A stretch of 64,000 nucleotides of DNA from a virus. Lineage: Duplodnaviria > Caudoviricetes. The notes under the pieces were generated by a model that searched no databases, had not been told where the DNA came from, and worked only from the letters and a program-made list of their open reading frames with translations. The first letter of the stretch is position 1; every line of letters begins with the position of its first letter. The translations under genes were made by a program, and so were the position numbers. Location of the stretch: the IMG/VR virus record IMGVR_UViG_3300020371_000002; one strand, written 5' to 3'. Positions 1 to 64,000 of this stretch are shown piece after piece.

Positions 1-801
1 ATCATACAACTTACTTACGAAGTTAGTATTGGTGATGATATTGATGATCTGTTTTGTAGTGCGAGCACAAACAAGAACCTGATCCTTCTTATCTTCCTTG
101 ATAGTCTGATGCAGATAGTCAGCATCACGTTGCCAGTTGTTCTTATCCTTAGAGAGAGGCAACTGGCGGACATTAACTTTAGGTGGCAGAATATAACCAC
201 CATCAACAAGTTCAGGAGCAGGCACTTGACAGATCACCTTACCATATACACTAACATCATTCATCCCTGCCTTTTTAGGTGTGAGAGACCACTTAGGTGT
301 TGCAGTGAAGAAGTAACAACGGATGTGATTCAGTTGGGCAAAGTGTTTAGTTGCAACATGAAAGTTCTTTGCAACAGAGTTATGTGCCTCATCGAAGTAA
401 ATGTTATTCACTTCAATATCTGCCTCTACCAGGCGATGCAAACTGTGGTAGGTAGTGAAGATAATGCAGTTCTCACCTGCCGTACGGGCAGTGTTAGCGA
501 ACAAGTGAATCTTCTCTGGTTTAGTAGTACCGTAGTAAGAAGTCTTACCACTATGTACATGCATCACATGAGTGTGAGTGGTATCAATAACCTCAAGAAA
601 CTCTTCACAGAGTTGTTCAGCGAGGAGAATACGAGGGGCGACAACAACAATAGTCTGACCACGTTTCTTTGTTTCGAGAGTAAAAGAAACGTCCTCGATC
701 ATACACATTGTTTTGCCACCACCAGTAGGAACAATGATCTGTCCCTTCTGATTATCCCACATCGCATTGATGGCACGGATTTGGTGGGGACGGAGGTTCA
801 T
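1..801 (-). CDS. SF2 (DEAD/ResIII-like) helicase, N-terminal part; runs off the window
   Basis: Read manually: MNLRPHQIRAINAMWDNQKGQIIVPTGGGKTMCM (Q motif + Walker A), then VVVAPRILLAEQL (motif Ia). Absent from the track because it has no stop inside the window. Confidence 0.85.
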   Translation of the reverse strand, partial: MNLRPHQIRAINAMWDNQKGQIIVPTGGGKTMCMIEDVSFTLETKKRGQTIVVVAPRILLAEQLCEEFLEVIDTTHTHVMHVHSGKTSYYGTTKPEKIHLFANTARTAGENCIIFTTYHSLHRLVEADIEVNNIYFDEAHNSVAKNFHVATKHFAQLNHIRCYFFTATPKWSLTPKKAGMNDVSVYGKVICQVPAPELVDGGYILPPKVNVRQLPLSKDKNNWQRDADYLHQTIKEDKKDQVLVCARTTKQIINIITNTNFVSKLYD

Positions 802-822
802 TGATTAACTGTCAATATAGTA

Positions 823-880
823 ATAATACAAAAAAAGAGGGGTCATGGCGACCCCTCTGTGCCAGTTATTGGACTGGACT
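823..880 (-). promoter_or_regulatory. sigma70-like early promoter (TCGCCA-17-TATTAT) overlapping a terminator hairpin, with upstream dyad
   Basis: -10 at 823-828, -35 at 846-851; hairpin GAGGGGTC/GACCCCTC 837-857 followed by a T-run on minus; dyad CAGT-N6-ACTG. Confidence 0.55.
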
Positions 881-1126
881 ACCGAACTCCCTCTGGTACG
901 CTGTGACCACATAATCACGGTACTTCTTGAAGAAAGGGAGCAAAGAGTCGTATGCCTTTTTAATATCCTCACCCAATTTGCCAACCTCATAGGTGTGAAT
1001 GTTCCAGCGGATTTTGATGTCCCTGATATATTCTTGGCGGGTGATGATAGGAGTCATCGGGCGAAGTTCCTCAACTTTAATGACTGGGAGGTCAGTTGAT
1101 TTCCTCTTCCGAGAAGTCATAGACAT
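866..1126 (-). CDS. hypothetical early protein
   Basis: ORF track; start reassigned to MSMTSRK, downstream of the promoter at 1146-1174. Confidence 0.7.
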   Translation of the reverse strand: MSMTSRKRKSTDLPVIKVEELRPMTPIITRQEYIRDIKIRWNIHTYEVGKLGEDIKKAYDSLLPFFKKYRDYVVTAYQREFGSPVQ

Positions 1127-1145
1127 GAATCGAATGTACCCCAGT

Positions 1146-1200
1146 AGGATAGTCAATAAAAAACCCTCTGTCAACAGAGGGTGTTACACTTTTAGAACTG
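1146..1200 (-). promoter_or_regulatory. sigma70-like early promoter TTGACA-17-TATCCT inside a terminator hairpin
   Basis: -35 at 1169-1174 sits at the apex of ACCCTCTG/CAGAGGGT, followed by a T-run; -10 at 1146-1151. Confidence 0.7.
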
Positions 1201-1353
1201 GTTCAGCATCTTGAGAGTCTCGGGATCGAACTCCTCACGAATCCCTGCGCCAGGCAACCAATCCTCGGGACCAGTCTCCATCATCTCAGCATACAGTTCA
1301 TCATAATCGCGATACTCCGAATCGAAGGCATCGTCACGATCGAACTCATTCAT
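1192..1353 (-). CDS. 53-aa highly acidic early peptide (not in track)
   Basis: MNEFDRDDAFDSEYRDYDELYAEMMETGPEDWLPGAGIREEFDPETLKMLNQF; has its own promoter upstream. Confidence 0.7.
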   Translation of the reverse strand: MNEFDRDDAFDSEYRDYDELYAEMMETGPEDWLPGAGIREEFDPETLKMLNQF

Positions 1354-1379
1354 GTGTCTTATGTGTGTTGAACAATGTC

Positions 1380-1437
1380 AATATAGGATCAACCCATCAC
1401 TTAGGCAATGGGGTTGTGACAGTTATCCGAGTGGTGC
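1380..1437 (-). promoter_or_regulatory. sigma70-like early promoter TTGCCT-17-TATATT with upstream dyad
   Basis: -10 at 1380-1385, -35 at 1403-1408; imperfect inverted repeat around the -35. Confidence 0.65.
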
Positions 1438-1785
1438 AACTGCTGGATCCAGAGGCACGCCACCGTGTCCCATATCAAAACGAGACTCAGCACGGAGAGA
1501 TTCCAGTTCTTGACGGAGATCTCTAATTTCTTTCTCTACTTCTGCTGTAGTTTTTACCACGTTAGTCAGTGTTTGTTGGTATCCGATTGCCTGTACCAAT
1601 AATTTCTCAAGGGCACACAATCTACCATCAAGATTGCCCAATGTTTGTGACATGATCTTGACTTGTTTATTCAAACGATCCAGTCTTTGTGGACCATCTT
1701 CACCCTTGCCTGCAAATGTCTGTCCCTGTTCAGCAACAGTAGGCATCTTTGGTGGTTCTGGTTTTGTTGGCACGTTGTCAGTCAT
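1423..1785 (-). CDS. hypothetical coiled-coil protein
   Basis: ORF track; heptad pattern; late promoter ATAAATA at 1807-1813. Confidence 0.7.
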   Translation of the reverse strand: MTDNVPTKPEPPKMPTVAEQGQTFAGKGEDGPQRLDRLNKQVKIMSQTLGNLDGRLCALEKLLVQAIGYQQTLTNVVKTTAEVEKEIRDLRQELESLRAESRFDMGHGGVPLDPAVAPLG

Positions 1786-1817
1786 AGTTAAAAACTCTAG
1801 TCGTTTTATTTATTATT

Positions 1818-2192
1818 TTAATTCCAAGGTCCAGTCTTGGCGAGAGCGACGGTAAACCACACCACACCACCAACAATAACTCCAATACCAAATGCTGGCA
1901 CAGCAACCATCACATATAATGCGGGGAGAATAACTAGGTATCCCACAATGTTCCCAAGAACATCACTGAGACCAAGAAGTAAAGGACTGGATGTGGATTT
2001 TACTGGTGCTACATCCGATGCAGTTGATGGATCAACGTAGGGAACTGTAGGGTTGCAATTAACAACCTCTGAGGCACCGTAGGCACCCTTTGCCTGGGCG
2101 ATTGCGTCTCCTCTCCAAGAACTAGGGGATTCGAACTCAACCCTCTCCAGGCGTCCGCCTGCGGTCTTTATAAGGGCGTTCCACAATTTCAT
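1818..2192 (-). CDS. hypothetical membrane protein
   Basis: C-terminal hydrophobic segments. Confidence 0.65.
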   Translation of the reverse strand: MKLWNALIKTAGGRLERVEFESPSSWRGDAIAQAKGAYGASEVVNCNPTVPYVDPSTASDVAPVKSTSSPLLLGLSDVLGNIVGYLVILPALYVMVAVPAFGIGVIVGGVVWFTVALAKTGPWN

Positions 2193-2221
2193 GGTGTTCT
2201 TGTCTCTATGTCCAGTATTAC

Positions 2222-2962
2222 CTAATATACGTCCCTTGGCAACCCATCTTGCGGAAATACATTTGGAGTATCCCAGAGTTTACCCTCTGCCCACTTATCG
2301 GCGGAAATTTTCCTCTCTTCTGGCGTGAGGTTAGTGACTCTCCACCCATAATCACCATTAGAAATGACCGTAGGAGTCAAGTTCATAGCAACTGTCACAC
2401 GATTGGGATGAGTGTTAGGTTTGAATCCATGTAATACATGAGACTCCCACATAAACAAACATCCCTCTTGACCAGTAACACAATCGAATTGATTATATTT
2501 TGTCTCCCTATCATGCACCATCTGAATTAGTGGTGATGAAGGATATGCCGCCAATCCTAATTTTGGTCTTGCAGCAAAATATGTGTCGGCATGTTTTCCT
2601 GTATCAAAATTTACATAGTAAACACACGATATGGTTGCGTTAGCATGATAGTGTGGTTCTTGCCATCCATTTTCTTGGCATATATTAATCCAACTATCCG
2701 TAACCTGCATATTTTCAGGTAGATAATATCCGAGTGTATTGACTACAAAGTCCTCAGCACATTGTTCTACCCATGCTTTAAAACGAGAAAACTTATCATC
2801 GGAGAGAACAGAGTAGTGATCTATATGTGTTAGACCCTCAGATAGTGGGTTCTTATGTCCATCATGCTTTTCAATCTCCTCTAAGAAGAGTGACTTAACT
2901 CTATCATGAAATGGACACTCCGAAATGTAAATTGGAGTGGGTGCAATGTCAATTACAGGCAT
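2222..2962 (-). CDS. putative 2OG-Fe(II) oxygenase (TIGR02466-like)
   Basis: EPHYHANATISCVYY...FMWESHVLHGF...RVTVAMN; start likely MPVIDI, after the hairpin and T-run. Confidence 0.8.
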   Translation of the reverse strand: MPVIDIAPTPIYISECPFHDRVKSLFLEEIEKHDGHKNPLSEGLTHIDHYSVLSDDKFSRFKAWVEQCAEDFVVNTLGYYLPENMQVTDSWINICQENGWQEPHYHANATISCVYYVNFDTGKHADTYFAARPKLGLAAYPSSPLIQMVHDRETKYNQFDCVTGQEGCLFMWESHVLHGFKPNTHPNRVTVAMNLTPTVISNGDYGWRVTNLTPEERKISADKWAEGKLWDTPNVFPQDGLPRDVY

Positions 2963-2996
2963 AAAAAAAGGGGTGGAATGATCCACCCGTATTTAG
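2963..2996 (-). terminator. terminator hairpin with adjacent late promoter CTAAATA
   Basis: GGGTGG/CCACCC stem + T-run on minus; TATTTAG at 2990-2996 on plus. Confidence 0.6.
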
Positions 2997-3003
2997 ATTG
3001 AAA

Positions 3004-4353
3004 TCAAGCGTTCTCGATAGGATTGCGACCCAGTTTCAGGTTATCCTCAGTCTCCTGAATGGCACAGTTCTCATCATCATGTGTACTGCCACCATCAGCG
3101 TGGGGTGTAATGTGTCCACCTTGATAGACACTAGGATCGAAGAGTTTACCCTTCTCGATCTCCTTACCTTCAGGAGTAATCCAGTCCTGACGTACAGCAG
3201 CAACAAACTTCTGTTCCTTCTTGAAAGAACGACGGTTGTCCAGTTGTGTGCAATAGGACTCGGGTTTCCAAGTGCGAGTGATGATCTCACGACGCAACTT
3301 GTTGAAGTTCGCCTCACGAGATCTCATGAGTTCCTTGTAAGTTGCCTCACGTCCGTTGTTGTAACTGTAGGTATCAGAGTCAGTGAGTCGAGCAGCATGG
3401 GTCTTCATGTAATCATCAATGAATCCCTCAGGATTACTGATGTTGAAGTTGTTGTCCTTCAGATCCTTCACAACAGAGAAGAGGTCAAGAACACAGTTCT
3501 TGTTGGGAAGAGCAGAAAGATTGTCACCCATGAATGTGATGAATGACTTGAAATCCGATGCAAACTTGCCAACGAGTTGGTCCTCAGTTGATCCATACTC
3601 ATAAGCAGACCACATGGACTTGTCGGAAACAGTAACACCCAGTCCACGGAAGTAGATGAGAGCAAGTCCAGCGATGAAGTCATCAACCTTACGGCGATTG
3701 ATGTCCTTGGGTGTGAAGAAACACTTCAGTGTGCCTTCGTATGTGGTAGCAAGGTCACGGATAGTATCAGAGAAGTCAGAGATAACAGCGTTACGCTTCT
3801 CAGGACCGTTGAGAGAGATACCATCATTCATACGAATGAAGAGTTGAGAGAGTTGGTTGCGAGTGGCAACACTGATGACCTCAACAGTCACCACAGCATT
3901 CAGGAATGCTTGAAGAACTACGTTAGGGAGATTCTCGTAGGTGTCATTCTGACCCTCGATGATCTCAATAACTTGACCACAGATCTCATAGAAACCTGCC
4001 TGAATACCAAACTCATTGCGAAGAAACTCGGAGAGAGTAGTTACACGGTTGTTGGAATCGATGTTCAGAAAATCAACACCGCGACCCTTCCAGAGTTCAT
4101 AATACTGTTTGTCCGCGGCAATCTTCGAAGTAACCTTGCAAGCGTCTGTAGAGGCAAGGATGAACTTAGAAGGTGCCATACCCAGAATCACTGAAGTGAT
4201 GTATGACTTCTTATTGTCAATCGACCAGCGAACTCGGGATTGGAAAGAGTAATCAGCACGGGTCTTGGGTGCCATTTCTGACAGGAAAGACTCGACCGAA
4301 TACTTGAAGAAATCCGATTGAATCGGAAAGAAAGCATTTGATTTAGTAGGCAT
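3004..4353 (-). CDS. DUF262 (ParB-like) + C-terminal HNH protein, GmrSD/SspE-like architecture
   Basis: FQSRVRW...SYITSVILG, IDSNNRVTTL (DGQQR position), LFIRMNDGISL; C-terminal GHITPHADGGST...N...N. Confidence 0.75.
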   Translation of the reverse strand: MPTKSNAFFPIQSDFFKYSVESFLSEMAPKTRADYSFQSRVRWSIDNKKSYITSVILGMAPSKFILASTDACKVTSKIAADKQYYELWKGRGVDFLNIDSNNRVTTLSEFLRNEFGIQAGFYEICGQVIEIIEGQNDTYENLPNVVLQAFLNAVVTVEVISVATRNQLSQLFIRMNDGISLNGPEKRNAVISDFSDTIRDLATTYEGTLKCFFTPKDINRRKVDDFIAGLALIYFRGLGVTVSDKSMWSAYEYGSTEDQLVGKFASDFKSFITFMGDNLSALPNKNCVLDLFSVVKDLKDNNFNISNPEGFIDDYMKTHAARLTDSDTYSYNNGREATYKELMRSREANFNKLRREIITRTWKPESYCTQLDNRRSFKKEQKFVAAVRQDWITPEGKEIEKGKLFDPSVYQGGHITPHADGGSTHDDENCAIQETEDNLKLGRNPIENA

Positions 4354-4433
4354 TGTACCTTTTTTAGTAGAACTAGGGGGTGTGACTTAGAGCAACCTAT
4401 AGAGGTCGGTCATCCATCAACAATACCAATATA

Positions 4434-4619
4434 TCAGGTCTTAGATTCGGTGGCAACCTCAGCATCAGCAGTAATCTGTTCCTCCAAAACCGTGATGGCA
4501 CCTTCGATCCTGAGAAACTCTTCTTTCTTCTTATTAAATTCTTTTTCCATTGCTAACAACTCATCACGCAGTTTGAGTGCATTTTCTACTAAAGTCTGGT
4601 GTCGTTTTTTAATGTCCAT
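4434..4619 (-). CDS. small coiled-coil hypothetical protein
   Basis: ORF track; amphipathic heptads. Confidence 0.65.
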   Translation of the reverse strand: MDIKKRHQTLVENALKLRDELLAMEKEFNKKKEEFLRIEGAITVLEEQITADAEVATESKT

Positions 4620-4645
4620 GATTAGTCAGTAATCCCCAGTATATA

Positions 4646-4653
4646 GATAAATA
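4646..4653 (+). promoter_or_regulatory. T4-type late promoter GATAAATA
   Basis: about 25 nt upstream of the + strand adhesin gene. Confidence 0.65.
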
Positions 4654-4678
4654 AGGATAGGAGTCATATTGTACCATA

Positions 4679-5842
4679 ATGACTGAATTAAATCAATCAG
4701 TATTAAGAGAACTGGCAACTTCAGCAAGAGCAGATATTATTGCGGTTCCTGAGGAAGGTCAAAGAATTGAGTGTGTAATCAATTCGGATACGATTGCTGA
4801 AGGCGATGGAATGGTCATGAGTGATGATGGATCATTAGTACCATCTGGAATTATTGGTAGTGGTCAGATCTCGAAATCAACTGATAACTTATTTTCGAGT
4901 GGATCCATCTCCATGGGTCAACTCAATAGCACATTCGGTGCGAGTAATTTAGGGAGTCTGTATAGAGGAAATAGGGTTCCCGACTGTCAATATAATAATA
5001 GTGTTCCTTCTGGTGGAACCATCAAATTCAGTGATTTTAGAGGAACTACTAAAACTATCTACGCTCAATGTAATGGTAACTTCAACCATTTACAGGCAAG
5101 ATGGGAAATCTTTGGAGATCAAGACTGGACTTCTGCAGCAGATAAAAGAATTACTTTTACTGGTCACTGTGGTTCCAGCGATTCTAATCCAGGCATGAGA
5201 ATTAATAACAGTGGTGCCTTATATGGTAATACTGTAGAGATGGTAACAGCAGGATCACCAAGCATTATCGGTAAAGGTGGAAATGCTGGTCAAGGTGGCA
5301 ATCAGGCGATGCATATTGCTACACCAATTAAGATTCCTGGCGGTTTCTGGAATGGAAGTGTTTATGGAGGCGGTGGCGGTGGCGGCACTGGCGGCAACGG
5401 AGGTCGTGGCGGCAACGGTCAACACGGCGGCAAAAAAAGATGTAATGGTTGGTTCTGTAATGGTTCTAAAAGAGAATGCCGTGGTGATGGTGGAAACGGT
5501 GGCAATGGCGGCAATGGCGGCGGAGGCGGAAGAGGAGCAGGTTTTATTTGGAACGGATCCTCTTGGGTGAACTCTCAGACAGGCGGCAGTGGCGGCAACA
5601 GTGGTAACTCTGGAAACGGTAGAGCAGGCAACGGTGGCAATGGCGGTAATGGCGGCGGAGGCGGCGGTTACCAGTCCACTGGCGGATCAGGCGGCGGTGG
5701 AAACAGAGGAAACCGTGGCGGCAATGGAGAGTCAGGTTGCGGCGGTGGTCCCAACAATGGAAATAATGGAAACGGTGGAGGCGGCGGCGCAGGTGGCGGT
5801 CCTAAAGCAAACTTCTCACACAATGGTTATCGTTACGGTTAA
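4679..5842 (+). CDS. glycine-rich tail-fibre tip adhesin (T-even gp38-like)
   Basis: LGSLYRG...VPSGGTIKFSDFRG N-terminal motif and repeated GGxGGxGG tracts separated by variable loops. Confidence 0.7.
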   Translation: MTELNQSVLRELATSARADIIAVPEEGQRIECVINSDTIAEGDGMVMSDDGSLVPSGIIGSGQISKSTDNLFSSGSISMGQLNSTFGASNLGSLYRGNRVPDCQYNNSVPSGGTIKFSDFRGTTKTIYAQCNGNFNHLQARWEIFGDQDWTSAADKRITFTGHCGSSDSNPGMRINNSGALYGNTVEMVTAGSPSIIGKGGNAGQGGNQAMHIATPIKIPGGFWNGSVYGGGGGGGTGGNGGRGGNGQHGGKKRCNGWFCNGSKRECRGDGGNGGNGGNGGGGGRGAGFIWNGSSWVNSQTGGSGGNSGNSGNGRAGNGGNGGNGGGGGGYQSTGGSGGGGNRGNRGGNGESGCGGGPNNGNNGNGGGGGAGGGPKANFSHNGYRYG

Positions 5843-6925
5843 TTAACTAGGTTCTCTTCCATTAACATTACCTACAAAAGCATATGCCAGGCGGAAGGTA
5901 TTACCTTCATGTCTGGTATTTACTTTATGTACGGCAAATACATTTTGTGTGTACTGACTATCTTCCCATCTATCTAATTCTGCTTTCCAATTATCTGGGA
6001 ACCAAAAATTATTATCAAACTGCTCGTTGAGAAGTCTCATGGCAGAAATATGATCGTTTTTATATGAAGAAAACTTTTCAAAGTTATCAGTCGCTTGTGT
6101 GCCTAAAGGTGCATCTCTCTTTCTTGTAGGCATCAAAGACTGACCAAAATTCTTCTCTACTCCTTCTGGTCCAAAAGTAATATCAATTAAACAATTAACA
6201 TTATCAGTATTATATGTTTGCTCCAATAATTCTAAGGTACTCTTACAATTATTATAAAACTTTGTTCTATTACTTTTTCCCATTTTTTCCACAATCTTCA
6301 AGATATTCTCTTGATTATCATGTGACTTATATAAGTGTATCTCTACACTATTAGTCTTCTTTTTGAAGATCATATAATTGAGGGCAAGATCAAAATCGCC
6401 TTCCGTTGCAGGACTTAGACTATCAATATCATTTAATATATCAAGTAAATCTCCAGTGTCATTATTGCCAGTGAGTTCACCTACAAAATCACAGATATAT
6501 TTACGACTAGCAGAGAACATAGGGAATGTATCAAAATCCAAATGTTCTTCAATAATCTCTGTAGGATTCTCTGGATCAAATACTAATACTCTACTACCCA
6601 TATAATAATTCAGGATGGGATTTCTATATACATGATTACTACCCCACAAGTTATACTCACCTGTGCCAGAACTGGCGTTAAAGAAGAACCCATATGTACT
6701 CTTCACCTCAACATCTTTTAATCCATTAATAGGATCTTGTTTATATTCTCTAATAAAAACCGCTCCACTATCTCTTCTCTTAGATCCATTCTCTTCCCAA
6801 GACTTACTAAAGAGACTAGGATTAGCATCAACAATCTTACGGATATTATCTACATCCACACCACTAACAAGATGGGGATAAGTCTTAGAGTCTGTTAATC
6901 TCTGGAGTGATTCAAGATCTACCAT
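5843..6925 (-). CDS. hypothetical protein (360 aa)
   Basis: long ORF, no recognised motif. Confidence 0.7.
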   Translation of the reverse strand: MVDLESLQRLTDSKTYPHLVSGVDVDNIRKIVDANPSLFSKSWEENGSKRRDSGAVFIREYKQDPINGLKDVEVKSTYGFFFNASSGTGEYNLWGSNHVYRNPILNYYMGSRVLVFDPENPTEIIEEHLDFDTFPMFSASRKYICDFVGELTGNNDTGDLLDILNDIDSLSPATEGDFDLALNYMIFKKKTNSVEIHLYKSHDNQENILKIVEKMGKSNRTKFYNNCKSTLELLEQTYNTDNVNCLIDITFGPEGVEKNFGQSLMPTRKRDAPLGTQATDNFEKFSSYKNDHISAMRLLNEQFDNNFWFPDNWKAELDRWEDSQYTQNVFAVHKVNTRHEGNTFRLAYAFVGNVNGREPS

Positions 6926-7473
6926 TGTTCTCCCTTATCGTAAGCAAACCATACAACTACTGAGTATCTAGTTCCCGAAGTTACTTTTGTAACTTCATGT
7001 GGATATACTAGAGAACTAGGATAAACATGTATGGAGTTTTTGTGTTTATCTAGTTTGTGTTCTCTCCAGAATAACATGTCACCGCCTTCATAATCATCAT
7101 TTATTTGAAAAGATGCGGTAACTGAGGCAGCATCCGCATCTGTATCTGTATGATATGAGAGATACCCGCCTTCTGGATACTTACACAACCAGTATCCACT
7201 ATATTTATCGAAGACATCATCACTTGGTAGACACCAACGATAACTTTCAATGATTTTAGGCATTACTCTTCTGAATGCCGCGTCCACAATATCAAATACT
7301 TCACCCTCTTTGAGATCTACCTGTTGCCTATGACCATGAAGATCGTAGAAGGCATCTTCACCAATCTCTTCAAAATCTGGAAACTCAAAGTCTTCGAGTA
7401 GTTTCAATAAACGAAAGTATTCATCAGCATCCAGTACATCACAGTATTCATGAATGTGATCTGATAACATCAT
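6919..7473 (-). CDS. 2OG-Fe(II) oxygenase (prolyl-4-hydroxylase-like)
   Basis: YHTD...YEGG...YPHEV...GTRYSVVVW. Confidence 0.9.
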   Translation of the reverse strand: MMLSDHIHEYCDVLDADEYFRLLKLLEDFEFPDFEEIGEDAFYDLHGHRQQVDLKEGEVFDIVDAAFRRVMPKIIESYRWCLPSDDVFDKYSGYWLCKYPEGGYLSYHTDTDADAASVTASFQINDDYEGGDMLFWREHKLDKHKNSIHVYPSSLVYPHEVTKVTSGTRYSVVVWFAYDKGEQW

Positions 7474-8231
7474 ATGAAATAATCCTTTTCCACAAAACCA
7501 GAGACTGTGACCCTAGGATTTGTATCATACTCACCTGCACTAAACTTAGCAGAGTGCCAAAGATAAGAGGGATATAATACCAATCTATTCTTCTTCATCG
7601 GAACTTCATGTATTTCTTTCCAACATGGTTCAATACTATTAGAATCAAATACAACTGGTTCCTCTGACTTCTCTAAGAAATCATATTCCCATTCCTTGTA
7701 ATTCCAGTATGGTTCTTCTCTCTTAAATTTACTAAACACATGTTCCATGTTAATACAACCACCAGTTTCATGTGAATAGAATGCTGTTCCATCATCATTA
7801 CCAGAATCGGAACCATCATGAAGATAAAGAACAAAGGCAAACATAGAAGGATCCACATGAGGTTGGATATACTTTCTTGGATGTTCTATGTTTGAATAAA
7901 GAACATTTAATTGGAAAGCAAACCTCAAATCTTCTGGATTTGGAACTTCAAAATCACTAAACTCATTGATGAAAAATCCTACAGTCTTTCTAATCTCGGG
8001 AAGAAAGAGAGAAAGAGGTCTAGAAAAGCCTGGGATATTAGTATTCTGATCGTAATTTCTATTGCCTTCTACGGGCACATTGGTGATGAATGTATCAATA
8101 AAACCATCAATATCCTCAAGCACATCGTCAACAACAATGACGGGATGATTCTTATCTGGACCAATCCTAAGAGACAAATAAGTCAACTCATCATTGACTT
8201 TGACACTACCAGTGTCAGTGACATTTACCAT
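7470..8231 (-). CDS. DUF6445-like 2OG-Fe(II) oxygenase
   Basis: VIVVDD...PHVD...VLYL...GTAFY...KNRLVLYPSYLWHS; late promoter at 8250-8256. Confidence 0.75.
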   Translation of the reverse strand: MVNVTDTGSVKVNDELTYLSLRIGPDKNHPVIVVDDVLEDIDGFIDTFITNVPVEGNRNYDQNTNIPGFSRPLSLFLPEIRKTVGFFINEFSDFEVPNPEDLRFAFQLNVLYSNIEHPRKYIQPHVDPSMFAFVLYLHDGSDSGNDDGTAFYSHETGGCINMEHVFSKFKREEPYWNYKEWEYDFLEKSEEPVVFDSNSIEPCWKEIHEVPMKKNRLVLYPSYLWHSAKFSAGEYDTNPRVTVSGFVEKDYFI

Positions 8232-8255
8232 GACAAACTCATTTTTTTGTATTTA

Positions 8256-8474
8256 TTACTCGAAATCTCCTAGCATTTTACACTCAAGAATCGTCTTGTA
8301 GAGATGCATTTGGAGATCTTCTAGTCTTTCATCTAGACCATCTCTATCACGATCTTCATCTGCCTTCAAAACCTCTAAGTGTTTGGTTACTGATCTATAA
8401 AGTAGGCAGATGTCATCTAAATCAAAATCAATTATAAAGTCGGGTTGCTGTCGATCACCATCCTCATTCAGCAT
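8256..8474 (-). CDS. hypothetical protein
   Basis: ORF overlaps the fibre stop by 11 nt. Confidence 0.65.
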   Translation of the reverse strand: MLNEDGDRQQPDFIIDFDLDDICLLYRSVTKHLEVLKADEDRDRDGLDERLEDLQMHLYKTILECKMLGDFE

Positions 8475-11400
8475 GGTTATGGGACTCCAGTTTTGCTTTC
8501 AGTTCATCAATTTGTACCTGTTGTTCCTTAATTGCCTCGATGAGGAGAGGAACAAGTTTCTCATACTGAACAGTATCATACTTATTGTCAACAGGTGCAG
8601 GTTTAACTGCCTCTGGGAGAACTTTCTTAACTTCTTGAGCAGATACACCAGCATATCTAACCTCAGTATTAAATCCAAGGTTACCAGCAGTTTCATTGAA
8701 GTTATAAGTGAAACCATTAAGTGAAAGAACTTTATCAAGAGCACCACTAATACCAACCTTATCTCTCTTCAGGCGATCATCAGATGCGAAAGCAGTAATG
8801 TCACTACCAGCAGTGATTGAACCTGAAACACTAAGAGCACCAATACTTAAAGTATTACTACCACCGTTCCAAGTAATTCCATTATCAACACGACCAGCCC
8901 TATAATTACCTTGAGAATTAGCAGGAACCAGTAAAACTTGATAACTGGAACTATCAGCGGAATTAATCTTAACCTGATCCGCCTTCTCGGCAGTACCAGA
9001 TAAATTACCAGAAACAGAGAGTGACCCAGCACTAATAGCTCCAGAAACACTCAAGGAACTACCAGAGAAAGAACCACCGTTAAATGCACTTGCAGTAATT
9101 ACGTTGGAACTGAAGTTACCAGAAGCATCCCTAGCAACAATACTGTTTCCAGCATTGCCAGTGGATGTATCCATTCCATCAAGTAAGTCAGCATTAAGGT
9201 TGACACACTTAGTGATGGAACTAGTAATAATTGGTGGAGTACCAGTGGTCGCTGTGTGTACCATCTGGAAGGTATTAATCTTACCAGTAGGACCACACTC
9301 AATAGTCATATCAACGCCACTATCACCAAGAGCGGTAATAATACCAGCGTTAGCATAAAGGTCATCCGTCATCACGGATCCGTTGATACCTGAGTTCAGG
9401 AAGGTAACGGTTGCATATGTACCAACAATAGAAGTAACAACACCAGAGTTGGCAACAATTTCAAGTCCAGGTTGCCCAGGTCCTTGAGCGCCAGGTCCCA
9501 TAACAACTCGGGACTTAACAGCAGTAATAATACCAGTATTAACGAAAGCAGTAGGACCAAACAGTTGGTCAGTAAAGTTAAAGTCAGTTGCAGTTACAGC
9601 AGTACCAGCGATATTATCGTAGGTTACATTAGTACCTGTGAGGTTAGTAACAATACCAGAAGAAGCATACAACTGAGGAGTAACCACATGGTTAGAGGCA
9701 CTCATGTTAGTGACAACACCAGAGAAGATGTTTGCCTCATTGATATAAGCAGTAGTTGCATGTAATGTGGTAGTAATACCAACATCTGCATACAATCCAT
9801 TAGTTACGGATGCAACTTCTGCTCTAAAGTTGGTGACGAAACCAGTCTTAGCATAGGAATGTGTGAGTACGTTGAGACTACCAATACCCGCATTAACAGC
9901 AGTAAGAGTAGTTACATTGACTGTACCGCCATCACATTCGATGTTACCAACATCGAGAGTACCAACAAATGTACTTACACCAGCATATGTGTCATTGATT
10001 GGACCTTCAATACTGATATGTGAGGCAGGTTTGAAGGAAACGTAAGTACCAACAGTCTCGAAGTCATATGCTCGAATTACACCACCTTCATCTACAATAC
10101 TGTAGTAACCATAGTTCTCCCAAGGAATACCCTGTGGAGAGACACCACCAGTAGTATTGTATCCCCAGAAATTAGCAATCTTTCTGATAACAATACTATC
10201 GTAAGTAACACCAGAGAATGTCTGTGGAGATGCAAAGGTAACAATACCAGAAACGAACAAGTGATTCAGTTTCGTAGTACCGTTGACTTCCATAGCATCA
10301 GTAAAGTCAAATGGTCCAATACCAGACTTACCAACACCAATTTGATCGATCTTGAGGAACTGTCTATCTCTTTCTTGAGATACTACACCAAATCTTCTCC
10401 ACTCACCTTCAGCATAGATGTGTCCTAAGTAACCACCCGTATTAGGGTTGGATACAAATGACATATCACCAGATCTTGCCGCCTGAATAGGAGTAGAAAT
10501 ACCAACGGTAAGAAGTTTACCCTGTGGAGCATCACCTTTCAGGAAGAGGTTCTTAGTTTCAATACCCTCAGCAGAACTGTTAGTAAGTTTCTGGGTAAAG
10601 TTTACTGGACCATAGAACTGTGAAGTTCTATTGTTGTTATCTCCACCCTCAACCGTGATACCTTCTCTAACCAGAAGTTCATCGAAGACACCCGAAACTT
10701 TCTTAGCAGCTTCAGACTCAGCATCATCACCTGTATAGGTAAAGATTGGAGCGCCAATAACTTCTTCCTCACCAGTAATTGCAGACAGTTTATTATATCC
10801 AGTGAAGAACTCACCAGCGTCGTTCATACCAGTGTAAACAACCTTACCACCAGACTGTTCTTTCTTCTGTGCAGCAAGTTGTTCATCAGAGTTCAGAACT
10901 CTATCCTGTTTTTGAGGCAGTGATGTGGAGTAGTTACCAGAACCATAACCAAGATATTCAAATGTGTGACCAGATGCACGAAGAATAGATGGTCTGCGAA
11001 GTTCCATTGGAACGATTTCAATCTTCTTGATTGTCGAACCAACAGGAACTGCTGCAGCAACAGTACCAAACTGACCACGGAGAATGGCATTGATGTTATC
11101 GTTAGTAAATCTAATAATCTCAGCACCAATCTGACAGTAATCACCCTTCTGGAAACCAGAAGTATCAGTAAGAGTGATTGATTGGTCAGTAGAGGTTAAA
11201 GGAGCAGCAATAGATGTACTAATACCAGTCCAAATTGTTGCACCCCTTGCGTTCAGGTTATTTTCACCCAGACCCAGAGACTTGGATCTTGCTCTGAAAC
11301 CATGACCGAACAATCTAGCATCAGTTACATCATAAGAACTATCAATACCAGATGTATGAACACCAACATTGAAGTGAAGTGCTCTCAATGGAGCGAAAGG

Positions 11401-14400
11401 ATCAACGTCAACAACAGTGAATGTTCTAAAGTCGAACATCGAGTTACCAGTACCAACGATACCGAAGGTCTGACCAGCAACTAAGGTGTGGTTTGAATTA
11501 CATCTAATTGTAGCAACACCAGTTTCACCAGTTACACTGATACTTGTAAATGCAACGCCAGGGTTGGCGATGTTATACATTGGCAGTCTTCTATCAGTCC
11601 TTTCAGTATAGAAAGGAGACATAATATTTGGTTTGTCAATCTCAATGGAAACAGACTTTGCAGTTGGAATATCAACAATCTTATGTGTTCCATTGTACAT
11701 TGGATCAGCAAATCCATTCAGATCCATACCATCGCCAACATTATTGAAGATAGCAGTAACTTCAACAACAGCAGGAGAAGTAGCAGCACCAGCAGGGAAT
11801 GGATCAACTGTCATGGTGTTACCTACACCATATGCACAACCACCATCAACGATCTTAACACTGGTAACTGTACCAGCAGCAGAGATCTGAACTTCAGCGG
11901 CAGCATTCTTACCAATCAGTCCATTATTAACGAGATCAGCTGAGTAGATAACAGTAGCGATACCAGAACCATTGTTATATCCAGAACCACCGTCGATGAT
12001 GTTTACACTCTTAATGGAGTTGAATCTATGCTCTGTATCACTAAACAGAGTGACAGTGGTGTTACCTGTACCAGTAACAACCGCACCAGTTACAGCAGTA
12101 CCAACATTGAATCCCTGCATGAAGTAGTTAAGGGATTCTCTCGTAAGAGACTTCTTCTTATCATTAGAAAGAACAAGACCAACAACTTCTGGAGTGGCAA
12201 ACGATACAGAAGGTTGTGGATCAGACTCATAGTTATCTCTATCCTGTTGTGGATATAGATTTCTAACATCCTGAGAGAAGGACTTCATGGATACACCAAA
12301 TCCAAGGTCCTTATCAAGAGAAACAGAACCACAAGTCAGGATCAGGTTGTAGATACCATCTTGTCCAGATGTGCCAGGAATATGTGGTTTTGCCTCCTGA
12401 ACACGATAGACGTAAATACTATCCTTAGACTTAGATCTATGAATTGTAGGAAGATTTTCGATCTGTTGTTGTGTAGTTCTTTGGTTGATCTGACACTTAA
12501 ATTCGCCAGGATCAGTTGTAATACCAGAAATAGTAAACTGTTTTCTACCAAGAACAGTTGCAACTGGGTTCTCACCGTTAAAACCAACGTTGAATGTACC
12601 CAGTGGATTATTAACAGAATCAACCTGTCTAATAGTTACAAGGTCGCCAGGAATCAGATCATGATCTTTCTCCGTGGTAACAGTAATAGTATCGGATGAC
12701 CATGTAGCATTCTTAATGATCTTAACGTTCTTAAGTTGAGTTGGGTTCGTTAAGTCAGCACTCAAGAATGATGCACTACCAACACCAACTGTCTTGGATT
12801 CTTGAAGTACGAAACCAGGCGTAGGTGGACGTGCATTAGTATGTTCCTTAGGAATAACATATCTTGCTCTGTAAAGTCTATCTTGCAGAGATCTGTTATC
12901 AACTCTTCTCTCAAGGTATGTTGCACCAGATTCTTGACCAATAAGACCAACACCAAGAGAAGCAAATGCTGGATAGATTGTATTAGATACAGCACTAGGA
13001 TCAACGTTAATATACCAGTTGTTGTTTACACTATCAAACTGGATGGGATGACCCTTCATGCCAGGTTGTTTGTCGGAAACAGTAGAACTGATAATCAGTT
13101 TACCACCACCATTAGACAAACCAGTCAGAGGTCTACGAGCAAGTGCGTCGTTCAGAGTTGCAGCAAGTTGAAGTTTGTCTGCAGCAAGAGAACCACCAGT
13201 AATTGCATAGTAGATCTTATCATTCTTGATACCATTAGGTGTTTCTCCAGTATCAGAGAAGACTCTAACTCTCTCACCAGTGATTAACTGGTGATTCTGA
13301 ACAAGACTAAAAACGTTAGATACAATGAAGTTGACACCAGCATTACGAACAACATCGTAAACTTTTTGGTAGGAAGTAGCAATACCAGAAGTTCCAGACT
13401 CCATGAGAACTGGAGCTTCATAAACATTCTGAACTGCCTGACCAGTAGAAGTATCAACCAGTGCAAGTTTCAGAGTTTCACCTGCTCTTGCACCAACTCT
13501 ATAAGAATCAATCTCAGCAGGAGGTACAATTTCTTGAGTATTATATCCAAACAGATACAGTCTACTGGTATCAGCAATACCAATAGTCTTTTGAACGTCA
13601 AGAGTCAACCATGAGATAGTAGTATCTTCAGCAGTTAGTTCTCTAGGAGGAATGATGTGTGTGATATAACCAACATCATCACGGTCGAATGAAGAAGGTC
13701 TGAATCCACTAGATTCAAGAGCAGTTTGACCAAAGTTTGAGTTGGAGTTAGTAATAGATGCGTCACCACCTCTCTCCGCTTGGAAATGTCTGGCGAACGC
13801 AATAGCGAACACAGAAACGATCTGAACAACAGCGTTGTTCCTCACTCTCATGTGAGAAGTTTCATATGTTGGTTTGTAGATGGCAGCAGAGTTGCTGTGC
13901 AGAGGTCTATCTGCATCAGAAACAGACTGGTCATCATTAAAGATTGCAGTGTCTGGGTTATACAGAACGAAGGCATTGTCATCCTTCTGGATAGAAATAC
14001 CCGTGAACTGTGCAACAACCATCGACTTAAATCCAGTCGCCTTGTCACCATCACAGTCCATACCGTTCATACCATAAACTGAACGGAGAGAACAGTTAAA
14101 GATGTATGGAGATGCGGAACCTACAGTATCAGGTTCAATAATAATAGAAGAGTTCTGGATTTCCTGTGGGATAGGAAGTGGGTTGCCAGGTACAGATGGA
14201 GCAATATATCTAAACTCAGTATCACTCAGAACTTCCTCAACCACAAAGGAACCATTGTAGGAGTTAATAGATGTAGTGATACCAGCAATAAGAACTGGTG
14301 TCTCTTTGAAGAGGTTGTGTGCTTTGTTAGTAGTGACTGTAATTTGTGTGGAGGAGGTGTTACCGTCTCCTGCCTTAATAGAACTAATACCAACTGGATC

Positions 14401-15246
14401 AGCAGCAAGGTCACCAACAATCCTAAATTCATCAATATTTGGTTCAAAATCGTCAAACGTGGGAAAGTCACCAACTGGACGACCAGAAGCATCACCATAT
14501 GCTCTAGCAACCTTGTAGTAGAACATATCAAGGTCAGTAAGACCTGAGTCCGATCCATCAATGATTACATTGTTTACACCATCAGCATACTGGAAACAAG
14601 ACAGTTTGTGGTGAGAGAATGTTGGTTTCTTAGAGTTGCTGTTGAAATCATAATATGCAACTTTAGACAGATCAGCATCAAACAGAGAGAATGCTGTGAA
14701 GTAACAAGTACCCGTAACTCTGAATACAGATGTATATTCAAACCTATCGTCTTCAGGATCAGGCACATAGAGTGGTCTGATCTTGGTCTTACGAAGATCC
14801 AAACCAATAATAGATGTACCTCTAGGCAGAATTACACCACCCTCAGTAGAGTTGTACTTGTAGAGATCATTATTTCTATCAAGAACATCAAAGTTAGTCT
14901 CAGTAGTAAACTCATTGAGAGTAACTTCTACATAATTACTATTTCTTCTCGCCTTAAATTGGGCGCTACCATTATTATCTATTACAGTATATCCAGGCCT
15001 ATTGTCAATATAGTGTGTGCCTGGGAAAGTTAGAATCGTTGTTCTATCAATCTTATCGTTATTCTTACCCGTCTGGTACGAAAATCTTGCTGCCTCAATG
15101 AGTGCCCTCTGAATCGTTTTGAAAGGACGAGTCAGAGAGTTACCTCTGTTCTCAATACTATCAGTAGCATCAAAGTCGGAAGGGTTAACATACAGGATAT
15201 TACCTTCAGCATTCTTGAGGAAATTCTCTAATCTTGAAAGAGGCAT
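8464..15246 (-). CDS. giant virion fibre/structural protein with C-terminal Peptidase S74 intramolecular chaperone
   Basis: Typical cyanomyovirus N-terminus MPLSRLENFLKN...ILYVNP; C-terminal SDDRLK...LNGFTYNFN...GVSAQEV...VQYEKLVPLLIEAIKE. Confidence 0.85.
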   Translation of the reverse strand: MPLSRLENFLKNAEGNILYVNPSDFDATDSIENRGNSLTRPFKTIQRALIEAARFSYQTGKNNDKIDRTTILTFPGTHYIDNRPGYTVIDNNGSAQFKARRNSNYVEVTLNEFTTETNFDVLDRNNDLYKYNSTEGGVILPRGTSIIGLDLRKTKIRPLYVPDPEDDRFEYTSVFRVTGTCYFTAFSLFDADLSKVAYYDFNSNSKKPTFSHHKLSCFQYADGVNNVIIDGSDSGLTDLDMFYYKVARAYGDASGRPVGDFPTFDDFEPNIDEFRIVGDLAADPVGISSIKAGDGNTSSTQITVTTNKAHNLFKETPVLIAGITTSINSYNGSFVVEEVLSDTEFRYIAPSVPGNPLPIPQEIQNSSIIIEPDTVGSASPYIFNCSLRSVYGMNGMDCDGDKATGFKSMVVAQFTGISIQKDDNAFVLYNPDTAIFNDDQSVSDADRPLHSNSAAIYKPTYETSHMRVRNNAVVQIVSVFAIAFARHFQAERGGDASITNSNSNFGQTALESSGFRPSSFDRDDVGYITHIIPPRELTAEDTTISWLTLDVQKTIGIADTSRLYLFGYNTQEIVPPAEIDSYRVGARAGETLKLALVDTSTGQAVQNVYEAPVLMESGTSGIATSYQKVYDVVRNAGVNFIVSNVFSLVQNHQLITGERVRVFSDTGETPNGIKNDKIYYAITGGSLAADKLQLAATLNDALARRPLTGLSNGGGKLIISSTVSDKQPGMKGHPIQFDSVNNNWYINVDPSAVSNTIYPAFASLGVGLIGQESGATYLERRVDNRSLQDRLYRARYVIPKEHTNARPPTPGFVLQESKTVGVGSASFLSADLTNPTQLKNVKIIKNATWSSDTITVTTEKDHDLIPGDLVTIRQVDSVNNPLGTFNVGFNGENPVATVLGRKQFTISGITTDPGEFKCQINQRTTQQQIENLPTIHRSKSKDSIYVYRVQEAKPHIPGTSGQDGIYNLILTCGSVSLDKDLGFGVSMKSFSQDVRNLYPQQDRDNYESDPQPSVSFATPEVVGLVLSNDKKKSLTRESLNYFMQGFNVGTAVTGAVVTGTGNTTVTLFSDTEHRFNSIKSVNIIDGGSGYNNGSGIATVIYSADLVNNGLIGKNAAAEVQISAAGTVTSVKIVDGGCAYGVGNTMTVDPFPAGAATSPAVVEVTAIFNNVGDGMDLNGFADPMYNGTHKIVDIPTAKSVSIEIDKPNIMSPFYTERTDRRLPMYNIANPGVAFTSISVTGETGVATIRCNSNHTLVAGQTFGIVGTGNSMFDFRTFTVVDVDPFAPLRALHFNVGVHTSGIDSSYDVTDARLFGHGFRARSKSLGLGENNLNARGATIWTGISTSIAAPLTSTDQSITLTDTSGFQKGDYCQIGAEIIRFTNDNINAILRGQFGTVAAAVPVGSTIKKIEIVPMELRRPSILRASGHTFEYLGYGSGNYSTSLPQKQDRVLNSDEQLAAQKKEQSGGKVVYTGMNDAGEFFTGYNKLSAITGEEEVIGAPIFTYTGDDAESEAAKKVSGVFDELLVREGITVEGGDNNNRTSQFYGPVNFTQKLTNSSAEGIETKNLFLKGDAPQGKLLTVGISTPIQAARSGDMSFVSNPNTGGYLGHIYAEGEWRRFGVVSQERDRQFLKIDQIGVGKSGIGPFDFTDAMEVNGTTKLNHLFVSGIVTFASPQTFSGVTYDSIVIRKIANFWGYNTTGGVSPQGIPWENYGYYSIVDEGGVIRAYDFETVGTYVSFKPASHISIEGPINDTYAGVSTFVGTLDVGNIECDGGTVNVTTLTAVNAGIGSLNVLTHSYAKTGFVTNFRAEVASVTNGLYADVGITTTLHATTAYINEANIFSGVVTNMSASNHVVTPQLYASSGIVTNLTGTNVTYDNIAGTAVTATDFNFTDQLFGPTAFVNTGIITAVKSRVVMGPGAQGPGQPGLEIVANSGVVTSIVGTYATVTFLNSGINGSVMTDDLYANAGIITALGDSGVDMTIECGPTGKINTFQMVHTATTGTPPIITSSITKCVNLNADLLDGMDTSTGNAGNSIVARDASGNFSSNVITASAFNGGSFSGSSLSVSGAISAGSLSVSGNLSGTAEKADQVKINSADSSSYQVLLVPANSQGNYRAGRVDNGITWNGGSNTLSIGALSVSGSITAGSDITAFASDDRLKRDKVGISGALDKVLSLNGFTYNFNETAGNLGFNTEVRYAGVSAQEVKKVLPEAVKPAPVDNKYDTVQYEKLVPLLIEAIKEQQVQIDELKAKLESHNHAE

Positions 15247-15275
15247 TTTGGCTCAAACTAATATTCTTCTGACTA

Positions 15276-15310
15276 TATTTAGACACTAAAAAAACCCTCT
15301 TGGGGAGGGC
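15276..15310 (-). promoter_or_regulatory. terminator followed by late promoter CTAAATA for the fibre gene
   Basis: CCCTC/GAGGG stem + T-run; TATTTAG at 15276-15282 on plus. Confidence 0.7.
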
Positions 15311-15311
15311 G

Positions 15312-15782
15312 TTACTGACCTAATGTAAAACTTAGAGTTGCTCTAGGTCCATGAACTTCAGGTCTATGATATGTTCCAGCTTCAATAAAAAGAGAATCGC
15401 CTGGATCTAAAGTAATTTCTTTATCATCATCAAACCAATAAGAAACTTTTCCTAGTCCCCCGACTAGAAGAACATCTTTATCATCACAGTGTCTTTCAAA
15501 AGTAGAAGCACCACCAGCAACAGAAACATAGACGTGCATCTCTTTGACAGGCACCTCTTTATAAACTTCTTCTGCTGCCTTTCTTAATGAGCCTGGTGTA
15601 TATGTATTGTGACAAACAAATGATGGTGGAACCTGCGGTAGATGATATACAATCTTGCATGTGCCTTTTGTATATTCATCATCCAGTTTATCCAATACAT
15701 CTTCCCAAGTTACATCAACATCAAACTCGGAAGGTGTATATTCATACTCAATCGCGTTGTCTCCAATCATCAGGTTTTTCAC
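15312..15782 (-). CDS. JmjC/cupin-like oxygenase
   Basis: FERHCDDKDVLL...GKVSYW...LDPGDSLFIEAGTYH. Confidence 0.8.
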   Translation of the reverse strand: MKNLMIGDNAIEYEYTPSEFDVDVTWEDVLDKLDDEYTKGTCKIVYHLPQVPPSFVCHNTYTPGSLRKAAEEVYKEVPVKEMHVYVSVAGGASTFERHCDDKDVLLVGGLGKVSYWFDDDKEITLDPGDSLFIEAGTYHRPEVHGPRATLSFTLGQ

Positions 15783-16065
15783 GTTGAAACCAATCTACAA
15801 TCTCATCAGCACCTTGAAACCCCGTTCTGTGATTGGATGGGTCGGGGTCTCCTAACCCCATCCTATTCATAAAATCATCCATACTACCTTCCTGCATATC
15901 AGGATTGGCTGCTTTCTGTCTGGCTTTCTTCAACCATTCATTTGCAGTGGTATTTGCTTTACCTAGTTTTTCCGCCCAGATCATATCTGAGAGTTCAACA
16001 CTTTCACCGTTTACAATCTTCTTGCAGATGCCTTCAAGTCGAAGACGGTATTGAGTTGACAGCAT
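15748..16065 (-). CDS. conserved cyanophage hypothetical protein
   Basis: MLSTQYRLRLE...WRQRD pattern recalled from cyanomyoviruses. Confidence 0.75.
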   Translation of the reverse strand: MLSTQYRLRLEGICKKIVNGESVELSDMIWAEKLGKANTTANEWLKKARQKAANPDMQEGSMDDFMNRMGLGDPDPSNHRTGFQGADEIVDWFQREKPDDWRQRD

Positions 16066-16068
16066 ACA

Positions 16069-16263
16069 TTACTTTCCCAGTTTGCTTTCTAGATCTTTCA
16101 CCTTTGTGTACTCTTCATAAGCCGCATCGGACTTCTCTCCAAGAATTTCCATAATATCCTCATAGATCACGTCAGTCGGAACGTAATCATCAAAATACTT
16201 ATAGAGGGCTTCTTGTAAATACCTCTTTCTATGCCACTCGGGTGAATATGGTTTGTATTCCAT
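16069..16263 (-). CDS. conserved cyanophage hypothetical protein
   Basis: YSPEWHRKRYL; late promoter at 16269-16275. Confidence 0.75.
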   Translation of the reverse strand: MEYKPYSPEWHRKRYLQEALYKYFDDYVPTDVIYEDIMEILGEKSDAAYEEYTKVKDLESKLGK

Positions 16264-16278
16264 GATAATATTTAGTGT

Positions 16279-16320
16279 AAAAAATGGGGTCCGAAGACCC
16301 CGATTGCACTTCCTTCACAC
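16279..16320 (-). ncRNA. candidate ~42-nt sRNA with Yfr2-like 5' end
   Basis: TTGCCA-17-TATAAT promoter (16327-16355); predicted +1 at GUGUGAAGGAAGUGCAAUC; terminator GGGGUC-UUCG-GACCCC + U-run. Confidence 0.6.
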
Positions 16321-16344
16321 CCTGACATTATATAGAGAGAAAGA

Positions 16345-18015
16345 TCACTTGGCAACTAAGTTATAACTTGGAAACCACACATAATCTAGGTTTGATCCGT
16401 GCAATGTTCGGAGGGCTTCGTCGGGCGTTTCAACCAGGGGTTCACCAGCCAAATTAAAGCTAGTATTAAGAAGAATCCCAATACCTCGGCGAGATTTGAT
16501 CTCTGTGAGGAGTTCATAAAGTAAATGCCCTTCTCTAACAGTTTGGATTCTGCAGGACCCATCTTCATGGACAATGCCTTGAAAAGTAAGTCTCCACTCC
16601 TCCTTAATTTGAAAAGAGTTTGTCATAAACTCATTTCTCTCTAAGTATAACATATCAAAACATGTTTTGGCATCTTCTTCCAGAATAATTGCCGCAAAGG
16701 GACGATACCATTCACGTTTCTTAATCTCATTAACTATATCCTTCGCAGAAGGATTAAAAGCATTAAAGAGAATAGATCTGTTACCTAATGCACGTTGTCC
16801 TGCTTCTGCTTTACCATAATATACTGCAACTGATTTATCATTATCCAAGAGATCAGCAACACCAGAGGTATCATACTGCCAATCAGATCCCTCTTTCATA
16901 CTAAAATATACATCTTCTAGATCATAATCATATCCATGAAAGAAAGTATCTTTGAGTGGATACTTATTCGTATCACCAGTTTCATTCTTATATGAATAGA
17001 TACAGGCACCAATAGAGTTGCCAGTATCATCTGCAATCGGTTCAAACCAAAACTTACATTCGGGCATCAACTGTACGAGGTAAGAATTGGTAACAATATT
17101 CATCCCATAACCACCAGTTACGATGATATTTTTAATACCTGTTTTAGTAGAATAGTAATCAATACATTTGAAGACTTCTTCCTGAGTCTGATTCTGTACA
17201 TGCTTGGCATAATCTGCATGTAGAGTATCTTCGAATGTAACCTCGTTTGTGGTATATTCATGAAGTTCTCTATTCATTACTGGTTTTACATGGGATCTAG
17301 CATAATTATCCAGATCAAAATATGAATCATGAGGAACTAGGAATACATCGGGGTCTAGACAGTTCACAAATAGGTCAGGAAACCCCTCTGGATGACCGTA
17401 GGCAGAGAGTCCCATAGTCTTTCCATTCTCTAGTGGGTGTTCGCCAATCAACGTTGTGGCGGACTCATAGACCATAGTGGCATTGAACTTACTACGAACA
17501 ATATGTTTCGTCTCTGGTCTAACTTGTTTCAGATACTCTAAAACTTCTTGAATCTGATGTGATGAAAAGTCTGACCAATAGTTTTTATAGATTTCTGTGA
17601 ACGTATATGGATCTCTGCGAGCAACCATAACAGTCTCCGACTCGCGACAAACGCCACCAATCTTAGATCCATTCCTATCAGCAACAAAGATAAGTGCCTC
17701 ATCAAAACCACTGTTCTCAAATGCCAGTGCAGCATGACTCATGTGATGATACTCGTCCATATCAATCACTGGACACTTAAATAATCTTTCCGCAAGAAGA
17801 TCGACACTGAATATACTCCTACCGTCTGGAGAGGCAATAACACAAAGATCCACAGGACCCATAAGTGTCTTTTGTGCCTCAATCATGGCAAGATATGGTT
17901 TAGACTCTTTCTTAATACCACAGAGTCTCTCTTCTTTAAAGAAATATTCTATTTCCCCATCATTATAAACACAGACCGATGAATCATGACTCGGACTGAT
18001 ACCAACAATTCTCAT
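16345..18015 (-). CDS. carbamoyltransferase (NodU/CmcH/TobZ family)
   Basis: GISPSHDSS...EERL, HHMSHA, GKTMGLSAYG, EAGQRALGNRSIL, KKREWYRPFA, LLNTSFN. Confidence 0.92.
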   Translation of the reverse strand: MRIVGISPSHDSSVCVYNDGEIEYFFKEERLCGIKKESKPYLAMIEAQKTLMGPVDLCVIASPDGRSIFSVDLLAERLFKCPVIDMDEYHHMSHAALAFENSGFDEALIFVADRNGSKIGGVCRESETVMVARRDPYTFTEIYKNYWSDFSSHQIQEVLEYLKQVRPETKHIVRSKFNATMVYESATTLIGEHPLENGKTMGLSAYGHPEGFPDLFVNCLDPDVFLVPHDSYFDLDNYARSHVKPVMNRELHEYTTNEVTFEDTLHADYAKHVQNQTQEEVFKCIDYYSTKTGIKNIIVTGGYGMNIVTNSYLVQLMPECKFWFEPIADDTGNSIGACIYSYKNETGDTNKYPLKDTFFHGYDYDLEDVYFSMKEGSDWQYDTSGVADLLDNDKSVAVYYGKAEAGQRALGNRSILFNAFNPSAKDIVNEIKKREWYRPFAAIILEEDAKTCFDMLYLERNEFMTNSFQIKEEWRLTFQGIVHEDGSCRIQTVREGHLLYELLTEIKSRRGIGILLNTSFNLAGEPLVETPDEALRTLHGSNLDYVWFPSYNLVAK

Positions 18016-18515
18016 TAATTATCGCCCCATATTTGGATAGTATAACGCATATTCTTGGGGTTAGGCGAAACTGGTGTAACACAATGCCATTCCTTACTAT
18101 GATTTATCATCATTAAATTCCTTTGTGGAGGAATGGCTTTCCATATCTCATCATCACCTTCTTTCCACAAGAACCAACCACCATCAGTACGATCCCACTT
18201 CTCATTCAAATAGATCGTAGCACCAAATTTATGTGCTTTATCTGTATGTGGAGGAATACCCGTTAATGGTTGCCAAATATAAAATCTAAGTTGGTAATGT
18301 TCACACTTAGGAATATGTTCTTTAATACAGTCAAGAACTCTAGTTGATAGTTCAGGTGACAATTTAGTGGCAAGTGTGGTTCCTAACTCCAGTTTAACTT
18401 CTTCAGACCAGTTAATTGTACTGGATGACCACACTTCATCACGGAGTTTATCCTGTAATTCTCTCTTACAGTCAACCCAAACTAATTCATTAAGAGCGTC
18501 TTTTACTATCTTCAT
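18015..18515 (-). CDS. 2OG-Fe(II) oxygenase
   Basis: PPHTD...TIYLN...GGWF...WHCVTPV...RYTIQIW. Confidence 0.85.
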   Translation of the reverse strand: MKIVKDALNELVWVDCKRELQDKLRDEVWSSSTINWSEEVKLELGTTLATKLSPELSTRVLDCIKEHIPKCEHYQLRFYIWQPLTGIPPHTDKAHKFGATIYLNEKWDRTDGGWFLWKEGDDEIWKAIPPQRNLMMINHSKEWHCVTPVSPNPKNMRYTIQIWGDN

Positions 18516-18530
18516 CGTCCCATATAGATA

Positions 18531-18603
18531 TGGAGAATAGGGGACTCGAACCCCTAACCCCCTGCTTGCAAAGCAGGTGCTCTACCAATTGAGCTAATTC
18601 CCC
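18531..18603 (-). tRNA. trnA: tRNA-Ala(UGC)
   Basis: GGGGAATTAGCTCAATTGGTAGAGCACCTGCTTTGCAAGCAGGGGGTTAGGGGTTCGAGTCCCCTATTCTCCA. Confidence 0.97.
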
Positions 18604-18791
18604 TCGTTTTCCCTCTTTTCTTTAGCTTCAAGAATATACTCAACAGTGTTCGCAACATCATCCATGGCATCACGAAGCATCGGTTGTTGACCAGAGTGTT
18701 GTTCTCTGTATGTAACACCGTTTTTAAATTCTTCGCAAAGAGTCCATCGCCATTGCAACATACTCTTAGAATACCATAGATTAATCTTCAT
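18594..18791 (-). CDS. conserved cyanophage hypothetical protein
   Basis: MKINLWYSKSMLQWRWTL. Confidence 0.7.
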   Translation of the reverse strand: MKINLWYSKSMLQWRWTLCEEFKNGVTYREQHSGQQPMLRDAMDDVANTVEYILEAKEKRENEGN

Positions 18792-18805
18792 AATACTCCT
18801 GAGTA

Positions 18806-19072
18806 AGGGGGCATTACACCCCCAAGGACTACTTGGGTAAGAAGGCTAGTCTAACCCCCATCTCCCATTCAGGCAGTCGCGAGTTCACGAGTGCGGGAGA
18901 ATGCTACGATGTTGTTCGCAGCGACATCAGATGGTTTAGCATCTATTGGTTGCTTATCCAAGCAGGTTTCAGTCATGCCCCTTGTACCCCGTCGAAGCCA
19001 GTGCGACCCCATGAGTGGAGTCGAGGGGAATCGAACCCCTGTCCGAAATGTAGGTTGCATCACCTATTCCAC
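18806..19072 (-). ncRNA. ssrA: circularly permuted (two-piece) tmRNA
   Basis: Acceptor piece ...TTTCGGACAGGGGTTCGATTCCCCTCGACTCCA (ends 19016), 5-nt spacer, coding piece GGGGTCGCACTGGCTTCGACGGGG (starts 19010); 7-bp acceptor stem with G3:U70; tag frame 18919-18869 ANNIVAFSRTRELATA. Outer ends approximate. Confidence 0.92.
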
Positions 19073-19082
19073 AAAAGTGGAA

Positions 19083-19156
19083 AGCCACATGTCGGACTTG
19101 AACCGACGACCTACGGTTTACAAAACCGTTGCTCTATCCAGCTGAGCTAAAGTGGC
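19083..19156 (-). tRNA. trnT: tRNA-Thr(UGU)
   Basis: GCCACTTTAGCTCAGCTGGATAGAGCAACGGTTTTGTAAACCGTAGGTCGTCGGTTCAAGTCCGACATGTGGCT. Confidence 0.96.
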
Positions 19157-19164
19157 AACTACGT

Positions 19165-19171
19165 TATTTAG
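19165..19171 (-). promoter_or_regulatory. late promoter CTAAATA upstream of tRNA-Thr/tmRNA
   Basis: 8 nt upstream of the tRNA-Thr 5' end. Confidence 0.55.
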
Positions 19172-19173
19172 AG

Positions 19174-19256
19174 TAGGAGTGGGGGGACTTGAACCCCCAC
19201 GCCCAGAGGGCAACAGATTTTAAGTCTGGTGTGTCTACCGATTCCACCACACTCCC
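19174..19256 (-). tRNA. trnL: tRNA-Leu(UAA)
   Basis: GGGAGTGTGGTGGAATCGGTAGACACACCAGACTTAAAATCTG..., long variable arm, GGTTCAAGTCC. Confidence 0.96.
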
Positions 19257-19261
19257 GATAC

Positions 19262-19438
19262 TCAGGGTGTGAAAACTAATTCACCATTTTGACAATGGGT
19301 ACGGCAAACATCTAGTACAGCAAGAAATTGATCAGAATCTTCGCAGTGCATCACTTTGGTATCACCTTCGTTTGAATGTAGATAGAAGGCCTTGCGTTCG
19401 ATGTCAGCGACGACTCGTGAGAGAAACTCTTCGTTCAT
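19262..19438 (-). CDS. conserved cyanophage hypothetical protein, 58 aa (not in track)
   Basis: MNEEFLSRVVADIERKAFYLHSNEGDTKVMHCED... Confidence 0.7.
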   Translation of the reverse strand: MNEEFLSRVVADIERKAFYLHSNEGDTKVMHCEDSDQFLAVLDVCRTHCQNGELVFTP

Positions 19439-19462
19439 TGGAGTAGTGTCTTGAACTCTCTT

Positions 19463-19491
19463 AATATAGGGTATTTTGGGGGTTTCGTCAA
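19463..19491 (-). promoter_or_regulatory. sigma70-like promoter TTGACG-17-TATATT
   Basis: exact 17-nt spacer. Confidence 0.75.
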
Positions 19492-19513
19492 GGGGTCAAT
19501 CCACGAACTGTCC

Positions 19514-19669
19514 CTATTTACCTACGCCGTAGTCCCCCTTCTCCTTGCCTGTCTCGGCTTCCAACTCACGAATGTCTGCGTGAAGACGTTCTACAGCAGC
19601 ACGAACCTCATCGGTCTCTTCCCATTCCCATGTATTACCTTTACTGTCAACAAATTGTCTATTAGTCAT
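19514..19669 (-). CDS. hypothetical protein, 51 aa (not in track)
   Basis: MTNRQFVDSKGNTWEWEETDEVRAAVERL... Confidence 0.65.
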   Translation of the reverse strand: MTNRQFVDSKGNTWEWEETDEVRAAVERLHADIRELEAETGKEKGDYGVGK

Positions 19670-19902
19670 ACGATTAATCCCTTTTCTTTCATGTAGTGTA
19701 GTGTTTCTTTCATGCTTCCAATATGTTTGGAACCAATACTAACCTGTGGATATGTAGCGTCACCACCAAACTCCTGTTCAAATTGAGTTTTTGTGAAGTG
19801 TTGATCTAATTTGTATTCGTGAAATTCTCCACCAAGTGATTTGAGCAACATGGATATGCGCTCACATTCTTGGCTTCCGTTACTGTAAATTACCGCTATC
19901 AT
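19666..19902 (-). CDS. glutaredoxin-like protein lacking CxxC
   Basis: IYSNGSQECER...ATYPQVSIGSKHIG thioredoxin-fold pattern. Confidence 0.8.
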   Translation of the reverse strand: MIAVIYSNGSQECERISMLLKSLGGEFHEYKLDQHFTKTQFEQEFGGDATYPQVSIGSKHIGSMKETLHYMKEKGLIV

Positions 19903-20083
19903 CGAGTTTGTCGAGAATTTGATTGATAAAAAACTGTTGTGAGTCTAGATCACGTCTCAAATCAGTGACCTGTTTCTCAAGTTGTCTGCATCTTTCAGAA
20001 GTTTTAAATAAATCTTCTGCAAGCATGTTTGTGTTCTGAACTAAAAGGTCTGTTCCGAATGCCTGTGTATCAACTGGCTCCAT
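19880..20083 (-). CDS. hypothetical coiled-coil protein
   Basis: ORF track. Confidence 0.6.
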   Translation of the reverse strand: MEPVDTQAFGTDLLVQNTNMLAEDLFKTSERCRQLEKQVTDLRRDLDSQQFFINQILDKLDDSGNLQ

Positions 20084-20243
20084 TCTTTTCTTCTACCTCC
20101 AATAATGATAGTTGTCTGTCAATCTCATAACGAAGAGTGATCAGGCTAGTATATAGATAAGCCTGCCACTTGTTATCGCGAAGAACCATAGTTAAAGAGT
20201 CTAACTGATTCTTCGCAATAAGTAATTTGTCTTTCTCATCCAT
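20070..20243 (-). CDS. hypothetical protein, 57 aa (not in track)
   Basis: MDEKDKLLIAKNQLDSL...; fills the gap with coupled start/stop codons. Confidence 0.6.
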   Translation of the reverse strand: MDEKDKLLIAKNQLDSLTMVLRDNKWQAYLYTSLITLRYEIDRQLSLLEVEEKNGAS

Positions 20244-21931
20244 CAGTCTTCAAACTCAGTCCAGTCGATGTCTTCCAACTGAACTGCTCTTTCTTCATCC
20301 TTTCTCTTTTTCTCATTGATGTGACCAACACCTTGCATGAATGACCAGGCCTGGGTCTCAAGTTCGTCTCGGAGATCGCGTAGAGCAGCAGTTACACCAG
20401 TATAATACTCTACTTTAGGCTTGTTGTCTGCTATTTTTGCATCTCTGTCAGACTCTGCAGACGAAATAGCAGAATCTAGACCACCACAACCACTAGGACT
20501 ATTAGGATTAACACCATAACCAATTGAACCAGATACGGTGCTTCCAAAACTAATAGTTACAGTAGTTCCTTCTTCAGGATATGATACAGCATTTCCCATA
20601 CCACGACCATCATTGGTAGTTAAAGTGGGCCACTGGTCATTACCTTCCCAGTATTCCACAAATCCAGCACCAACTTTAGGTTCGTCTTCGTCTCTAACTT
20701 CGTGCCAACTTGCAACTTTCTTTGGATCACCGTTGTTGACTAACTTAACTTTATTACCTTTACCTACTTTCTTACCTTCAGCAATACCAATTTCTACAGG
20801 ATCAATAGGATTTTTAGCCTCATCGAATTCAATACCACCCACGTCAGGTGGTCTTACAATGAGAAAAGAACTATTAGCCGCACCAACTTGTGTAATGGTA
20901 CTTAGAAATACAGCAGGATATGTTGATACAATACCCACTTGAATTTGATGTCCTTCTGTAGTTGCAATGGCAGGATTACTCGTTAAGAAGACATCAATTG
21001 TAATTTCCTCAGTCGTAGTAACTCCTACATTATTGACAAAAGTTGCATCAAAAGTAGATTCTTCAAATCCAGTAATTGTTGTGCCTTGTGGGAAAACATT
21101 ATCCGCATAAAGAACATCACCAATTTTAAAGTCACTTGCAAGACCAACTACTCTGTTTTCATAAAACTTACTGGTTCCACTAGTGGTCATTCCTGTAATA
21201 TTCTGTCTGACTGCTGGATAACTTGTAGTACCCAAACCAACCACTCTAGGAAGATTACCTGTTACAAAAATCGTGGGATCAGATAAGTCATCCGTAAGGA
21301 AGTCACCGATTTTAATAACAGAGGGAGCTCCACTGGATGAATACTCAATACCATCTGTACTAGCAATACCAATCAGATCACCAGCATCGTCATCAAATAC
21401 TACCATTACAGTAGTCAAACTATCAACAGTTCCATTATCAATCTGGTCAACTACATTTGAACCATATTCACGGTTCTTTGGTCTTCTGTAATATTTTACG
21501 CCATAATAATTTAACTGTTTTCTTGTACTTGGATCCTTTGCAACTTGATAGACATAACTATCCTGACCAGCAGTAGCTTTATTGCCCTTCTTCGTCTCTA
21601 ACAGTACCCAAGCAAGATCATTTTTACATCCAGCTGCAACCCTTGCTTTATATGCATCTGCAACATCATCAAGTGCATTATTCATCTCATCGATGAGAGG
21701 AGGCATCTTCTTGTCTACTTTATTGATAAGTTTATCGTACTCATCAATACGGGCATCAACGATAGTCAGTTGTTCTAGAAGCTGTTGGACCTGATTATCC
21801 ATCGAATCAAAGTCATCCCTGAGACTCTTAGCGACTTTCTCAGGAGTAAGTCCCGAAGTTAAACTTTCTGCATCTTTTAATTGTTTTGCAATTAAGTCGG
21901 GGGCATCAAGCCCAGAAAGATCAAGTCCCAT
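20243..21931 (-). CDS. putative baseplate/tail structural protein
   Basis: last of the ORFs downstream of gp5; beta-rich centre with coiled-coil ends. Confidence 0.6.
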   Translation of the reverse strand: MGLDLSGLDAPDLIAKQLKDAESLTSGLTPEKVAKSLRDDFDSMDNQVQQLLEQLTIVDARIDEYDKLINKVDKKMPPLIDEMNNALDDVADAYKARVAAGCKNDLAWVLLETKKGNKATAGQDSYVYQVAKDPSTRKQLNYYGVKYYRRPKNREYGSNVVDQIDNGTVDSLTTVMVVFDDDAGDLIGIASTDGIEYSSSGAPSVIKIGDFLTDDLSDPTIFVTGNLPRVVGLGTTSYPAVRQNITGMTTSGTSKFYENRVVGLASDFKIGDVLYADNVFPQGTTITGFEESTFDATFVNNVGVTTTEEITIDVFLTSNPAIATTEGHQIQVGIVSTYPAVFLSTITQVGAANSSFLIVRPPDVGGIEFDEAKNPIDPVEIGIAEGKKVGKGNKVKLVNNGDPKKVASWHEVRDEDEPKVGAGFVEYWEGNDQWPTLTTNDGRGMGNAVSYPEEGTTVTISFGSTVSGSIGYGVNPNSPSGCGGLDSAISSAESDRDAKIADNKPKVEYYTGVTAALRDLRDELETQAWSFMQGVGHINEKKRKDEERAVQLEDIDWTEFED

Positions 21932-22773
21932 TATGCAGCCTCCTTGTATTCAACTTGAATTCTTTCAACGTCTTTTCTTTCGCCATATACGGTGTAACTA
22001 CAATTTACTGGAGCAGATGCATTATTCTTAACCCTGATCTTTGTACCCCAATCAATAATCTCATAATATAACTCCTGATATGTCTCCTTTGGAGTTAAAT
22101 TGACAGTAATACTATCCTGTCTTACCAACCCTTTCCAATAATCAGGCAACTCAATTACAGTCTTTCCTTCCAAAACTCCTCTACAATAGACTCCGATCTC
22201 TGGACCTTCTAGACAAGTATGTGCAAGTCTCCAACCTTCCCCTTTAGTTGGGTGCGGAATATCAAACTTTTTGAAAGGCGCAGCAACTGAAGCAAAAGCC
22301 CCAAATCCCGCAGTGATTGAAGGAGTTGAGATATTACCAGCTGCTGTTAAAAGACCGTTAACGAGTAATTTACCATTAACAGTTCGTAGACCATTATCAA
22401 GACCTAACGCATTACCAATATTGAGAGCATTCTTAATATCAATACCATTTTTTAAACTCAGAGCATTCTTGATTGTAGTACCGAGTTTAGTAGTAAGTCC
22501 AGTAAATGTACTAACCGCAATTACATTATGAATACCAAATATGTTTGTAATACCAGTAACTTCAAGTGATGCTGGTAACGACACTGCGATTGGTGGACCA
22601 ATCATTACAGTCGCACGAGCAACACCTAAACCAATACCCAAACCAAAATATGCAGGACCATTTGCAACGAAAGTTCCTGGCGTAACAGTAGTAATACTCG
22701 CCAAGAAAGATACGTCAAGTGCTCCCACGATTAGTTTATCACCAACGTGGCCAATAGGACTTGTATATCCCAT
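21931..22773 (-). CDS. gp5-associated beta-helix protein with C-terminal KxFDIPHP...LEGPE domain
   Basis: short repeats LKNGIDIKNALNIGNALGLDNG; FKKFDIPHPTK...HTCLEGPE. Confidence 0.6.
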   Translation of the reverse strand: MGYTSPIGHVGDKLIVGALDVSFLASITTVTPGTFVANGPAYFGLGIGLGVARATVMIGPPIAVSLPASLEVTGITNIFGIHNVIAVSTFTGLTTKLGTTIKNALSLKNGIDIKNALNIGNALGLDNGLRTVNGKLLVNGLLTAAGNISTPSITAGFGAFASVAAPFKKFDIPHPTKGEGWRLAHTCLEGPEIGVYCRGVLEGKTVIELPDYWKGLVRQDSITVNLTPKETYQELYYEIIDWGTKIRVKNNASAPVNCSYTVYGERKDVERIQVEYKEAA

Positions 22774-23333
22774 TACTCTAAGAACTCCTTAAATCTTGTA
22801 AGACCAATCATTAATTTACCGAGGAAAGATGCTCTAACAAAATCAGTTAACTGACCAACTTCATTAGTAATACCAGCATTAATATTAATGAACTGTCCAG
22901 CAAGTCTGACTTCATGAGAACCCAGAACATTTACTGTAGTACCTTTAATATTAGTTACTGCGGCTTTTAAGTAGACATGTTTTGGTGAGTTAATAGTTAC
23001 TTCACCATCTTCAGCAGTTGCTTCAATACGAACATTTCTACCTTTAATTACAACGTCACCGAACTGTGCATCTAAAATAATTGCACCGTTCTCTGCTTGT
23101 ATAAGTTTAGCTGGTTCATCTTGATTGCACCTTTGACCACAAACATCAATAGATGTCTTGAGTGTTCTTTGTCTAGATACACCATCTCTGAACCAAACAT
23201 AACCCTGTGCATTATCAGTTAATACACCAAAGTCAGTTGTCTTTCCTTTGTCAGCACCCTTCTTAATCTGAACTCCCGAAGTAAAACGGAATCCTGGGTA
23301 TTGTCTAAAATAATATTTGGGTTGGTCAGCCAT
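22773..23333 (-). CDS. gp5 C-terminal-like (spike beta-helix) protein
   Basis: AENGAIILDAQFGDVVIKGRNVRIEA repeats directly downstream of gp5. Confidence 0.55.
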   Translation of the reverse strand: MADQPKYYFRQYPGFRFTSGVQIKKGADKGKTTDFGVLTDNAQGYVWFRDGVSRQRTLKTSIDVCGQRCNQDEPAKLIQAENGAIILDAQFGDVVIKGRNVRIEATAEDGEVTINSPKHVYLKAAVTNIKGTTVNVLGSHEVRLAGQFININAGITNEVGQLTDFVRASFLGKLMIGLTRFKEFLE

Positions 23334-25889
23334 TTAACTTCCAGGACACTGAACTTTATTGACGACTGCAATTCCTCTTCTCTTAAGTTCTTCAGGACCA
23401 AGAGTGGTGGTAACTGTAGTCGTTCTGGGTGTATATACCATAATTGGCAGTAGTTCTGCACCACTACCAGTATTCGTATTTATTACGATATCTGGGCGGC
23501 GTTCGAACTCAGTTTGACATGTGAGATTCTTAATTCCGATAATAGAACCCTGTGGATTAAGTACAAGATCGAATGTACAATCCCCATAACGTCCTTGATC
23601 GCCAGATGTGTATCCAAGGCCAGGACGATCAACAAAAACGTCTGTAGCAATACCAACAGGAACACTACTTACACCTGCAACAACCCTAGTAGTTACATTA
23701 TAGGTTGTGGTGTCAGCAATACCAATATAATCATTTTCACTAATATCCCGAATCGCACCTTGTTCAATGTTGATATGATAGTTTGTAGAACCTTGTAAAG
23801 GTTTATCGGGACAGACTTTAATTGCTTTCTCACTTGTAAATGATACCTGAGAAATGTCGGTTATGTCAATCCTATCGTAAACTTCATTACTTTCAGTCTC
23901 TATAATACTAATATGTCCCTTTCCACGTTTAACTGCTTCATTAAATTCAAATGTGAAACAAGTATTTGTAGAGACACCAACAGCATTATCTGGTGGAACA
24001 AGAACACTAAGTCCTGGCGCAGTTGTATCAGGAATAAAGGTTCCATCTGGAAGATCTGGTAGTGGATCTGGGAATGGAATTGTTTCATCACTCTCAATAG
24101 AGGATGGGCAATATCCAAAGCCAGGATCTCTAATTACGGTATTAACTACTTTTCCACTACTATCAATAATTGCCTGTACTTGAGCTCCACCACCATGACC
24201 TGTCTTATCAATAATTGCAACACTTGGTGCTTCCTCATATCCTCTGCCTGGATTTGTAATCACAACCGCAAGGATTGATCCATCAGAGGCAACAATGGGG
24301 TAACCCAATGCTTCTTTACGAGAACGTCCAACAAACTCTACTTTTGGAGGGATACAAACTGGGAATACAAATCCAGGCGGTGTATTACCAATATCATCTT
24401 GACTCTTAGGATTATCTCTAAGATTATTACACTCGATGAATCCAGCATAGTCTCCACCCATTAATGTAAGGAAGGAGAAGTTTTCACCTGCAGCAGCAAG
24501 TTCATCAAGAGTCATTGAATCTCCATCAGTGATAAGTCCATCCATGATAGACACCTTATCAAGCATACCAGCAAGATTCTGTGCTGGTTGTGTGGAGAGA
24601 CCCCAACCAGAAGTCCAGTCGGTGACTTTTTTACAACTAAGAGAATCACAATCAAGGAAACTCAATAACTGATTCATGAACGAAGATACAGATGACAAAG
24701 CACTACTAACACTAGACAAAGCACCAGTCAACCAACTAATACCATCCATGATGGGTTCTAGTAGACCATTAAGTGTCTTCATCAAAGCGGCGACCATTGC
24801 AGCAGTTGCCTGTTCAGCAGCGCAAAGAGGTGCTGCAATGGTTTTACCAATCAGATTTTTTAAGAACCCAGTAATCATACCGAGCATATCAATGCCCAAT
24901 TTCTCAAAGATACAGAAAATAATATCCATGATCTTTTTGATTGCATTTGCAATCGGTTGTTGCTGAGGTTCAGGTACAATAAGAGCAACAAAATCTCTAA
25001 ACCTCTTACCCAACCACTTCATCAATCTATCTCTCAGATTGTTGAAGATTTTCTTCATGATGCCCATGATAATGGCACCAGTCTTACTAATCAGACGATT
25101 AATATCTGAGATGAAATTTTGTACTGCGTCAACATATACACCCAAGAAAGATGTAAGACTGTTTGTAGTAGCAATAAAACTCCTGATTGTGTTGGTGATT
25201 TCACTTAAGAAATTCTGGTCACAACCATTGGGAATAGTGACTTGTTGTCCACCTGCAGCAAATGCAGTTTCTGCATCACTCTCTGGAAAAATTCTATCTG
25301 GGTTCTTAGATGCTTTAGAAGAAGTTGAACTATCACTAGAACCAGAGTTGGCATTGTTCTGGGGAGTATCAAGTGTTTGATTTTCTTTTGGAGGTCTCTG
25401 GGTGATACCAGATTTCATCGTTGGTTGTGCTTCAATTCCAGAATAAGGTCTAAACCTAGAACTTCCTTCACTGAGAACTTCGCTTGATGTAATTGTACTA
25501 GTAGCACTAGCATTTCTGTAGAGGGATCCAAATACAACAGGTTGTTGTCCCTCGTCACCATCCATGAAGAAACCAAAAACAGTTTCTCCACCAACCATTA
25601 AACTTGATTCGCCTAATGCACCATGTCCCGCTCCATGAGAAGCAGGAAGCATAACGTGAGCCCATGGCAAATCTTTATCTGGTAATTCATTACCATTAAA
25701 AGGATGATACCCAATAATACGGACTTTACAACGATAAGCCCAACTCATACCCAATTCTTTCTCATTTTGAGATTGAACGATTTCAGTTTTATCGTCTCTC
25801 CAATACTTAGGATGAGCTACTTGTCCAATCCACCATGTGAATTGATCACGTCCAAGAAATTGAGATTTTAAAAGGGTATCATCAATCAT
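23334..25889 (-). CDS. gp5: baseplate hub gp5 with inserted Ig-like (Big_5-type) domain
   Basis: GRDQFTWWIGQV...RCKVRIIGYHP...LPWAHV OB-fold; TTAPGL...PPDNAVGVSTNT.FTFEFNEAV. Confidence 0.85.
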   Translation of the reverse strand: MIDDTLLKSQFLGRDQFTWWIGQVAHPKYWRDDKTEIVQSQNEKELGMSWAYRCKVRIIGYHPFNGNELPDKDLPWAHVMLPASHGAGHGALGESSLMVGGETVFGFFMDGDEGQQPVVFGSLYRNASATSTITSSEVLSEGSSRFRPYSGIEAQPTMKSGITQRPPKENQTLDTPQNNANSGSSDSSTSSKASKNPDRIFPESDAETAFAAGGQQVTIPNGCDQNFLSEITNTIRSFIATTNSLTSFLGVYVDAVQNFISDINRLISKTGAIIMGIMKKIFNNLRDRLMKWLGKRFRDFVALIVPEPQQQPIANAIKKIMDIIFCIFEKLGIDMLGMITGFLKNLIGKTIAAPLCAAEQATAAMVAALMKTLNGLLEPIMDGISWLTGALSSVSSALSSVSSFMNQLLSFLDCDSLSCKKVTDWTSGWGLSTQPAQNLAGMLDKVSIMDGLITDGDSMTLDELAAAGENFSFLTLMGGDYAGFIECNNLRDNPKSQDDIGNTPPGFVFPVCIPPKVEFVGRSRKEALGYPIVASDGSILAVVITNPGRGYEEAPSVAIIDKTGHGGGAQVQAIIDSSGKVVNTVIRDPGFGYCPSSIESDETIPFPDPLPDLPDGTFIPDTTAPGLSVLVPPDNAVGVSTNTCFTFEFNEAVKRGKGHISIIETESNEVYDRIDITDISQVSFTSEKAIKVCPDKPLQGSTNYHINIEQGAIRDISENDYIGIADTTTYNVTTRVVAGVSSVPVGIATDVFVDRPGLGYTSGDQGRYGDCTFDLVLNPQGSIIGIKNLTCQTEFERRPDIVINTNTGSGAELLPIMVYTPRTTTVTTTLGPEELKRRGIAVVNKVQCPGS

Positions 25890-25895
25890 TTGTTA

Positions 25896-26123
25896 TCAGT
25901 CGTCGTAAATTAGACACTCAGGTTCGGATGGATTCTGGTCACAAAAGAGTTCGAGGTATGTCGGATCGTGATGATCTCCCGCTTCAATCTCTGCTTTATG
26001 ATGTTCTACATACTCTTCCAGATCATGCAGTTCGCCTTCAATGTGACGACGCATTTGTGGATTTGTTGTGGGATCTTGGAGGATTTCTTTATCCTTTGCG
26101 ATGTGTTGTTCGATGTTTTCCAT
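25896..26123 (-). CDS. cp12: CP12 Calvin-cycle inhibitor
   Basis: C-terminal DPTYLELFCDQNPSEPECLIYDD. Confidence 0.93.
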   Translation of the reverse strand: MENIEQHIAKDKEILQDPTTNPQMRRHIEGELHDLEEYVEHHKAEIEAGDHHDPTYLELFCDQNPSEPECLIYDD

Positions 26124-26134
26124 ATTAGGTTAGA

Positions 26135-27433
26135 TCATAGGCCATACGAGTCTCTAATCACAGTCATAGAAGTAGTCGCTTTACCCTTTTCAAAATGATG
26201 CCTCAAATTCTTAATGAGGTAATAACCACTAGCCTCTTCATCAATTTCGACTCTTGTGTTTGTGTTAGATGCCACATTGGGCAAAATAACTTTAACAATA
26301 TCACCAGCCCTTAGGCTAGCGTTTAAAGGCACATTGATATTTAGTGCCTGTGTGAACAGCAAGTTATACCTTGAGAAGGATCTTGCCATATCAGCATTGT
26401 CTCTACCAGATGTTAGATCAATAGAGTCGTTGAACATTCCGCGATCAGATGTTCGTACTAATATTCTACTCGGAACTTCAGCAAAAAACTCAGGTAAACC
26501 GAAATTGTCATTCTCTCCTAACTTATTGCCTAGTTCTTGTGACAAAGTATATTCATACTTATCCAATGACATCTTATATGGATCAAAGAAATATGTGTCA
26601 TTTCCATATAATCCGATTCTAAGATTCTTCAGTAAGTCAGTATTCTGACTTAAAACGTGATGAATAATCTTATTAGTATTCTCTGGATCAGCACCACCAT
26701 CGATACTGGAAGTATAAGTTAAGGTCTGAATGTCTTTATCATTACCTCCAATGGCTTGGGTTGTCTTAGATACCATCGACTCAATACTTCTAAAGTTAAA
26801 TCCATCCTGATTCTCATAAAAGAAATATCCTGATGTACCTTTAGATTTACCAGTCTCTCCACTACCACTAACACCAGCAGGACCCGCAGATGCAGGAACT
26901 GCCTTTGGACCCAACCAAGTTAGAACACTGAATGGTTTCTTTAAATTACCATAGAAACCGTAATTATTTTTTGTTGGTTCAATCTCTCCAATTCTATCAG
27001 TTTCAAGAACTTCTGTCAAAATTTTCTCAACAGTCGAACTAATACTCAAAGATCTATCATACTTCTTAGTGCATCTAGTAGTTTCGTTATTGATTGCTTC
27101 CAAAGAAGAAAGATTGAGAGTAAAACTTTCAGAACTCTCCCTTGCCATATATCCAGTGACTCCAGTCACATACAGAGGGTTATCATCCTTTCTACTCAAT
27201 GTCCCCATCAAGTTTGCAATTTCAACATCAAACCTCTCTCCACTACGAATAGGCAGTCCGTTATAAAGACCCGCAGTGTTTACAATTCTTGCCTTTGCAG
27301 TAATTGCAGGAGATAGTATATCCTCAAAATAATCAAACTCTGCGATAAAATTTGAAATATCGATAGCATTTGATTCATCATTAGCAGTAAGAACTGCTTG
27401 ATTATATTTTACGGCATCTAAATTTACAGCCAT
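26135..27433 (-). CDS. baseplate hub protein (gp27-like)
   Basis: FDYFEDILSPAITA..., YFFYENQDGFNFRSIE, LRAGDIV...SGYYLIKNLRHHF; position in baseplate module. Confidence 0.7.
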   Translation of the reverse strand: MAVNLDAVKYNQAVLTANDESNAIDISNFIAEFDYFEDILSPAITAKARIVNTAGLYNGLPIRSGERFDVEIANLMGTLSRKDDNPLYVTGVTGYMARESSESFTLNLSSLEAINNETTRCTKKYDRSLSISSTVEKILTEVLETDRIGEIEPTKNNYGFYGNLKKPFSVLTWLGPKAVPASAGPAGVSGSGETGKSKGTSGYFFYENQDGFNFRSIESMVSKTTQAIGGNDKDIQTLTYTSSIDGGADPENTNKIIHHVLSQNTDLLKNLRIGLYGNDTYFFDPYKMSLDKYEYTLSQELGNKLGENDNFGLPEFFAEVPSRILVRTSDRGMFNDSIDLTSGRDNADMARSFSRYNLLFTQALNINVPLNASLRAGDIVKVILPNVASNTNTRVEIDEEASGYYLIKNLRHHFEKGKATTSMTVIRDSYGL

Positions 27434-29349
27434 TAGGAAGTTAACTTATGAAAGAGCATTTGTTGAGATAATCTCATCATCATAGCGTTGGCAGACTCTG
27501 GAATAATAGCAGTCTGAGATCCGCCAGTCTGCATAACCATAGGTGTTTTGGTAGATCCAGGAATACCACCCATGGCAACAATCGTCGTACTATTTAACGT
27601 AGTTCTTGGATTATTGTATGATGTATATTGACTAACCAAGTTTGTATCCGTTTCTTCTCTTCGTACAGGTTGAACAAGTCGATCATTAACCATTAATCCT
27701 TGGTTAGGATTATTAATCTGACCCTGTTCACTTCTCAAATATTCCTGCTGATCAAAAAGATATTTGTACTCTTTAGCAGTCTCTCCCGTACCCTGCATCC
27801 ATTGTTCGCCATCGAATCTTTCATAGACAGTCTTGTCTTTCCCACGAACACTAGTTGCAGGAATAACTCTCTTTCGGATCTCATTTTCCTTCGGTTCTAA
27901 TTGAGCCAGTTCTGTAGGTGGAGTTTCAGTAGTGACTGATTTTGCAGTAGAACTAATTTCAGTCGAAGCATTCTTTGTCTTTTTTTCTGGTTCTACAGTT
28001 GTTGCACCAGGCATTCTATAAATTTTTCCTGTATTTCGGTAATACGCATTATAATCTTCTGGGGATGCTTCCCAAGAAAGTGATGCATTTTTTGAAGAGT
28101 TTGATAATACATTACCATTCTCAAGAACAACACCAATGTGTGCTTGAGGATCAGTTGCGTGATTATCATACATGACCATGACATCACCAGCTTGTCTTTG
28201 ATTTATAGGAACCTCAGTATATCCAGCATCAATCATTTTCTGTTCAGCAGTAGGAACCCACAGTGATGATCCCCAAGGTGGTGTTAGACCTGCTTGTTCA
28301 TAGACCTGATTAACTGCCCAAACACAACCATTTTTACCATAATCAGTTTCTGCACGATTACTATTCAGTCCTCTAAGACTTTCAGCAGCATCTGCAAGAG
28401 ATTTACTATCACCAGAAGATCCAGGAATATCAGTTGGTGGAGAATCATTACTTACTTGAGTGACATCAGAACTAGTTGTTGTATTGGTAGTTCTTCTAAT
28501 TTCACCATTTTCACTCAACAACTTACCAAAGTCATCAACTGCAGAATCAAATTTATTCAATTCAAGCATAGAACTTTGAGGTTCTACATTAGAGAATGAT
28601 GTCTGGTCACTAACATTGGCATTGGTAGTAGTTTCACCTTTATCTTCATTATCAACTGCGTCTTTTACATCCTTTGCAATCAATCCTGCATCAATAGCAA
28701 CTGATGCAGCAGTACCCCATCCAGGCACTGTAGATGCAGCACCCGATAAAAACTCCATAGCAGCACCAGCCATATCACCTTTGGCTGCCCTATCAATTGC
28801 AAAAGTAGTACCTAAAACAAGACCAACAAGAGGGAGTTTTTTAGCAAGAAGTTTAGCAGTACCCTTCTTTGCAAGTTGTTCTGTTCCCTCTTTGGTAACC
28901 GCTTTACCAGCGGCTTCTAATCCCTCTCTAGTAACAGTTTTACTTGCTTTAACTGCTGTACCCGTACCAACTTTTGCTGTTTTTTCTGCACCCTCTTTGA
29001 CAAAAAGTCCTTTAACTCTACCAAACATATTACCAGCAAACTTCTTGCCCTTTGAAGCAAGTTGCGTAACCATATCCACGGCGCCTATTGCACCAATACC
29101 AAGGATTGCTGTTAGGACATTACCCGCCGTACCTTTACCTTTGTTATCAACTTGGAAATTACCAGACTTAAGTTTTTTTAAGTCCTTGTCAGCAATATCA
29201 TCCTGACCCTCCAATTTATCATTAGCTCTTTCAAGATAATTGGATAAAGAAACATACTTCTTTTTAGCTTCACCAAGAGATTTCTTCTTTCTCTTGAATA
29301 GTGAATCTACAACTCTTTGTTTTCTGACTAACTTATTTCCAATGGCCAT
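27433..29349 (-). CDS. tail/baseplate protein with NlpC/P60-like peptidoglycan amidase domain
   Basis: GCVWAVNQV...AGDVMV...HIGVVL...NS catalytic Cys/His pattern. Confidence 0.7.
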   Translation of the reverse strand: MAIGNKLVRKQRVVDSLFKRKKKSLGEAKKKYVSLSNYLERANDKLEGQDDIADKDLKKLKSGNFQVDNKGKGTAGNVLTAILGIGAIGAVDMVTQLASKGKKFAGNMFGRVKGLFVKEGAEKTAKVGTGTAVKASKTVTREGLEAAGKAVTKEGTEQLAKKGTAKLLAKKLPLVGLVLGTTFAIDRAAKGDMAGAAMEFLSGAASTVPGWGTAASVAIDAGLIAKDVKDAVDNEDKGETTTNANVSDQTSFSNVEPQSSMLELNKFDSAVDDFGKLLSENGEIRRTTNTTTSSDVTQVSNDSPPTDIPGSSGDSKSLADAAESLRGLNSNRAETDYGKNGCVWAVNQVYEQAGLTPPWGSSLWVPTAEQKMIDAGYTEVPINQRQAGDVMVMYDNHATDPQAHIGVVLENGNVLSNSSKNASLSWEASPEDYNAYYRNTGKIYRMPGATTVEPEKKTKNASTEISSTAKSVTTETPPTELAQLEPKENEIRKRVIPATSVRGKDKTVYERFDGEQWMQGTGETAKEYKYLFDQQEYLRSEQGQINNPNQGLMVNDRLVQPVRREETDTNLVSQYTSYNNPRTTLNSTTIVAMGGIPGSTKTPMVMQTGGSQTAIIPESANAMMMRLSQQMLFHKLTS

Positions 29350-29360
29350 GATAGTCTATC

Positions 29361-31115
29361 CTATGTCGTAGAGATCAGATTGTAAGTGCTCATGGTCCCA
29401 AGTCTATAAAGATTATCCTCATCGAAAGGCATATGGAATGGAACAGAATTACCCTGAATACTTGGTGCAGGAACATTTGACGGATCTAACTGAGCCATAT
29501 CACCCATGGGAAGCATAGTAAAGTTTACGTTATCTTCTCCCTTTGTCTCTGTTTGAGGAATCTGTGCAACTTGTTCAATAGTATCAGAAGAGGTTGCCGC
29601 ATTGGATTGTTCTCCTAATGGATCAACCTTAGAATCTGGAGAAGTTGTTGTGACATTATTTTGGATCCTCTGAAGATTATTTTGATAAACTCTCAAACTA
29701 TCAGAAGCAGTTCTAGATGTCTGATTATATTTTGGTGTTAAACTTGCCCATATATCACCCAACTTTTCCATATCAGCCTCAGTAAGAGGTTTATTGAGAT
29801 CAACTCCCTTTTCCTTGGCAAGGAACATCATAAGTTTATTCTGATATTCTTCACTGAAAGTTTGTTTAGTAATATCTACGTTAGGATCCATTCTTCTAGC
29901 ATGATCTAAAAGGAAAGTAAACTGACCAGCACCAACTGCAGCAGATCTATCAGTTTTTCCAGTCATATCAGTAAACAGCGACTGGTCATCCTTTAAAAAC
30001 TTTGTCTGAAGATCGTCTACTTCTTGGAGAGTCTTTCCAGTAATATCACCATACTTCATTTCACCTTCACGATCACCAAACCATCTACTATAACCACCTT
30101 CCTTAGCAGTTCCCTCTAACTGAGTGATCGTTTGAATTGCTGCCTTGGCATTATTAGTAGTTACTCCAGGCGTATCTACATTACTACCCATTGCAGTAGT
30201 GGTAGGAGTCGATGTAGTTTCTGTTGTTTCTGGTGATGATGTCTTTGGTGGAGGAGGAGGTGCGAATCCACCTAAGAAATCCTGAAACTTTTTAACTGTT
30301 TTATTAAATAAATTAACCTCTTTCTCGGGAATTGGAGGAGGAGCATCAATTTGCGAAGGATCTACTTCACCTGCGGCTGCAGGTTGGGCCATTGCCATAC
30401 CTCCAGCAGCCAATGCACCAAAAGCACCAAGTCCAAGAAGGAGTTTACCCTTCTTGCTTTTCATAAAATTACTTGCGTTTGGAACGTTTGTTTTTACTTT
30501 TTTATCTTTTGTAGCGTTCAGAAAGTCTCTACGCATCCATCTGGGCAATTTACCCCAAGATCCCAGATTTAAACCACCCAATAAGCCAGGAAGAACACCA
30601 CCCTTCTTAGCAATCTTTCCAAGATCACCAATGAATCCTTTGATGAATTTTCTTACTTTACCTATAGTTTCTGTGGTATCCTCAAGGGATTCCCTAATTC
30701 CTTCAAATCCTTTAGCGAATGCAGCAACAGTAGTAGGATCTGCGACCCCTCTCATGTAATCTGCAATACTTCCGAAAGAGTTCAGAAGGCCATCAAGTTG
30801 AGGCATTCTGACCTGAGCAGACAGTGAACCTCTCTTAGACAAACTATCATCAACCTTTTGATTGATGACCTTATTAATATTAACTGTTGAATTTTCTCCA
30901 CCTCCCTGTAGAGATTGGGAGATGTTTTTAATTGTTTGACTTAAACCACCAGGCGCACCCTTTACATTACCCCTAAAAGCGCCTCGTAGTTTTGCACCAA
31001 TTGTACCCTTACCACCAAAAAACTTGGATGCACCTAGAGTTCGGTTACCAGATCCAATACGTCTAGTACCCCTACGTCTTACGATTCTACCAGGTTTAAT
31101 AGATGCTAACTTCAT
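29361..31115 (-). CDS. tail/baseplate protein with lysozyme-like (muramidase) domain
   Basis: ITQLEGT...GYSRWFG...SAAVGAGQF...FSEEYQNK...IWASL. Confidence 0.75.
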   Translation of the reverse strand: MKLASIKPGRIVRRRGTRRIGSGNRTLGASKFFGGKGTIGAKLRGAFRGNVKGAPGGLSQTIKNISQSLQGGGENSTVNINKVINQKVDDSLSKRGSLSAQVRMPQLDGLLNSFGSIADYMRGVADPTTVAAFAKGFEGIRESLEDTTETIGKVRKFIKGFIGDLGKIAKKGGVLPGLLGGLNLGSWGKLPRWMRRDFLNATKDKKVKTNVPNASNFMKSKKGKLLLGLGAFGALAAGGMAMAQPAAAGEVDPSQIDAPPPIPEKEVNLFNKTVKKFQDFLGGFAPPPPPKTSSPETTETTSTPTTTAMGSNVDTPGVTTNNAKAAIQTITQLEGTAKEGGYSRWFGDREGEMKYGDITGKTLQEVDDLQTKFLKDDQSLFTDMTGKTDRSAAVGAGQFTFLLDHARRMDPNVDITKQTFSEEYQNKLMMFLAKEKGVDLNKPLTEADMEKLGDIWASLTPKYNQTSRTASDSLRVYQNNLQRIQNNVTTTSPDSKVDPLGEQSNAATSSDTIEQVAQIPQTETKGEDNVNFTMLPMGDMAQLDPSNVPAPSIQGNSVPFHMPFDEDNLYRLGTMSTYNLISTT

Positions 31116-31297
31116 TTATTCAGTGCAGCTCTTTGTTGGGCTTTGAGATTCTCGTCTTCAATATGTTGTTTAAGTAATCCAACATAGATGTCCCTTTCCC
31201 AAGGCATCATATTTTCGATCTCTGTTAATGAATATTTATGGAACTGCATGAGAGCGAAATTGATTCTGTAGTATGCCTCCAGATTCATCTGGGACAT
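31112..31297 (-). CDS. gp51: baseplate hub assembly catalyst
   Basis: NFALMQFHKYSLTEIENMMPWERDIYV. Confidence 0.9.
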   Translation of the reverse strand: MSQMNLEAYYRINFALMQFHKYSLTEIENMMPWERDIYVGLLKQHIEDENLKAQQRAALNK

Positions 31298-31299
31298 AA

Positions 31300-32025
31300 C
31301 TAAGCGAAAAAACTTGTTAATCCCTCAAGCACGACAGTATTTTTCTTTTGAGTGTTGGGATTCATTACCTCAACAGTATGAGAAAGTTTTGGCATGGTAT
31401 CGAAAAACTCTTCGATTTGCTTGAATTGACTAGAGGTTAATCCCTCAATCCAAGAAACCAATTCCTTCTTAGTAAGATCCTCGCTAGCCCAGGCATCTTC
31501 TTCAGTATAAATCTGTTCAATGCACGCTGCAATGACTTCAAAGGATTGTTCGACTTCGGATACGTCATCTCCCTGTACTACGAAATTGTTCTTTACAAAT
31601 TCGTCAAGAGAAGGATATTTCATACGAATGGTAATATCCTTATCAATCTGAATATCTTGTTTGTGATTCTCATTCATTTGAACTTGAATCTCATCAATAA
31701 AGACGCTGACTGGAACTTGGGTTGTACCATCATCACCACAAGTAACCACTAGTTCAACTGCTTCTGATACAGACTTACCACGAATGTTGAGGAACAAATA
31801 CTCGATGTCAAAAGTAGGCAGACTCTCTACTTTTACTCCTCTAGTTTGTACACATTCTTTTAATACTTGTTTGATTGCGTTAGTAATTTGTTTAGGGTTT
31901 CCGCTTTCTAACGCTAGAATAAGAACTTTCTCTTCTTTTACTAGGAATGGTCTATACTTAACAGTTTTTCCAGTGGAAGGTAAAGTCAACTCATAGAGTG
32001 GGGTTGAAATTTTAGGTAAAGGCAT
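31300..32025 (-). CDS. gp26: baseplate hub subunit
   Basis: MPLPKI.TP.YEL.LPSTGK.VKYRPFLVKEEK...FDIEYLFLNIRGKS; late promoter at 32045-32051. Confidence 0.92.
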   Translation of the reverse strand: MPLPKISTPLYELTLPSTGKTVKYRPFLVKEEKVLILALESGNPKQITNAIKQVLKECVQTRGVKVESLPTFDIEYLFLNIRGKSVSEAVELVVTCGDDGTTQVPVSVFIDEIQVQMNENHKQDIQIDKDITIRMKYPSLDEFVKNNFVVQGDDVSEVEQSFEVIAACIEQIYTEEDAWASEDLTKKELVSWIEGLTSSQFKQIEEFFDTMPKLSHTVEVMNPNTQKKNTVVLEGLTSFFA

Positions 32026-32055
32026 AATAATTCAATCAGCGGGTTATTTAGTAGG

Positions 32056-32991
32056 TCAGGTAGGGTACTGTAGTAAAGGAGAATTAAAGTCTGCTAGTGA
32101 CCTGAAATCAGAAGCAAAATTCAAGTTATTACCCAGAGTGAATGGAGATGGAGTTGATGCATCCCATGGAGCTCTACCATCCATGAAATTAGAACTTACT
32201 GATGCAATTGTAGATCCATCAGAGGCAGTAGATACCTTTTCGTATTGTACAGGTTTAGAGTCTTCTTCAATACCAAGATTAATTATAACATACTTATCAT
32301 ATTTGAAGTCAACAGTTACTTTAGTGACGGTTCCTTCATCATATGACAAAGCAATAGAATTGATATTGACTGGAAAGGCATTAATAAAACCATATGTCAT
32401 CTTAGTTTTATAATCTCTTTCAAACTTAGTGACATGAAGTTCTCTCTTATATTCAGACGGATACCTATGTCTCTGGAAGTTATTTCCATCTCTCATAGAG
32501 GCATAACCACTAGCACTCGGAGCAGTAACCTTACCTGCATTTGCGGAATGCATTGGTTGCATAAAGTGAAGCCATTCTTGGAATAATCTAAGTACCTTGT
32601 AATCAGAAGACACATAGAATGTCATACTGAGATCAGCATAAACATTCCTTACTGGAAAGAATTCTTCAATACCCTGTCTACTCCCCAACTCAGTAAAGGT
32701 TTCTACGCTTTTACCAGGCAAAACTGTCTCTGCACATAAGAAATCATATCTCTTAGGTTCATGTTTACCAAAAATACCTGCGGAGGTTAACCACTGAGAT
32801 AATTGATCTGTCGATCCAGGTCCCGCTTTAGCGAGATTCATCGAGACCTTATAGTGATTGCTGCTAGATGGATTACCAAGAAACTCTTGAAAGTTATTCT
32901 GAGCTAATCCATTTCTATCAATATCGATCAAATATGGTTCTCCCGCAGAATTTATTCTTCGGTTGTTTGCACTGAGTCCTTTATTTGACAT
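32056..32991 (-). CDS. gp54: baseplate tail-tube initiator (gp54/gp19 fold)
   Basis: FLCAETVLPG...YADLSMTFYV...NAFPVNINSIALSY...KVTVDFKY. Confidence 0.65.
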   Translation of the reverse strand: MSNKGLSANNRRINSAGEPYLIDIDRNGLAQNNFQEFLGNPSSSNHYKVSMNLAKAGPGSTDQLSQWLTSAGIFGKHEPKRYDFLCAETVLPGKSVETFTELGSRQGIEEFFPVRNVYADLSMTFYVSSDYKVLRLFQEWLHFMQPMHSANAGKVTAPSASGYASMRDGNNFQRHRYPSEYKRELHVTKFERDYKTKMTYGFINAFPVNINSIALSYDEGTVTKVTVDFKYDKYVIINLGIEEDSKPVQYEKVSTASDGSTIASVSSNFMDGRAPWDASTPSPFTLGNNLNFASDFRSLADFNSPLLQYPT

Positions 32992-32993
32992 CG

Positions 32994-33001
32994 GATAAAT
33001 A
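32994..33001 (+). promoter_or_regulatory. late promoter GATAAATA for gp4-gp2-gp48-gp53
   Basis: about 18 nt upstream of the gp4 start. Confidence 0.65.
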
Positions 33002-33018
33002 CTACGATCCTTTATACT

Positions 33019-33465
33019 ATGTATATGTCCTACAAGGGGAAATATAGGCCTGAATACCCAAAGAAATACAAGGGTGATCCTACCAATATTATTTATAGGT
33101 CACTTTGGGAGCGAAAATTCATGCGATATTGTGACCTCAATGAGAGTGTTTATCAGTGGCAATCAGAAGAATTCGCTATTCCATACAAATCTCCCCTAGA
33201 TAATAGGTATCATAGGTATTTTCCCGACTTCTTTGTAAAGTATATTGACTCTACAGGAAAGAGACGAATCATGGTCATCGAAATTAAACCTGCAAAGGAA
33301 GTTAAGATGCCTCCGAAGAATCCCAAGAAGAGAACAAAAGCCTGGGTTAGAAGTATAGAATTATGGGCAGTAAATCAAGCGAAGTGGAAAGCTGCTGAAG
33401 AGTTCTGTGCAGATCGTAATTATGAGTTCAAGATTATGACTGAAAAAGAACTGGGAATCAAATGA
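33019..33465 (+). CDS. gp4: head completion nuclease
   Basis: YKGKYRP..P.KYKGDP..IIYRSLWE...RYFPDF...EIKP. Confidence 0.95.
   Translation: MYMSYKGKYRPEYPKKYKGDPTNIIYRSLWERKFMRYCDLNESVYQWQSEEFAIPYKSPLDNRYHRYFPDFFVKYIDSTGKRRIMVIEIKPAKEVKMPPKNPKKRTKAWVRSIELWAVNQAKWKAAEEFCADRNYEFKIMTEKELGIK
33090..33097 (-). promoter_or_regulatory. perfect T4 late promoter TATAAATA inside gp4, pointing toward gp54
   Basis: TATTTATA on plus. Confidence 0.5.
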
Positions 33466-33947
33466 TTGCAGACGAGATTAGACAACTAGCAGGAAAGAAA
33501 AACAAGAGTGCAGATTGGTATATCAATGCTCTACAAAATGCACTATCTCCTGTTCAGGATCCAGATATCAGTACAAGTGATACTGGATGGGTCGAAGTAG
33601 GCAGTTTAGTATTCTTTTCGTATGGTGCAAAGTATCCAGAAAAATATGAGTATTGGGACTTACAACCATTGGCATTTGTACTCGAATTCTATAAAGATGG
33701 ATTCCTAGGAGCAAATCTACATTACGTTAACCCAGATTATAGGGATGGACTTGCAAAAAGCCTGATAAATAGTGGAAGAGGGGCAAGTGTACCCAAAAAT
33801 TCGTTGCACAAATATCTCTATTCTGGAGTTGGTAACCTATATAAAGTTCCAGATGATGAAGATTGGGCGAGTATTTCGTTATTACCCACAGAACGTTTTA
33901 TTGACAGACGTGGGAAAAAATATCCCAAGTATAGAGCCTGGAAGTAA
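33462..33947 (+). CDS. gp2: DNA end protector protein
   Basis: VFFSYGAK...YWDLQPL...GFLGANLHY. Confidence 0.8.
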   Translation: MIADEIRQLAGKKNKSADWYINALQNALSPVQDPDISTSDTGWVEVGSLVFFSYGAKYPEKYEYWDLQPLAFVLEFYKDGFLGANLHYVNPDYRDGLAKSLINSGRGASVPKNSLHKYLYSGVGNLYKVPDDEDWASISLLPTERFIDRRGKKYPKYRAWK

Positions 33948-35491
33948 TGGCAAAAGGTTTTAAAGTCGTTAATTTAGATCCACCAATTACACAGACCATC
34001 AATGGTCAGACAATCGTGTATGCGTTGGAATATGACCTTGAAAATGAAAAGGTTCGAGTTATTGAAACTGGAACCAACAAAGCAAACCCAGATGTCATTT
34101 ATACTGATGGTGACTGGACAAAGGATAGTAACTTATTAAATCTAAGTAATTCAGATAAGTTATCTTTCCACACTGATATTCAACTTGCAATTAAATCAGA
34201 TTACGATGCGAGAGTAACGCAGAGATCTGGTCAGGGAGGAAAGAAAAAACCTAAATTACCAGCATGGGCAAAATCAGATCGTGTGGGACTATATGCCTCA
34301 CAACCTGCTGGTCCACCTATCTCTTCAAATGGTGAACCAATTACATATAATAATCCAACAGGACTTGCAAAGATTGGACTTTTCCAAAAAGTAGGTGCTT
34401 TGATTGACCCTATGGGAGCAATCATGAGAAATGATGTAACTCAGTATGTTACATTAAACGAAAGGAACGCAAGAACTACACCAATGATGTATCCAATGGA
34501 TATGTCACCTCACCAAGATAAAATGGTGATTCAATGTTATACATACCAACCACCAAGCAGAGACGGGTTTCTTTCCACATCAAAAAACTCAAGAAAAACA
34601 AGAGAGACACTATTAACTAAGGGACTAACTAGATCTACTCCACTTAAGTATAAAGTTGGTGGGGGTATCATTCTACCAATGCCAAACACTGTTAAAGATG
34701 CATCGAGTGTTTCTTGGGAGACTGACAAATTAAACAATCTAGCGGCCGCGGCAGCAGGTCTGGTATCTCAGAACTTTGCAGCGAAAGGTATTGCCCAGGT
34801 CTTTGGACTAGGTGGAATGGACAAACTGTTGACCCAACTAAAACTACTCTCTGAGAGTGGTACAGGTGGTGGTCAGAGTGCCATGTCAGCAAGTCTAATG
34901 AGTGGTATGCTCAATAAACTCGGATACGATGTAAGTCCAGAGACTATCCTTGCAAGAGGTGCTGGTATTGTTCCAAACTCAAACATGGAACTCATGTTCC
35001 GTGGTCCTCAGATGAGGCAGTTTAACTATACTTACCAGTTGACAGCAAGAGATCCAGACGAAGCATCAGAGATTAGACAAATTATTAGACATTTCAAAGA
35101 AATGTCCTCAGCAAAGAAAAATGTATCCGATACAGCAGGTGTTTCTGCTGCTGGAGATCCATCTTTCTTCCTTGGAACACCAAACATCTGGACAATCAGA
35201 TACTGTACTGCTAATTTCAGAGATATTCCTGGGGTAAATATTATTAAGCCTTGCGCTCTAACTAGATTTGAAACTGATTATGCACCACATGGAAGTTGGC
35301 AGGCATTTGATAAAGGTCAACCAGTTTCGTATAAGATCCAAATGGATTTTGCTGAACTAGAACCCGTATATAACACCGACTATAACAATAGAGTCGGTTC
35401 AGATAGAGTTGCAGAGTTTAATGATGCAGGTCAACAAATTAATAAGGGCGACCTCAGAAGAATTGACAAAAAAGACATGATCGGTTACTAA
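33947..35491 (+). CDS. gp48: baseplate tail-tube cap
   Basis: PNSNMELMFRGPQMRQFNYTY...IIRHFK...CALT...DYAP...MDFAELEPVY. Confidence 0.9.
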   Translation: MAKGFKVVNLDPPITQTINGQTIVYALEYDLENEKVRVIETGTNKANPDVIYTDGDWTKDSNLLNLSNSDKLSFHTDIQLAIKSDYDARVTQRSGQGGKKKPKLPAWAKSDRVGLYASQPAGPPISSNGEPITYNNPTGLAKIGLFQKVGALIDPMGAIMRNDVTQYVTLNERNARTTPMMYPMDMSPHQDKMVIQCYTYQPPSRDGFLSTSKNSRKTRETLLTKGLTRSTPLKYKVGGGIILPMPNTVKDASSVSWETDKLNNLAAAAAGLVSQNFAAKGIAQVFGLGGMDKLLTQLKLLSESGTGGGQSAMSASLMSGMLNKLGYDVSPETILARGAGIVPNSNMELMFRGPQMRQFNYTYQLTARDPDEASEIRQIIRHFKEMSSAKKNVSDTAGVSAAGDPSFFLGTPNIWTIRYCTANFRDIPGVNIIKPCALTRFETDYAPHGSWQAFDKGQPVSYKIQMDFAELEPVYNTDYNNRVGSDRVAEFNDAGQQINKGDLRRIDKKDMIGY

Positions 35492-35492
35492 A

Positions 35493-36251
35493 ATGTCAAA
35501 TAGAAGTTATTTCCGCTATTTTCCAAATATGGAATATGTCTCCAGAACTCTGGAGAGAAGTTCCAATGACGAATTTATTACAGTCAAGAATATCTTCAAA
35601 AGAGCCAGACTCAGAGAAGATATTGCAGGATCAGCGACTGTATATAACTATTTCAGTGTTCCTGGCAATTTTAGACCCGATCAATGTGCAGATCGTGTAT
35701 ATGGAGACCCACATTTAGACTGGGTTATTCTAATTACAAATAATATTCAGAATATCCATGAGGATTGGCCCATGGATGATCTAACTTTTAGAAAATACTT
35801 ATTAGACAAATATGGTAGTGAAGAAGCATTAGAAGATATTCACCACTATGAAACTACTGCCTTTGAGGATGGATATTTAAGAACTATCGTTCCCGATGGG
35901 TTAGTTGTTGATTCCGCTTTCAATGTATCAGCATTAGATCAAAGATTGCAACAAGAAGTGAAATATAACGATAATATCGCACTTAAAACAGAAAACAGCA
36001 CTATTGATCAAGCAGGTACAGTAAAAGATGCCAATGGTGACATTGTTTTAGGCAAAGGAATCCGCCCTGTCACCAACTATAAGTATGAATTTGACGCAAA
36101 TGAAATGAAGAAGAATATCATCATTTTAAAACCAGAATTCTTAGGCGTATTCGTTGACGACATGAAGAAGATCATGGCATACTCTCCATCTTCTCAGTAC
36201 ATCAATAAAAATACTAAGAGAACTTATAATCCAAGATTAACTGGTATTTAA
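35493..36251 (+). CDS. gp53: baseplate wedge subunit
   Basis: YFRYFPNMEY...RPDQ.A...YGDP.LDWVILITNNI...HHYET. Confidence 0.92.
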   Translation: MSNRSYFRYFPNMEYVSRTLERSSNDEFITVKNIFKRARLREDIAGSATVYNYFSVPGNFRPDQCADRVYGDPHLDWVILITNNIQNIHEDWPMDDLTFRKYLLDKYGSEEALEDIHHYETTAFEDGYLRTIVPDGLVVDSAFNVSALDQRLQQEVKYNDNIALKTENSTIDQAGTVKDANGDIVLGKGIRPVTNYKYEFDANEMKKNIIILKPEFLGVFVDDMKKIMAYSPSSQYINKNTKRTYNPRLTGI

Positions 36252-36964
36252 AGGAAGAATATTTGATTGATTCGATCATGAGAATCAAACATGCCTATTT
36301 CCATGTTCTGAGAATGTAGGATATCCGCTTCATAGAATATGCAACGATTATATCTCATTTTCGCTTCATATTCCACCTTCCATTCTCTATCACCATAGAG
36401 CCATCTTCTAATATAAGGATATACATCCTCCTGAGATTTTATTTCCTCATCAAATCCTTCTGGTTTATCCATATACTTGAATATGTTGTAAGGAACACTC
36501 ATTTTACCTTTATATGAGTAAAAGTTTGTTCCTCCAGCACACTCTTCTGGTTTATTCAAGTAAATGACAACACCAAACTGTAAGAAGTCATTACTATAAG
36601 GATATGCATCTTGGTGCGGAATACTAAACCAAGGATCACGCAATATGCTTGCGTCATTCATGATATTACACATGAATCCACAATCATCCCATTGCATTTC
36701 ATATGTGTATGGGTCAATATGTCTTGACCACATGCCACTTAAACAATACTTGTCAAATACAGATTTGAGGTTTTCTTTCACCTCATCTGTCTTAACAAAT
36801 AATCTTGTTCCAGGCAGATTATTCTTAACTGCATTTCGTTCTCTTGAATTTAATGCAAGGTTTCTAATCTCATCTGGGTTTTTGTAGAAATCATCGATAA
36901 TGATAATTCTGCGGTCATTTACATGCCTTATCCTTAATCGAGCATTTTCATTAATTTCGAACAT
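36248..36964 (-). CDS. DUF6445-like 2OG-Fe(II) oxygenase
   Basis: IIIIDDFYKNPD...PHQD...VIYLN...GGTNFY...YNRCIFYEADILHS. Confidence 0.8.
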   Translation of the reverse strand: MFEINENARLRIRHVNDRRIIIIDDFYKNPDEIRNLALNSRERNAVKNNLPGTRLFVKTDEVKENLKSVFDKYCLSGMWSRHIDPYTYEMQWDDCGFMCNIMNDASILRDPWFSIPHQDAYPYSNDFLQFGVVIYLNKPEECAGGTNFYSYKGKMSVPYNIFKYMDKPEGFDEEIKSQEDVYPYIRRWLYGDREWKVEYEAKMRYNRCIFYEADILHSQNMEIGMFDSHDRINQIFFL

Positions 36965-36967
36965 AAT

Positions 36968-37035
36968 CCTGGCCTACAAAAAAAAGCCCAGAATTTTTTT
37001 CCGAGCTTTTTTGAAATTAAAAGTTGATTTTGGTA
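36968..37035 (-). repeat. repeat copy 1: terminator-like hairpin plus leader
   Basis: 35-nt core AAAAAAAGCCCAGAATTTTTTTCCGAGCTTTTTTG identical to 55896-55930. Confidence 0.85.
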
Positions 37036-37950
37036 TCACTCCTCAGCAAGTTTCTGGAAGTAACTCATCGCATCATCCTCATCTTCATCCGTAATGTCAG
37101 CAGACTTTGGAGTTGCAGATGCACGAGAAGCAATGGTCGCTAGTTCTTCTTCAAGACCACGATCATTGTCCTCATCAGAAACTTCTTCCTCAACAGGTTT
37201 ACGAAGTTGTTGTTTGTTACCAAGAACAGCATCAAGACGCTTCTTGAGATCATCATAAGACTTGAACTGATCTGCAGCAGTAAATGCATTCAGATCATGC
37301 AAGTTGTTGTAGATCTCTTCAAGTTGATTATCATCATCAAGAAGTGCAGAAGGTTTGGCAAACTCAGAAGAGTCATAGTTCCAGAACCCAGCAACGTTTT
37401 TGATCTTCAGTTTGAAGTTTGCACCCTGCCAAAAATCAAATGGGTTGATAGGATCCTCATCCTCAAACTCAGGTTGCATTGCTGCAGTGATCTTATCAAA
37501 GATCTTCTTACCAAACTTGTAGAGGAAGGTTTTACCTTCATTCTCAGGATTAGCAGAGTCCTTCACAACATAGATGTTGGAATAGTAAGACAGTTTGCGT
37601 TTCTGTTTACGAGCAATCTCTTTGTCTGCATCCAACCCACTGTTCCAAAGAACACGATTGTGTTCAGAGACAGGATCCTGTTTACCCAGAGTGGTAAGGG
37701 AATTCTCAATGTACCATCCGCCAGGACCTTGGAAAGCGTGACTCCACAGTTGTGCCCATGGAAGATCACATCCCTCAGGTGCAGGGAGGAATCGAATAAC
37801 TGCATAACCGTTTCCTGCTTTATCTACCGCAGGTTTCCAGAAACGTTCGTCAGCACTACCACCTTTCTCATTAAGTTTCTCCACCTTCTTCATCAGTTTA
37901 TCGGTGAGAGAACCAGCCTTAGATTGTTTCTTCAGATTAGCAAAAGACAT
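37036..37950 (-). CDS. gp32: single-stranded DNA-binding protein
   Basis: DERFWKP.VDKAGNGYAVIRFLPAP...WYIENSLTT...NFKLKI...NYDSSEF; acidic tail. Confidence 0.97.
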   Translation of the reverse strand: MSFANLKKQSKAGSLTDKLMKKVEKLNEKGGSADERFWKPAVDKAGNGYAVIRFLPAPEGCDLPWAQLWSHAFQGPGGWYIENSLTTLGKQDPVSEHNRVLWNSGLDADKEIARKQKRKLSYYSNIYVVKDSANPENEGKTFLYKFGKKIFDKITAAMQPEFEDEDPINPFDFWQGANFKLKIKNVAGFWNYDSSEFAKPSALLDDDNQLEEIYNNLHDLNAFTAADQFKSYDDLKKRLDAVLGNKQQLRKPVEEEVSDEDNDRGLEEELATIASRASATPKSADITDEDEDDAMSYFQKLAEE

Positions 37951-37991
37951 TTGTATTTTCTCCGTATTTGTTCGTATTGTGTGTATTGAAC

Positions 37992-38384
37992 TTATTGATT
38001 ATACATCCAATCCCCATCTTCGTCAACGTCTTCATCGACCCAAGATGCAGGATCTTCGAGTCTCTCTTCGAGACTGTCCAACACTGACATCAGGCCATCA
38101 AAGAATTGTTCGATGGGTTGATCCTTTTTCAAACCAAGGAACTTCGCGGATTCCATGATGTTCTCTTTCATTTCAATCGCCTTAGGATCATCGGACAGTT
38201 TCAGGCGAGTATAAAAGAGTTTCTGTTTTTCTAGGAGAGACTTCATCATTTCAAGATGATTTTCACGATCTTCCTTAGTCATTGCCGCAGGATGTTTAAA
38301 CATCTCCTTGGTCATTGCCTCTTGAAGTTCATTGATCTCAGTAACAGCGGCACGAACCACTGGTGATTCAAAAAATTTGCTCAC
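37992..38384 (-). CDS. DUF1825-like protein
   Basis: FFESPVVRA...LLEKQKLFYTRLKLSDDP.A. Confidence 0.75.
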   Translation of the reverse strand: MSKFFESPVVRAAVTEINELQEAMTKEMFKHPAAMTKEDRENHLEMMKSLLEKQKLFYTRLKLSDDPKAIEMKENIMESAKFLGLKKDQPIEQFFDGLMSVLDSLEERLEDPASWVDEDVDEDGDWMYNQ

Positions 38385-38971
38385 ACTACAATCTCCCGTA
38401 GAATCCTTTTATATCCTTGGATGTCAGTATTTAGGAAGGGTTTATACTTCCTGATTTTAAAACTGACGGTTTCCCACACTGGGTCAAACAGCATGGTATC
38501 AAAGTTCTTAGCAAAACCAAGAACCATATCTAAGAGTACCATAGTTTCTATAGAAATGGCACTCTGTAAATGTTTTTTTAATATGGTAGGATGGTTACCA
38601 TTCTTACTTGCAAATATAGAATCAAAATCCTGACCTGCAAGAAAAATAGACGCCTCTGTCTTAAACATAAACGGAAGCGTCTTCATTTTATCTGACCATT
38701 CTTGATATCTTTTATCACCATTGTCTATAATCTGTCCGATCCACACTGTACGGGGATCCTCCGCCTGACTAAAACTGGCAGTAAAATAATCGTAAATTTC
38801 TTGGTCGGTTTTCTTTCTAGACATTCTTTCAAAGAAGTACCGATCCTTTCTCTTCTTGAAAGTAGATTCGTTTGCTCTAGTCTTTCCCTTATACTTAAAA
38901 AAATCGTAACTCTCTTTCGTAAAGTGATTCTTGAAAGAGAGATACGTTTTATACACATCAAAAGGAGTCAT
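38381..38971 (-). CDS. gp59: loader of gp41 helicase
   Basis: FDVYKTYLSFKNHFT...YDFFKYKGK...KDRYFFE...KIRKYKPFL. Confidence 0.92.
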   Translation of the reverse strand: MTPFDVYKTYLSFKNHFTKESYDFFKYKGKTRANESTFKKRKDRYFFERMSRKKTDQEIYDYFTASFSQAEDPRTVWIGQIIDNGDKRYQEWSDKMKTLPFMFKTEASIFLAGQDFDSIFASKNGNHPTILKKHLQSAISIETMVLLDMVLGFAKNFDTMLFDPVWETVSFKIRKYKPFLNTDIQGYKRILREIVV

Positions 38972-39258
38972 TCATCCTCTTCTTCATCAATATCAAATTG
39001 CCCCTGAAAATCGGGGAATTGTTTCTGTAAATTATATTCAGTTACAATACCAAATAATTTAGCCTTCAATAATTTAAGGTACTCCTGTTCTGCCCTAGGT
39101 CTCCTAGGGTATCCAGGCCACATCTTCAGATATTCTTCAGCGATGCCCAATAAGGCCTTGACTTCCCAGATACCAAGTCGCATTTCCAATCTCCAGCCGT
39201 CATCCTCCTCGGGATACTCTTCGGGGAAATGATTGAACAGATCGTCTGGGTATCCCAT
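38968..39258 (-). CDS. hypothetical protein
   Basis: ORF track; coupled overlaps with neighbours. Confidence 0.65.
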   Translation of the reverse strand: MGYPDDLFNHFPEEYPEEDDGWRLEMRLGIWEVKALLGIAEEYLKMWPGYPRRPRAEQEYLKLLKAKLFGIVTEYNLQKQFPDFQGQFDIDEEEDE

Positions 39259-39261
39259 GGG

Positions 39262-39516
39262 TTACAAAGGCAGTTTTGCTTTCGACGTTTTCTTCAAAAA
39301 GTTGAGTTCCATTGCTTCACTCTTGAGTTTTTCCTTAAGAGGCTTTGAGATAAGTTTTGACACAGAATCCAATTCAATATTGTTTTCTTCGCAATAACTT
39401 ACGATTGCCTCGATGTAATTTAACTCCGAGTTCAAAACAAGTTGTTCAATATCTTGACTGAACTTGCCTTGGCACAGAAACTTCTCCTTGAGTAGGTCGT
39501 TAACTTCTTTCTCCAT
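39262..39516 (-). CDS. gp33: late-promoter co-activator
   Basis: KFSQDIE.LV...NYIEAIV.YCEEN.IE...LKEKL..EA.ELNFL; start reassigned to MEKEV. Confidence 0.9.
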   Translation of the reverse strand: MEKEVNDLLKEKFLCQGKFSQDIEQLVLNSELNYIEAIVSYCEENNIELDSVSKLISKPLKEKLKSEAMELNFLKKTSKAKLPL

Positions 39517-40186
39517 ACTCTCCGAGTTTGTGAGTGACGAATTCTTTAATGTACCTGGTAAGAAGTTTAATATAGTCACTTTTGTTGGTTTTTTCATAAA
39601 CAACACATTCTCCATTTTCAGCCACCATAATGGTGACAATCTTTTTCACGATTTCGCCTGTCATCTCATAATACATGCAGGCATAAGCGGTCTCTTGAAC
39701 GAAATATTGTTCAATCCACTTTTCTGGTTTGATTTTCGTTGAAGTCTTAAAGTCGATGACTGCCAGTTCACCGTTGTACTCGGCAATACAATCAACACGT
39801 CCTGCAATTCCAAAGTAGTCACTATAGAGTGACTTCTCTAGTGCATGTATGTTATTTATATTGTCTAACTTATCCTTCGCGGCAACAAATAATGCCATCG
39901 TAGAAGGAAGTGGTTTAGCAGCCTTTACATCTTCATTCTTCAGATAAACCTCAACCAATTCATGAAACAAGGATCCTCTTCGAGTGGATACTCTGGAAAC
40001 TTTATTAGCTTCTTCTTCACCAACACGAGCTCTCCAGTCCTGAAAAACTTTTCGGTTATAAAAACTAGTGACCGATGTGATAGAAGGCATTGGTTTACCC
40101 GATGGGGTATCATAATACCTAACACCATCAATAGTTTTAGCCGTCAGATCAAAATCTTTAAGCTTATCAAGATGAACAAACGTCAT
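39500..40186 (-). CDS. PD-(D/E)xK exonuclease (Cas4/exonuclease A-like)
   Basis: PSITSV...RG..FHE..E...GRVDCIAEY.GELAVIDFKTS...YFVQETAY. Confidence 0.9.
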   Translation of the reverse strand: MTFVHLDKLKDFDLTAKTIDGVRYYDTPSGKPMPSITSVTSFYNRKVFQDWRARVGEEEANKVSRVSTRRGSLFHELVEVYLKNEDVKAAKPLPSTMALFVAAKDKLDNINNIHALEKSLYSDYFGIAGRVDCIAEYNGELAVIDFKTSTKIKPEKWIEQYFVQETAYACMYYEMTGEIVKKIVTIMVAENGECVVYEKTNKSDYIKLLTRYIKEFVTHKLGEYGERS

Positions 40187-40941
40187 AAAGCGAGAGCAAG
40201 TTTTGTAACCAAATAGTTTCTAACCAGTCCCGAACGAACAATATCATCAAGTCCAAATTCAATTACACCAAAGTCTTCTTCCATTACTTCAATGATCTTT
40301 TTGAAATCAATGATCCCATCCTTTTCATATGACTTGGTGAGATCTGTTTGAGTGGCGTCACCGCAGAAAATAATCTTACAGTTATCACCAACTCTAGTAA
40401 TTATACTATCTAATTCATGAAAATTCAAGTTCTGCATCTCATCCACTAACACAATGCAATTATCCATGGTTGTGCCACGAATAAAAGATGTACTCCAGAA
40501 TGAAATAGTTTCTTGAGTCTTCAAGTTACCGTACAACATTTCGAAATCAGCATCAGTTGCCATCTCGAACATGTACTTCACCATATTTTTATATGGAATC
40601 TGATACAAGGCAGACTTATCATCATGATCGCCAGGAAGGAATCCAATCTCTCTAGTGGAGACTAGAGAACGAACAATGTATAACTTTTCGTAAGGAGTTT
40701 CATCGTTCAGAACATCTTGCAATGCCTTGTACAAACTGATGAATGTTTTACCAGTACCAGCAGCACCATATGCAAAAATGTTTTTACCTTCATCATATGC
40801 ATCAAAAAGAACTTTCTGATTATCAGTCAGAGGTTCAATGTCAACCAACATATCAGTGTTGATTGGTTTCTTACGACGCATTTGTTTTGCTGTCATCCCC
40901 ACTCCAATGGGATCGTCAGACTTTCTTTTCCTTCTTGGCAT
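40183..40941 (-). CDS. phoH: PhoH family ATPase
   Basis: GAAGTGKT, REIGFLPG, RGTT, DEMQN, GDATQTDL. Confidence 0.96.
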   Translation of the reverse strand: MPRRKRKSDDPIGVGMTAKQMRRKKPINTDMLVDIEPLTDNQKVLFDAYDEGKNIFAYGAAGTGKTFISLYKALQDVLNDETPYEKLYIVRSLVSTREIGFLPGDHDDKSALYQIPYKNMVKYMFEMATDADFEMLYGNLKTQETISFWSTSFIRGTTMDNCIVLVDEMQNLNFHELDSIITRVGDNCKIIFCGDATQTDLTKSYEKDGIIDFKKIIEVMEEDFGVIEFGLDDIVRSGLVRNYLVTKLALAL

Positions 40942-40943
40942 AA

Positions 40944-41201
40944 TTATCGTGACAATTTGTTCATTCGACCTCGGATACCTGCAGACTTCTCAGCCTTCTT
41001 GAGGACCTGATTCCAACTCGGGTGTGTCTTAGACATCTTGTCTCTCCACTCACCCACTTCTCCCACGCCTGGGGTATTTTCTGGTGTGTAGTATCTTTCC
41101 CAATCAGGATTGTCTTCTTTCCACTGATCCCATTCATGAATGCTCATTCTGACATCCTTTGTTTCGCCAGTTTCTTTGTGTTTTACAGGATATGTTGCCA
41201 T
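40944..41201 (-). CDS. conserved cyanophage hypothetical protein
   Basis: MATYPVKHKETGE...WDQWKEDNPDW. Confidence 0.75.
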   Translation of the reverse strand: MATYPVKHKETGETKDVRMSIHEWDQWKEDNPDWERYYTPENTPGVGEVGEWRDKMSKTHPSWNQVLKKAEKSAGIRGRMNKLSR

Positions 41202-41833
41202 CAAATCCACTCCAATGCTTCAGCAACAGTAGGGAACTGTTCACAGAAGATTGCCTTGCACGCCTCAGCGATCTTCATATGTTCCTTCTGGGTTCCATGT
41301 GCGGAACGTAATTCTATATAGTGGATCCATGAACGGCATGATCCCGTCATGTAGATTTTTGTTGGCGTGCATAATGGCAATACCATTCGAGCACACTCCT
41401 TAGCAACGCCTGCACCAAGCATCTGTTCATACAATGCCTCTGCACTACTGAAGAGAGTCTTCATCTGACGTTGCAGTTTATCTACCAGTTCAGGATCAAG
41501 ATCATCGATACTATTCTGGCGATTCTTATCGTCTTGACGGCGGAGTTCTGGGATAGGAATCTCACCTAACTTTGTACTCTCTGCATACCGTTGTGAAAAT
41601 TCCTGGAAGCAGAACGAGCGATGGCGTAGCACTTGAGCCGCTATCGCTCTGGTAGTCTCAATCTCAAGAGTCATTGTGGATTGTTCGAACACAGACCAAT
41701 GATTGTGTTTGATACAGTACCTCAATAATCCTGCAAATTTTTCATTGTCCTGATTGTCTGGATTGCTCACCCTAGCAATGTATGCCATGGTTTGCTCCGC
41801 ATCAGGAGTAACACTAACTAATTTTGCACTCAT
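41201..41833 (-). CDS. thyX: FAD-dependent thymidylate synthase
   Basis: HWSVFEQ...RAIAAQVLRHRSFCFQEFSQRY...ECARMVLP. Confidence 0.97.
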   Translation of the reverse strand: MSAKLVSVTPDAEQTMAYIARVSNPDNQDNEKFAGLLRYCIKHNHWSVFEQSTMTLEIETTRAIAAQVLRHRSFCFQEFSQRYAESTKLGEIPIPELRRQDDKNRQNSIDDLDPELVDKLQRQMKTLFSSAEALYEQMLGAGVAKECARMVLPLCTPTKIYMTGSCRSWIHYIELRSAHGTQKEHMKIAEACKAIFCEQFPTVAEALEWI

Positions 41834-41835
41834 AA

Positions 41836-41997
41836 TCAATCTGCGTAACCGTCGTCGTCATCTCTACCGTAGTATCGGAATCCAAATTCAGGATCCTTTG
41901 GAAGGTATGCATCTTTATCAGCATACACTTCTGTTTTAATCTCCTCTAGTAAAACTTCAAGGTTTTTTATCAGGAGTTTGAGTTTGTCTCGTTTCAT
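41836..41997 (-). CDS. hypothetical protein, 53 aa (not in track)
   Basis: MKRDKLKLLIKNLEVLLEEIKTEVYAD...DDDDGYAD. Confidence 0.7.
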   Translation of the reverse strand: MKRDKLKLLIKNLEVLLEEIKTEVYADKDAYLPKDPEFGFRYYGRDDDDGYAD

Positions 41998-42491
41998 TGT
42001 GGTACACCCTCAAATATATTGAAGTTAAAGTTGATAACCACTCGTCGATTTACATCAGTACAAGTGACACCAGCATGTTGTAAATTAGAATCAAAGACTA
42101 CAAGTCTATTTGATTTACTATGTATCTTAGTACCATCACGAAAGATTGTACAGCCATTATTTGTATTCATGTACAAGATGGCAGTAATACAATTAGGAAA
42201 ATCTGTATGGTAATCATTAACTACGGGTTCAGTAGTCTTTGTTGTCAGATTTGCCTTGCATCTAATAATTGAAGATGCATTCAAGTCTTTGAACACAGGT
42301 TGAACCAGAGACCAATACTGACTTCTAGGTTCATACTCCTGATAAAAACAATGAGTGAACTGATACTTACCATCATCTGGCAGTACAATTCCCTCATTGT
42401 AGTTCCATGGGAAAAACATTCCCATCATTTGTTCTTCTAGTTGATCAAAAAGTTTCTGATCCAAGAAGTCATCAAGTACCTGAGTCTTCAT
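41994..42491 (-). CDS. 2OG-Fe(II) oxygenase
   Basis: DYHTD...TAILYMNTNNG.T...NRLVVFD...HAG...RRVVINFN. Confidence 0.85.
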   Translation of the reverse strand: MKTQVLDDFLDQKLFDQLEEQMMGMFFPWNYNEGIVLPDDGKYQFTHCFYQEYEPRSQYWSLVQPVFKDLNASSIIRCKANLTTKTTEPVVNDYHTDFPNCITAILYMNTNNGCTIFRDGTKIHSKSNRLVVFDSNLQHAGVTCTDVNRRVVINFNFNIFEGVPQ

Positions 42492-42675
42492 AGTTTGCTG
42501 GATTATACTTCAGGTACTCAAAGAATGTCAACTTCATTTCTTTGTGTGTCATACCACAGTGATCAGCAGCATTAGGAAGATTCATCTTCGCATAGAAGAG
42601 GGCTTCATTCGCCTCCTGCACATTCTGCGGAGTCGTCTTCACTCTTTTCTTGGGTGAAACTCTTGTCTGGTCCAT
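42472..42675 (-). CDS. conserved cyanophage hypothetical protein
   Basis: TTPQNVQEANEALF...AADHCGMT. Confidence 0.7.
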   Translation of the reverse strand: MDQTRVSPKKRVKTTPQNVQEANEALFYAKMNLPNAADHCGMTHKEMKLTFFEYLKYNPANYEDSGT

Positions 42676-42835
42676 AATCTTTTAGTAGTTTACTAATAGT
42701 ATCATCAGTTCCATTCAGGTTACGAATCTCGTAAAGATTGGACTTCATATACTTCTTTAGTTTTTTGTACGTTTTCAATACCTTAGCCATCTCGTCAACA
42801 TTGACGTTGACTTTGGCTTTGCCATCATCTGTCAT
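42605..42835 (-). CDS. hypothetical protein
   Basis: ORF track. Confidence 0.6.
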   Translation of the reverse strand: MTDDGKAKVNVNVDEMAKVLKTYKKLKKYMKSNLYEIRNLNGTDDTISKLLKDYGPDKSFTQEKSEDDSAECAGGE

Positions 42836-43092
42836 TTTTTCTTAGACTTTTTCTCACTGTTACCCCATAGTTTAGGGTTGACTCGTCCTTGTGTCTGAGT
42901 CATATTCATTACAGAGCGAAACTTATCCCAGTAGTAATCAAAGATATCTACTCGTTTTGCTGCTGTAGAAATGTCAAATTTTACTTTATCGTTATCCTTG
43001 TATTGTACAAGGTATGCAGTGTAAGGTAGTGATCTATCCTCAGCAACTGTAGGATCACAGTCTTCATGAAGAATTCTAATACCTTTACCCAT
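42832..43092 (-). CDS. conserved cyanophage hypothetical protein
   Basis: HEDCDP...LPYTAYLVQY...FDYYWD. Confidence 0.7.
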   Translation of the reverse strand: MGKGIRILHEDCDPTVAEDRSLPYTAYLVQYKDNDKVKFDISTAAKRVDIFDYYWDKFRSVMNMTQTQGRVNPKLWGNSEKKSKKK

Positions 43093-43655
43093 TAACTTCG
43101 TCCTCCCCATTGAATGTCTGGATATGCCTCAGAGACAATCTCCTTCTTGATAGCGTATACACTCTCAAGGTTCTTGTCTTTAACCAAACAAAGGATCTTT
43201 GCCTCTTCGGGATGCAAAGACTCAAGCATGTTGATAAACATAGTCTCTCGTTTGATTTTATTGAGAGCATCGTTTCCGCCTTTAACAAAATTGTAAAGAC
43301 GTTTCCACTCATTCCTCAAAGTTGATCGTTGTGGAATACCTCGCTGTGGATCAGGTGCAGCCTCTTCAGTTAAGGGTTGGTATGGTACATCCCCTGCAGG
43401 GATCATCGACAATACAGTTTCATCGAAGTTCCAAATGAAGAGAGCTTTGAGAAAGTCACCACCATGCTGTTGGAGGATTTGAACTTTCTTTGCCTTTGTT
43501 CTCTCTTGAACAACAGCCCCTAGAATTTCATGGACCAAAGAGTTTGGTCGCAGTTCAATCTTTTGAACTTTGATAGTCTTTGGTCCCGTTTTTTTCTTTG
43601 CAGTCGTAGACGTGGTTCTAGTTTTCCGCGTCGTCGATCTCTTCGTAGTCGTCAT
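43092..43655 (-). CDS. conserved cyanophage protein (DUF6433-like)
   Basis: IWNFDE...GDVPY...RETMFINMLE.LHPEEA. Confidence 0.7.
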   Translation of the reverse strand: MTTTKRSTTRKTRTTSTTAKKKTGPKTIKVQKIELRPNSLVHEILGAVVQERTKAKKVQILQQHGGDFLKALFIWNFDETVLSMIPAGDVPYQPLTEEAAPDPQRGIPQRSTLRNEWKRLYNFVKGGNDALNKIKRETMFINMLESLHPEEAKILCLVKDKNLESVYAIKKEIVSEAYPDIQWGGRS

Positions 43656-43845
43656 AATTGTTTTCAAACCTCACGGCTAAAATTTCATCAGGAATAACAT
43701 TACCATTTACATCAAACATCTCAGGATGGAGGGCGGGTGTCGCGGTATAAAACTGATGTTGCTGATATAGCCAACCAATTATACCACCAATCATTAAAAA
43801 CATCACGCTAATCAGAACAAAAATTGCAACTAATGTAATTTCCAT
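43618..43845 (-). CDS. hypothetical membrane protein
   Basis: N-terminal TM; HPEMFD.NGN.IPDE. Confidence 0.7.
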   Translation of the reverse strand: MEITLVAIFVLISVMFLMIGGIIGWLYQQHQFYTATPALHPEMFDVNGNVIPDEILAVRFENNYDDYEEIDDAEN

Positions 43846-43866
43846 GTCCTTTTCCTCCCACGGGCG

Positions 43867-44091
43867 TTACTTCTTTTTTATATCTAGGGAGATCTGTATA
43901 AAAAAATCAAACTCACGGTGGAAAAGTGAGAGTAACTTTCCGAATCGGACCTCCCAAGTCTTCGATTCTTGTATTTCTGGTGGGTTGCCTCCTGATAACA
44001 TAAGATCCACACCTCTATTTATGTGGAGGTCCGCATCGTTTTTCATGTAAGGATGCGGTGTTCTTTCAGGTACTCGATTGCCTCTTGACAA
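43867..44091 (-). CDS. hypothetical protein
   Basis: INRGVDLML...EFDFFIQISLDIK. Confidence 0.55.
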   Translation of the reverse strand: MSRGNRVPERTPHPYMKNDADLHINRGVDLMLSGGNPPEIQESKTWEVRFGKLLSLFHREFDFFIQISLDIKKK

Positions 44092-44279
44092 TCCCCAAGA
44101 TGTTTACCATTTAATTCCACTTGAGGAAATTGATTCTTTCCAGGGAACTTAGTTGTAAATTCGTCTTCAGTAAAATCAGCGTCAAGTTCTAGGTAATCAT
44201 ATTCTTTCCCGAGCAATTCGAGAACCATAACAATTTTCTTACACAACCCACACTTGGCTTTACCCCAGATTACATACAT
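44043..44279 (-). CDS. grx: glutaredoxin
   Basis: CGLC, FPQV, LGDC. Confidence 0.85.
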   Translation of the reverse strand: MYVIWGKAKCGLCKKIVMVLELLGKEYDYLELDADFTEDEFTTKFPGKNQFPQVELNGKHLGDCQEAIEYLKEHRILT

Positions 44280-44280
44280 A

Positions 44281-44481
44281 CTACTCCTCTCCGTGTTTAA
44301 ATAAATCTTCCATATTTTCGAACATCTTATCCATTTTCTTCAGTTGGTCGATACCCATAATCATCTTAGAGATGGTATGACTAACGTAAGGTTCTTCGTG
44401 TCTCGCAGCAAATGCGAGTGCATTACGCAGAGATTGTTCCGCTTCTGTGAGAGAACTCTCTACTCTTTCAGACAGTGCCAT
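44281..44481 (-). CDS. conserved cyanophage hypothetical protein
   Basis: MALSERVE.SL.EA...LRNALAFAAR.E. Confidence 0.7.
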   Translation of the reverse strand: MALSERVESSLTEAEQSLRNALAFAARHEEPYVSHTISKMIMGIDQLKKMDKMFENMEDLFKHGEE

Positions 44482-45121
44482 TGATAGAATCCCAATCTTT
44501 TTGGAAACGTTCCAGTCCGCTATCAGTCAACACATGGTTGAACATCTTATTAAACACCCCGACTGGTAGGGTACATACTTCAGACCCATAGGCGAAACAC
44601 CTAGAGACGTGATGAACATCACGCAAGGATGCAGAAAGAATATTGGTACGAACCATATGTTCTCTATAACACATAGAGATGGAGCGTACAAGTTCTACAC
44701 CACTAAAAGAATTATCGTTGAGTCTTCCGACAAATGGAGAAACATACGTTGCATCAGCTTTCGCAGCCAAAATTGCCTGAGCAACAGAGAATACAAGAGT
44801 CACATTGGTAGTGAATCCTTCACCTCTCAGTGCCTTACATGCTTTAAGTCCTTCGACTGTGCATGGCACTTTGATAGTAACGTTCTTCATCTCTTTGAAT
44901 ACCTGTGCCTGATCGATCATGTCAGGTGCAGTATCAGCAACAACCTCAGCAGAGATAGACTCAAAATGAGGGAACTCCTCAGAGATCTCTCTGATCGTCT
45001 CTACGGGGTCTTTACCAGCCTTAAGGATAAGGGTTGGATTTGTGGTCACACCGTCTACAAGACCCGTGGCATTCCCCTTACGGATCTCTTCAATATCGGC
45101 AGTGTCAAGAAAGATTCGCAT
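44468..45121 (-). CDS. talC: transaldolase (TalC/FSA type)
   Basis: IFLDTAD, GVTTNPTLI, ISAEV, TIKVP, TNVTLVFS, YVSPFVGR. Confidence 0.97.
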   Translation of the reverse strand: MRIFLDTADIEEIRKGNATGLVDGVTTNPTLILKAGKDPVETIREISEEFPHFESISAEVVADTAPDMIDQAQVFKEMKNVTIKVPCTVEGLKACKALRGEGFTTNVTLVFSVAQAILAAKADATYVSPFVGRLNDNSFSGVELVRSISMCYREHMVRTNILSASLRDVHHVSRCFAYGSEVCTLPVGVFNKMFNHVLTDSGLERFQKDWDSINGTV

Positions 45122-45123
45122 TA

Positions 45124-45315
45124 CTAATCATCTCCATCTAGTCTGTGTTTTTTTCGAATTTTTTTAAGTTGTTTTAGTTCTTCTTTGATTTGTTGATATG
45201 CAGTTTCCACTTCAATCTTATTCGCTATTTCCATAGCGCATACCATGGAAACCTTGTCTCCGAAACGAGCAAGAGCCCGTTCAAAGTCATTATCGTGCGA
45301 GTAAAATGGAACCAT
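45124..45315 (-). CDS. hypothetical protein
   Basis: ORF track. Confidence 0.65.
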   Translation of the reverse strand: MVPFYSHDNDFERALARFGDKVSMVCAMEIANKIEVETAYQQIKEELKQLKKIRKKHRLDGDD

Positions 45316-45509
45316 TACTTTTTAACTGTGTCGAGGAACAAATAATTGGGGTGTTCCGCTTTATATCTCTCAACCTCTTGTTCATTTTTTAGAAAAACTG
45401 AAAGGGTAGGTTGATGTTCTTTGAAACAATAGCGCAATTGGATAAAATCTTGTTGAGCCATTTTGGTTCTCCCAATGATAGTGGCATTATATCCCCTTAT
45501 ATAGGGCAA
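45315..45509 (-). CDS. hypothetical protein
   Basis: ORF track. Confidence 0.55.
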   Translation of the reverse strand: MPYIRGYNATIIGRTKMAQQDFIQLRYCFKEHQPTLSVFLKNEQEVERYKAEHPNYLFLDTVKK

Positions 45510-45514
45510 GTCAA

Positions 45515-45790
45515 CTAGAGTTTTCCTCCTACAACTCCATCATACGACGTAGACGTTTCTGGGAATCCGTGTTTGACCCCATGTAAGTGGAATACAGTTC
45601 CATCGTAACAAGCCCCCTTGGTAAGTGCGGTGATGATTCCCTTACCTTCCTTATCATAGCTAGTCCAAAGTCCAAATCTCGACTGCTTGAGTTCAAAGAT
45701 TCCTGTTCCATGGTCATACCAATTTCCTTCTTGAATCAAATCGTTGTATGGATGTTCATAAATGTCAGAACTCTTCGTTTCTTCTTTCAT
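45515..45790 (-). CDS. hypothetical protein
   Basis: SRFGLWTSY...YDGVVGGKL. Confidence 0.65.
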   Translation of the reverse strand: MKEETKSSDIYEHPYNDLIQEGNWYDHGTGIFELKQSRFGLWTSYDKEGKGIITALTKGACYDGTVFHLHGVKHGFPETSTSYDGVVGGKL

Positions 45791-45941
45791 CTAAGTACCT
45801 AATTACTTCCTCTCTCCATTCCATAAGTTCATGGTAACATTTTTCATCATGAGCATACTGACGAAGTTCATGATCTGGTTTTAAAACACTCTCATAGAAA
45901 ATAAAAAACGCATCTTTGCGTTTCAATTTTTTAGAATCCAT
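45765..45941 (-). CDS. conserved cyanophage hypothetical protein, 58 aa (not in track)
   Basis: MDSKKLKRKDAFFIFYESVLKPDHELRQYAHDEKCYHELM... Confidence 0.65.
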   Translation of the reverse strand: MDSKKLKRKDAFFIFYESVLKPDHELRQYAHDEKCYHELMEWREEVIRYLDERRNEEF

Positions 45942-46206
45942 TTGGTTTATCCTCCATCTTGAGGGTATCTTTTACAAGCTCGATAGCATCCCACTGACTT
46001 GCCATTTCATCAGTCAGATACATGACTCGTTTCTCATGAATCTGATCTCTCTCCAAAAGATAAGACAAAGTATCAGACAGTCGTTGCCGTCTACCTTCCT
46101 TGTCAATCAGAAAGATACTATATGTGTTTTGAAATTTCTTTTCTAGTCTAAACTTTATGTACAAGAAGAGTACAAAATTCAGAATTAAAACATACAAGTA
46201 GATCAT
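45931..46206 (-). CDS. hypothetical membrane protein
   Basis: N-terminal TM. Confidence 0.6.
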   Translation of the reverse strand: MIYLYVLILNFVLFLYIKFRLEKKFQNTYSIFLIDKEGRRQRLSDTLSYLLERDQIHEKRVMYLTDEMASQWDAIELVKDTLKMEDKPNGF

Positions 46207-46463
46207 GAAACCTTGGAAAGGTCCTCAAATGTTAACATGCCATTGTCCTTTTGTCCAGCTGGAACAAATTTATACTCGTTGTTCCATTTGAACGACGTGT
46301 TATTCAATTCATGTTTTACCACTTCTGCGACTGTTTCTGGTTCGTTCTCTAATTTTGCAAGAACCTGAGCAAGGAGGAGTTTAACCTCATGAATCTCAGC
46401 GTGGATGTCTTGATGGTGGAACCTCAAAGACTTCTCAATCAACTTCTGAATTTTTTTCTTCAT
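46203..46463 (-). CDS. hypothetical protein
   Basis: LRFHHQDIH; late promoter at 46482-46488. Confidence 0.6.
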   Translation of the reverse strand: MKKKIQKLIEKSLRFHHQDIHAEIHEVKLLLAQVLAKLENEPETVAEVVKHELNNTSFKWNNEYKFVPAGQKDNGMLTFEDLSKVS

Positions 46464-46484
46464 AGCGGTGAGCATTCGCAATAT

Positions 46485-46595
46485 TTAGGAGTCACTAAAA
46501 ATACTGAGCAGGAATAACATTACACCAAACCCAAGGAACCAGGCAAGGATAATGAGAAACCCAATGTCACCGTCAGTGAGCGGTGCCGTTTCCAT
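46485..46595 (-). CDS. 36-aa membrane peptide (not in track)
   Basis: METAPLTDGDIGFLIILAWFLGFGVMLFLLSIFSDS. Confidence 0.5.
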   Translation of the reverse strand: METAPLTDGDIGFLIILAWFLGFGVMLFLLSIFSDS

Positions 46596-46704
46596 TATAG
46601 TCGTCTGAATCATAGTAATCGTTCTCTCCTTTAAGGAATCCGAACAAGAATGTGGTCAGTACAAAAGGTACGGAAATCCACATTAGAAAGTGTGCAAATG
46701 TCAT
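46573..46704 (-). CDS. 43-aa membrane peptide (not in track)
   Basis: MTFAHFLMWISVPFVLTTFLFGFLKGENDYYDSDDYNGNGTAH. Confidence 0.65.
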   Translation of the reverse strand: MTFAHFLMWISVPFVLTTFLFGFLKGENDYYDSDDYNGNGTAH

Positions 46705-46850
46705 GGGTTACTTGGATCAATTCCTAGGTCAATTAAATAATCTGTCCACCACTCTGGGTTTTTTCTCTGTCGCCATTGTGGGACTGGTATCCCCCTTTCA
46801 ATAACATAATACTCGTGGAGGCTATCCTCTATAATCTGTACGATCTCCAT
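46701..46850 (-). CDS. hypothetical protein, 49 aa
   Basis: start reassigned to MEIVQIIED. Confidence 0.55.
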   Translation of the reverse strand: MEIVQIIEDSLHEYYVIERGIPVPQWRQRKNPEWWTDYLIDLGIDPSNP

Positions 46851-47037
46851 ATTCCTCTTCCTCTTCATCAACGTCTTCATACGGGTTGACCACATAGGGT
46901 CCTCGTTTTCGAAAAGGTTCTCTTCGAACATAAGCAGACTCGGCATTGACGGCAGATAACCATACGGCAATTTTCATCACTATGTAGATGATTGCTATCG
47001 GTGATAGACAGGCTAGTAGAATGAGGTTTTGTCTCAT
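46822..47037 (-). CDS. hypothetical membrane protein
   Basis: TM followed by RKRGPYV.NPYEDVDEEEE. Confidence 0.65.
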   Translation of the reverse strand: MRQNLILLACLSPIAIIYIVMKIAVWLSAVNAESAYVRREPFRKRGPYVVNPYEDVDEEEEEYGDRTDYRG

Positions 47038-47504
47038 GTGTAGTAGTTTCCTGCAAGGATTACTCTCCCCTTACATTTATTTTCAGGGACAGCGTGTTTG
47101 TAGTTGGACTTGAAAATGACACACATGCCTGGAACAGGATCAACTCTACGATCTTCAAAGATTAAAGGAGAAGATCCACTGGGGGCACTGACATAATACA
47201 CGAAAGAATGGGTACATGGGGTATGTGTATGGGGATCCGCATAATCACCTTCATTATATACGGCACTCCATAGTTCTGTGCCTGTAGGTTTTATATCAAA
47301 TGATGTATTATCTAGTACCCAATCACTTAATTGTACAAAAATTTTTGGATAAGTGTGAAATCCAGTATGCTTTGAGACAATTAAACTACTCTCTTCTGGC
47401 AAATCATCGTCTAAAAATTCAATAAACTTTAGTATCTTAGGGTTAATGACCTCATACTCAGGATGATGTAATATTTCTAACCGTAAGCGTGTGTCAATCC
47501 CCAT
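47034..47504 (-). CDS. 2OG-Fe(II) oxygenase (TIGR02466-like)
   Basis: Y..GDYADPHTH...SFVYYV.AP.GSSPLIF...HAVP; start uncertain. Confidence 0.8.
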   Translation of the reverse strand: MGIDTRLRLEILHHPEYEVINPKILKFIEFLDDDLPEESSLIVSKHTGFHTYPKIFVQLSDWVLDNTSFDIKPTGTELWSAVYNEGDYADPHTHTPCTHSFVYYVSAPSGSSPLIFEDRRVDPVPGMCVIFKSNYKHAVPENKCKGRVILAGNYYT

Positions 47505-47566
47505 AATACAAAGAGAGAAATGAATCCAAAAATAATAAACGCATACAAATAGGCGGTACTTGGCAT
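47477..47566 (-). CDS. 29-aa membrane peptide (not in track)
   Basis: MPSTAYLYAFIIFGFISLFVLWGLTHAYG. Confidence 0.5.
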   Translation of the reverse strand: MPSTAYLYAFIIFGFISLFVLWGLTHAYG

Positions 47567-47570
47567 TTTG

Positions 47571-47690
47571 TTAGTCTCCTCTACGAATTCCTATCAAAAA
47601 TCCAAGGTATAAACCTGACAACCAAGCAGTAAACAACCATAACAAATAACTCAAGAAATTAGCGAATTCCAGCCATTCCGTTGTCGTCAT
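47571..47690 (-). CDS. 39-aa membrane peptide
   Basis: MTTTEWLEFANFLSYLLWLFTAWLSGLYLGFLIGIRRGD. Confidence 0.55.
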   Translation of the reverse strand: MTTTEWLEFANFLSYLLWLFTAWLSGLYLGFLIGIRRGD

Positions 47691-48003
47691 CGTCTTCATC
47701 CTCGTAAGGTGATGGTTCATCCCAGAGAGATTCTTTTTTCTCTCTGATACGTTGGTGAAGCAACTTGTAAGGATCTTCATCCTCAAGTTCAGGCAGTTCA
47801 GGTTTAGGACCAGTAAAAGTTACTCCAAGAAGAACCCCAGTGCCTTGTACCTCTTCCATTTCAGGATGAGACTTGACCTTGGGGTTCTTTCTGTAACCAT
47901 GCGATTCCGCTACAACAAGCAAACCATGCCCTATCAAAGATAGTGCAATGAGTGCCAATACAATCCATGTAATTAAAAACATGTACTGTGGGATCTCTGT
48001 CAT
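47659..48003 (-). CDS. hypothetical membrane protein
   Basis: TM + HPEMEEV + acidic tail. Confidence 0.65.
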   Translation of the reverse strand: MTEIPQYMFLITWIVLALIALSLIGHGLLVVAESHGYRKNPKVKSHPEMEEVQGTGVLLGVTFTGPKPELPELEDEDPYKLLHQRIREKKESLWDEPSPYEDEDDDDNGMAGIR

Positions 48004-48263
48004 TGAAGAGCTTGAAACAACTGTTCTTTAACTTTTTCCACAACCTCGTGAATGATACTAACATCAATTCCAAGGAAAGGTGGGATCATTCCTATTACTC
48101 TGAAGAAACCTTCAGCGAATAGTGCAAGGAAAATAAGTCCAAGACACATACTGAGAATAGAAGCATTCCTATTATGTTGACGGATAGCTTCATCAATCAT
48201 CTCTTTGCACTGTTTTTCAGTGACATAATGGTCGGGCTTAAGTTCCTCCATTCTATGCGACAT
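48000..48263 (-). CDS. conserved cyanophage membrane protein
   Basis: EMIDEAIRQHNRNAS...GFFRVIGMIPPFLG; late promoter at 48274-48280. Confidence 0.7.
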   Translation of the reverse strand: MSHRMEELKPDHYVTEKQCKEMIDEAIRQHNRNASILSMCLGLIFLALFAEGFFRVIGMIPPFLGIDVSIIHEVVEKVKEQLFQALQ

Positions 48264-48291
48264 ATACCTACGGTATTTAGCGTTATGATAC

Positions 48292-48316
48292 AAAAAAAGG
48301 GTTGCCAAGGCAACCC
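48292..48316 (-). terminator. rho-independent terminator closing the DUF4278 operon
   Basis: GGGTTGCC/GGCAACCC stem + T-run on minus. Confidence 0.8.
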
Positions 48317-48339
48317 AAACTCATCCTTTTTTAAGGATT

Positions 48340-48498
48340 TCAACAAGTTATTTTCCAGTTTTGTATACCAAACGACTTTAAATTAACCCATTTGGCATAA
48401 TGTACACCACGATACGTCAAAAATGCGAACGTTTTATCTGGATCGTGTTTGTCTGGATCAAAGGCTGGAAGATCATAATCAAATCTGATCTTCAGCAT
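48340..48498 (-). CDS. 52-aa DUF4278-like peptide (not in track)
   Basis: MLKIRFDYDLPAFDPDKHDPDKTFAFLTYRGVHYAKWVNL...; LTYRG motif. Confidence 0.65.
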   Translation of the reverse strand: MLKIRFDYDLPAFDPDKHDPDKTFAFLTYRGVHYAKWVNLKSFGIQNWKITC

Positions 48499-48507
48499 CT
48501 TCTCCTC

Positions 48508-48606
48508 CTAACTTAATTTGTGTAAGAGGAGGATCTCACCGTAAAGTAATCCAATGAATGCTGCACAACCAAGGGACGTTAGTCCGACTACTTGTAGTGC
48601 TTCCAT
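48508..48606 (-). CDS. 32-aa membrane peptide (not in track)
   Basis: MEALQVVGLTSLGCAAFIGLLYGEILLLHKLS. Confidence 0.55.
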   Translation of the reverse strand: MEALQVVGLTSLGCAAFIGLLYGEILLLHKLS

Positions 48607-48611
48607 GGCGA

Positions 48612-48779
48612 TCACTTAGTATAGGTGCGACCACGATAGCAGTAGGTCCCGTGAGACTCTTTGCTTTCTACACAACGCTGATCATACTCAACACCACGAT
48701 AGGCAGTGTGAGAAATCTGGGCATCATGCAGAGCAGCCTGCTTCTCGATTTGCTTTTTGATTAGAGTAAGTGTGTTCAT
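48612..48779 (-). CDS. 55-aa DUF4278 family peptide (not in track)
   Basis: MNTLTLIKKQIEKQAALHDAQISHTAYRGVEYD...TYCYRGRTYTK; two YRG motifs; AGGAG RBS. Confidence 0.8.
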   Translation of the reverse strand: MNTLTLIKKQIEKQAALHDAQISHTAYRGVEYDQRCVESKESHGTYCYRGRTYTK

Positions 48780-48809
48780 GATTGACTCCTGAAATACTAG
48801 GGATTTACG

Positions 48810-49000
48810 CCCCGTTCCTTCAGTCGTTTGCGTCCCAGTAGTAATTACATTCGGGTACAGATTCCTTTACGGTCTCTACTAGTTCTACCACAATTTCTTT
48901 AGGTAGTTCTGATCTGTTTGCATTGATTCTGATGATTAATGCATCAGCATCAGCGCACATCATACCAGAGTACAAAAGTAATTCAAACATGGGATGAACG
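48810..49000 (-). ncRNA. glutamine-II (Downstream-peptide) riboswitch-like unit 2, with ORF in the P2 loop
   Basis: 5' CGTTCATCCC (49000-48991) ... 3' GGGACGCAAACGACTGAAGGAACGGGG (48836-48810). Confidence 0.7.
48820..48990 (-). CDS. 56-aa peptide nested in riboswitch unit 2 (not in track)
   Basis: MFELLLYSGMMCADADALIIRINANRSELPKEIVVELVETVKESVPECNYYWDAND. Confidence 0.65.
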   Translation of the reverse strand: MFELLLYSGMMCADADALIIRINANRSELPKEIVVELVETVKESVPECNYYWDAND

Positions 49001-49002
49001 CT

Positions 49003-49236
49003 CCGTTCCGCGACTTACTTGCGTCCTATGTAAATGTCCCCTCGCATTGACCTTCTACTTTTGACTTAAGATATCCTATGAGATTCCACTTAGATCGTTG
49101 ATCTAAGTTGGGATCCATTTGGATCTCTACTCGTCGCTGTAAGAACCTTTCACAACTCATGTGCCACCCATAGGGTGACCCGTCATTATGATGGGCTAAG
49201 GTCATCGCCAGTAAGAAACTTAGCATGGGATGAACG
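49003..49236 (-). ncRNA. glutamine-II riboswitch-like unit 1, with ORF in the P2 loop
   Basis: 5' CGTTCATCCC (49236-49227) ... 3' GGACGCAAGTAAGTCGCGGAACGG (49026-49003). Confidence 0.6.
49026..49226 (-). CDS. 66-aa putatively secreted/membrane peptide nested in riboswitch unit 1
   Basis: signal-like N-terminus; two Cys. Confidence 0.65.
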   Translation of the reverse strand: MLSFLLAMTLAHHNDGSPYGWHMSCERFLQRRVEIQMDPNLDQRSKWNLIGYLKSKVEGQCEGTFT

Positions 49237-49244
49237 ACAGTCCT

Positions 49245-49302
49245 ACTATAGGACTCATGCCTTATTTAGTCAAGTAAATCATTAAATCGTAACATTAGAT
49301 AC
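49245..49302 (-). promoter_or_regulatory. sigma70 promoter TTGACT-17-TATAGT + embedded late promoter + NtcA box
   Basis: -10 at 49250-49245, -35 at 49273-49268, CTAAATA at 49269-49263, GTATCTAATGTTAC at 49302-49289. Confidence 0.7.
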
Positions 49303-49328
49303 CATTTTGGTATCTCAGCGATACCATT

Positions 49329-49742
49329 TTAGGATTTCTTTAACTTTTTATAGACAAAATTATTGCGGGTCAAGATCATTCCTGCCCGCTTCGTCTCGAT
49401 ATAGTTCGAGAAGTTTGATGTATTCTGTTTTTGCCACTCTATAATGCGTGCTTCCTTATAAGGATCATAGAATCCCTGTCGTGTGTACCACGAGCGCCAG
49501 TCCTCATGGGACTTGTCTCTATTGCACTCAGCACACGCACAAATGAGATTTTTTGTCTCATCAGTCCCCCCGTGAAAACGGGGAACAACGTGGTCTAGAG
49601 TAAGATTTTCTCTAGATCCACAATACGCACACTTATAGTTGAATGATTCTTTAATCGAGTCTTTCCATATACGTCTAGCTTCTCCTGGGGAACAAGTATG
49701 AAGATTATAAAGATAATCTTCGGGTGAGCTAAAGACTTCCAT
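49329..49742 (-). CDS. HNH endonuclease
   Basis: CAYCG...TLDHVVPRFHGG...NLICACAECNRDK; late promoter at 49765-49771. Confidence 0.92.
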   Translation of the reverse strand: MEVFSSPEDYLYNLHTCSPGEARRIWKDSIKESFNYKCAYCGSRENLTLDHVVPRFHGGTDETKNLICACAECNRDKSHEDWRSWYTRQGFYDPYKEARIIEWQKQNTSNFSNYIETKRAGMILTRNNFVYKKLKKS

Positions 49743-49767
49743 GCAATACTGCTAGGGTCTTAAGTAT

Positions 49768-50004
49768 TTAGATTATATTGTTCTCTTTGAGGTAGCTAAC
49801 TGTTTCGGTACAACCCCCAATAAGCTCTTCGCCCAACTTGACTTTGGGGAATGTAGAGTCCTTTCCGAACATTTCATAAAAATCTAAAAGAGTATAATCC
49901 GTACCCAATTTGTAAACAATATGTTTCTGTTCTGATAACTCAAGTACCTTTTGTACCTTAGTACAGTAGGGACATCCTTTCTTGCTATAAACGATGAAGG
50001 TCAT
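49768..50004 (-). CDS. nrdC: glutaredoxin
   Basis: CPYC, TFP, IGGC. Confidence 0.92.
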   Translation of the reverse strand: MTFIVYSKKGCPYCTKVQKVLELSEQKHIVYKLGTDYTLLDFYEMFGKDSTFPKVKLGEELIGGCTETVSYLKENNII

Positions 50005-50006
50005 AA

Positions 50007-50240
50007 TTACTGAATGTTAATGGGTTGTAAGTCGGATTCGGATAGAATTTTTTGTTCTGGAAGTTGTAAGTCTGGTTCCAGTTCAACATGCGTCACGTCT
50101 ACCGTTTTTGGTGGATGTGGCAAAAGAATTTTAGCATAGATTGCATCTGGATAGATGCTCAACATACACTCAACATCTTTGAGTGTTCCACAATGTCGTT
50201 TCGTACCATTCGGTAAAGTCAATTCATAATAGTGAGGCAT
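50007..50240 (-). CDS. conserved cyanophage hypothetical protein
   Basis: start reassigned to MPHYYELTLPNG. Confidence 0.6.
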   Translation of the reverse strand: MPHYYELTLPNGTKRHCGTLKDVECMLSIYPDAIYAKILLPHPPKTVDVTHVELEPDLQLPEQKILSESDLQPINIQ

Positions 50241-50271
50241 TTCTGCCTTTATAATTTGATTTGACGTTTCT

Positions 50272-50877
50272 TTACTCAGTGTCATTGGGACTATATCCTG
50301 TGTTAAAACTAACAACCATTCTGTTACCGATCTCAGTATCAGTCTTATGTTCCAACCAACTAGGAAATAAAACTAACAATCCATGTGAAGGCCAAACTGT
50401 GTTGTATCCAAAAGCATTAGGATTCAACTTGTTCTCAGAAGGAGGACGGTACAGTTCATTCATCTTGTATGGCCAAATAGGACTCCTAAAGAGTAACGGA
50501 GCGATCTCACCTTCGACTCTAGGATATAGAGCACCACTGATTGCACTTCCTTCATGACGATGAAGTTCTAAATGTCCCCCAGGCGGAGTCATATTAAACC
50601 AACTCTCAACAATCTCCACATTAAAAATACCTAGACGATCCTGATAGTCTTCAAGACACACTTTGATATGTTGCTTGAGATCTGTTAGATCAGGATGGTC
50701 TAGGAGATTTGCTTGTGGACTAAATGTACTCTCTCCACCCACAACTAAAGGAAAATTATTCCTTTCGGATTGTTCTATTACTTTTAGTAGGGGTTGGAAA
50801 TCATAATAAGATAGATCATATACAGAGACTGGAGTTGGAAACAAATCCAACTCAGCCTTCTTCAATTCTTCAGACAT
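50272..50877 (-). CDS. 2OG-Fe(II) oxygenase (TIGR02466-like)
   Basis: LFPTPV...SWFN...HRH.GS.ISGALY...LFPSWLEH...RMVVSFN. Confidence 0.88.
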   Translation of the reverse strand: MSEELKKAELDLFPTPVSVYDLSYYDFQPLLKVIEQSERNNFPLVVGGESTFSPQANLLDHPDLTDLKQHIKVCLEDYQDRLGIFNVEIVESWFNMTPPGGHLELHRHEGSAISGALYPRVEGEIAPLLFRSPIWPYKMNELYRPPSENKLNPNAFGYNTVWPSHGLLVLFPSWLEHKTDTEIGNRMVVSFNTGYSPNDTE

Positions 50878-51089
50878 TATTTAAAACCTTTTTGTTTCTT
50901 GGGTTTATCTAGTACCTCGATATGAGATAACCAAATACCTTTCTCAAACCATGCTGCTTGAGCTTGCATGTAATCATCCGTTATGAAAGATTCGCCAGAT
51001 TTGGCAACAACTTTATATTCGTGACGATCATAAGGTTCATCAGAAGTCTGAGTGAAATAACGAGGATCACTGGGGGCAATTAGATTCAT
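50877..51089 (-). CDS. conserved cyanophage hypothetical protein
   Basis: DPRYFTQTSDEPYDRH.YKVV...KGF. Confidence 0.7.
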   Translation of the reverse strand: MNLIAPSDPRYFTQTSDEPYDRHEYKVVAKSGESFITDDYMQAQAAWFEKGIWLSHIEVLDKPKKQKGFK

Positions 51090-51409
51090 GATACATGTAG
51101 ATGTCCAATCATTCCAGCACCTTTATGTGGATCACACCAGAAGGTATAGTCGCCTGGTTCTGGAAAAGTGAGGTCGAATGACTCTCCCGAAGCGAAAGCA
51201 AGTCCGTCATGGGAGAGTTCGGGATGATCCTCCACGATTACATTGTGTGGAGGAAGCATTCCATTTACAAAATGCACTGTGTCGCCTGCGTTAATTGTAA
51301 CATCGGAAGGTTCAAAAATCAAATTGCCTTCTGAACCCATAACGATGTCCAATGCATGTACAGGGAGTGCGAAAAAAAGTGTAGCAAGTAGTGCGAAGAA
51401 AAACTTCAT
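51086..51409 (-). CDS. petE: plastocyanin
   Basis: signal peptide; PHNV...CDPHKGAGM Cu ligands. Confidence 0.96.
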   Translation of the reverse strand: MKFFFALLATLFFALPVHALDIVMGSEGNLIFEPSDVTINAGDTVHFVNGMLPPHNVIVEDHPELSHDGLAFASGESFDLTFPEPGDYTFWCDPHKGAGMIGHLHVS

Positions 51410-51443
51410 GTAGTATACGCAACTACCTTTATGTAGGTAGTTA

Positions 51444-51689
51444 TTACTCCTGATGATGTGCTTTTAGGTCAGGATTTGGTGACGATTTTTCTTTGGCCGA
51501 CAGGGTTTTGTTTTGAAGGACAATAAACTTATCCTTCTTAAACGTCCCCGCAGTTTTGACCTCAATATCGTGACCATTCCAACCTAACTCAGAAATCTGG
51601 AGGGCTAGTTGACCTAGCCATCCACCTTCAGATTGAATAGTATTACTACCCAGAACTTTTTCGTCTGGATCAAGTGAACCGTGTTTCAA
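51444..51689 (-). CDS. hypothetical protein
   Basis: ORF track. Confidence 0.6.
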
Positions 51690-52741
51690 AGTGCGTTGCC
51701 TCGTGGTAAAACTTCTTCTGGGAATACGAAGTTCTCATGTGGTTGGTCAGCAGGTGCCATCCAAGCACGAAGACCTTCATTCAGAAGGATATTTTTGGTG
51801 TAGAAGGTCTCAAATTCAGGATCTTCTGATGCTCTCAGTTCCTGGGATACAAAGTCATAAGCCCTAAGGTTGAGAGCAAGACCAATAATACCGATGGAAC
51901 TTGTCCACAGACCCATAACAGGAACAAACAACATAAAGAAATGCAGCCACCTCTTATTGCTAAACGCAATACCAAAGATCTGAGACCAGAAGCGGTTTGC
52001 AGTAACCATTGAATAGGTTTCTTCTTCCTGAGTTGAGTCGAAGGCTTTAAATGTGTTTGCCTGTTCACCGTCTTCATAGAGAGTATTCTCTACTGTAACA
52101 CCGTGGATTGCAGAAAGCAATGCACCACCAAGGATACCTGCAACACCCATCATATGAAATGGATTCAGGGTCCAATTATGAAATCCTTGGAGGAAGAGTA
52201 GGAATCGGAAGATTGCTGATACACCGAAGGATGGAGCAAAGAACCAACTGCTTTGCCCCAAAGGATAGATGAGGAAAACAGAGACGAAGACAGCAATAGG
52301 ACCAGAGAAAGCAATTGCATTATAGGGACGAATACCAACGAGTCTAGAAATTTCAAACTGTCGTAACATAAATCCAATCAGAGCGAAGGCCCCGTGGAGG
52401 GCAGTGAACGCCCAGAGTCCTCCTAACTGAACCCATCGAACGAAGTCTCCTTGCGCCTCAGGACCCCACAGGAGGAGTAGAGAGTGTCCCATGGCGTCTG
52501 CAGGTGTAGAGACTGCAGCAGTAAGGAAATTACAACCTTCGAGATAAGATGAAGCAAGACCATGCGTGTACCAACTAGTTACAAATGTAGTACCAGTCAA
52601 CCACGCACCAATAGCAAGATATGCCGTGGGGAATAGTAAGATTCCTGACCAACCAACAAAAACAAATCGATCTCGTTTAAGCCAGTCGTCAAGAACATCA
52701 AACCAACCGATCCTCGGCTGAACCAGAGTTGATGCGGTCAT
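51686..52741 (-). CDS. psbD: photosystem II D2
   Basis: [17 protein letters not shown]...[10 protein letters not shown]. Confidence 0.99.
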
Positions 52742-52850
52742 TTTTATTCTTTCCTTTTTTTAAATAAAATAATTGTGGCCAAGTATCTTGAATGATCTCA
52801 GCAAGTTTATATGATGTCTCCGAAGTTATCATAACTTTACATATGAAGAG

Positions 52851-52875
52851 AAAAAGAAAGGGACCCTAAGGTCCC
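52851..52875 (-). terminator. psbA terminator
   Basis: GGGACC/GGTCCC stem + T-rich tail on minus. Confidence 0.7.
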
Positions 52876-52899
52876 ATGTAAAATTATATGTAACTTCTA

Positions 52900-53979
52900 T
52901 CAACCGATAGCAGGTGCGGTGAGTGCCACAGGAGTGGACTCAGCAGCAGCAAGGTCAAGAGGGAAGTTGTGAGCGTTACGCTCGTGCATTACTTCCATAC
53001 CAAGACCAGCACGGTTGAGAACATCAGCCCAAGTAGGGATGATTTTGTTCTGACTATCAACAATAGACTGGTTGAAGTTGAAACCGTTCAAGTTGAACGC
53101 CATCGTAGACACACCCAGTGCGGTGAACCAAATACCAACTACAGGCCATGCAGCAAGGAAGAAGTGCAAGGAACGGGAGTTGTTAAAAGATGCGTACTGG
53201 AAGATCAGGCGACCGAAGTAGCCGTGAGCAGCGACGATGTTATAAGTCTCTTCTTCCTGACCAAACTTGTAACCATAGTTCTGCGACTCAGTTTCGGTAG
53301 TCTCGCGAACCAACGAAGAAGTAACCAGACTTCCATGCATAGCAGAGAAAAGAGATCCACCGAATACCCCAGCAACACCGAGCATGTGGAACGGATGCAT
53401 AAGGATATTGTGTTCTGCTTGGAATACAAGCATGTAGTTAAAAGTACCAGAGATACCAAGAGGCATACCATCGGAGAAAGAACCCTGACCAAAGGGGTAG
53501 ACGAGGAAAACAGCAGTTGCAGCAGCAACGGGTGCGCTATAAGCAACACAGATCCAGGGACGCATACCCAGGCGATAGGAGAGTTCCCACTCACGACCCA
53601 TATAAGCGAAGACGCCAATAAGGAAGTGGAAGACTACGAGTTGGTAAGGACCACCGTTATACAACCACTCATCAAGAGAGGCAGCTTCCCAAATGGGATA
53701 GAAGTGGAGTCCAATTGCGTTTGAAGAAGGGACAACAGCACCAGAGATGATGTTGTTACCGTACATGAGTGAACCAGCGACGGGTTCACGGATACCGTCG
53801 ATATCGACGGGGGGTGCTGCGATGAACGCAACAATGAAACAAATAGTAGCAGCCAGCAGGGTAGGGATCATCAGAGTACCGAACCAACCCACATAGAGGC
53901 GGTTCTCGGTAGAAGTTACCCACTGACAAAACGATTCCCAGTTAGATTGGGACTGGGGGCGTGAAAGTGTTTGAGCCAT
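52900..53979 (-). CDS. psbA: photosystem II D1 (uninterrupted)
   Basis: RLYVGWFG...HNFPLDLA. Confidence 0.99.
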
Positions 53980-53984
53980 TTTAA

Positions 53985-54105
53985 ATAAGAATAAGTAAGA
54001 CCATCAGGGAAATGGTGGAGTTACTATTCCTCTGCGCCCTAGGCAGAGGTATGAGAGACTGTTCTTTAGACACGCTGTTTAGTCTCGGTCAGGCGTGTTT
54101 ACAAC
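53985..54105 (-). ncRNA. PhotoRC-II-like structured psbA leader
   Basis: GACCGAGAC...GTCTC, CCTCTGC/GCAGAGG and ACCAT/ATGGT stems ending CCCTGATGGTCTTACTT, as recalled for cyanophage psbA 5' UTRs. Confidence 0.6.
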
Positions 54106-54141
54106 CAGTTAAAGAACTTTACATTCCGTAACGTGTTGATG

Positions 54142-54175
54142 TATTTATAATACTCTGGTTCGGTTTTCCTGTCAA
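54142..54175 (-). promoter_or_regulatory. overlapping sigma70 (TTGACA-17-TATTAT) and T4 late (TATAAATA) promoters for psbA
   Basis: -35 at 54175-54170, -10 at 54152-54147, late motif at 54149-54142. Confidence 0.75.
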
Positions 54176-54200
54176 TAGGAAAAGATGAGTATTTTTACCG

Positions 54201-54230
54201 AAAAAAAGGACCCGTTGACTAGACGGGCCC
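54201..54230 (-). terminator. rho-independent terminator
   Basis: CCCGT/ACGGG stem + T7 on minus. Confidence 0.65.
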
Positions 54231-54259
54231 TGAAAGCTTATGATCTTTTATGTCATCGG

Positions 54260-54445
54260 TTATCGGTCGTGATGGGAGGATAAAATCGACCTGCAGATGC
54301 GTTTGCATGTGTTGTGTTCTTCGTCACACTCAACTAAGCAGTCAAAATAATCGTTGATCCTATCGGTTTCATCCTGGGCATCTGAAAAAACAGGACTGTG
54401 TAATTTCCACTCTGCTAGTTGGTTATACGAAAGTAAATTGTGCAT
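54260..54445 (-). CDS. small Cys-rich protein conserved in marine cyanobacteria and cyanophages
   Basis: MHNLLSYNQL...NDYFDCLVECD...CKRICR. Confidence 0.75.
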   Translation of the reverse strand: MHNLLSYNQLAEWKLHSPVFSDAQDETDRINDYFDCLVECDEEHNTCKRICRSILSSHHDR

Positions 54446-54609
54446 AATTGATTCTCCACTTACACATTCAGAAGGTATGACAAAGAAGGGGCTTTCATTT
54501 CATAGTCTTCTTCTCAATTCTATCACTACTTATAAGAGAAAGTGTCGATATTACAACAAAAAATGGTATATTTAACAACAATTATTTTTTAGTAACATAA
54601 TCGATTAAG

Positions 54610-55878
54610 TTACTTTACGCAAGAGGTACATACATGTGCCAGTTCTGGAAGATGTTCAAAGTACCCAAAGTCAAACACGGCATCGAGTTCCCAGATAAAC
54701 ATTGGGTGAGCAATGGGAGATGTAGTCCAAGGGTCATCCATCTGCACCGCGCCCTCTAAAGTAAAGTCTTGGGACATACAGATCTTCATAAACTCAGATC
54801 CTTGAACTTGATTCAGGGATACCTCAGAAGCCCAATCCCAGAAAGGAGTCTTATGAATACTTCCTCTATGGTAATGAAAAGCAATGAAGTCTCGGAATGA
54901 ACTCAGATATGTAGTGTACTGATTATTCAATTCATCTTCCGACATATCATATGTGAAATACTCAACCGCCAAAGTGGCAAGGGTTGTGTAGAGAGGAACT
55001 CCATATCCGTGAAGAGGTTCATATGTATAGAGAGCATTTCCATTTCTTAGAATTCTTCCATCAACAAACTTCTTTGAGTGATAATGGGGCCAACTAAAAG
55101 ACTTTACGTTATCTCTAAGTTTATCGTAATCAATATGTTGTCTGGGAATCCTATGTTCTCTAAGGAATCTATGTGAGTCCTCAATGGCCTCTTCTTTGGT
55201 AGTAACCTTATTATTGTATAGGTATCCCCAACTACTCCTGTTACTAACTGGTATACCAAACATCCAACCATTTGGATGGGCAATGTGATAGGTCCATTCC
55301 CAGTCTCCTGGTTTATCACAGACGTTTATGATAGCAGAATTAATTACAATCGATTCTGGGCTCTCATATGTATCATCAAATTCCTGTGGTATACCTCTAC
55401 AGTCAATAATATAATGATATTCGTGCGTCTCTCCATTCATAGAGAGATATGCCCTTTTAGAGTCCTGCCAAAACCTATCTACAGTACCATGAACTTCTTT
55501 AAACTTGTGTCCCCAATAATGTTTGAGTCTTGGCAGTACAAATGATCTCCAAGAATATGTGTCAGCGTGTACTCCTTGACAAGACAAAGACAGATACCCG
55601 TTGAGACTCTCAGGAAAGTTCTGAGACTCGCACCAGTCCACAAGGGCAACACCATGTTTGATTGTGGCATTTACTTCCTTCATATCAAAGGGAAACTGGA
55701 ACTGCAACGCTCCCCTTAGTAACTGAACGAAGTCATGCGAAAGACTTTCTCCCACGCCAATAATAGGAGAATTAGGATCGTGAATAAGATCTATTTTTAA
55801 ATTCTCTGGAGATCTGGAACACATCACCATAGCCGTGACTAGCCCTCCAGTTCCTCCACCAATGACAGCAATTTTCAT
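54610..55878 (-). CDS. tryptophan halogenase-like flavoprotein (PrnA-like)
   Basis: GGGTGG FAD motif, IGVGES, HPNGWMFGIP, GNA..TYEPL. Confidence 0.85.
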   Translation of the reverse strand: MKIAVIGGGTGGLVTAMVMCSRSPENLKIDLIHDPNSPIIGVGESLSHDFVQLLRGALQFQFPFDMKEVNATIKHGVALVDWCESQNFPESLNGYLSLSCQGVHADTYSWRSFVLPRLKHYWGHKFKEVHGTVDRFWQDSKRAYLSMNGETHEYHYIIDCRGIPQEFDDTYESPESIVINSAIINVCDKPGDWEWTYHIAHPNGWMFGIPVSNRSSWGYLYNNKVTTKEEAIEDSHRFLREHRIPRQHIDYDKLRDNVKSFSWPHYHSKKFVDGRILRNGNALYTYEPLHGYGVPLYTTLATLAVEYFTYDMSEDELNNQYTTYLSSFRDFIAFHYHRGSIHKTPFWDWASEVSLNQVQGSEFMKICMSQDFTLEGAVQMDDPWTTSPIAHPMFIWELDAVFDFGYFEHLPELAHVCTSCVK

Positions 55879-55884
55879 AGTGAA

Positions 55885-55952
55885 CCTGGCCAACGAAAAA
55901 AAGCCCAGAATTTTTTTCCGAGCTTTTTTGGAATCAAAGTCCGTTTTTGGTA
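55885..55952 (-). repeat. repeat copy 2: terminator-like hairpin plus leader
   Basis: 35-nt core identical to 36979-37013, with similar flanks. Confidence 0.85.
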
Positions 55953-56098
55953 CGGCCTCCCTCTTTAGTTTTGTTATACACTATGATCTCATTTCCATCA
56001 TGGGTGAAGACGAGTTCATCATCATGGTCCCAACAAAGTTCTTCGTAGAGAGCATTGAGTTTCTCCATGTCTTCATAGAGAGCGTTAGGGTTAGGCAT
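55934..56098 (-). CDS. conserved hypothetical protein, 54 aa (not in track)
   Basis: MPNPNALYEDMEKLNALYEELCWDHDDELVF... Confidence 0.7.
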   Translation of the reverse strand: MPNPNALYEDMEKLNALYEELCWDHDDELVFTHDGNEIIVYNKTKEGGRTKNGL

Positions 56099-56132
56099 AA
56101 TGTATACTACTTAATGCTTGAATCTAACATAT

Positions 56133-56258
56133 TTAGATGGGGTTGTAAACGGGTTGCATCAACCCACCACCTTGATCATCATCGTCGTCAGTTTTATCAG
56201 CAAAGACGACTGACCATAATATGAATGATCCAATCAGCGATGCTGCTAAAACTAACAT
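56133..56258 (-). CDS. 41-aa membrane peptide
   Basis: MLVLAASLIGSFILWSVVFADKTDDDDDQGGGLMQPVYNPI. Confidence 0.65.
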   Translation of the reverse strand: MLVLAASLIGSFILWSVVFADKTDDDDDQGGGLMQPVYNPI

Positions 56259-56365
56259 TACCAAACTCCTGGGATGAGTTGTCCTGTGGTTGCATAAGAA
56301 CCAAATGCTGCAACGATACCGATCATTGCTGCCCAACCGTTAAACTTTTCTGCTTCTGGTGTCAT
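56258..56365 (-). CDS. hli: high-light-inducible protein, 35 aa (not in track)
   Basis: MTPEAEKFNGWAAMIGIVAAFGSYATTGQLIPGVW; AExxNGxxAMxG motif. Confidence 0.92.
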   Translation of the reverse strand: MTPEAEKFNGWAAMIGIVAAFGSYATTGQLIPGVW

Positions 56366-56384
56366 TGTAAATCTCCTGTGTGGT

Positions 56385-56594
56385 TTAAACTAATCCGAAA
56401 AATAGGTTACCAGTGAAGGTATATGAGATTGCTCCGAAGAGAATACCCATCATTGCTGCACGTCCGTTCCAAAGTTCTGCTTTTTCAGCATGAGTTTGGT
56501 ATCCGTAACGTTCTGCATCTGTTTTAGAAACCCACATTTGTGGTTCCTTAGCGAACATGTTCTGTTGTCCGTACTCGTTTGTTGTAACAGTCAT
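56385..56594 (-). CDS. hli: high-light-inducible protein
   Basis: NMFAKEP...AELWNGRAAMMG. Confidence 0.95.
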   Translation of the reverse strand: MTVTTNEYGQQNMFAKEPQMWVSKTDAERYGYQTHAEKAELWNGRAAMMGILFGAISYTFTGNLFFGLV

Positions 56595-56632
56595 GATACA
56601 AATGTGTCCCTTATGTAACGAATTACTACATA

Positions 56633-56671
56633 ATTATATAGGAAACGTAAAGTTTTGTCAACAAAGTTAAC
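56633..56671 (-). promoter_or_regulatory. consensus sigma70 promoter TTGACA-17-TATAAT with HLR1-like direct repeats
   Basis: GTTAACTT-TG-TTGACAAA-AC-TTTACGTT at 10-nt period across the -35. Confidence 0.75.
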
Positions 56672-59075
56672 AATCGATTTTCCAGATTCTCTGACAATAA
56701 TCCTTGATAGATCTGTCTGAAGAGAAGAACCCAGATCTGGCAATGTTTTTCAGTGATTTCTTATACCAATCTTTTCTGTCAACCCAGTTCTCACTAACTT
56801 GATCTTGTACAGAAACATAGTGTTCTAGGTCAGCCAAAACAAAGAATGGATCGTGATTAATAATGTTGTCTAATAGGTCCGAGAAAAGATTCTGATCACC
56901 GTGACTAAAATGTCCAACTCTAATCAGATTTAATGCCTCTTCAATCTCATGGTTGAGGAAATTCCTTGGATAGTATCCATTGGATTGTAACTGACCAATC
57001 TCTTCCTCATTCTTACCAAACAAGAAGAAGTTTTCTTCACCTACAAGGTCACGGATCTCTACGTTAGCACCATCAAGTGTACCAATAGTCAAAGCACCGT
57101 TCATCTGGAACTTCATATTACCTGTACCAGATGCTTCCTTACCTGCGGTAGAGATCTGTTCTGATAGATCTGCGGCAGGGTAAACCAACTCACCCAACTT
57201 GACACTATAGTTTGGAAGGAATACAACTTTGAGTTTACCCTCCATGTCTGGGTCAGAATTAATTACCTCAGCAAGACAATTAATAAAGTGGATGATCTGT
57301 TTGGCCATGTAATATCCAGGTGCAGCTTTACCACCAAAGATTACGGTTCTGGGAACATAACTGGCACCATTCTTAATGCGAAGGTATTGAATAACAACTT
57401 CAAGAGCCTTCAGGTGTTGTCTCTTGTACTCATGAATCCTCTTCACATGAACATCAAACATACTAGAAGGATCTACAAGTACACCAAGATTATTATTGAT
57501 GTAAGAAGCAAGTTTATGTTTTCCAATCAGTTTGGTCTCTGCAATCTTCTCTAGAAGATTAGAATCATCCTGTTGTTCTTCCAGTTTCCTAAGGATATCC
57601 ATGTTGGTTACCCACTCAGGTCCAACAGCATCATCTAAAACCTCAGCGAGTGGTTGATTACATGACTTCAACCAACGTCGTGGAGTCACACCATTAGTAA
57701 CGTTCTCGAACTTGTGTGGCCACAAATCATAGAACTCTGGCATCAACTGACTCTTAACCAACTCAGAGTGGAGAACTGCAACACCATTCACATGGTGAGA
57801 TCCAACAGTTGCAAGGTGAGCCATTCGTACAGACTTGTTACCATCTTCACAGATGATAGAGAGTTTAGAAAGCATCTCAGAATCGCCAGGATACTTCAAT
57901 CTAACTACCTGTAGGAACCTCTCATTGATCTCGTAGATGATCTCTAGGTGACGAGGCAGGAGTTCTTCGAACATACTAACGTCCCACTTCTCTAACGCCT
58001 CAGGCAGGAGTGTATGGTTGGTATATGCAATCGACTTACTTGTAACACTCCATGCTGTATCCCAGTCCAACTGATGTTCATCAATCAACAGTCTCATCAA
58101 CTCTGCGACAGCAATAGATGGATGAGTATCATTGAGTTGCAGTGTATAGTAATCTGCAAAATCAGTTACAGGAACACCCCTCTTGATAAGAGACATCAAC
58201 ATGTCCTGAATAGAACAACTCACAAAGAAGAATTGTTGTTTCAGTCTCAACTGGCGTCCTGCATCTGTTCCATCGTTAGGGTACAGAACCTTAGAGATAG
58301 TCTCAGAACGAACACTCTCTTCTACAGATCCAAGATAGTCTCCCTGATTGAAAGCACCAAAGTCAAATATATCTTTAGCATCGGCTCTCCAGAGTCTTAA
58401 CTTATTACACCCGTTTTTATATCCCACCTGAAGAACGTCATAAGGAACACCCTCAACAATCTGAGAGGGAACCCAACGACTTTTATATGTGCCATCAGTG
58501 GATGAAGTATAGTGTTCTACCTTACCACCGAATCCAACTGTACGAGTGTCATCAGGGTAGGCAAGTTCCCAAGGCCATCCACCATGCAACCAGTTATCAG
58601 TAACCTCATACTGTTGATTATCAGAAATGACCTGTTTAAAGATACCAAATTTATATCTAATACCGTATCCAATAGCAGGTACTTCTAGAGTCGATAGAGA
58701 CTCCATATAACATGCAGCCAGACGACCAAGACCTCCATTACCCAGTCCAGGTTCCTCTGACTTCTCTAGAACCTCCTCAAGGGTAAGATCATACTGTTCT
58801 AATGCTTGTCTGGCTTCCTCTTGAATACCAAGGTTGACAAGATTATTTCCTAACTGTGGTCCAATCAAAAATTCTGCGGACAAGTATGCAACTTGTTTTG
58901 TATTCTCAGACTTGGCTAACTGATTCAGATGAAGATCCATCATCCGATCCCTTACTGCATAACAGAGTGCCATATAAAAATCATATGCACTTGCAGTATC
59001 GACACGTTTTCCTAGAGTATAAAAGATATGTTGTCCAATACTGTCTAGGAGTTCATTCTTATTAGTTGTGGTCAT
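56667..59075 (-). CDS. glgP: glycogen/alpha-glucan phosphorylase (GT35)
   Basis: GLGNGGLGRLAACY, QLNDTHP, KRIHEYKRQ, EASGTGNMKF...TLDGANVE (PLP Lys); 802 aa, full length. Confidence 0.96.
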   Translation of the reverse strand: MTTTNKNELLDSIGQHIFYTLGKRVDTASAYDFYMALCYAVRDRMMDLHLNQLAKSENTKQVAYLSAEFLIGPQLGNNLVNLGIQEEARQALEQYDLTLEEVLEKSEEPGLGNGGLGRLAACYMESLSTLEVPAIGYGIRYKFGIFKQVISDNQQYEVTDNWLHGGWPWELAYPDDTRTVGFGGKVEHYTSSTDGTYKSRWVPSQIVEGVPYDVLQVGYKNGCNKLRLWRADAKDIFDFGAFNQGDYLGSVEESVRSETISKVLYPNDGTDAGRQLRLKQQFFFVSCSIQDMLMSLIKRGVPVTDFADYYTLQLNDTHPSIAVAELMRLLIDEHQLDWDTAWSVTSKSIAYTNHTLLPEALEKWDVSMFEELLPRHLEIIYEINERFLQVVRLKYPGDSEMLSKLSIICEDGNKSVRMAHLATVGSHHVNGVAVLHSELVKSQLMPEFYDLWPHKFENVTNGVTPRRWLKSCNQPLAEVLDDAVGPEWVTNMDILRKLEEQQDDSNLLEKIAETKLIGKHKLASYINNNLGVLVDPSSMFDVHVKRIHEYKRQHLKALEVVIQYLRIKNGASYVPRTVIFGGKAAPGYYMAKQIIHFINCLAEVINSDPDMEGKLKVVFLPNYSVKLGELVYPAADLSEQISTAGKEASGTGNMKFQMNGALTIGTLDGANVEIRDLVGEENFFLFGKNEEEIGQLQSNGYYPRNFLNHEIEEALNLIRVGHFSHGDQNLFSDLLDNIINHDPFFVLADLEHYVSVQDQVSENWVDRKDWYKKSLKNIARSGFFSSDRSIKDYCQRIWKIDC

Positions 59076-59077
59076 GG

Positions 59078-59674
59078 TTAGTTAGTGATAGAAGGCAAAT
59101 CGAATTTGTACCATCCTGTTGCGATGTACTTCTTCTGTGTTTCGGAAATTTGACTCTTGTGTGTATGAGTCCAGTAGGCAGGCCAAATAACTGCACGTCC
59201 TGCAACTGCTTCAATAATAGTTTCTTGTTCTAAAAACATAGTTCCCCCATCAGGAACGTCATTCAAATAAATCATCCATACCAGAATCCTATTAGTTCCT
59301 GATACTGAATCGGGATAATCCTCCCACCCACCTTGTTCACAATGCCATCCTTTGAATCCACCGCCAGGTTGATACATCTGGATGTTGTACTTATGATCTA
59401 GACTCCACTCATCACTAACATTGGCGACACCAGGGTGTTGTTCAATGTACTCACCTGTAAGTTCGATAAGTTTTTCTTTAAGTATTAGATCACAAGCATC
59501 TTCAGTATTGAAAGACTTGCACCAATCAGTAGAATCTTTCCATGCCTTGTTAGCATCATAAGACCCCTGAGTTACCCCAGGGGTAAATTCACCATGATTA
59601 ATGTGAAACAATTTTATTAATCGTTCACACTCTTTTGGTGTTAAAACATTATCCTTCACATATGTGAACTTCAT
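59078..59674 (-). CDS. 2OG-Fe(II) oxygenase
   Basis: WHCE...RILVWMIYLNDV..GGTMF...WPAYWTHTH...KYIATGW. Confidence 0.88.
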   Translation of the reverse strand: MKFTYVKDNVLTPKECERLIKLFHINHGEFTPGVTQGSYDANKAWKDSTDWCKSFNTEDACDLILKEKLIELTGEYIEQHPGVANVSDEWSLDHKYNIQMYQPGGGFKGWHCEQGGWEDYPDSVSGTNRILVWMIYLNDVPDGGTMFLEQETIIEAVAGRAVIWPAYWTHTHKSQISETQKKYIATGWYKFDLPSITN

Positions 59675-59841
59675 GCATTCAGTCTCTCTTCAATCGCGAG
59701 CAATGTTTCATATGGAATCCATGCAGGTTCCTCATCTTTGAATTGAACCTCCACTTCTTTTACATTTTTCTGTAGCCACTTTGAGTACACAACACGAGTG
59801 TTTTGTACATAGGAAATAGGATTCATGTAACTATTTTTCAT
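59671..59841 (-). CDS. hypothetical protein, 56 aa (not in track)
   Basis: ...VKEVEVQFKDEEPAWIPYETL. Confidence 0.65.
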   Translation of the reverse strand: MKNSYMNPISYVQNTRVVYSKWLQKNVKEVEVQFKDEEPAWIPYETLLAIEERLNA

Positions 59842-59859
59842 TTGGTTCTATCCTATCAC

Positions 59860-60888
59860 TTATCGGACATCATGTCCACCAAACATGTAACGCATACCAT
59901 TCAAGATTTTGTTTGCATATCTTCCTAACTTTCTCGAATTAAATCGTTCAAAGAGAGCAGCAGATATAACAGGAGTGGGCACGCCGAGGTCCACAGCAGC
60001 ATGAAGAGTCCAACGACCTTCACCACTATCGCTGACACCCCCGTCAAACTTGTTGAGATCGTCATTATCGTGGCGTAATACATCAGCGGTAAGGTCAAGT
60101 AACCAGCTACCAACAACAGAACCACGACGCCAAAGCTCAGCAACCTCAGTAGTATCAATGTCGTACTGATAATCTTCGGGGTGTTCCATGGGAGCGACCT
60201 CGGCATCGCCTTCCACCACATAACTTCTTCCTGCATTTGCCTCATGAAGTAGGTTAAAACCTTCCGCATAAGCTTGCATGATTCCATATTCAACTCCGTT
60301 ATGGACCATCTTTACGAAGTGACCTGCGCCTGGTGGTCCACAATGTAACCAACCAAATTCTGCACTAGTTGATGTTGTGTATGGATCTGTTCTGGGTGCT
60401 GCACCCATGCCAGGTGAAAGAGCCCTGAAAATGGGGGCACAAACAGATACTGCCACACTTGAACCACCAACCATAAGACAGTATCCACGCTCCAAACCAA
60501 ACACACCACCGCTAGTACCGCAGTCAATAAATTGGATACCCAAGTTTTCCAAGAATTTTGCCCTGCGTCTACTGTCTTTAAAATTGGAATTGCCATGATC
60601 AATAATAATATCTCCACTGCTAAGTAATGGTAGTAACTCATTGATTGTCTCCTCTACGTTTTCTGCAGGGACAACCAACTGAAAAATACCATTCTCCAGT
60701 CCTCCCTTCTTTACCTCCTGTACAAGTAATGGAATGTCAGTGGTAACTCCACTAACATAACCCTTTTCATATGCCTCTTGGGCCTTTTGGTAGTTGCGGC
60801 GATAACCCCAAACTTCAATACCTTCTTTCATCATGCGGCGAGACATGCCCTCGCCCATTCTCCCTAGTCCGATGATACCGACTCTCAT
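59860..60888 (-). CDS. gnd: 6-phosphogluconate dehydrogenase (decarboxylating)
   Basis: GIIGLGRMG, IDHGNS, DCGTSGG, GHFVKMVHNGVEYG, DSGEGRW; start MRVGII. Confidence 0.97.
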   Translation of the reverse strand: MRVGIIGLGRMGEGMSRRMMKEGIEVWGYRRNYQKAQEAYEKGYVSGVTTDIPLLVQEVKKGGLENGIFQLVVPAENVEETINELLPLLSSGDIIIDHGNSNFKDSRRRAKFLENLGIQFIDCGTSGGVFGLERGYCLMVGGSSVAVSVCAPIFRALSPGMGAAPRTDPYTTSTSAEFGWLHCGPPGAGHFVKMVHNGVEYGIMQAYAEGFNLLHEANAGRSYVVEGDAEVAPMEHPEDYQYDIDTTEVAELWRRGSVVGSWLLDLTADVLRHDNDDLNKFDGGVSDSGEGRWTLHAAVDLGVPTPVISAALFERFNSRKLGRYANKILNGMRYMFGGHDVR

Positions 60889-60889
60889 T

Positions 60890-62218
60890 TTAAGCTCCTG
60901 GATAATCCCATTTTGTAATTGACTGATGCCCTTTTGGTCCCCACTCACCTGAGAAGTATGGGGACGGTTTCGTGTCTATTCTACATGCCTCTCCCTGGCA
61001 TAGAAGATCATCTACAATCCTCCAAGATTCTAAAACCTCTTCGGAGTGAACAAAGTGTGATTGATCTCCATGGATGGCGTCATATAATAATTTGACATAA
61101 CCATCACTTGCATTCTCTGTCGGATACTGATGCGACAGGACTGCCGTTTGTACCTTGTCCTCAAGACCAGGCGATTTAATATCGATGCTAATATTGAGTG
61201 AAGGATTTGGTTGAATACGAATATAAATTTTATCTTCGTAATCATGTCCTTGAAATAGATGCAATGGTGGTTGTTTCAATTTAATAACAACCTCAGCACA
61301 TCTCATAGGCATCTTCTTACCTGTCAAGAAGTAGAAGGGAACACCCTTCCATCTCCAATTATCTATGTAGATATCGCCAGCACTGTATGTGGCAGTCTGT
61401 GACGACTCTTTAACACCTTCTTCTTCTCTGTACCCAACATACTGACCAGAGGTAAGTTTTTCACCAAGTCTGGCAGCAGCAAGAACTTTAACTTTCTCTC
61501 TACGAATTTCTCTTGCACTATTTCTGCAAGGTGGTTCCATTGCAATCAACGAAAGTATTTGCAGCATATGATTCTGCAACATATCACGGACTGCACCAGC
61601 ACCTTCATAGTATTGAGATCTACCTTCACATCCGATAGTCTCGGTCGCAAAGATCTGCACCTCACTCACATAGTTTCTGTTCCAGAGAGGTTCCAATAAT
61701 GTATTAGAGAATCTCGTAGCAAGTATATTATTGACCGTATCTTTGCCAAGATAATGATCAATACGATAGACCTGTTTCTCACGGAGATGTTCAGACACTA
61801 CCTGCTGAAGATTCTCAGCAGATTTCAAGTCATGTCCAAACGGTTTCTCAATAACCACCCTAGACTTATCAATGTCATCTAGACATCCAGCCAACTTCAA
61901 ATGTTTAATTCCATCTGCATACTTTTCTGGTGGTACAGAAAGAAAGTATGTGGTATTGCAATCAAATTTAAGAACACCTAAAGACTCAGGTCTACTGAGA
62001 TTGACAGGTTTATAGTCCATCAAGTCTTGAAATGCCTTAGGGTACTCCCCAATCTTCTCAAACCATTCGTATCTCTTGAGAACAGTTCGAGATGCACCAA
62101 TAATTTTAAAGTTTCTGGGGAGAAGTTTCCTCAGCCAGAGTTCATACAAAGAAGGTATTAGTTTACGGCGACAGAGATCTCCCGTCGCACCGAAAATTAC
62201 TATGCAATTATCCATCAA
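60890..62218 (-). CDS. zwf: glucose-6-phosphate dehydrogenase
   Basis: GATGDL, EKPFG, RIDHYLGK, RDMLQNH, NWRWKGVPF. Confidence 0.97.
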   Translation of the reverse strand: MMDNCIVIFGATGDLCRRKLIPSLYELWLRKLLPRNFKIIGASRTVLKRYEWFEKIGEYPKAFQDLMDYKPVNLSRPESLGVLKFDCNTTYFLSVPPEKYADGIKHLKLAGCLDDIDKSRVVIEKPFGHDLKSAENLQQVVSEHLREKQVYRIDHYLGKDTVNNILATRFSNTLLEPLWNRNYVSEVQIFATETIGCEGRSQYYEGAGAVRDMLQNHMLQILSLIAMEPPCRNSAREIRREKVKVLAAARLGEKLTSGQYVGYREEEGVKESSQTATYSAGDIYIDNWRWKGVPFYFLTGKKMPMRCAEVVIKLKQPPLHLFQGHDYEDKIYIRIQPNPSLNISIDIKSPGLEDKVQTAVLSHQYPTENASDGYVKLLYDAIHGDQSHFVHSEEVLESWRIVDDLLCQGEACRIDTKPSPYFSGEWGPKGHQSITKWDYPGA

Positions 62219-62499
62219 TTACGCCACTGAATACCATCACCACTCAAAGGATCCCATGGAGCCTGTTGAGCAAACATAAGACTCAAAATCGTATAACAGA
62301 TCAACCATACGATATTGATGAACATGTTTTGTTGAAATGCGAACCTTCTAAATCGCATGGCACCAATCTTGGCATTATCTGAGGCAGTCTCAGATCGTAG
62401 AACAACTTGTTCAATGACCAGAGATACAAGAAAGATTCCTGCAAGTGGTAACCACCAAAAATTGGCAAAACTTAGAATGTATAAAAGAATTACTTTCAT
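62215..62499 (-). CDS. hypothetical membrane protein
   Basis: two hydrophobic segments. Confidence 0.6.
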   Translation of the reverse strand: MKVILLYILSFANFWWLPLAGIFLVSLVIEQVVLRSETASDNAKIGAMRFRRFAFQQNMFINIVWLICYTILSLMFAQQAPWDPLSGDGIQWRN

Positions 62500-62732
62500 C
62501 CTTTGACTTCTCTTTGGAAATATTCGGGGAGTGGACACCCCTTAAATCTATTAATCTCGTCCACTGCTAATACAAACATAGTACAAAAACCAAGGCAAAA
62601 TGCAAATAACATTTGAGGAAAGTTATAGTTCCCCATATATGCTGTGGGATCAGGTTCGTCATCATGCGGATGCATGTGTCTTGCGATCCTTTCTGTTTCT
62701 TTTTTTCTCTCTTCCTCGGTTTTCTTTGACAT
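62496..62732 (-). CDS. conserved cyanophage membrane protein
   Basis: HPHDDEPDP...FPQMLFAFCLGF...FKGCP.PEYF. Confidence 0.65.
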   Translation of the reverse strand: MSKKTEEERKKETERIARHMHPHDDEPDPTAYMGNYNFPQMLFAFCLGFCTMFVLAVDEINRFKGCPLPEYFQREVKG

Positions 62733-62733
62733 G

Positions 62734-62817
62734 TTAACCTCGGTATCTACCTGGCCATGTTAACTGCATTCCAGAAACTAACAATAGAATAAATGCAAAT
62801 GCAAACAATACACTCAT
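62734..62817 (-). CDS. 27-aa membrane peptide (not in track)
   Basis: MSVLFAFAFILLLVSGMQLTWPGRYRG; coupled to the ptox stop. Confidence 0.5.
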   Translation of the reverse strand: MSVLFAFAFILLLVSGMQLTWPGRYRG

Positions 62818-63317
62818 TTGATCATCTCAATTGCTTTATGTAGTTCTCTTGAATGCTCTAGTTCATCATTTAAGATCTCAAGGATCTTATCATCATGACC
62901 ATTCAAAGCAAGATACTTAGCATAAGTCTCTGCTGCATGGATCTCTACTTCGTAGGAGAGATGGTAAGCAGCGCGAGGAGCCACCCAATAATAAACCACA
63001 TTGACCCAATAGTAGATAAGTACAAGGTGTCGGGCGAAAAAGCGATCAATCCAATAAGAATTGCCACCCCGACTTTCCATATACTCCAGATGTTCTGTTT
63101 CGTTAAGAGTCTGAGCAAAATGTTCCTCCATCAAATAGATGTGTTCTGGACCTCGTAAACCCATAGATTCTCTCAAGTGCAACACACTTAAGAATGCAAA
63201 GTATGGTGCCCGAGCAATCTCCTCTAGTACCCAAAAACGTTGATAATCCCTCCCTCTGTATAAGAAATCAATGATTGCGACTGTGATGTTTAATGTGATC
63301 TCGTTGAAGCGTTGCAT
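62814..63317 (-). CDS. ptox: plastoquinol terminal oxidase
   Basis: RFWVLEEIARAPYF, NETEHL, EVEIHA.ETY, DELEH di-iron ligands. Confidence 0.95.
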   Translation of the reverse strand: MQRFNEITLNITVAIIDFLYRGRDYQRFWVLEEIARAPYFAFLSVLHLRESMGLRGPEHIYLMEEHFAQTLNETEHLEYMESRGGNSYWIDRFFARHLVLIYYWVNVVYYWVAPRAAYHLSYEVEIHAAETYAKYLALNGHDDKILEILNDELEHSRELHKAIEMIK

Positions 63318-63376
63318 AAGCAGGGCCTCTTAGGAATAATCCTATTATATCTAGGTATTTTCACTAGTGTGAATTG

Positions 63377-64000
63377 TTAGTAAATCAACTCATTTCCTAG
63401 GACTAAGGCATCAATATCCATAGACATATAAGCCCTTACAGCATCTTCAGGAGTCTCCACAATTGGCATACCATTATCATTAAATGAAGTGTTTAATAGT
63501 ACAGGCACTCCACATAGATTCCACATCTCCTGTAACAACTGAGCGAGAGGTCCATCACTAACTGTCTGCAGTCTACATGTGCCATCCTCATGCGTAATCG
63601 CAGGGATCATACGTCGTCTGTCATGTCTAACAAACTGAGAGAATAACATATATGGGTTATCCACACCCTCTTCAACAAAGTCATCCAGATGATCCCGCAA
63701 AATGACACCAGCAAAAGGTCTCCATGGTTCCCTGTGTTTAACTCGTTCGTTTAAAATCTTTTTATTCTTTGCAGCACAAGGACTCATAAGAATAGATCTA
63801 GATCCCAATGCTCTAGGACCAAACTCCGACCTACCTTGGAACCAGGCAACAATCTTCCCCTGATTCAATAACTCTGCAACTTCTTTGATAGTATCTTCAG
63901 CAACAGGTTCCGTATATTCTTTACCAAGGAAGGCAAGATTATCTGGGACAGTTACATCATCACATCCCCATGCTGCAGCACCATAACTCAATCCACAATC
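63377..64000 (-). CDS. carbamoyltransferase (second copy), C-terminal part; begins beyond the window
   Basis: GRSEFGPRALGSRSIL, VKHREPWRPFA, LLNTSFN..G.PIVETP. Confidence 0.9.
   Translation of the reverse strand, partial: DCGLSYGAAAWGCDDVTVPDNLAFLGKEYTEPVAEDTIKEVAELLNQGKIVAWFQGRSEFGPRALGSRSILMSPCAAKNKKILNERVKHREPWRPFAGVILRDHLDDFVEEGVDNPYMLFSQFVRHDRRRMIPAITHEDGTCRLQTVSDGPLAQLLQEMWNLCGVPVLLNTSFNDNGMPIVETPEDAVRAYMSMDIDALVLGNELIY

Follow-up and report, generated by a model that had tools for sequence, protein, structure and literature searches.

Cyanophages shut down the Calvin cycle of their hosts and boost the pentose-phosphate pathway, into which phage-encoded CP12, TalC, Zwf and Gnd reportedly steer carbon. 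The hexose source for this pathway in the infected cell is, to our knowledge, rarely addressed. Infection is said to be able to halt CO2 fixation, in which case carbon would most obviously come from the glycogen store. We analysed a stretch of 64,000 nucleotides (hereafter the window) from a T4-like cyanomyovirus of the S-SSM7 lineage, that has a gene for a glycogen phosphorylase, glgP, directly downstream of zwf and gnd. The locus raises the question of whether the enzyme is intact and truly phage-borne, where it came from and what it might contribute to infection.

The glgP reading frame begins with ATG and encodes 802 aa with zero internal stops. Its product matched PF00343 (Phosphorylase) over the full length of the profile (1025 bits, positions 1–713 of 713; Pfam cut-off 27) and TIGR02093 over positions 2–804 of 804 (1138 bits; cut-off 553), and it scored 971 bits against a solved 855-aa alpha-1,4-glucan phosphorylase and ~808 bits against rabbit muscle glycogen phosphorylase (GP). 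Seven catalytic and cofactor motifs are present: GLGNGGLGRLAAC, the Gly-rich loop, at residue 110, LNDTHP at 314, TNHT at 352, NGVTPRRW at 461, VKRIHEYKRQ at 544, GGKAAPGY at 581 and EASGTGNMK at 647–655. We take K655, the last residue of EASGTGNMK, to be equivalent to K680 of rabbit muscle GP; the phosphate- and glucosyl-site roles of the Gly-rich loop, the TNHT His, the NGVTPRRW Asn and the VKRIHEYKRQ Lys/Arg/Tyr/Lys are presumably those known under rabbit muscle GP numbering. All seven motifs, EASGTGNMK included, were also found in 87 of 87 phage copies, and the initial description of the product, made from the sequence alone, as an 802-aa GT35 enzyme with intact motifs was borne out. The equivalog profiles for GlgP (NF011562) and MalP (NF011561) gave similar scores of ~912–920 bits, both under their cut-offs (1546 and 1273, respectively). 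Glycogen as the probable substrate is favoured by the apparent descent of the protein from core Cyanobiaceae GlgP, which is the single match in most small genomes.

Table 1. Features of the glgP region (positions in the window)
Feature	Position	Strand	Basis or remark
hli, high-light-inducible protein gene	56385..56594	-	directly downstream of glgP
Predicted sigma-70 promoter TTGACA-17-TATAAT ahead of hli	56633..56661	-	consensus scan; perfect 12/12 consensus; begins 6 nt past glgP stop
glgP (P0001), 802-aa GT35 glycogen/alpha-glucan phosphorylase, phage 'core-only' form	56667..59075	-	ORF and profiles
EASGTGNMK motif	57111..57137	-	ends with the codon of the PLP Schiff-base lysine K655 (57111-57113)
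2OG-Fe(II) oxygenase gene (PF13640)	59078..59674	-	stop codon 2 nt ahead of glgP ATG
56-aa ORF, no family match	59671..59841	-	4-nt overlap with oxygenase start
gnd, 6-phosphogluconate dehydrogenase (PF03446 and PF00393)	59860..60948	-	listed GTG start mechanical; true start uncertain
zwf, glucose-6-phosphate dehydrogenase (PF00479 and PF02781)	60890..62218	-	listed TTG start mechanical, uncertain
PTOX/alternative oxidase-like gene (PF01786)	62814..63317	-	probably first gene of the unit
Sigma-70-like promoter candidate TTCACA-18-TATAAT ahead of PTOX	63344..63373	-	consensus scan; 11/12

Homologs of glgP were found on ~197 IMG/VR contigs and in one isolate, Synechococcus phage S-SCSM2R, out of ~480 cyanomyovirus isolate records; among related contigs, three of 57 (~5%) carry the gene at the regA site. 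glgP is thus a minority accessory gene of T4-like cyanomyoviruses. It occupies four or more genome sites, mostly in the order regA-glgP-hsp20-gp43: 54 of 80 loci have it flanked by regA on one side and hsp20/gp43 on the other, without neighbouring glycan genes, and other copies are next to nrdB or within petF/psbA islands (cyanomyovirus contigs up to 170 kb). Adjacency to zwf and gnd is specific to the small subclade of the window, most phage copies being in the replication module; a contig whose copy is 89% identical (L086) does not have zwf and gnd immediately upstream of glgP.

The sequence-only reading had placed glgP outside the standard cyanophage AMGs. This holds for the isolate records and for the literature searched, in which we found no paper describing a phage glgP, but not for the databases, where the lineage is present on the contigs counted above. 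The family is phrog_23782 in PHROGs, annotated 'unknown function', and IMG names the product 'starch phosphorylase'. With such a label and no paper found that discusses the gene, glgP is missed by annotation pipelines and by metabolic models of the infected cell despite ~200 public viral contigs. A review (PMC10452541, relaying Waldbauer et al. 2019) mentions homologs of glycogen phosphorylase on viral metagenome fragments, and the S-SCSM1 paper mentions neither glycogen nor phosphorylase. Another glycogen-metabolism gene of marine viruses, glgA (glycogen synthase), has been reported from Pacific Ocean viromes (Hurwitz et al. 2013, PMC4053976); it belongs to a different family and acts in the opposite direction, towards synthesis, and that paper does not mention phosphorylase.

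A phylogeny of the kind first proposed as a check on the gene grouped all 87 sampled phage copies into a single clade adjacent to Cyanobiaceae core GlgP (SH-aLRT 100, stem 0.40). The latter enzyme, of 839–845 aa in marine Prochlorococcus and Synechococcus, belongs to the same GT35 family and is the nearest cellular relative; a family-wide search recovered it from 119 of 121 genomes at 63–67% identity to the phage form. An apparent closer relationship to Vulcanococcus/Cyanobium paralogs (58% identical) and proteobacteria was discarded as an artefact of pattern-based retrieval. Host and phage proteins share 309 invariant alignment columns, including the catalytic motifs and three core cysteines, and are separated by 18 substitutions fixed in the phage clade. 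The best explanation for this pattern would be a single old capture of a marine picocyanobacterial core GlgP. The sole cultured-phage homolog found, ORF260 of S-SCSM2R ('carbohydrate phosphorylase', PQ898602.1; PMC12801897), falls in the same clade on a long branch (0.46) and is 69% identical to the window protein over its full length. Like the window gene it lies in an AMG island (hli, petF, psbA), but with petF-peroxiredoxin upstream, a GT24 gene downstream and no adjacent zwf or gnd. The main text of the S-SCSM2R paper (PMC12801897) does not discuss ORF260.

The rarity of glgP in cultured isolates and at the regA site is what one would expect of a passenger, that is, a decaying gene without a phage role that stems from a recent host capture or an assembly chimera. 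Against this stand the age and unity of the lineage, with at least 87 copies in one clade on a long stem and no closer host match, and the retention of every catalytic motif. Moreover, two contigs 98.3% (L002) and 97.6% (L003) identical to the window at the nucleotide level are collinear with it over both glgP junctions, and L086 shares 82% identity with the window across glgP and the directly adjoining sequence, along with the neighbours oxygenase, hli, halogenase and psbA; three independent, non-identical assemblies are collinear at both junctions. Twenty contigs, from four sources and up to 226.6 kb long, encode a protein identical to that of the window. GC3 of glgP is 0.365, within the range of zwf, gnd and the oxygenase (0.33–0.38) and unlike that of host glgP (0.21–0.27 in Prochlorococcus-sized and 0.66–0.78 in Synechococcus-sized copies); codon usage as well as location are those of the phage, in agreement with the A/T-ending codons noticed from the sequence alone. 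Against six phage homologs dN/dS was 0.09–0.15, with synonymous divergence saturated. These data rule out a chimera with host DNA, which the sequence-only reading had named as a possible refutation, and refute the passenger explanation as far as sequence data can, leaving it barely credible. They support the conclusion that glgP is genuine, intact, phage-borne and under purifying selection. As an auxiliary gene, it resides in a bona fide phage genome, is of host origin and has been maintained by selection. The glgP region is entirely absent from the nearest record (G001, a fragment of 69% completeness), which thus offered no empty-site comparison; nor did the flanking 2OG oxygenase, whose family is multi-copy and ≤41% identical in isolates.

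The phage form is ~40 aa shorter than host core GlgP. It lacks both the host N-peptide (DLRLPTPGC...DPE, with Cys16) and the C-tail (P.PVEITC, with Cys837); each cysteine is found in 30 of 30 hosts, and the peptides are absent from 87 of 87 phage copies. A tail past the ...DYC..IW sequence was present in all 30 hosts and in every outgroup examined, whereas the window protein ends ...IWKIDC without an extension and all 87 phage copies end 0–8 residues (mostly 1–4) past the IW motif. Most members of the phage clade have other residues in place of host Cys202 and Cys311; the window protein retains the equivalent of Cys311 (C287), and its terminal Cys is subclade-specific. The loss of conserved Cys-bearing terminal peptides by the phage clade is new here. 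In Synechocystis GlgP1 the C-terminal peptide is regulatory (bioRxiv 10.1101/2022.11.21.517384; PMC12892837), this extension carrying a Cys837/Cys842 redox switch; marine hosts have a Cys-bearing tail at the equivalent place, with one Cys in contrast to the CxxxxC pair of GlgP1, and the phage enzyme is tailless. Deletion of the GlgP1 peptide lowered activity rather than freeing it (bioRxiv 10.1101/2022.11.21.517384), so that the effect of tail loss on the phage enzyme is not readable from GlgP1 and need not be constitutive activity; we rejected the view that the missing tail proves constitutive activity. By losing the terminal peptides, the phage enzyme has probably escaped any host control exerted through them.

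In the window, as the first reading had noted, glgP is embedded among phage genes, the oxygenase and hli adjoining it on the same strand (the oxygenase is a neighbour in L086 as well). PTOX, zwf, gnd and the 2OG-Fe(II) oxygenase gene are, in that order, directly upstream and hli and psbA downstream, and psbD and petE are further same-strand auxiliary genes of the region; elsewhere in the window the matches are to T4-like cyanomyoviruses (gp32, phoH, gp33, baseplate). The 56-aa ORF, the oxygenase gene and glgP follow one another with junctions of 4 and 2 nt. No terminator-like sites were detected in the intergenic gaps of the unit, three weak candidates, each of 3 G-C pairs, being within ORFs, and in a scan of the unit a consensus promoter appeared only after glgP. 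Its predicted position between glgP and hli suggests that the upstream unit, for which the promoter candidate ahead of PTOX is a possible start, ends with glgP as its last cistron. Co-transcription of glgP with zwf and gnd thus appears plausible, the operon assignment coming from consensus scans only, which gave 33 promoter-like sites in the region compared with 25.6 expected from shuffles. No T4-type late promoter (TATAAATA) was found near the unit, and this motif is no more frequent in the window than expected by chance. RNA libraries of three studies yielded contigs that match parts of glgP at ≥95% identity, with DNA carry-over possible, and coverage in run X16 is even over every bin; a ranking of glgP expression against its neighbours was abandoned, because depth in assembled contigs is no basis for ranking genes.

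Enzyme identity and genomic context give good grounds to infer that glycogen is mobilised during infection. Phage GlgP would use phosphate to cleave host glycogen granules to glucose-1-phosphate, which a phosphohexomutase, in the window phage the host's enzyme, would convert to glucose-6-phosphate. The latter could then enter the oxidative pentose-phosphate pathway via the phage Zwf and Gnd, encoded on the same strand directly upstream, and yield NADPH and ribose-5-phosphate for deoxynucleotide synthesis. We favour, with somewhat better than even confidence, an active, phage-adapted GlgP, acquired in one old picocyanobacterial capture and kept as a minority accessory, that feeds host glycogen into the phage pentose-phosphate genes. 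The cp12, talC, zwf and gnd genes are likewise host-derived central-carbon genes of T4-like cyanophages and form a set thought to drive carbon to NADPH and ribose-5-phosphate; glgP would act one or two steps upstream of them, at the storage polymer, and is found far less often than zwf and gnd. No paper describing glgP as part of this set was found in the literature searched.

In about a quarter of glgP phages the mutase step may fall to a linked phage enzyme. A gene for a HAD-type phosphomannomutase (PMM)-like protein (PF03332) lies ≤4 genes from glgP in 19 of 85 loci, overlapping the glgP stop by 4 nt in nine of the 19; none of 76 regA loci lacking glgP has it. This linkage, too, is new here. 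Neither an alpha-D-phosphohexomutase motif nor a PMM-like homolog was found in the 64 kb of the window, and no phage phosphoglucomutase was found in S-SCSM2R or in a contig near-identical to the window (G125). A bolder form of our reading sees in the phage protein a regulation-stripped 'core' phosphorylase that would open glycogen at any redox or day-night state and, with the linked mutase, Zwf and Gnd, complete an all-phage route from polymer to NADPH and ribose-5-phosphate, deciding replication when CO2 fixation is off, at night or at depth; this we put forward tentatively and hold to be doubtful.

By sequence, the linked enzymes are phosphomannomutases and may act in mannose instead of glucose metabolism. 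This is one of several observations consistent with GlgP supplying sugar nucleotides: glucose-1-phosphate would go to UDP-glucose (and, via a mutase or isomerase, to GDP-mannose) for phage glycan genes (Ugd, GT11, GT25, GT24, epimerases) that modify the host envelope or the virion. Conversion of glucose-1-phosphate to UDP-glucose requires no mutase. Glycan genes do accompany glgP in several phages, with GT11/GT1/GT2 upstream and the GT24 gene overlapping the glgP stop in S-SCSM2R, Ugd, two GT11 and GT25 upstream in L082, GT11 and GT25 upstream in L086, and Ugd 11.6 kb upstream on the same strand in G125. However, the dominant regA-hsp20/gp43 context is free of adjoining glycan genes, the immediate neighbours in the window are zwf and gnd rather than glycosyltransferases, no UTP-glucose-1-phosphate uridylyltransferase was seen beside glgP, and a whole glycogen store far exceeds the hexose needed for glycan synthesis. 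We regard sugar-nucleotide supply as the main role of GlgP as unlikely; it is compatible with the pentose-phosphate route and could be a second sink instead of a rival.

Replication of cyanophages depends on light in many systems, and GlgP-driven respiration of glycogen could provide ATP and reductant with which the cycle is completed at night or in low light, in line with the dark or low-light replication proposed in the sequence-only reading. The PTOX/alternative oxidase gene in the same island would suit such a function, as would the night-time use of glycogen by cyanobacteria through GlgP and the oxidative pentose-phosphate pathway (PMC12892837). On the other hand, psbA, psbD, hli and petE in this island serve infection in the light, and energy supply in the dark or at depth is a special case of fuelling the pentose-phosphate pathway, from which nothing here separates it. 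As a distinct explanation we consider it improbable.

A phage-owned glycogen phosphorylase feeding the pentose-phosphate pathway would name the source of its hexose, host glycogen. Here glgP is beside zwf and gnd, in other phages it is coupled to a sugar-phosphate mutase-like gene, and with the glgP-bearing S-SCSM2R in culture the glycogen question is directly testable. The loss of the Cys-bearing terminal peptides by the phage enzymes, in turn, is a natural experiment on the function of these peptides in picocyanobacterial GlgP.

The glgP ORF runs uninterrupted for 802 codons from an ATG start, and its product gives a full-length match to Pfam PF00343 (1025 bits) and scores 1138 bits against TIGR02093. 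Its best solved relative is an alpha-1,4-glucan phosphorylase of 855 aa (971 bits), and rabbit muscle glycogen phosphorylase scores ~808 bits. The motifs taken to define the active site were all found: GLGNGGLGRLAAC (residue 110), LNDTHP (314), TNHT (352), NGVTPRRW (461), VKRIHEYKRQ (544), GGKAAPGY (581) and EASGTGNMK (647–655), the PLP lysine being K655 (codon at 57111–57113). The open ORF, the two family matches and the full motif set bear out the sequence-only reading, which had described an intact 802-aa GT35 enzyme; the GT35 family itself is textbook.

The remainder of the window has matches in T4-like cyanomyoviruses from the S-SSM7/S-SSM6a lineage (gp32, phoH, gp33, baseplate), and G+C shows a flat profile at ~0.40. 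Two IMG/VR contigs, L002 and L003 (98.3% and 97.6% nucleotide identity), align collinearly with the window through both junctions of glgP, and an ENA contig, L086, shows 82% identity over glgP and the immediately flanking DNA and carries the same neighbours (oxygenase, hli, halogenase, psbA); all three represent different strains from separate assemblies. The GC3 of glgP (0.365) resembles that of its phage neighbours (0.33–0.38), unlike host glgP genes (0.21–0.27 when Prochlorococcus-sized, 0.66–0.78 when Synechococcus-sized). The exact window protein occurs on 20 contigs from four sources, the longest of which reaches 226.6 kb, the length of an S-SSM7-type genome, and window DNA is present in marine metagenome runs from nine studies (2014–2025). 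Collinearity of separate assemblies, codon composition, the exact protein on 20 contigs and recurrence across nine studies together argue that glgP is truly phage DNA; sequence evidence, as far as it goes, rules out an assembly chimera with host DNA or a passenger gene. The earlier claims of phage-like codon composition and of a position amid phage genes (oxygenase, hli) both held, the latter through neighbour annotation.

All genes around glgP lie on the minus strand, and its ATG follows the oxygenase stop by 2 nt. Between glgP and hli, a 72-nt gap houses a perfect 12/12 sigma-70 consensus promoter (TTGACA-17-TATAAT) beginning 6 nt past the glgP stop. Further upstream, the nearest good candidate precedes PTOX, and no T4-type late promoter was detected near glgP. 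We infer that a host-type RNA polymerase probably reads a PTOX-zwf-gnd-oxygenase-glgP unit, with glgP as its final cistron. RNA-library contigs (four libraries, three studies) contain stretches of glgP at ≥95% identity, such as 57965–58655 in run X17 and 58856–59084 in run X19. Coverage of the region in metatranscriptomic runs is patchy and psbA depth far higher, the pattern expected of RNA, but coverage in run X16 is even across all bins, and this run may contain DNA. That glgP is transcribed in the sea is held with weak to moderate confidence. Contigs from X16 and X19 also share a 3-nt insertion (CCC) behind position 56166, which is probably strain variation.

Features in the window and in related glgP-bearing loci
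Feature	Position	Strand	Remark
carbamoyltransferase (PF16861), C-terminal part	63377-63991	-	upstream of PTOX
PTOX/alternative oxidase	62814-63317	-	then two small ORFs before zwf
zwf	60890-62218	-	upstream of gnd
gnd	59860-60948	-	then a 56-aa ORF before the oxygenase
2OG-Fe(II) oxygenase	59078-59674	-	directly upstream of glgP
glgP	56667-59075	-	
sigma-70 consensus promoter	56633-56661	-	ahead of hli
hli	56385-56594	-	directly downstream of glgP; then a second small ORF and a DUF7191 ORF
small ORF	56133-56336		contains the CCC insertion site
tryptophan-halogenase-like gene (PF04820)	54610-55893	-	between hli and psbA
psbA, psbD, petE		-	downstream of the halogenase-like gene
very large ORF	8464-15246	-	2260 aa
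UDP-glucose 6-dehydrogenase (PF03721, 103 bits)	G125:C1:13754-14254 (L285)	as glgP	~7 kb past the window end, in the near-identical contig G125
SegE-type GIY-YIG homing endonuclease	L022:3454-3888	+	just downstream of nrdB-site glgP; also L031, L056, L057
PMM-like gene	L079:5800-6525	+	also L066, L073, L075, L059, L051, L042, L037, L032 and others

Relatives are numerous: 197 viral contigs in an IMG/VR scan encode one, and a large protein search returned thousands (~71% identity, 792–800 aa). Their annotated gene contexts identify them as phage genes, as in a 170-kb NCBI contig (petF-glgP...purC-psbA-...-thyX-phoH), a 139.6-kb Tara scaffold (gp45-gp44-gp62-regA-glgP-hsp20-gp43-uvsX-gp41) and L086, whose GlgP is 89% identical and whose order, oxygenase-glgP-hli-halogenase, is that of the window, with the halogenase again next to glgP. 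When ORFs around glgP were clustered in 86 loci, RegA, itself preceded by gp62, was found directly upstream in 54 of 80; Hsp20 (21 loci), a phosphomannomutase (PMM)-like gene (12), a 2OG oxygenase (10) or small ORFs follow glgP at this site, and then gp43. A second site is nrdB-glgP, a third the AMG island of the window and a fourth petF-glgP. At the nrdB site, a homing endonuclease lies just downstream in four loci and is a plausible vehicle for moving glgP between co-infecting phages. Among 50,697 phage records, the cultured Synechococcus phage S-SCSM2R is the only isolate with a cyanophage copy (69% identical, labelled 'carbohydrate phosphorylase'), as against ~476 records with a cyanophage-grade RegA (60–90% identity). 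In IMG/VR, at least 599 RegA contigs compare with the 197 glgP contigs, and of the 57 RegA contigs nearest to one with glgP, just 3 carry glgP downstream. We conclude that glgP is a minority accessory gene of cyanophages.

Of 121 Cyanobiaceae genomes, 119 were found to encode the core GlgP of this family, which is 63–67% identical to the window protein. In a maximum-likelihood tree (144 sequences, 802 columns, LG+G4, short search), the phylogeny against cyanobacterial and viral GlgP that the sequence-only reading had proposed, all 87 phage-context copies group in a single clade (SH-aLRT 100, stem length 0.40) beside host core GlgP. This clade and two core marine picocyanobacterial groups make up a three-way split, outside which fall Cyanobium-type extra paralogs, other cyanobacteria and proteobacteria. 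The first phage subclade to diverge comprises the window, L002, L003 and L086, and its sister group is made up of S-SCSM2R and 82 others. The simplest reading is one old capture from a picocyanobacterial host, followed by spread among phages. Since synonymous sites are saturated between phage subclades and dN/dS is 0.09–0.15, glgP has long been kept by selection in phages.

Phage and host enzymes differ at both ends. The 30 host GlgP sequences sampled (loci L175–L204, 839–845 aa; L175, 844 aa) all begin 21 residues ahead of the phage start with an N-peptide, M..S.P.DLRLPTPGC..DPE, containing Cys16, and all finish in a C-tail, P.PVEITC..., with Cys837 (30/30 each). Both peptides are missing in 87/87 phage copies, which end 0–8 residues (mostly 1–4) past the ...DYC..IW motif; no N-terminal extension is possible for the window copy, whose ATG has a stop codon two codons ahead of it. 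Since all outgroup GlgPs examined (cyanobacterial, proteobacterial) have tails and N-extensions, the trimmed state is a derived loss. Other host-invariant cysteines are kept unevenly: Cys202 in 16 and Cys311 in 4 of 87 phage copies (the window retains the latter as C287), and three core cysteines in all. The terminal loss matters because the C-terminal peptide has been described as the distinctive regulatory element of cyanobacterial GlgPs (PMC12892837), acting in Synechocystis GlgP1 as a thioredoxin-sensitive redox switch (bioRxiv 10.1101/2022.11.21.517384). Caution is warranted, since deleting the GlgP1 tail lowers activity (same preprint) and marine host tails have one cysteine whereas GlgP1 has a pair (the CxxxxC switch). 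The conserved Cys16 and Cys837 peptides may represent an undescribed thiol-based control unlike that switch.

Phage copies already stand in databases, as 'starch phosphorylase' in IMG, as S-SCSM2R ORF260 in GenBank and as phrog_23782, 'unknown function', in PHROGs. A review relays a finding of glycogen phosphorylase homologs on viral fragments (PMC10452541), and Hurwitz et al. 2013 reported glgA, not glgP (PMC4053976). Our full-text literature search found no paper describing, placing or testing a cyanophage glgP, and the main text of the S-SCSM2R paper does not mention the gene (PMC12801897). The single large phage clade, the loss of host terminal peptides and the linkage to a PMM-like gene appear to be new.

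This linked gene encodes a HAD-IIB protein of 231–251 aa (281 aa in two loci, from an upstream ATG) that matches PF03332, 'eukaryotic phosphomannomutase', at 77.5 bits (cut-off 22.4), and the solved proteins nearest to it are all of PMM1/PMM2 type. In 19 of 85 loci it follows glgP at a distance of at most four genes, in a 20th it lies 13 genes away, and nine loci show a 4-nt overlap between its start and the glgP stop. The DxDGT nucleophile motif stands at residue 7 in 18 of the 20 copies; in the other two, the upstream-ATG call put it outside the scanned stretch. The gene is absent from 76 RegA loci without glgP and from the window, S-SCSM2R and G125. P-TIM68, S-SSM7 and S-SSM6a carry homologs labelled 'hypothetical proteins', and PHROGs lists the family as phrog_29277, 'unknown function'. 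Eukaryotic PMMs also interconvert glucose-1-P and glucose-6-P, so the PMM-like protein could catalyse the step missing after GlgP; on sequence grounds alone, it could equally well act in mannose metabolism.

Phage GlgP would cleave glycogen to glucose-1-P, which a mutase, host or phage PMM-like, would turn into glucose-6-P, from which phage Zwf and Gnd would yield NADPH and ribose-5-P for nucleotide synthesis. Alternatively, or as a second sink, glucose-1-P might feed UDP-glucose and other sugar nucleotides for phage glycan genes: glycosyltransferase/Ugd clusters adjoin glgP in S-SCSM2R, L086 and another glgP-bearing phage contig (L082), and one lies 11.6 kb upstream in G125. We consider this use rather unlikely. 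The flow from glycogen through Zwf and Gnd, which fits the gene order of the window and the placement of most other copies in replication or nucleotide modules (regA-gp43, nrdB), is the best and, in our judgement, the probable reading. Dark or low-light replication, raised by the sequence-only reading, is an idea that would form a special case of this flow. Phage glgP belongs among the host-derived carbon AMGs of cyanophages.
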